From Candidatus Thorarchaeota archaeon (GTDB lineage Archaea > Asgardarchaeota > Thorarchaeia > Thorarchaeales > Thorarchaeaceae): a DNA stretch of 22,472 bases. A model generated the notes under the pieces. That model did not search any database, was not told the origin of the DNA, and saw only the letters and a program-made list of their open reading frames with translations. Made by a program: the position numbers and the translations under genes. Shown piece after piece: positions 1-22,472 of the stretch (position 1 is its first letter; each line of letters opens with the position of its first letter). The stretch spans positions 1-22,472 of the forward strand of contig JAFGAR010000162.1 in NCBI GenBank assembly GCA_016933575.1, read 5' to 3'.

Positions 1-300
1 TACCGTCCCGAATAGAATGCGAAGAGATGCGTGAACGCCCGTTCCAGCTGCCAGTCAGCTCCAGGCTCATAGAACTCAGGTATATCCAAGTCCTCCTTTC
101 CCTCAGCGATTGCTTCTCTGACAAGACTTCGTAATTTCACAAGAAAGTCAAGATGCTCCTGTAGGTGTGATTTGCCAACAACCTCCCCATGACCTGGAAC
201 AACAAAGTCTACATCAAGTTTCATGGATATGCTCAAGAGACCCGATCCAAGAATCAGGATTTCCAGTATAATCACTGATAAACGGCACAGAATAAGAGTA
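1..300 (-). pseudogene. C-terminal remnant of an MBL-fold metallo-hydrolase (5'-truncated, frameshifted)
   Basis: Manual translation gives ...VPFISDYTGNPDSWIGSLEHI, then after a 1-nt shift at ~225 MKLDVDFVVPGHGEVVGKSHLQEHLDFLVKLRSLVREAIAEG...FYSGR to the window edge. 'W..SL..I..LD...VVPGHG' is the typical MBL C-terminal motif. The upstream frame is closed by TAA at ~334-336 and no HxHxDH motif is present. Confidence 0.75.
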
Positions 301-319
301 TTGACTTGTGTAGATGTAC

Positions 320-592
320 TCAGGTCTTGAGCCTTATCTTGGGCGTGAGTCTTACGCACTCAATCATTGATTCAAACTCAGCTATGGTCTTCTCTGCCTT
401 CCTCTTTGTTACTCTTAATCTACGGTCCCCATTGGTCTGATATGGTCCCAGAACTACCACTTTGGTTTCGAGCTCGCCAATAGATTGATTGACTTGCTTA
501 GAAGTTGTTTTGAGTTTCTCTTCCAATTCACTAAAACGAATCTCTCGATTATCGATACCAATCGAACTGAGTTCCTCCAAGAACTTCATCAC
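320..592 (-). CDS. C-terminal fragment of the WD40/helical-module gene (in frame with 656..2047)
   Basis: Separated from 656..2047 only by one TAA and 21 open codons. KVVVLGPYQTNGDRRLRV matches KKVELGPIANEDDARLTV in the 2137-aa protein. Confidence 0.55.
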   Translation of the reverse strand: MMKFLEELSSIGIDNREIRFSELEEKLKTTSKQVNQSIGELETKVVVLGPYQTNGDRRLRVTKRKAEKTIAEFESMIECVRLTPKIRLKT

Positions 593-655
593 CCTACCTG
601 ACCCCTCAAAGAATTTGTACAGTGAAACCTTGGATTCTAGACGTGATACCAGCTT

Positions 656-2047
656 TTAATGATCAACAGGACCAAGTACACTCTTAGTCTTTTTCGATGA
701 CTGAAGGGATTTGATCAACACTGAAAACATATCGAATCCACTTGCGTAGTCACCCTCCTCAAAGTGTGCATCTGCTTTGGTTTCACTCTTTGCAACGTAG
801 TCAAAAAGATCCGCTGGCTCTGAGAGATTCTCAACTTCCTTAAAGACGACTTCAAAGACCATATCTTCCATCTCAAAGATTTCCTCTGTAGTTACAACAG
901 AGAAATATCCAAGGGTATCGCCAAATACCACAAGGTGGTCATCATCAAGAGAACTACGGATTTTGGGCATAGCACTATTTTTGGAATCCATATGGGTAAC
1001 AAGAATAACACTGCCGTCAGCAGGAAGTGGTCCCAGTCTTCCTGAGCTTCGAGAAGGCATATCTGCAACTTCCTCGGAATAACTAAGATCATCAATTTTC
1101 CATCTTCTCTTTGACCCAGAACCAGTTTCTGCATACACATAATCTTCATCGAGCTCGAGACCGATAATCGAACGAGAGGTGAAGAAATCACAGGAATCCC
1201 CCAATTCAAGCTGCTGAATCAATTTCCACTTGTCGCCTCTCCACTTAGGAGTACCCTTGTATACTTTAATCAGTCCCGAATCAAAACCACAGAATAAGAG
1301 CCTATCATATTCACCCCATTTATCACCCTCAAGAAGATATACAGCTAATGCCTTGATATCACTAAATCCTTCCTTACCTTGTAGTTGCTGAGCACGCTTC
1401 CCAGTTTCTTTATCAAAAATACTTACACCGCCACTCTCAGAAACATAGAGGTACTTTTCATCGGTAGACATAGCACCAATCCAATAACCGACTTCAGCGA
1501 TTGTTACAATAGGATTGGAGAATGCGAGTCCTGATATATCCCATATTCTAACGGAAGAATCAGAAGAAGCAGTAAAGGCATGCATTCCATCAGTAACAAC
1601 CAACTTGATTTCACTTGTGTGTCCTTTCAATTCTTCTAGTTTCCATTGAATCCCATCTTTCTCCTTAACCCAGTGCCTAAGAACACCATCCTTACAACCA
1701 CCCAGAACATGATCTTTATTGTAGAATTCATCAGTATGAAAAGCAACAGAATTGAGCTTCTTTTCGTGCCCTTTGATAGATTCATAGATTTCAAAATCAT
1801 CAGTACTTACAATCTCAATTGAGCCATCAGAAAGGCCGCAGTATATGTAATCGTCATCAACATGTATTTGTGTTATCCAAGTAAAACTGAATCCTTCTAC
1901 AAAATTAATTTGCTCCTTTTTTTCAAAAACCCAATTATCATAGATCTTTAGAGTCGAAGAAGGAGTGAGATACAGTCTATGCTCATCAGCTGCCATGGCA
2001 AAAAATCTTGATATTCTTCGGCGTCCATCGTTTTTATATGAGTCCAA
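656..2047 (-). CDS. WD40-repeat protein, middle fragment
   Basis: Canonical WD40 units GHEKKLNSVAF... and GHTSEIKLVVTDGMHAFTASSDSSVRIWDI, plus several D[DE]xY[IL]Y blades, followed by a helical segment (PADLFDYV...EEGDY). Confidence 0.75.
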   Translation of the reverse strand: MDSYKNDGRRRISRFFAMAADEHRLYLTPSSTLKIYDNWVFEKKEQINFVEGFSFTWITQIHVDDDYIYCGLSDGSIEIVSTDDFEIYESIKGHEKKLNSVAFHTDEFYNKDHVLGGCKDGVLRHWVKEKDGIQWKLEELKGHTSEIKLVVTDGMHAFTASSDSSVRIWDISGLAFSNPIVTIAEVGYWIGAMSTDEKYLYVSESGGVSIFDKETGKRAQQLQGKEGFSDIKALAVYLLEGDKWGEYDRLLFCGFDSGLIKVYKGTPKWRGDKWKLIQQLELGDSCDFFTSRSIIGLELDEDYVYAETGSGSKRRWKIDDLSYSEEVADMPSRSSGRLGPLPADGSVILVTHMDSKNSAMPKIRSSLDDDHLVVFGDTLGYFSVVTTEEIFEMEDMVFEVVFKEVENLSEPADLFDYVAKSETKADAHFEEGDYASGFDMFSVLIKSLQSSKKTKSVLGPVDH

Positions 2048-2721
2048 TCAGACATTGAATATACTTCAACTTTCGAACGTCCATGACAGATGTATAATTT
2101 GTCAGCTCCATCTGATAACCATATTGTTTCTCCGAACTCAAAATCAAAACTTCTTACTAATTTCCAGCTCCCCTTCTTGAGAATATTTATCTTTCCTCTA
2201 TCACCGATTGCGAAAAGGAGGCTGGAATTAGATTTAGAAAACCTGAGAGATTCAATACCGCCGAAAGCCCATTCATCTTCATTGACTTTTATCTCAGACA
2301 CTAGCGAACGTCTGGTTTTGTCATATATCTCAACTATGCAGTCATCATAGCCCAAATAGATGGAATTCTCGTCAACTGTGAAAGATCTAATATAACGAAT
2401 AGTAGGAAATTCACTTTCTTTTTTTTCTCTTGGAGGCAGGATAAAAGAATGACGCCAATCTCGTTTCGACCATCCATGCACCATGCCATTGCACATCGTG
2501 TAGACAAAATCATCGTCAACATCAATGCGGGTTACGGATTGTGGATGCCGCAGAACCGCGATTGTATCCAGACTATCAACTTCCCTTACTATCACTACAG
2601 CATTTTGATCCCGACCAGCTGAGGTGTAGAGATAGGACTCATCAGTTGTGATGCATGTGATTTCCTCACCATGACCATCCTCAAGGTGAACGATTGAACC
2701 AAATCTTAAAGGCCGACTCAT
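1948..2721 (-). CDS. WD40-repeat protein, N-terminal fragment
   Basis: GHGEEITCITTDESYLYTSAG, VTRIDVDDDFVYT and IRSFTVDENSIYLGYDDCIVEIYD blades. ATG at 2721 is preceded by GGGAG. Confidence 0.75.
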   Translation of the reverse strand: MSRPLRFGSIVHLEDGHGEEITCITTDESYLYTSAGRDQNAVVIVREVDSLDTIAVLRHPQSVTRIDVDDDFVYTMCNGMVHGWSKRDWRHSFILPPREKKESEFPTIRYIRSFTVDENSIYLGYDDCIVEIYDKTRRSLVSEIKVNEDEWAFGGIESLRFSKSNSSLLFAIGDRGKINILKKGSWKLVRSFDFEFGETIWLSDGADKLYICHGRSKVEVYSMSDWTHIKTMDAEEYQDFLPWQLMSIDCISLLLRL

Positions 2722-2886
2722 TGATTACACGCTCCCTGTAACGTGTTGAATACACTACCTTTTATCAAATACTTAATAGAGAGAGATATTTTGTGACTCT
2801 ACCGGGCATATAACTGCAGTTCGAGAATACACTAATTCGATATGGGGTCATGTAATAGAACTCGCTTAGTTAAGGAATTAGTGGTG

Positions 2887-3504
2887 TTAATAGACTTTGA
2901 AAAAATCCAGAAATTTCCCAAAATTTCTCTGTACTCCAAAGATATCTCGTAGCACCTTTTCGATGAGATATGTACAAGAAAGTGCTTCTGTCATGTTCTT
3001 CCCAAGAATTAGAGTTCCATGATGAGCCATAAAAACTGCATTTCGATCCTTTAGGGCGTGTATAGTCTTTTCAATCATCATTTTAACCGAGTAGCGAGGA
3101 TAGTAGGCTACGCGTATGTTTGGTCCTATTATCGGTATTATGTCCTTAGGAATTCTTGAAAGCTCACCATCAACAAGAATTAGAGATGGTATTGTTGTTG
3201 AATTCGAATGTATAATGACTTTTATGTCAGACCGTACATGATAGATTACAGTATGGAGCTTGAATTCAATAGTATCCTTAGTGTGATTATCCATAGTAGA
3301 TTCAGCTTTATCAAACTCCGCACATATTATCTGCTCAGTAGTTATGTTCTCATAGCTCATACTGGAAGGTGTGATTGCCATGGTTGAATGATCAATTCTA
3401 AATGAGATACTTCCCCAAGGGCCACGAGCTATACCATCAGCAATAAGGCGTTTCCCAGCATTACAAATAAGGAGCTGAGCTTCACTGACCTTCATTCCTG
3501 ACAC
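2887..3504 (-). CDS. Class II aldolase/adducin family protein (FucA/AraD-like fold, degenerate active site)
   Basis: Motifs G..GSISFR, AITPSS, E.KLHTVIYHVRSDIKVIIHSNS and VFMAHHGTLILGKNMTEAL follow the class II aldolase pattern (GNiS.R, TPSG, SSE...H..iY, HxH, NHG). Start is GTG 3504 or ATG 3495. Confidence 0.85.
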   Translation of the reverse strand: MSGMKVSEAQLLICNAGKRLIADGIARGPWGSISFRIDHSTMAITPSSMSYENITTEQIICAEFDKAESTMDNHTKDTIEFKLHTVIYHVRSDIKVIIHSNSTTIPSLILVDGELSRIPKDIIPIIGPNIRVAYYPRYSVKMMIEKTIHALKDRNAVFMAHHGTLILGKNMTEALSCTYLIEKVLRDIFGVQRNFGKFLDFFKVY

Positions 3505-3563
3505 ACAGCAACTAATTCAAAGCTGGAATCTATATATGCATTTATAGAAGGATTGAAACCAAC

Positions 3564-6500
3564 TCAACGTAAATCACGAATCTTTTTCATCAGATCACGG
3601 ATCGTTTTAATAGTGCCGCTGATGCTGTAGTGAAGCGACAATGCTTCCGCTTGCTTAAGATTGGTGACATTGGTTGCTTTCAAATCCCAATATTCTCTTG
3701 ATTCGATATTCATGGATCTCAATCTGATGAGGGAGTCTTGCGCTTGTGTGATATATCCTCTCACTGTGAGGCGAGCGTCGTCTTCATTTGCGATAGGACC
3801 CAACTCGACTTTCTTTTCGAATCGTTCCTTAATGGATTGATATTCACTCAATAGATTGTTTACTCTATCATGTAGAGGGGATATTTCAGCCCATATGGAT
3901 GGATACGCTTCCAGAGTATCCTTGGTGTTTTCGCTCTCTTCAATTGCTTTCTTCAAGATATCTATTCTCTCTTCAAGAGTCACACCAGATGAAGTTGATT
4001 TTTTAAGAGCATCTTCGAGAGAATGCTTGGTATCTAGCGATAATGCTTCTGCTCGCATTTCCTCTAGTTGCTTTTGAAATGAAGTGGTCTTTTCTCTAAT
4101 TTGATCCTTTAGTTGATCAAGTTCGGATTTTGAGTCAATAGATAGAGGGAGTCGCTTTTCGAACGCATCCAAATCTGATTTGGAAGAATGGAGTTTCTGT
4201 AACAGATCATGAATATCATTGGGCGATTCTATGTTAGAATCAAGCATGTGGTGAATTGATTGGATCTTGCTTTTGAGTTGTTCATGATGTTCGGATTCCT
4301 GATTCACGGTGATCTCAAGTTTCCTTACCAGTTCGTCTAAATCGCTTTTCACTGCAGTTGCTTGCGCTACAATCTCTGGTTGATCATATTCCGAAGCTGC
4401 TCGATAGGATTCATTGACGAATTTGAAAGCATCAGCAGAAAGATCATTCAATTTTCCTGAGGCTCTCCATTGAGAGGCTTCTGAGGTACTCATGGCCCCG
4501 AAATTGGATAGTTGCTTGTAGAAATTCTGAGCCTTTCTGAGAAGAGATTTCGCATAGGATATCTGATAGTGTGATTGTACCCTTTGAGCTAGATTCTCAG
4601 GAACTTCCGATCCGAATTGCTTCAAAGCAGAAGATTGTTCTTCTACATGTGTTTCCAGAACACGAAGATGATATATTGCATCATCGAATAATTCTTGATT
4701 GACTAATTTCTCACATTCCTCCAACTCAGATGTGATCCAATTGAAGATGTGTCGAGGAGAGTCAGGTTTTCCATTAGCAAGCTCAGGAAATCGTAGCCAT
4801 GGTTTGCGCTTGAGTTCCTCTTCTTTTCGTGCCTCTTCTGCTTTTATCGCCTGCTGCTTGTTCAGTTCTTCAAGTAGTCTAGTTACTTCAGCAATCTGGA
4901 AGTGAAGCTCCTGCAGCTGATCAGGAAACTCGACCAAAATCGGGTCCTGCTGCTCTAATTCCCACTCGAATTTCTGAACATGCTCCAATCGATCCTCAAT
5001 CGGTTTGGTATCATCCCTAGAGTACTCAGTAACTTCTATGAGTCTTCGATCAATTTCATCTATAGTCCGAGCAGCCTTCAAGCGACGAGCTTCTCTCTGA
5101 TGTTGCCTAATACCGCGAGAACCATATCCGACTCCAATGATTGCCACAATTCCCAATAGAAGGATAATGATACTATCTGTATTGAGAGCTAAGACCTGTA
5201 CAAGAGGCATCTGCGGATCGTTTGGATCAAATCCATTCTGGACCTCCCAATAATCGGAAGCACCATCACCATCAGAGTCTGTAAGCCCAGGATTCGAGCC
5301 TGCAGTATATTCTTGAAGATTGGTCAGGCCATCCCCATCAGCATCCAGTGAAGCATCATCCACAGTGGGATTCAATCCATTCAATACTTCCCATCCATCA
5401 GGCATTGAATCAGAATCTGTATCGCTATCTCCAGGATCTGTCAGGTTGGCATACTCCTCAGCGTTCGTCAGATCATCATCATCAGGATCGAATCCGCTAT
5501 CATCAAGTAGCGGATTCAAGTCGTGCTCGTATTCCCAACCATCAGGCATAGAGTCGGAATCCGAGTCCGCAGATATTGGACTTGTTCCTATCGTATACTC
5601 TTGATAGTTCGATAGTGCATCTAGATCCATATCTGAGTCAGCATCGTCTACTAATGGATCCAAATCATACTGCATTTCCCATCCATCAGGCATGAGATCA
5701 TCATCACTATCATTATCTGTTGGATCAGTATGATTTTGATACTCGACTAGATTGGGTACTCCATCCGAATCCGTATCCAAAGCAGAATCATTCGACAATG
5801 GGTCAAGAGAATAACTCACTTCCCAGCCATCGGGCATGAGATCTGAATCAGTATCATTGCTACCGGGATGGGTTTGATAGCCATATTCCTGCAGATTAGT
5901 CAATTCGTCTTCATCTAGATCCTCACCAGCATCATCTGAGAGGGGATCCAAATTGTAGTGTACTTCCCACCCGTCAGGCATCAAATCATCATCGGAATCA
6001 GCATCATCAGGAAATGTTTGATGTTCATACTCGTCACGATTTGTTAGAAGATCATTGTCAGGATCTGCTAGGGAGTCATCGACCAATGGTAGTAGTCCGT
6101 ACTGCACTTCCCAACCATCAGGCATATGATCAGAATCAGTGTCGTTGTTTCTCGGGTCTGTGTTATAGAAATATTCCAATTCATTGATGAGAGCATCATA
6201 GTCATTATCATCCATGGCGTCTGTAGCATTCAAGGGATCAAGTAAATGAGCAATTTCCCAGCCATCAGACATGGTATCCATGTCGGAGTCGTTACTCGTA
6301 GGAATAGTATGGTAGACATTTACTTCATCTCCATCACTTACGAGATCTGAATCAGTATCATTATTTCTAGGTGAAGTGGAGTAGCTTAGCTCGTAGAGGT
6401 TCTCAAGTCCATCAGAGTCCGCATCATTCATGGAATCATTCGTAAGTGGGTCTAAGTTGTAGAGTACTTCCCAGCCATCGGGCATGAGGTCTGAATCTGT

Positions 6501-9500
6501 GTCGTTACAGTGTGGATTCGTTGTGTGTTGATATTCATCAAGATTCGATAGTGTATCAAGATCAGGATCGTTGGTCGAGTCGTCTATAGTCGCATTGAGT
6601 GAATTAGCCACTTCCCAACCATCAGGCATCAGATCATTATCACTATCTGCATCTATCGGACTTGTGTTATGTTGGTATTCTGCAAGATTCGAAAGGCCAT
6701 CTGCATCTGCATCCAATGCGGCATCAGTCGAGTTATCAGGATCCAAGAAGTATTGAACTTCCCATCCATCTGGCATCTGGTCCGAATCAGTATCGTTGTT
6801 ATCAGGGTCAGTACCATAGGTCAGAACTTCGAGTCCGTCATCGAGATTATCTGAGTCGCTATCCGAGGAATTTGGATCAGTCCCATAGATGTTGATCTCC
6901 TGACCATCTGTTAGGTTATCATCATCGGAATCACTATCATTTGGATTAGTACTATAGGTATAGACTTCCGCCCCATCATCGAGATCATCCGAATCTGTGT
7001 CATTGTTTGATGGATTCGTATTCCACTCATGTTCTAGTAGATTTGTGAGTCCATCTGTATCAGGATCATCTCCTGAATCATCAAAGAGAGGATTGAGACC
7101 GTTTGTGACTTCCCAACCATCGGGCATCAAATCGTTCTCTGAATCATTATCATTCGGATCTGTCCCATTGCTATACTCAGCAAGATTGTTCAAGAGATCG
7201 TTATCCGGATCTTCTGATGAGTCATCTATCAATGGATTAAGAGTGTTTATTACCTCCCACCCGTCGGGCATCTGGTCCGAATCAGTATCGTTGCTACGGG
7301 GATTTATGTTGAGATTGTACTCCTGAAGATTCGTTAACGTGTCAGCATCAGGGTCTCCTGCAGAATCATCTGATAGCGGGTTCAGGTCATATTGTACCTC
7401 CCAGCCATCAGACATCAAATCAGAATCTGTGTCATTGTTATTTGGAAATGTCCCGTTTAGGTACTCGCCTAAGTTGGATAAACCATCAAGGTCTAAATCT
7501 AACTTTGCATCTGACGAGTTGAGGGGATTTAGCGAATAATCATGTTCCCAGTCATCTCTCATACCATCTGCGTCTGAATCATCATCTCTCGGATTCGTGC
7601 CTAGAGTATATTCCTCAATATTCGTCAATGTGTCGGTATCGGGGTCTCCGCCTGAATCATCACTTAGTGGATTCAATGAATATTGGATTTCCCATCCATC
7701 AGGCATGCCATCAAGTTCAGAATCGGTTGAATTGGGTTTAGTTCCAAGTTGGAATTCATCTAGATTGGAAAGAGTATCAAAATCAAGGTCTCCTCCGGAA
7801 TCATCAATGAGAGGATCGAGAGAATAGGCGACTTCCCATCCGTCATCCATTTGATCAGAATCAGTATCATTGCTCCGGGGATTAATTCCCAAATTATACT
7901 CCTGCAGATTTGTGAGAGTATCAGAATCCGGGTCCAGTCCAGCATCATTAACGAGTGGATCTAGTGAATTTCCTACTTCCCAGCCATCTGGCATAAAGTC
8001 CGAATCTGTGTCGTTGTTGTGGGGATTTGCATCATTAAGGAACTCGTTATAGTTAGATAATAGATCATTATCTGGATCATCAGCGCTGTCATCAATGAGA
8101 GGTAGGAGTCCGTTGATCACCTCCCACCCATCAGCCATCAGATCCGAATCCGTATCGTTATTCCACGGATTGGTGCTATTCCCATATTCATACAGATTTT
8201 GAAGATCATCGGAATCAGCATCAAGTAGCGCATCGTCTGAATCAATTGGATCGAATGAATTTGTCACTTCCCAACCGTCGGGCATATGATCTAAGTCCGT
8301 GTCGTTACTAAGCGGATTCGTTGAATAGGTAATGATTTCCTCCCAATCTGAGAGAGAATCATCATCGGAATCACTCTCCAAGGGATTTGTGTTATATTGA
8401 ACTACCTCTATACCATCAGGTAAATTATCATTGTCACTGTCCGAATCGTCAGGGTCTGTGCCAAGAACACTTTCTGTATATTCCGATAGAAAGTCATCAT
8501 CAGAATCAACGAAAGCTACATTCCTTGTTCGTTGGAAATCCCCACCATTTCCTTGCCAAAAGGCACGAAAGCCAGCATCCGATATATCAAGAACATAAAT
8601 GTCACCAGTAATGTCAGCGAAAACGACCTCAATGCGACCATCCAAATCAAGGTCGTACAGAGTTGGTGCCGCAAATATCATATTCCCTGCTGTGTAGTTC
8701 CAGAGCATCCTACCATTGGAGCCATTCAATGCATGCAGCAGTTGATTATTACTGCCGATGATGATATCCAGAGAATTGTCGCCATTTACATCCCCAAGAG
8801 CTGGTCCATTTGTCCACATAAACTCCCCAATCGCACGTTTCCATACCTCTGAGCCATCCTCGCCATTCAACACGTGCAGCCAATCATCAGTACCAGCAAC
8901 GACTACCTCAAGTTTACCATCATTATCGACATCACCGAGAGCCGGAGAAGCTGATGTGGCACAGGTGGCATTCCAAAGGGATGAGCCATCCTCAGCATTG
9001 ATCGCATAGAGCTTGTTATTGACATCAGCGCAAATCACTTCTGGTTTGCCATCACCATCAACATCGCCAACCACAGGAGAGCTTTCAATGGTGTTCAACG
9101 CCTGAAAGGACCAGATGATATTCCCAGTTTGCCCGTTACGAGCTCGTATCCAGTAATCACGATTTGCAGATATCACCTCGAGAGTTCCATCATTATTGAT
9201 ATCGACAATTGCAGGAGATGCTTGGAAATAATCAGTTTCGGATTTCACCCAATAGCTATTCCCATTTTCTCCTTGGACTGCACGAATGTAGTCATCGCCG
9301 GTACCAAACACGACCTCCAATTTACCATCCTTGTCTAAATCAGCAAGTGCTGTCGATGATATAATGCCGTTGGAGTAACTATTACACCATAACTCGGACC
9401 CAGATTCGCCATTGATAGCAAACACTTTTTCAGCAACATCTCCTGCGAGTATCTCCGGCTTCGAATCACCATCAACATCTCCGACAGCTATCGGGCTATC

Positions 9501-9848
9501 GACGAAATGGGATGCACCATAGACCCATAGCTGTGTTCCATTCTCACCATGAAATGCAATAACTGCATCATCCTTTGTACCTATGATAACCTCAGGATAT
9601 GGATCTCCATCCAATTCGGCAACTGCAGGAGTTGAGAATATACCCATACCAGAGATGTGGCTACTCCATTTTACGGATACAGACGATACAACATAATCTT
9701 TCTTGACTTCAATGGGCTTGATTGAATTACTTTGAGTGATTTTGTTAACTCCTGCATAAGCGCCATAAAGAGAACACGAGGAAGTAGTGGAAGCAGCGAA
9801 GAATAGGCAAATCACAGCTAATAGTAGGACCTTCACCTTAATGGACAC
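3564..9848 (-). CDS. Giant single-pass surface protein: signal peptide, 8x FG-GAP/PQQ-like propeller, ~1100-aa Asp-rich (TSP3-like) stalk, TM helix, cytoplasmic helical module
   Basis: The ORF track gives 3564..9977. The likelier start is GTG 9848 (GGGGGT SD, then MSIKVKVLLLAVICLFFAA signal). Eight P.[LV][GA]D[VLI]D.DG..E[VI] repeats, 19 MPDGWE-type units, and TM SIIILLLGIVAIIGVGYG followed by basic RGIRQHQREARRLK. Confidence 0.9.
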   Translation of the reverse strand: MSIKVKVLLLAVICLFFAASTTSSCSLYGAYAGVNKITQSNSIKPIEVKKDYVVSSVSVKWSSHISGMGIFSTPAVAELDGDPYPEVIIGTKDDAVIAFHGENGTQLWVYGASHFVDSPIAVGDVDGDSKPEILAGDVAEKVFAINGESGSELWCNSYSNGIISSTALADLDKDGKLEVVFGTGDDYIRAVQGENGNSYWVKSETDYFQASPAIVDINNDGTLEVISANRDYWIRARNGQTGNIIWSFQALNTIESSPVVGDVDGDGKPEVICADVNNKLYAINAEDGSSLWNATCATSASPALGDVDNDGKLEVVVAGTDDWLHVLNGEDGSEVWKRAIGEFMWTNGPALGDVNGDNSLDIIIGSNNQLLHALNGSNGRMLWNYTAGNMIFAAPTLYDLDLDGRIEVVFADITGDIYVLDISDAGFRAFWQGNGGDFQRTRNVAFVDSDDDFLSEYTESVLGTDPDDSDSDNDNLPDGIEVVQYNTNPLESDSDDDSLSDWEEIITYSTNPLSNDTDLDHMPDGWEVTNSFDPIDSDDALLDADSDDLQNLYEYGNSTNPWNNDTDSDLMADGWEVINGLLPLIDDSADDPDNDLLSNYNEFLNDANPHNNDTDSDFMPDGWEVGNSLDPLVNDAGLDPDSDTLTNLQEYNLGINPRSNDTDSDQMDDGWEVAYSLDPLIDDSGGDLDFDTLSNLDEFQLGTKPNSTDSELDGMPDGWEIQYSLNPLSDDSGGDPDTDTLTNIEEYTLGTNPRDDDSDADGMRDDWEHDYSLNPLNSSDAKLDLDLDGLSNLGEYLNGTFPNNNDTDSDLMSDGWEVQYDLNPLSDDSAGDPDADTLTNLQEYNLNINPRSNDTDSDQMPDGWEVINTLNPLIDDSSEDPDNDLLNNLAEYSNGTDPNDNDSENDLMPDGWEVTNGLNPLFDDSGDDPDTDGLTNLLEHEWNTNPSNNDTDSDDLDDGAEVYTYSTNPNDSDSDDDNLTDGQEINIYGTDPNSSDSDSDNLDDGLEVLTYGTDPDNNDTDSDQMPDGWEVQYFLDPDNSTDAALDADADGLSNLAEYQHNTSPIDADSDNDLMPDGWEVANSLNATIDDSTNDPDLDTLSNLDEYQHTTNPHCNDTDSDLMPDGWEVLYNLDPLTNDSMNDADSDGLENLYELSYSTSPRNNDTDSDLVSDGDEVNVYHTIPTSNDSDMDTMSDGWEIAHLLDPLNATDAMDDNDYDALINELEYFYNTDPRNNDTDSDHMPDGWEVQYGLLPLVDDSLADPDNDLLTNRDEYEHQTFPDDADSDDDLMPDGWEVHYNLDPLSDDAGEDLDEDELTNLQEYGYQTHPGSNDTDSDLMPDGWEVSYSLDPLSNDSALDTDSDGVPNLVEYQNHTDPTDNDSDDDLMPDGWEMQYDLDPLVDDADSDMDLDALSNYQEYTIGTSPISADSDSDSMPDGWEYEHDLNPLLDDSGFDPDDDDLTNAEEYANLTDPGDSDTDSDSMPDGWEVLNGLNPTVDDASLDADGDGLTNLQEYTAGSNPGLTDSDGDGASDYWEVQNGFDPNDPQMPLVQVLALNTDSIIILLLGIVAIIGVGYGSRGIRQHQREARRLKAARTIDEIDRRLIEVTEYSRDDTKPIEDRLEHVQKFEWELEQQDPILVEFPDQLQELHFQIAEVTRLLEELNKQQAIKAEEARKEEELKRKPWLRFPELANGKPDSPRHIFNWITSELEECEKLVNQELFDDAIYHLRVLETHVEEQSSALKQFGSEVPENLAQRVQSHYQISYAKSLLRKAQNFYKQLSNFGAMSTSEASQWRASGKLNDLSADAFKFVNESYRAASEYDQPEIVAQATAVKSDLDELVRKLEITVNQESEHHEQLKSKIQSIHHMLDSNIESPNDIHDLLQKLHSSKSDLDAFEKRLPLSIDSKSELDQLKDQIREKTTSFQKQLEEMRAEALSLDTKHSLEDALKKSTSSGVTLEERIDILKKAIEESENTKDTLEAYPSIWAEISPLHDRVNNLLSEYQSIKERFEKKVELGPIANEDDARLTVRGYITQAQDSLIRLRSMNIESREYWDLKATNVTNLKQAEALSLHYSISGTIKTIRDLMKKIRDLR
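5214..8510 (-). repeat. Coding tandem repeats (~50 aa/~150 nt) DxDxDxMPDGWE...L[ND]P...D.D.D.L.N..EY...T.P
   Basis: Counted in the translation: 19 long units plus a terminal GASDYWE unit and interspersed ~24-aa short units. Visible on + as recurring TCCCA.CCATC.GGCAT. Confidence 0.9.
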
Positions 9849-10024
9849 AACCAAACCCCCAGGATAGCCGAGGCATCCCCGATAAGCATATGCAAAGCTC
9901 AAAATAAACTCTTTTACTTCGATAGTCAAATATTCAATCTGGGAGCACCTTGATATACTTTGGAGTGTGAACCACATTAGCTCTATACCGTATATGGACT
10001 CTCTGGATTCTAGCTAGACTCCAT

Positions 10025-11284
10025 TCAGTTGGCTGAATAGAAATCACGATCAGGATTGATTCTTGAATTCTCACGAAGAGATTTCATTATTCTCCAAATA
10101 GCCTCAAGGCGGTCTGTTAGATTGAAACGCTGAGCAATTGCTTCGGCTTCTTTCAAATCAACGATTGCCTTCTCTTTCAATTGCCAGTATTGCCTATCAT
10201 CAAGTTGTGATACAGAGAGTTGCTTCTCTATGTTCCGAACCTGCAGAATGAATCCATCAATTGTCAATTGTGCATCATCAGCATCTATAATCTGGTAGTA
10301 TGTTTCGCCTTGTGAGCTTATGTTTCTCAGGATGGACTTGTAGGTATTTGCCAAGTGAGTAGATTCCTCAATTAGATGCTTGATTCTACCACTTGGTGTG
10401 CTGCTCACAGGATATTGAGAACTCAGGTCCTTTTCTCGTTCCAAAGCAGTCTCAAGGAGTGCAATCCTTTTTTCAAGTGGCACTTCCTGTATTTTAGATT
10501 GGATTATTGCGGTGGTAAGTAGTTGATCTATCGCGAGATTCAATTCCAGTATGTGTTTGACAGAGAGAGCTTGAGCATGAAGCTTCTCAAGATTACTTTG
10601 ATCAGATACATCAAGAGCAGCATCAATGAACTCAAATGCCTGTTTCCGATGAGATTCCAAGTTTCCAGATTCCGCGTACTCTTTGCTATCGGTATTTGTA
10701 ATGAGGTCTAGCATGCTTTGAGCACGACGTATGTTCATTCGAACAATTGCAATTTGATACACTTTGTCAGCTTTTGAGGAGAGAGCGAATGGAATGTCAT
10801 CACCAAGTTGCTTTAATTTGGATTTGTGTTTCTTTATTTGTGATTTCAAATACAGCAAGCATTTGACAGTATCATCAAGGTTATTTTCATTCAAGTGCGA
10901 ATTACATTCTGCTATTCCCTGATCTATCCATTCTGCGATATTTTGAGGAGAATAGGTTTTTCTCGTAGATAGTAGCATCCATGGACTAGTTCGAAGTATT
11001 TCTTCTTCTCTGATCCGCTCGTGCTCCTTTTCCTTTAAAACCTCAGATTTCTTATTCAGTTCACTTAGTTTCTGAATGACAGCATCACGATTTAGCATAA
11101 CTATTGATGACTCTTTAGACCTCAAGAAAGGATTACGAGTGTACTTATCGAGTTCTTTCAACAGGGACCTAAGATTCTCAATACGCTGATTGAGTGGTAT
11201 TGAATCATCGTTTGATTCAGTATACACATGATTGATCTTCCGAACAATCTCAACTACATCCTTTCTCATTGAATATCGCCCCAA
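10025..11284 (-). CDS. Helical protein homologous to the cytoplasmic tail of the flanking surface proteins (no head, stalk or TM)
   Basis: Shares DDSIPLNQRIENL, SPWM...SPQNIAEWI, EVPLEKRIALL and IIDADDAQLTIDGFILQ...QYWQLK...DLKEAEAI with both neighbours. Start is TTG 11284 or ATG 11269. Confidence 0.85.
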   Translation of the reverse strand: MGRYSMRKDVVEIVRKINHVYTESNDDSIPLNQRIENLRSLLKELDKYTRNPFLRSKESSIVMLNRDAVIQKLSELNKKSEVLKEKEHERIREEEILRTSPWMLLSTRKTYSPQNIAEWIDQGIAECNSHLNENNLDDTVKCLLYLKSQIKKHKSKLKQLGDDIPFALSSKADKVYQIAIVRMNIRRAQSMLDLITNTDSKEYAESGNLESHRKQAFEFIDAALDVSDQSNLEKLHAQALSVKHILELNLAIDQLLTTAIIQSKIQEVPLEKRIALLETALEREKDLSSQYPVSSTPSGRIKHLIEESTHLANTYKSILRNISSQGETYYQIIDADDAQLTIDGFILQVRNIEKQLSVSQLDDRQYWQLKEKAIVDLKEAEAIAQRFNLTDRLEAIWRIMKSLRENSRINPDRDFYSAN

Positions 11285-11376
11285 TTACACGGATTATTAC
11301 TGAAAATACCATTTGTTGAGTCTATGACCACTTTTTGTGATATGAGCCCTCCAAATGCTATTTTGAATAACACCTC

Positions 11377-14300
11377 CTATTGAATTTCACGAAGCGTTTT
11401 CATTAGGCCCCGAATCCTCACAACGCTTTCCACTAAATCATAATGAATTGCTAGTGCTTCAGCTTGTTTCAAATTGGTGACTGTAGTTCCCTTCAAATCC
11501 CAATATTCATCTGATTCGACATCTATATTCTTCAGCTGCGATAGCGCACAATCAGATTGGGAGATGAACCCTCTGACAGTAAGACGTGCATCTGCTTCGT
11601 TCGCTATAGATTGGAAAACGATGTCCGTATCGAATTTCTCTTTTATGGCCCTTATTTTCTCCAAATATGATTGAATCTTGTCTATGTTTGGAGAGAGTTT
11701 CTCCCATAGATCAGAATGAATCTCAAGTTGGTTCTTTGCACCGACAGCTCTGGATAACACAGTTACTAGAAGAGGGATTCTTTCTTCGATTGGGAGTTCA
11801 GAGGAAGATATCGTCTTATCGATGGCATTTTTCAGGGCGCCATCGATTTCAATTGCCAATGCTTCCGCGTTATTCCTGATCAGCTGTCGTTCTAGTGAAC
11901 GTATCTTATTCTGAATTTCTTGAGACAATGAATCGAATTCAGATTTTGATTGAACAGAGAGAGGTATTTGTTCTATGTAGGATTCAAGGTCTGATTTTGC
12001 CGATTCTAGTTTCTTCACTAGAGTTCTGATGTCATCAGATGAATCTGCTTTGGATTCTAAAACATCCCTTGTTGCACCTATCTTTTTCTGTAGTTGTGAA
12101 TGAAGCTTTGATTTGTGCTCTACATCATTCTCGAGGCGTTCAATCAATGATGCGATATCTTCTCTGATTGCGATTGCTTGAGCTTGGATTTCAGGTAGAT
12201 TATACTCCTTAGAGGCTTGAAATGATTCATCGACATAGTGCAAAGCTTCAGCAGAGAGACTTCGAATCTCTCCAGATTTCCTTCGCTCAGCTGCTTCAGA
12301 AGAACTCATAGTTTCGAATTCCGCTACTCTATTGAAGATGGCCTGAGCCTTTCGTAGAAGGGATTTAGAGTGAGCAACTCGAAAAGCATTTTCAATTTTT
12401 CCGGTTAGTTTCTCAGTATCAGCGGAGCTTATCTTTGTTAGTTTGGAAGATTGTTCATGCATATGAACATTCAGAATTTCCAATCGAGTATATGCATCAT
12501 CCAATAGGTCTTGATTCATAAGACTCTGACATTCTTTGAATTCGAACGAAATCCAGTTGAGTATATGTTGCGGTGAATCAGGCGTTCCATTGGTAAGGTT
12601 AGAATATCGCATCCAAGGTTTGCGTTTGAATTTAAGTTGCGTCCGAAGCTCTTCATCCCGCTCTTCCTTTTTCATCCGTAGCTCATCCAAAAGTGCTGTT
12701 GTCTTTGATAAGTACTCATAGAGCTCTTTTTGTTGAGTCGGAAATTCATCCAGAACACCCCACTGGCCTTTCAATTCATCCTTGAAACGCTCAACTTTTT
12801 CTATCCGTTGTTCTAGTGAGGTGTCACTTTCTTGTGAGTAGTTCAAGATATTATCCATTTGACTGTCAATACTTGACAGGGTCGCAATAGCTTGAGAAGC
12901 GCGAACTTGTACTCTCCGTTTATTATTATGGCGAATCCCATATCTAATCCCGACCATTGCGAGTAGACCTATGAGTACGAGTGCTATATTTCCAGAATTC
13001 AGTACAAGCATCTGGATAATTGATATCTCAGAATCATTGGGGTCAAATCCATTTTGGATCTCCCATAAATCCGATGCGCCATCACCATCCGAATCCGCAA
13101 GATTCGGATTGGTACCATGAGTATACTCTTCCAGATTGGTCAGACCATCTCCATCAGCATCTAGTGAAGCATCATTTACCAAAGGAATTAATCCATACTG
13201 GACCTCCCACCCATCAGGCATCAAGTCGGAGTCGGTATCGCTGCTTAGTGGATTCGTTCCTACCTCAAGAACCTCTCGACCATCTGATAGCGTATCATCA
13301 TCACTATCGCTATCTCCCGGATCTGTTAAGCACGCATATTCCTGAGCATTTGTCAGGTCGTCATCATCGGAATCGAGCGAGCTGTCATCGACAAGGGGAT
13401 TTAGACCATACTGGAGTTCCCAGCCATCTGGCATGGAATCCGAATCTGTGTCCGATAAATTGGGATTAGTGCTAGCTAGATACTCCTCATAGTTCGTAAG
13501 ATCATCTGAATCGGGGTCCAACCCTGCATCATTGAGTAGGGGATTGAGACCATACTGAACCTCCCAGCCATCGGGAATCAAGTCAGAGTCAGTATCACTA
13601 TTGATCGGATCAGTGCTATTCTGATACTCTTCCAGATTTAGCAAGCCATCTGAATCAGCATCAGCGGCCGAATCATTTGCAAGTGGATTCAATGAATATA
13701 TGACCTCCCAGCCATCGGGCATGAGATCGGAGTCGGTGTCATTGTTCTGGGGACTTGTTTGATGAACATACTCTTGGAGGTTGGTCAAATCATCATCATC
13801 GGGATCAAGTGATGCATCGTTGATTAGAGGATTCAGTGAGTGTTGTACTTCCCAACCATCGGGCATCTGATCTGTATCCGTGTCGTTACTAAGAGGATCT
13901 GTATGGTGGATGTGAACCTCAACACCATCGAGCAAAGTATCTGAATCGCAATCAGGATTGATAGGGGATGTACCGTTAGTGTACTCATCAACATTCACTA
14001 AGGTGTCTGTATCGTTATCATATTGCGTGTCATTCACGAGGGGATTCAGATTGTATTGGACTTCCCACCCATCAGGCATGGTGTCTGAGTCACTATCGTT
14101 TGACAGAGGATTTGTCCCGAGATTGTGTACCTCGATACCATCAAGTAGCGTGTCTGAATCAGAGTCATTATTCAGAGGATCGGTTCCATAGGAGAATATC
14201 TCATCCGGATCTATGAGTTGGTCTGAATCGGTATCATCTGAAAGAGGATCTGTCGAATATGTATTCACCTCATCATTATCCTTTATCGTATCGTCGTCAG

Positions 14301-15972
14301 AATCGTCATCATTAGGGAAGGTTCCTAGATAGAATTCTTCAAGATTCGTCAATGAATCAGAATCACTATCAGTTGCTGAATCATCTTCGTTTGGATTCAA
14401 ACCATACTGAACTTCCCAGCCATCGGGCATCAGATCTGAATCACTATCAGGATTTTGAGGTTCTGTCGAAGAGAGATATTCATCATAGTTTGAGAGACCA
14501 TCGGAATCTGTATCACTGCTAGCGTCATTGACAATAGGATTCAGTGAATGATAGACTTCCCACCAATCGGGCATCAGATCTGAATCAGAGTCCACTGAAT
14601 TAACGTTTGTACCTATAATCATTTCATACTCATCCGCAAGCATATCGTAGTCAGCGTCTAAATCATCAACCAATTTGTGTCCATCAAAGCAGTTTGATCC
14701 ATGTTGCGCTTGCCAGTAAATCATCGGACCACTACTAGCAGGATTAAGTACCTTCAACGTAGATCCAGTTATGAGAATCTCAAGTTGACCATCATTATCT
14801 AGATCTCCAAGAGTAGGGCAGGAATAATCGCAATTAATGTAGGCATCCCAAATGACTGAGCCATTGTGACCTTGACACGCATATACATGGCCATAGTTTG
14901 TAGCAACTACTACATCAAGATCGTTGTCACCATCAATATCTCCTAATGCAGGACTTGCCAAAAAAGAAGCTGAAACTGAAGGTTGGCTTGACCAACACTC
15001 GGACCCATCTTCTCCATTGAAGGCATAGAGCCACATATTCTCTGCGCCAATTACGACTTCAAGCCGACCATCTTTATCTACATCACCTAGAGCTGGAGAT
15101 GATCGTAGAACATTCTGAATTGTAGTATTCGACCAAAGAATTGTGCCATTCCAGTTTAGAGCAACCACGCTCCCTGAATATCCAGACCCGACCACAATAT
15201 CCAGCATGCCATCATTATTAATGTCACCCACAGCAGGTCCCAAGTAATACTCACCATACAAAGGAGATGTCAGCCAGAACGTCGTTCCGTTTCGCCCGTT
15301 GATTGCTCCAATCCTATTGGCTTCATCTGTATAGACTATCTCCAATTCGCCATCGTTATTGAGATCAGCAATAGCAGGACAACTCAACCAGACAGCTCTT
15401 ACAGACTTCCAACATTCAGAGCCGTCTTCTCCGTTTAGTGCATAAATATAATCAGGCGAATCTATGCAGATAATCACTTCAGGGGTACCATCAAGATCAA
15501 TATCAGCGATACTTGGAGTTGCTTGACAAGATGATCCCAAATCAATGGACCACAGCAGACTCCCTGATTCTCCATTGATCGCAAACATGACTCCGTTGGT
15601 ATCACATACCACGACCTCAGGTTTGCCATCAATGTCAATATCGCCAATCGCAGGTCCCGCATTATGACAGTCATATGTGGCGGGATATGACCATAGGAGA
15701 TTGCCATCCGGACCATTGAAAGCATAGACATTGTAAGTAGTCAGATCGCAGACAATTACATCGAGTGTTCCATCAGAATTGACATCATATATCGCTGAAG
15801 GGGAGAATGTCTGGTAGATAGACTTGGTCCAGAGGTTCGGCGGAGGATTTTCACTTAGCATTAGGTCTTGGTTCTGAGTGATTTGCGGATTTGGTACAAG
15901 TCCTCCAGACATGCAGTACAGACCCAAAATAACCGTAAGACAGACGAATATCAAGATTCTCACGCGATTCAA
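11377..15972 (-). CDS. Single-pass surface protein: signal peptide, 8x FG-GAP/PQQ-like propeller, ~545-aa Asp-rich stalk, TM helix, cytoplasmic helical module
   Basis: The ORF track gives 11377..16047. The likelier start is TTG 15972 (GGGAGTG SD, then MNRVRILIFVCLTVILGLY signal). Eight FG-GAP-like repeats, 8 MPDGWE-type units, and TM IALVLIGLLAMVGI followed by RHNNKRR. Confidence 0.9.
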   Translation of the reverse strand: MNRVRILIFVCLTVILGLYCMSGGLVPNPQITQNQDLMLSENPPPNLWTKSIYQTFSPSAIYDVNSDGTLDVIVCDLTTYNVYAFNGPDGNLLWSYPATYDCHNAGPAIGDIDIDGKPEVVVCDTNGVMFAINGESGSLLWSIDLGSSCQATPSIADIDLDGTPEVIICIDSPDYIYALNGEDGSECWKSVRAVWLSCPAIADLNNDGELEIVYTDEANRIGAINGRNGTTFWLTSPLYGEYYLGPAVGDINNDGMLDIVVGSGYSGSVVALNWNGTILWSNTTIQNVLRSSPALGDVDKDGRLEVVIGAENMWLYAFNGEDGSECWSSQPSVSASFLASPALGDIDGDNDLDVVVATNYGHVYACQGHNGSVIWDAYINCDYSCPTLGDLDNDGQLEILITGSTLKVLNPASSGPMIYWQAQHGSNCFDGHKLVDDLDADYDMLADEYEMIIGTNVNSVDSDSDLMPDWWEVYHSLNPIVNDASSDTDSDGLSNYDEYLSSTEPQNPDSDSDLMPDGWEVQYGLNPNEDDSATDSDSDSLTNLEEFYLGTFPNDDDSDDDTIKDNDEVNTYSTDPLSDDTDSDQLIDPDEIFSYGTDPLNNDSDSDTLLDGIEVHNLGTNPLSNDSDSDTMPDGWEVQYNLNPLVNDTQYDNDTDTLVNVDEYTNGTSPINPDCDSDTLLDGVEVHIHHTDPLSNDTDTDQMPDGWEVQHSLNPLINDASLDPDDDDLTNLQEYVHQTSPQNNDTDSDLMPDGWEVIYSLNPLANDSAADADSDGLLNLEEYQNSTDPINSDTDSDLIPDGWEVQYGLNPLLNDAGLDPDSDDLTNYEEYLASTNPNLSDTDSDSMPDGWELQYGLNPLVDDSSLDSDDDDLTNAQEYACLTDPGDSDSDDDTLSDGREVLEVGTNPLSSDTDSDLMPDGWEVQYGLIPLVNDASLDADGDGLTNLEEYTHGTNPNLADSDGDGASDLWEIQNGFDPNDSEISIIQMLVLNSGNIALVLIGLLAMVGIRYGIRHNNKRRVQVRASQAIATLSSIDSQMDNILNYSQESDTSLEQRIEKVERFKDELKGQWGVLDEFPTQQKELYEYLSKTTALLDELRMKKEERDEELRTQLKFKRKPWMRYSNLTNGTPDSPQHILNWISFEFKECQSLMNQDLLDDAYTRLEILNVHMHEQSSKLTKISSADTEKLTGKIENAFRVAHSKSLLRKAQAIFNRVAEFETMSSSEAAERRKSGEIRSLSAEALHYVDESFQASKEYNLPEIQAQAIAIREDIASLIERLENDVEHKSKLHSQLQKKIGATRDVLESKADSSDDIRTLVKKLESAKSDLESYIEQIPLSVQSKSEFDSLSQEIQNKIRSLERQLIRNNAEALAIEIDGALKNAIDKTISSSELPIEERIPLLVTVLSRAVGAKNQLEIHSDLWEKLSPNIDKIQSYLEKIRAIKEKFDTDIVFQSIANEADARLTVRGFISQSDCALSQLKNIDVESDEYWDLKGTTVTNLKQAEALAIHYDLVESVVRIRGLMKTLREIQ
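13028..14661 (-). repeat. Coding Asp-rich MPDGWE tandem repeats (stalk)
   Basis: 8 long units, short units and a terminal GASDLWE unit in the translation. Confidence 0.88.
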
Positions 15973-16225
15973 CTCATTACACTCCCAGATTCTTAGAATA
16001 TACTGGCATAAAATATCTTCTTTTCTATCGTTTGTCGATTCAGACACATCTAGGTGAATTATATGCCATGGTTGGAAGCATCAGATGGGATTACAGTCAA
16101 ATGAGCATGAGGTCGATCAGTAGTCAAATCCAAGAGTTGTTCTAGAGGAACATATGACTCACTAAAGAAACAGAAGTTATTTGAGCAGTAAATACACTGT
16201 AAAACGAGGTGGAGGAAGCAATCGG

Positions 16226-16414
16226 ATGGTAAAGTGTGATATCTGTGACCAGGGAAAGCCAACATTTGGTGCGATTCTGCAATGTAAGAAATGCGGCTTC
16301 AGAGTCTGTACTAGACATGAGAAGGAGCTGCAGATGAAGAACCCACTGATCGGGGGACCTTCGATGGTGTGTCCACGATGCAACAAGAGGATTCCACTAA
16401 AGCGAATAGCATAG
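16226..16414 (+). CDS. 62-aa two-zinc finger protein with FYVE-type ligand spacing
   Basis: ATG 16226 follows GAGGTGGAGG SD. Sequence MVK-CDIC-x12-CKKC-x4-CTRH-x17-CPRC-NKRIPLKRIA, TAG stop. The ORF track extends it to 16181. Confidence 0.8.
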   Translation: MVKCDICDQGKPTFGAILQCKKCGFRVCTRHEKELQMKNPLIGGPSMVCPRCNKRIPLKRIA

Positions 16415-16456
16415 AGATTCAGAATCTTCTAACCTAATTTCAAGAGTAATCAGACG

Positions 16457-22472: not shown

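What the first reader, a model, noticed from the sequence alone, without database searches (positions are those of the whole stretch)
3564..5115. Unrecognised modular cytoplasmic domain built from gained and lost helical bundles
Conserved blocks across the tails: (A) [ST]LExRIE-type block (KPIEDRLEHV / TSLEQRIEKV / IPLNQRIENL), absent in the SBBP protein. (B) PW...P..I.[NE]WI followed by a TPR/MIT-like hairpin. (C) a ~100-aa block with LPLS/IPLS/LSLS, absent in the 419-aa protein. (D) a second LEERI block, an internal repeat of A. (E) terminal I...DA.L.[VI].G[FY]I.Q...[EQ]YW.L....L..A..[LI], the best-conserved part. No kinase, cyclase, nuclease or P-loop motif is visible, so the output is probably protein-protein interaction. 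MIT-like (ESCRT-III binding), spectrin-like or talin/vinculin-like bundles are hypotheses only.
Basis: partly seen in the sequence, partly recalled or inferred. Interest (0 to 1): 0.74.

Follow-up and report, generated by a model that had tools for sequence, protein, structure and literature searches.

The report
Undescribed helical-rod tail of Thorarchaeota surface proteins
The segment encodes the 517-residue cytoplasmic tail of a giant integrin-like surface protein of an Asgard (Thorarchaeota) archaeon: a rod of stacked helical bundles with no enzyme motif, from a family that public domain libraries do not hold, most likely a docking scaffold whose partners are unknown.

Summary
Bases 3564-5115 (minus strand) encode the last 517 residues of a 2137-aa type I membrane protein: FG-GAP propeller, about 18 TSP3-like calcium-binding repeats, one TM helix, then the tail.

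Three neighbouring genes carry homologous tails (E 5e-127 to 3e-13). Blocks A to E are all present as described.

Pfam, NCBIfam, PADLOC and PDB sequences give no family. An exhaustive phmmer search of 1.84 billion proteins found only the window's paralogues and one other Thorarchaeota protein.

AlphaFold2 predicts an all-helical rod (pLDDT 87.6). Its shape resembles spectrin or alpha-actinin repeats. Block B folds as a compact domain (pLDDT 92, pTM 0.83) whose first three helices superpose on MIT and TPR domains. All these matches lie below the noise line for helical bundles, and sequence profiles do not support membership of any of these families.

Modularity is real:
- Block A is missing from the SBBP protein and block C from the 419-aa protein.
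- Block A resembles block D.
- A relative has an 87-aa unit duplicated.
- Block B also occurs alone.

The same B-to-E module forms the C-terminal half of a WD40 protein conserved across Thorarchaeota. Receptor-type tails cluster in two genomes, the only two holding a DO-GTPase-like gene, which lies beside them.

Function is inferred, not shown. The scan found this module before, on another genome.

The parts
5109..5210 (-). Single transmembrane helix of the 2137-aa protein (residues about 1590-1623), directly before the tail
   Evidence: Hydropathy scan; basic residues follow on the tail side.
4803..5117 (-). Block A: tail residues 1-105, three long helices (H2-34, H40-61, H65-104). Absent from the SBBP paralogue. 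A sequence repeat of block D.
   Evidence: Alignments A1 and A2; model; hhalign A against D, probability 81%, E 1.3e-5.
4797..4802 (-). Invariant Pro-Trp (PW) motif in a lower-confidence linker between blocks A and B (tail residues 106-107). In relatives it lies about 12 residues after the TM helix.
   Evidence: Invariant columns P106 and W107 in A2; pLDDT 57-62 in that stretch; relatives' sequences.
4359..4817 (-). Block B domain (tail residues 101-253): a compact four-helix domain with the P..I..WI motif. Its first three helices are MIT/TPR-like in shape. It is the most widely spread piece of the module.
   Evidence: Alignment A7 of 21 sequences; model pLDDT 92.3, pTM 0.83; VIA-align matches; weak TPR and MIT Pfam matches in some members.
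4023..4358 (-). Block C (tail residues 254-365): an optional stretch of about 112 residues holding the LPLS motif. Missing from the 419-aa paralogue and shortened in P0008.
   Evidence: Alignments A1 and A2; spectrin-repeat-like superposition over tail residues 263-434.
3567..4022 (-). Blocks D and E (tail residues 366-517): the LEERI block and the terminal DA.L..G..Q ... YW.L bundle, the best-conserved end of the tail.
   Evidence: Alignments A5 and A9. Profiles of this part also match the conserved WD40 protein of the same genome: A5, E 1.1e-6; A9, E 2.8e-5.
10025..11284 (-). Tail-only paralogue (419 aa; blocks A, B, D, E; no TM helix, no ectodomain)
11377..12936 (-). Homologous tail of the 1556-aa FG-GAP/TSP3 paralogue (residues 1038-1556)
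   Evidence: 41% identity, E 4.8e-127.
16457..17848 (-). Homologous tail of the 1014-aa SBBP/TSP3 paralogue (residues 552-1014; lacks block A)
   Evidence: E 3.5e-29.
605..823 (-). A fifth block-B-like segment, in the C-terminal extension of the broken WD40 gene. The match runs through the in-frame TAA at 656-658.
   Evidence: hhalign of A7 against window:323-1060 read through the stop: probability 88%, E 3.3e-6, 73 columns. No block E was found there.
20794..21570 (+). Divergent DO-GTPase-like gene interrupted by in-frame TAG, divergently oriented from the receptor genes. Its relative lies next to the tail protein P0008 in the other genome.
   Evidence: 26% identity, E 2e-18 to L006:14546-15385. 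Paralogues on G000:C160 pass the Pfam DO-GTPase1 cut-off. The family was found only in G000 and G360 of 86 genomes.
21835..22470 (+). SPFH/Band-7-like gene (cut by the contig end), syntenic with the tail genes in both genomes
   Evidence: 29% identity, E 4e-15 to L006:13896-14504. That relative has a sub-threshold Band_7 match, E 7e-4. The window copy has no Pfam hit of its own.

Best explanation
The segment encodes the cytoplasmic tail of a type I surface protein of a Thorarchaeota (Asgard) archaeon. The tail is a non-enzymatic, elongated all-alpha rod.

Its predicted parts, in order:
- a three-helix unit (block A);
- a flexible linker holding the invariant PW motif;
- a compact four-helix B domain, MIT/TPR-like in shape;
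- two or three spectrin-like bundles that share long connecting helices (blocks C and D);
- a conserved terminal bundle (block E).

It belongs to a lineage-restricted, undescribed 'B-to-E' module family. This family is joined to variable heads: FG-GAP or SBBP propellers on TSP3 stalks, a polytopic membrane domain, a cytosolic WD40 propeller, a zinc ribbon, or only a TM anchor. Units are added and dropped between members.

The most likely role is a constant docking chassis. It would hold variable extracellular sensor or adhesin heads in the membrane and present conserved helical surfaces (PW, block B, block E) to cytoplasmic partners.

The best candidate partners are other copies of the same module: the tail-only paralogue, the sister receptors and the conserved WD40 protein. 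The adjacent DO-GTPase-like switch and SPFH-like membrane scaffold are further candidates.

Shown here: the gene anatomy, the homology, the absence of a known family, the predicted fold, the modular gain and loss, and the phyletic and neighbourhood pattern.

Inferred only: the cytoplasmic orientation (from the positive-inside rule), the scaffold function and every proposed partner.
For: Anatomy and topology.

Homology of the four tails.

No known family: Pfam, NCBIfam, PADLOC, PDB sequence profile. No catalytic motif.

Rarity: phmmer over 1.84 billion representatives found only three window paralogues and P0008.

Fold:
- Whole tail pLDDT 87.6, all helical.
- B domain pLDDT 92.3, pTM 0.83.
- The top ESM Atlas shape matches are alpha-actinin and spectrin rods.

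Modularity: block A and block C deletions; A resembles D; 87-aa duplication in L041; B-only and other architectures.

Same module in the conserved WD40 protein:
- Block B profile hits at E 1e-9 to 2e-6 in five orthologues of other genomes; P0009 itself is weak, E 0.0055.
- Blocks D and E in the own-genome orthologue, E 1.1e-6.
- 57 Thorarchaeota loci hold this WD40 gene.

Link to the GTPase and SPFH pair: adjacency in two loci that are only 20-29% identical. The GTPase family was found in just 2 of 86 family genomes, the same two that hold the expanded receptor-type tails.
Against: No interaction has been shown for any partner.

Conserved positions are mostly hydrophobic and could be core residues rather than a binding surface. 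I had no model coordinates, so I could not map them.

The whole-tail pTM is 0.47, so the relative arrangement of the bundles is uncertain.

The phyletic link with the GTPase rests on only two genomes. The window's GTPase-like gene carries in-frame stop codons and may be dead.

The family was not found in the receptor form in 27 congeneric genomes, so it is dispensable.
Confidence: 0.6

Rival explanations
1. The tail is the constant coupling element of a membrane-proximal conflict or sensing system of the DO-GTPase type. Variable, non-enzymatic extracellular heads would sense a foreign entity or a neighbouring cell. The tail would pass the signal to a DO-GTPase-like switch, with the SPFH-like protein organising the membrane patch.
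For: A DO-GTPase-like gene and an SPFH-like gene flank the tail genes in both G000 and G360.

The GTPase family occurs in only these two of 86 family genomes. Its paralogues on G000:C160 pass the Pfam DO-GTPase1 cut-off, and the G360:C118 locus holds a protein with sub-threshold GAP1-N2 and GAP1-M matches.

Kaur et al. 2020 (PMC7159879) describe DO-GTPase systems as membrane-proximal, with constant parts fused to variable non-enzymatic sensor modules.

Sporadic distribution, tandem paralogy, head swapping and broken genes are typical of such fast-evolving loci.
Against: No GAP1 gene lies in the window, although the contig ends 3' of the SPFH-like gene.

The window GTPase-like gene has in-frame TAG and no Pfam hit of its own. 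PADLOC gives nothing.

Other tail loci of G360 (L040-L043) and the single tails in G362, G371 and G355 lack the GTPase.

The co-occurrence rests on only two genomes.
Confidence: 0.2
2. The B domain is a true MIT-type module that recruits ESCRT-III subunits through their C-terminal MIM helices. The receptors would then mark sites of ESCRT-dependent membrane remodelling, such as vesicle budding, protrusion scission or receptor down-regulation.

For: Three of 21 family members give weak Pfam MIT matches (best E 0.066), and 7 of 21 give TPR_2 matches.

The genome encodes two ESCRT-III proteins with conserved amphipathic C-terminal helices, and a Vps4.

Against: The B-domain profile shows no sequence relationship to the genome's own Vps4 MIT domain (hhalign probability 0.3%).

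The window's own tails give no MIT or TPR Pfam match.
Confidence: 0.08
3. The tail is a passive spacer or part of a sub-membrane skeleton. Spectrin-like rods would lie under the membrane, give mechanical support or spacing to the giant ectodomains, and have no specific signalling partner.
For: Rod-like predicted shape with spectrin or alpha-actinin as the best shape matches. Rod length varies between paralogues through unit gain and loss, as in spacer proteins. There is no enzymatic motif.
Against: The ends of the module (PW and block B, block E) are conserved across proteins only 17-29% identical in those blocks. They also recur on soluble WD40, zinc-ribbon and minimal TM-anchored proteins. 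That pattern points to specific conserved contacts rather than mere length. The 419-aa tail-only paralogue has no membrane anchor.
Confidence: 0.12

Closest known systems
Spectrin-repeat rods (spectrin, alpha-actinin, plakin domains; Pfam PF00435)
MIT domain (Vps4, Vta1/LIP5, MITD1, calpain-7, katanin p60; Pfam PF04212) and single TPR hairpins
   Different: All matches are sub-threshold. There is no profile similarity to the genome's own Vps4 MIT domain. A fourth helix packs onto the bundle, and the third helix continues into the next bundle. The domain is not attached to an AAA ATPase or any other known MIT context.
Integrin alpha subunits and the 'integrin-repeat' Asgard signature proteins (Liu et al. 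2021, as cited in PMC9258230)
   Same: An extracellular FG-GAP beta-propeller with calcium-binding motifs on a type I membrane protein. The general logic is a surface head, one TM helix and a cytoplasmic tail that must act through adaptors.
   Different: Integrin tails are short (about 20-50 residues) and bind talin or kindlin. Here the tail is 460-520 residues and is itself a helical rod. The stalk is made of bacterial-type TSP3 repeats, not Calf or Thigh domains. No beta subunit is evident.
DO-GTPase/GAP1 conflict systems (Kaur, Burroughs, Iyer, Aravind 2020, PMC7159879)
   Same: A membrane-proximal locus that combines a DO-GTPase-family gene with large, variable, non-enzymatic repeat proteins. 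Distribution is sporadic and paralogues stand in tandem.
   Different: No GAP1 or GASH component lies in the window. The GTPase here is divergent and interrupted. The helical tail family is not among the described components.

Membership tests
Spectrin repeat (PF00435) | Significant sequence-profile match to the spectrin-repeat family | tested here: not met
   Pfam scan of the four tails gives no spectrin family at E up to 1. Only 2 of 21 B-domain members gave Spectrin_Anc-1_2, at E 0.11.
Spectrin repeat (PF00435) | Tandem three-helix bundles joined by a continuous helix | tested here: inconclusive
MIT domain (PF04212) | Sequence-profile match to MIT | tested here: not met
   No MIT hit for the window tails. 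3 of 21 relatives match at E 0.066 or worse. hhalign of the family profile against the genome's own Vps4 MIT gives probability 0.3%.
MIT domain (PF04212) | Asymmetric three-helix bundle of about 75 residues | tested here: inconclusive
MIT domain (PF04212) | Binds MIM helices of ESCRT-III subunits | not testable with these tools
   Needs a binding assay with the C-terminal peptides of the two ESCRT-III proteins (L013:1444-2121, L014:1429-2046).
TPR (PF07719 and relatives) | 34-residue helix-turn-helix motif, normally in arrays of three or more | tested here: inconclusive
   TPR_2 matches in 7 of 21 family members (best E 1.3e-4), not in the window tail tabulated in that scan nor in any of the four tails. 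At most one hairpin per protein. ESM Atlas shape matches to TPR proteins have TM about 0.5.
Talin / vinculin helical bundles | Four- or five-helix bundles with profile or fold match to talin rod or vinculin head/tail | tested here: inconclusive
   No Pfam match. None is listed among the best Foldseek or VIA-align rows; a family that is not listed is not excluded.
DO-GTPase/GAP1 system (Kaur et al. 2020) | DO-GTPase gene or genes in the locus | tested here: inconclusive
   The window gene at 20794-21570 is homologous (E 6e-23 and 5e-22) to own-genome C160 genes that pass the DO-GTPase1 cut-off. It has no Pfam hit of its own and carries in-frame TAG.
DO-GTPase/GAP1 system (Kaur et al. 2020) | GAP1 component encoded next to the GTPase | tested here: inconclusive
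   None within the window. The contig ends inside the next gene but one. GAP1-like domains were seen only at G360:C118.

The most novel reading that the evidence does not exclude
Thorarchaeota may have an 'outside-in' adhesion or sensing apparatus that foreshadows the eukaryotic link between surface receptors and the cytoskeleton. Integrin-like FG-GAP receptors would carry spectrin/MIT-like rod tails. These tails would dock, by homotypic contacts between copies of the module, onto the conserved WD40 protein encoded beside the Asgard tubulin-like (Asg.Tub) gene cluster, or would recruit ESCRT-III. Surface recognition would thereby be coupled to cytoskeletal or membrane remodelling.
Probability: 0.1. 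Interest if true: 0.85.

Novelty: new variant of a known kind. Interest (0 to 1): 0.55.

Why it matters
Asgard archaea are the closest known prokaryotic relatives of eukaryotes. How their elaborate surfaces and protrusions connect to their actin, tubulin-like and ESCRT machineries is an open question.

Here a family of giant integrin-like surface proteins carries a long, conserved, non-enzymatic cytoplasmic rod. The same rod module sits on a WD40 protein that is conserved throughout Thorarchaeota and encoded next to a tubulin-family gene. That yields a concrete, testable set of candidate links between surface and cytoplasm: the tails, the tail-only paralogue, the WD40 protein, and the DO-GTPase-like and SPFH-like neighbours.

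It also adds an undescribed domain family for databases, and an example of receptor evolution by shuffling helical units and heads.

The limits are real. The receptor form is sporadic, found mostly in two MAGs. The fold class is common. No function has been shown.

Tried and rejected
Word-indexed homologue searches with the 419-aa paralogue and with the five-tail profile returned only the window's own proteins.

The search for related loci with A2 had no stretch conserved enough to search with. With A3 it found 35 pattern matches but no relative.

The ESM Atlas feature search gave only low-score unnamed archaeal clusters.

The CATCHR/Exo70 and Bro1 rows were considered and rejected as generic helical matches (TM 0.14-0.49, high rmsd).

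Talin and vinculin bundles did not appear in any list.

Co-folding of the B domain (A7) with the C-terminal 86 residues of the ESCRT-III protein of the ESCRT gene cluster (A8) gave no verdict: score 0.01 against a mark of 0.32, controls not run. This is neither for nor against binding.

hhalign of the B-domain profile against the genome's own Vps4 MIT showed no relationship.

A block-E-like segment in the window's broken WD40 gene was sought and not found.

PADLOC gave no defence-family hit for the tail-only protein, the GTPase-like or the SPFH-like proteins.

Expression: no RNA holder is listed. Two metatranscriptome runs of the same study held next to none of the stretch, which says nothing about expression.

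NCBIfam gave only coiled-coil-type compositional matches (SMC, Rad50) far below their cut-offs.
Full report
WHAT IS THERE. The window is one whole contig (C152) of a 3.47-Mb MAG that is 85% complete. The organism is an Asgard archaeon of the Thorarchaeota:
- It encodes a eukaryote-type actin (Pfam Actin, 441 bits).
- It has two Snf7/ESCRT-III genes and a Vps4 with an MIT domain next to one of them.
- The closest relatives of one of its conserved genes come from records titled Candidatus Thorarchaeota.

Bases 3564-5115 on the minus strand are the stop codon and the last 517 codons of a 2137-aa ORF (3564-9977). The protein reads, in order:
- an N-terminal hydrophobic anchor or signal;
- an FG-GAP/PQQ-like beta-propeller;
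- about 18 long xDGWE units within a field of 49 DxDxD motifs (bacterial TSP3-type calcium-binding repeats);
- one TM helix (residues about 1590-1623);
- a basic stretch, then the tail.

By the positive-inside rule the tail is cytoplasmic. This is an inference.

Three further genes in tandem on the same strand end in homologous tails:
- the 1556-aa FG-GAP/TSP3 protein (41% identity, E 4.8e-127);
- the 1014-aa SBBP/TSP3 protein (22% identity, E 3.5e-29);
- a 419-aa protein that is tail only (E 7.4e-22 and 2.6e-13).

Block A is missing from the SBBP protein, and the block C stretch of about 112 residues is missing from the 419-aa protein.

Block D is a repeat of block A by profile-profile comparison (hhalign probability 81%, E 1.3e-5, 61 columns). 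The tails are as well conserved between the two FG-GAP paralogues (41%) as their propellers (36%).

NO KNOWN FAMILY, AND VERY FEW RELATIVES. The searches gave the following:
- Pfam gives only sub-threshold coiled-coil noise.
- NCBIfam gives only SMC- and Rad50-type compositional matches far below their cut-offs.
- PADLOC gives nothing.
- A profile search of all PDB sequences gives nothing significant.
- No nucleotide-binding, kinase, cyclase or histidine-kinase motif is present.

An exhaustive phmmer search of 1.84 billion cluster representatives found four proteins. Three are the window's own paralogues. The fourth is P0008, a 936-aa protein of another Thorarchaeota MAG (GCA_027031765.1). In P0008 the same tail follows a polytopic membrane domain.

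None of 27 congeneric genomes has the tail.

THE FAMILY IS WIDER THAN THE TAILS. A profile of block B alone, searched in six frames over 400 genomes of the phylum, hit 15 genomes. Twelve of these are among the 85 other genomes of the same family. The hits have several architectures:
- FG-GAP + TSP3 + TM + tail, in G360 and G362;
- a polytopic membrane domain + tail (P0008);
- small proteins of 202-289 aa with only an N-terminal TM helix and block B;
- a double zinc ribbon + block B;
- soluble proteins of about 650 aa with a WD40 propeller followed by the helical module.

The WD40 protein is conserved across Thorarchaeota, with 57 loci found. The window's own genome has an orthologue at C156:154772-156634. 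That orthologue matches the block D/E profile at E 1.1e-6.

The WD40 gene lies in a conserved cluster: a 362-aa protein, a tubulin/FtsZ-family gene, a 902-aa protein, the WD40 gene and a TPR protein. This is the neighbourhood in which Meheust et al. 2022 (PMC9258230) noted an 'integrin-like' family that always lies next to tubulin/FtsZ in Asgard genomes.

The broken WD40 gene at the 3' end of this window (320-2721) also carries a block-B-like segment. The match (hhalign probability 88%, E 3.3e-6) runs straight through the in-frame TAA at 656-658.

A profile of blocks D and E over the 86 genomes of the family found the receptor-type tails concentrated in two genomes:
- G000: four tails.
- G360: nine matches.
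- G362, G371 and G355: one shorter match each.

FOLD. AlphaFold2 on the five-sequence alignment gives a confident all-helical model: mean pLDDT 87.6, and 19 helices of about 4 to 48 residues separated by short turns. The pTM is only 0.47, as expected for an elongated chain of domains.

The one lower-confidence stretch (pLDDT 57-62) is the linker that holds the invariant PW motif.

Block B, folded alone with 21 diverse sequences, is a compact four-helix domain (pLDDT 92.3, pTM 0.83).

Foldseek finds nothing significant in the PDB for either model.

- 3f57: 153 residues at 2.7 A;
- 1s35: 163 residues at 2.9 A;
- 1u4q: 244 residues over three repeats.

The ESM Atlas shape search ranks alpha-actinin and spectrin rods first (TM by query 0.41 over 310 residues).

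Scanning the 21 block B sequences against Pfam gives TPR_2 in seven, TPR_1 in five and MIT in three, all weak.

My reading is therefore this. The shape is a spectrin-like chain of bundles that begins with an MIT/TPR-like bundle. Membership of any of those families is not supported.

MODULARITY. Besides the block A and block C differences inside the window, one G360 paralogue (L041) has an 87-residue unit duplicated in tandem. The two copies are 79% identical, and its sister L042 has a single copy.

NEIGHBOURHOOD AND PHYLETIC PATTERN. On the other side of the receptor genes, divergently transcribed, lie three genes:
- a P-loop GTPase-like gene interrupted by in-frame TAG (20794-21570);
- a small membrane ORF;
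- an SPFH-like gene cut by the contig end (21835-22470).

In the other genome, P0008 is followed by a 317-aa protein, an SPFH-like protein and a GTPase-like protein. Their similarity to the window's proteins is as follows:
- SPFH-like: 29% identical to the window's copy, E 4e-15, with a weak Band_7 match.
- GTPase-like: 26% identical to the window's copy, E 2e-18, with weak DO-GTPase1/2 matches.

A profile of this GTPase over the 86 family genomes hits only G000 and G360, the two genomes with expanded receptor-type tails.

Further copies on G000:C160 pass the Pfam DO-GTPase1 cut-off. At G360:C118 the gene downstream shows GAP1-N2 and GAP1-M domains below threshold.

DO-GTPase/GAP1 loci were described by Kaur et al. 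2020 (PMC7159879) as predicted membrane-proximal conflict systems in which constant parts are joined to variable non-enzymatic sensors.

This is suggestive, but it rests on two genomes. The other tail loci lack the GTPase.

HOW IT MOST LIKELY WORKS. The safest statement is that the tail is a non-enzymatic helical scaffold. It forms the constant chassis of a family of surface proteins with exchangeable heads and stalks of graded length.

Its conserved ends (PW and block B near the membrane, block E at the far end) recur on soluble, zinc-ribbon and minimal membrane-anchored proteins. They are therefore the likely contact sites.

The most economical partners are other copies of the same module: sister receptors, the tail-only 419-aa protein and the conserved WD40 protein. 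The DO-GTPase-like and SPFH-like neighbours are further candidates.

I give the scaffold reading 0.6. The rivals score lower: the DO-GTPase-coupled sensor reading 0.2, the passive spacer or skeleton 0.12, and true MIT-type ESCRT-III recruitment 0.08. A co-folding trial of block B with an ESCRT-III C-terminus gave no verdict and is not counted either way.

NOVELTY AND VERDICT. The sequence family is absent from Pfam, NCBIfam and the PDB. I found no description of it in the searched literature.

Its fold class is common, so I rate it a new variant of a known kind, not categorically new.

This scan had already reported the same shared module on another genome (note e1-5455634: the WD40 protein and the membrane protein of G360). 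My independent analysis agrees with that note. It adds the following:
- the window's four-gene array;
- the MIT/TPR-like shape of block B;
- the internal repeat of block A in block D;
- the unit duplication;
- the co-occurrence with DO-GTPase-like genes.

Interest is moderate (0.55). The finding gives a concrete handle on coupling between surface and cytoplasm in an Asgard lineage. But the function is untested, the receptor form is sporadic, and several genes of the locus are broken.

An independent Logan assembly of the source run reproduces the contig with four substitutions and no indels. The in-frame stop in the WD40 gene and the frameshift in the SBBP gene are therefore not artefacts of this one assembly. 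The reads are probably the same ones, however.

Noticed in passing
window 16457-20537 (-): The SBBP protein is probably one gene of about 1370 aa split by a frameshift. ORF 19455-20537 (signal peptide, DUF7948, SBBP repeat) overlaps ORF 16457-19501 by 47 nt in another frame, and an SBBP repeat continues across the junction. An independent Logan contig shows no indel there.
   Followed up: partly
window 320-2721 (-): A WD40 gene lies in three pieces: a frame change near 1948-2047 and an in-frame TAA at 656-658. Its C-terminal extension holds a block-B-like domain that spans the TAA. A homologous WD40 ORF lies in a tail-gene locus of G360 (L043:2848-3813).
   Followed up: partly
window 20794-21570 (+): The DO-GTPase-like gene has an in-frame TAG at 21262-21264 (a six-frame search counted two TAG in the stretch) and SSPGAGKI in place of a canonical P-loop. 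It may be a pseudogene or a degenerate regulatory paralogue.
   Followed up: partly
G000:C160 (L145:1606-11619) and G360:C118 (L146): A second locus, conserved in the same two genomes, has two or three tandem DO-GTPase1 genes followed by proteins of about 1500 aa and about 990 aa with no Pfam family. The G360 copies show sub-threshold GAP1-N2 and GAP1-M matches and a weak FG-GAP match. This is a candidate archaeal DO-GTPase/GAP1 system.
   Followed up: partly
L055:3850-4500 and neighbours (G034); also L047, L048, L050, L051: Small proteins with an N-terminal TM helix plus block B (202-289 aa) are conserved in several Thorarchaeota genera. They lie in a syntenic region with CheY-like receiver proteins, KaiC-like ATPases, a TPR protein and an MEDS/TrmB regulator.
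   Followed up: partly
L006:1298-9797 and L044, L045, L046, L049, L053: A conserved Thorarchaeota cluster holds a 362-aa protein, a tubulin/FtsZ-family gene, a 902-aa helical protein, the WD40 protein with the B-to-E module and a 211-aa TPR protein. It matches the earlier scan note on an Asg.Tub three-gene module and the tubulin-adjacent 'integrin-like' family of PMC9258230.
   Followed up: partly
L052:1051-2112 (G359): A 354-aa soluble protein joins two N-terminal zinc ribbons to a PW motif and a block B domain. This is another head on the same module.
   Followed up: no
L041:7703-9907 against L042:1822-3693 (G360): One of two near-identical paralogous tails has an 87-aa helical unit duplicated in tandem; the two copies are 79% identical.
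   Followed up: yes
L014:2055-3401 (-), G000:C131: Next to the ESCRT-III and Vps4 genes lies a 448-aa protein with an N-terminal zinc-ribbon-like CxxC motif. By eye, one segment resembles a GRAM/PH (GLUE-like) domain. This was not tested.
   Followed up: no
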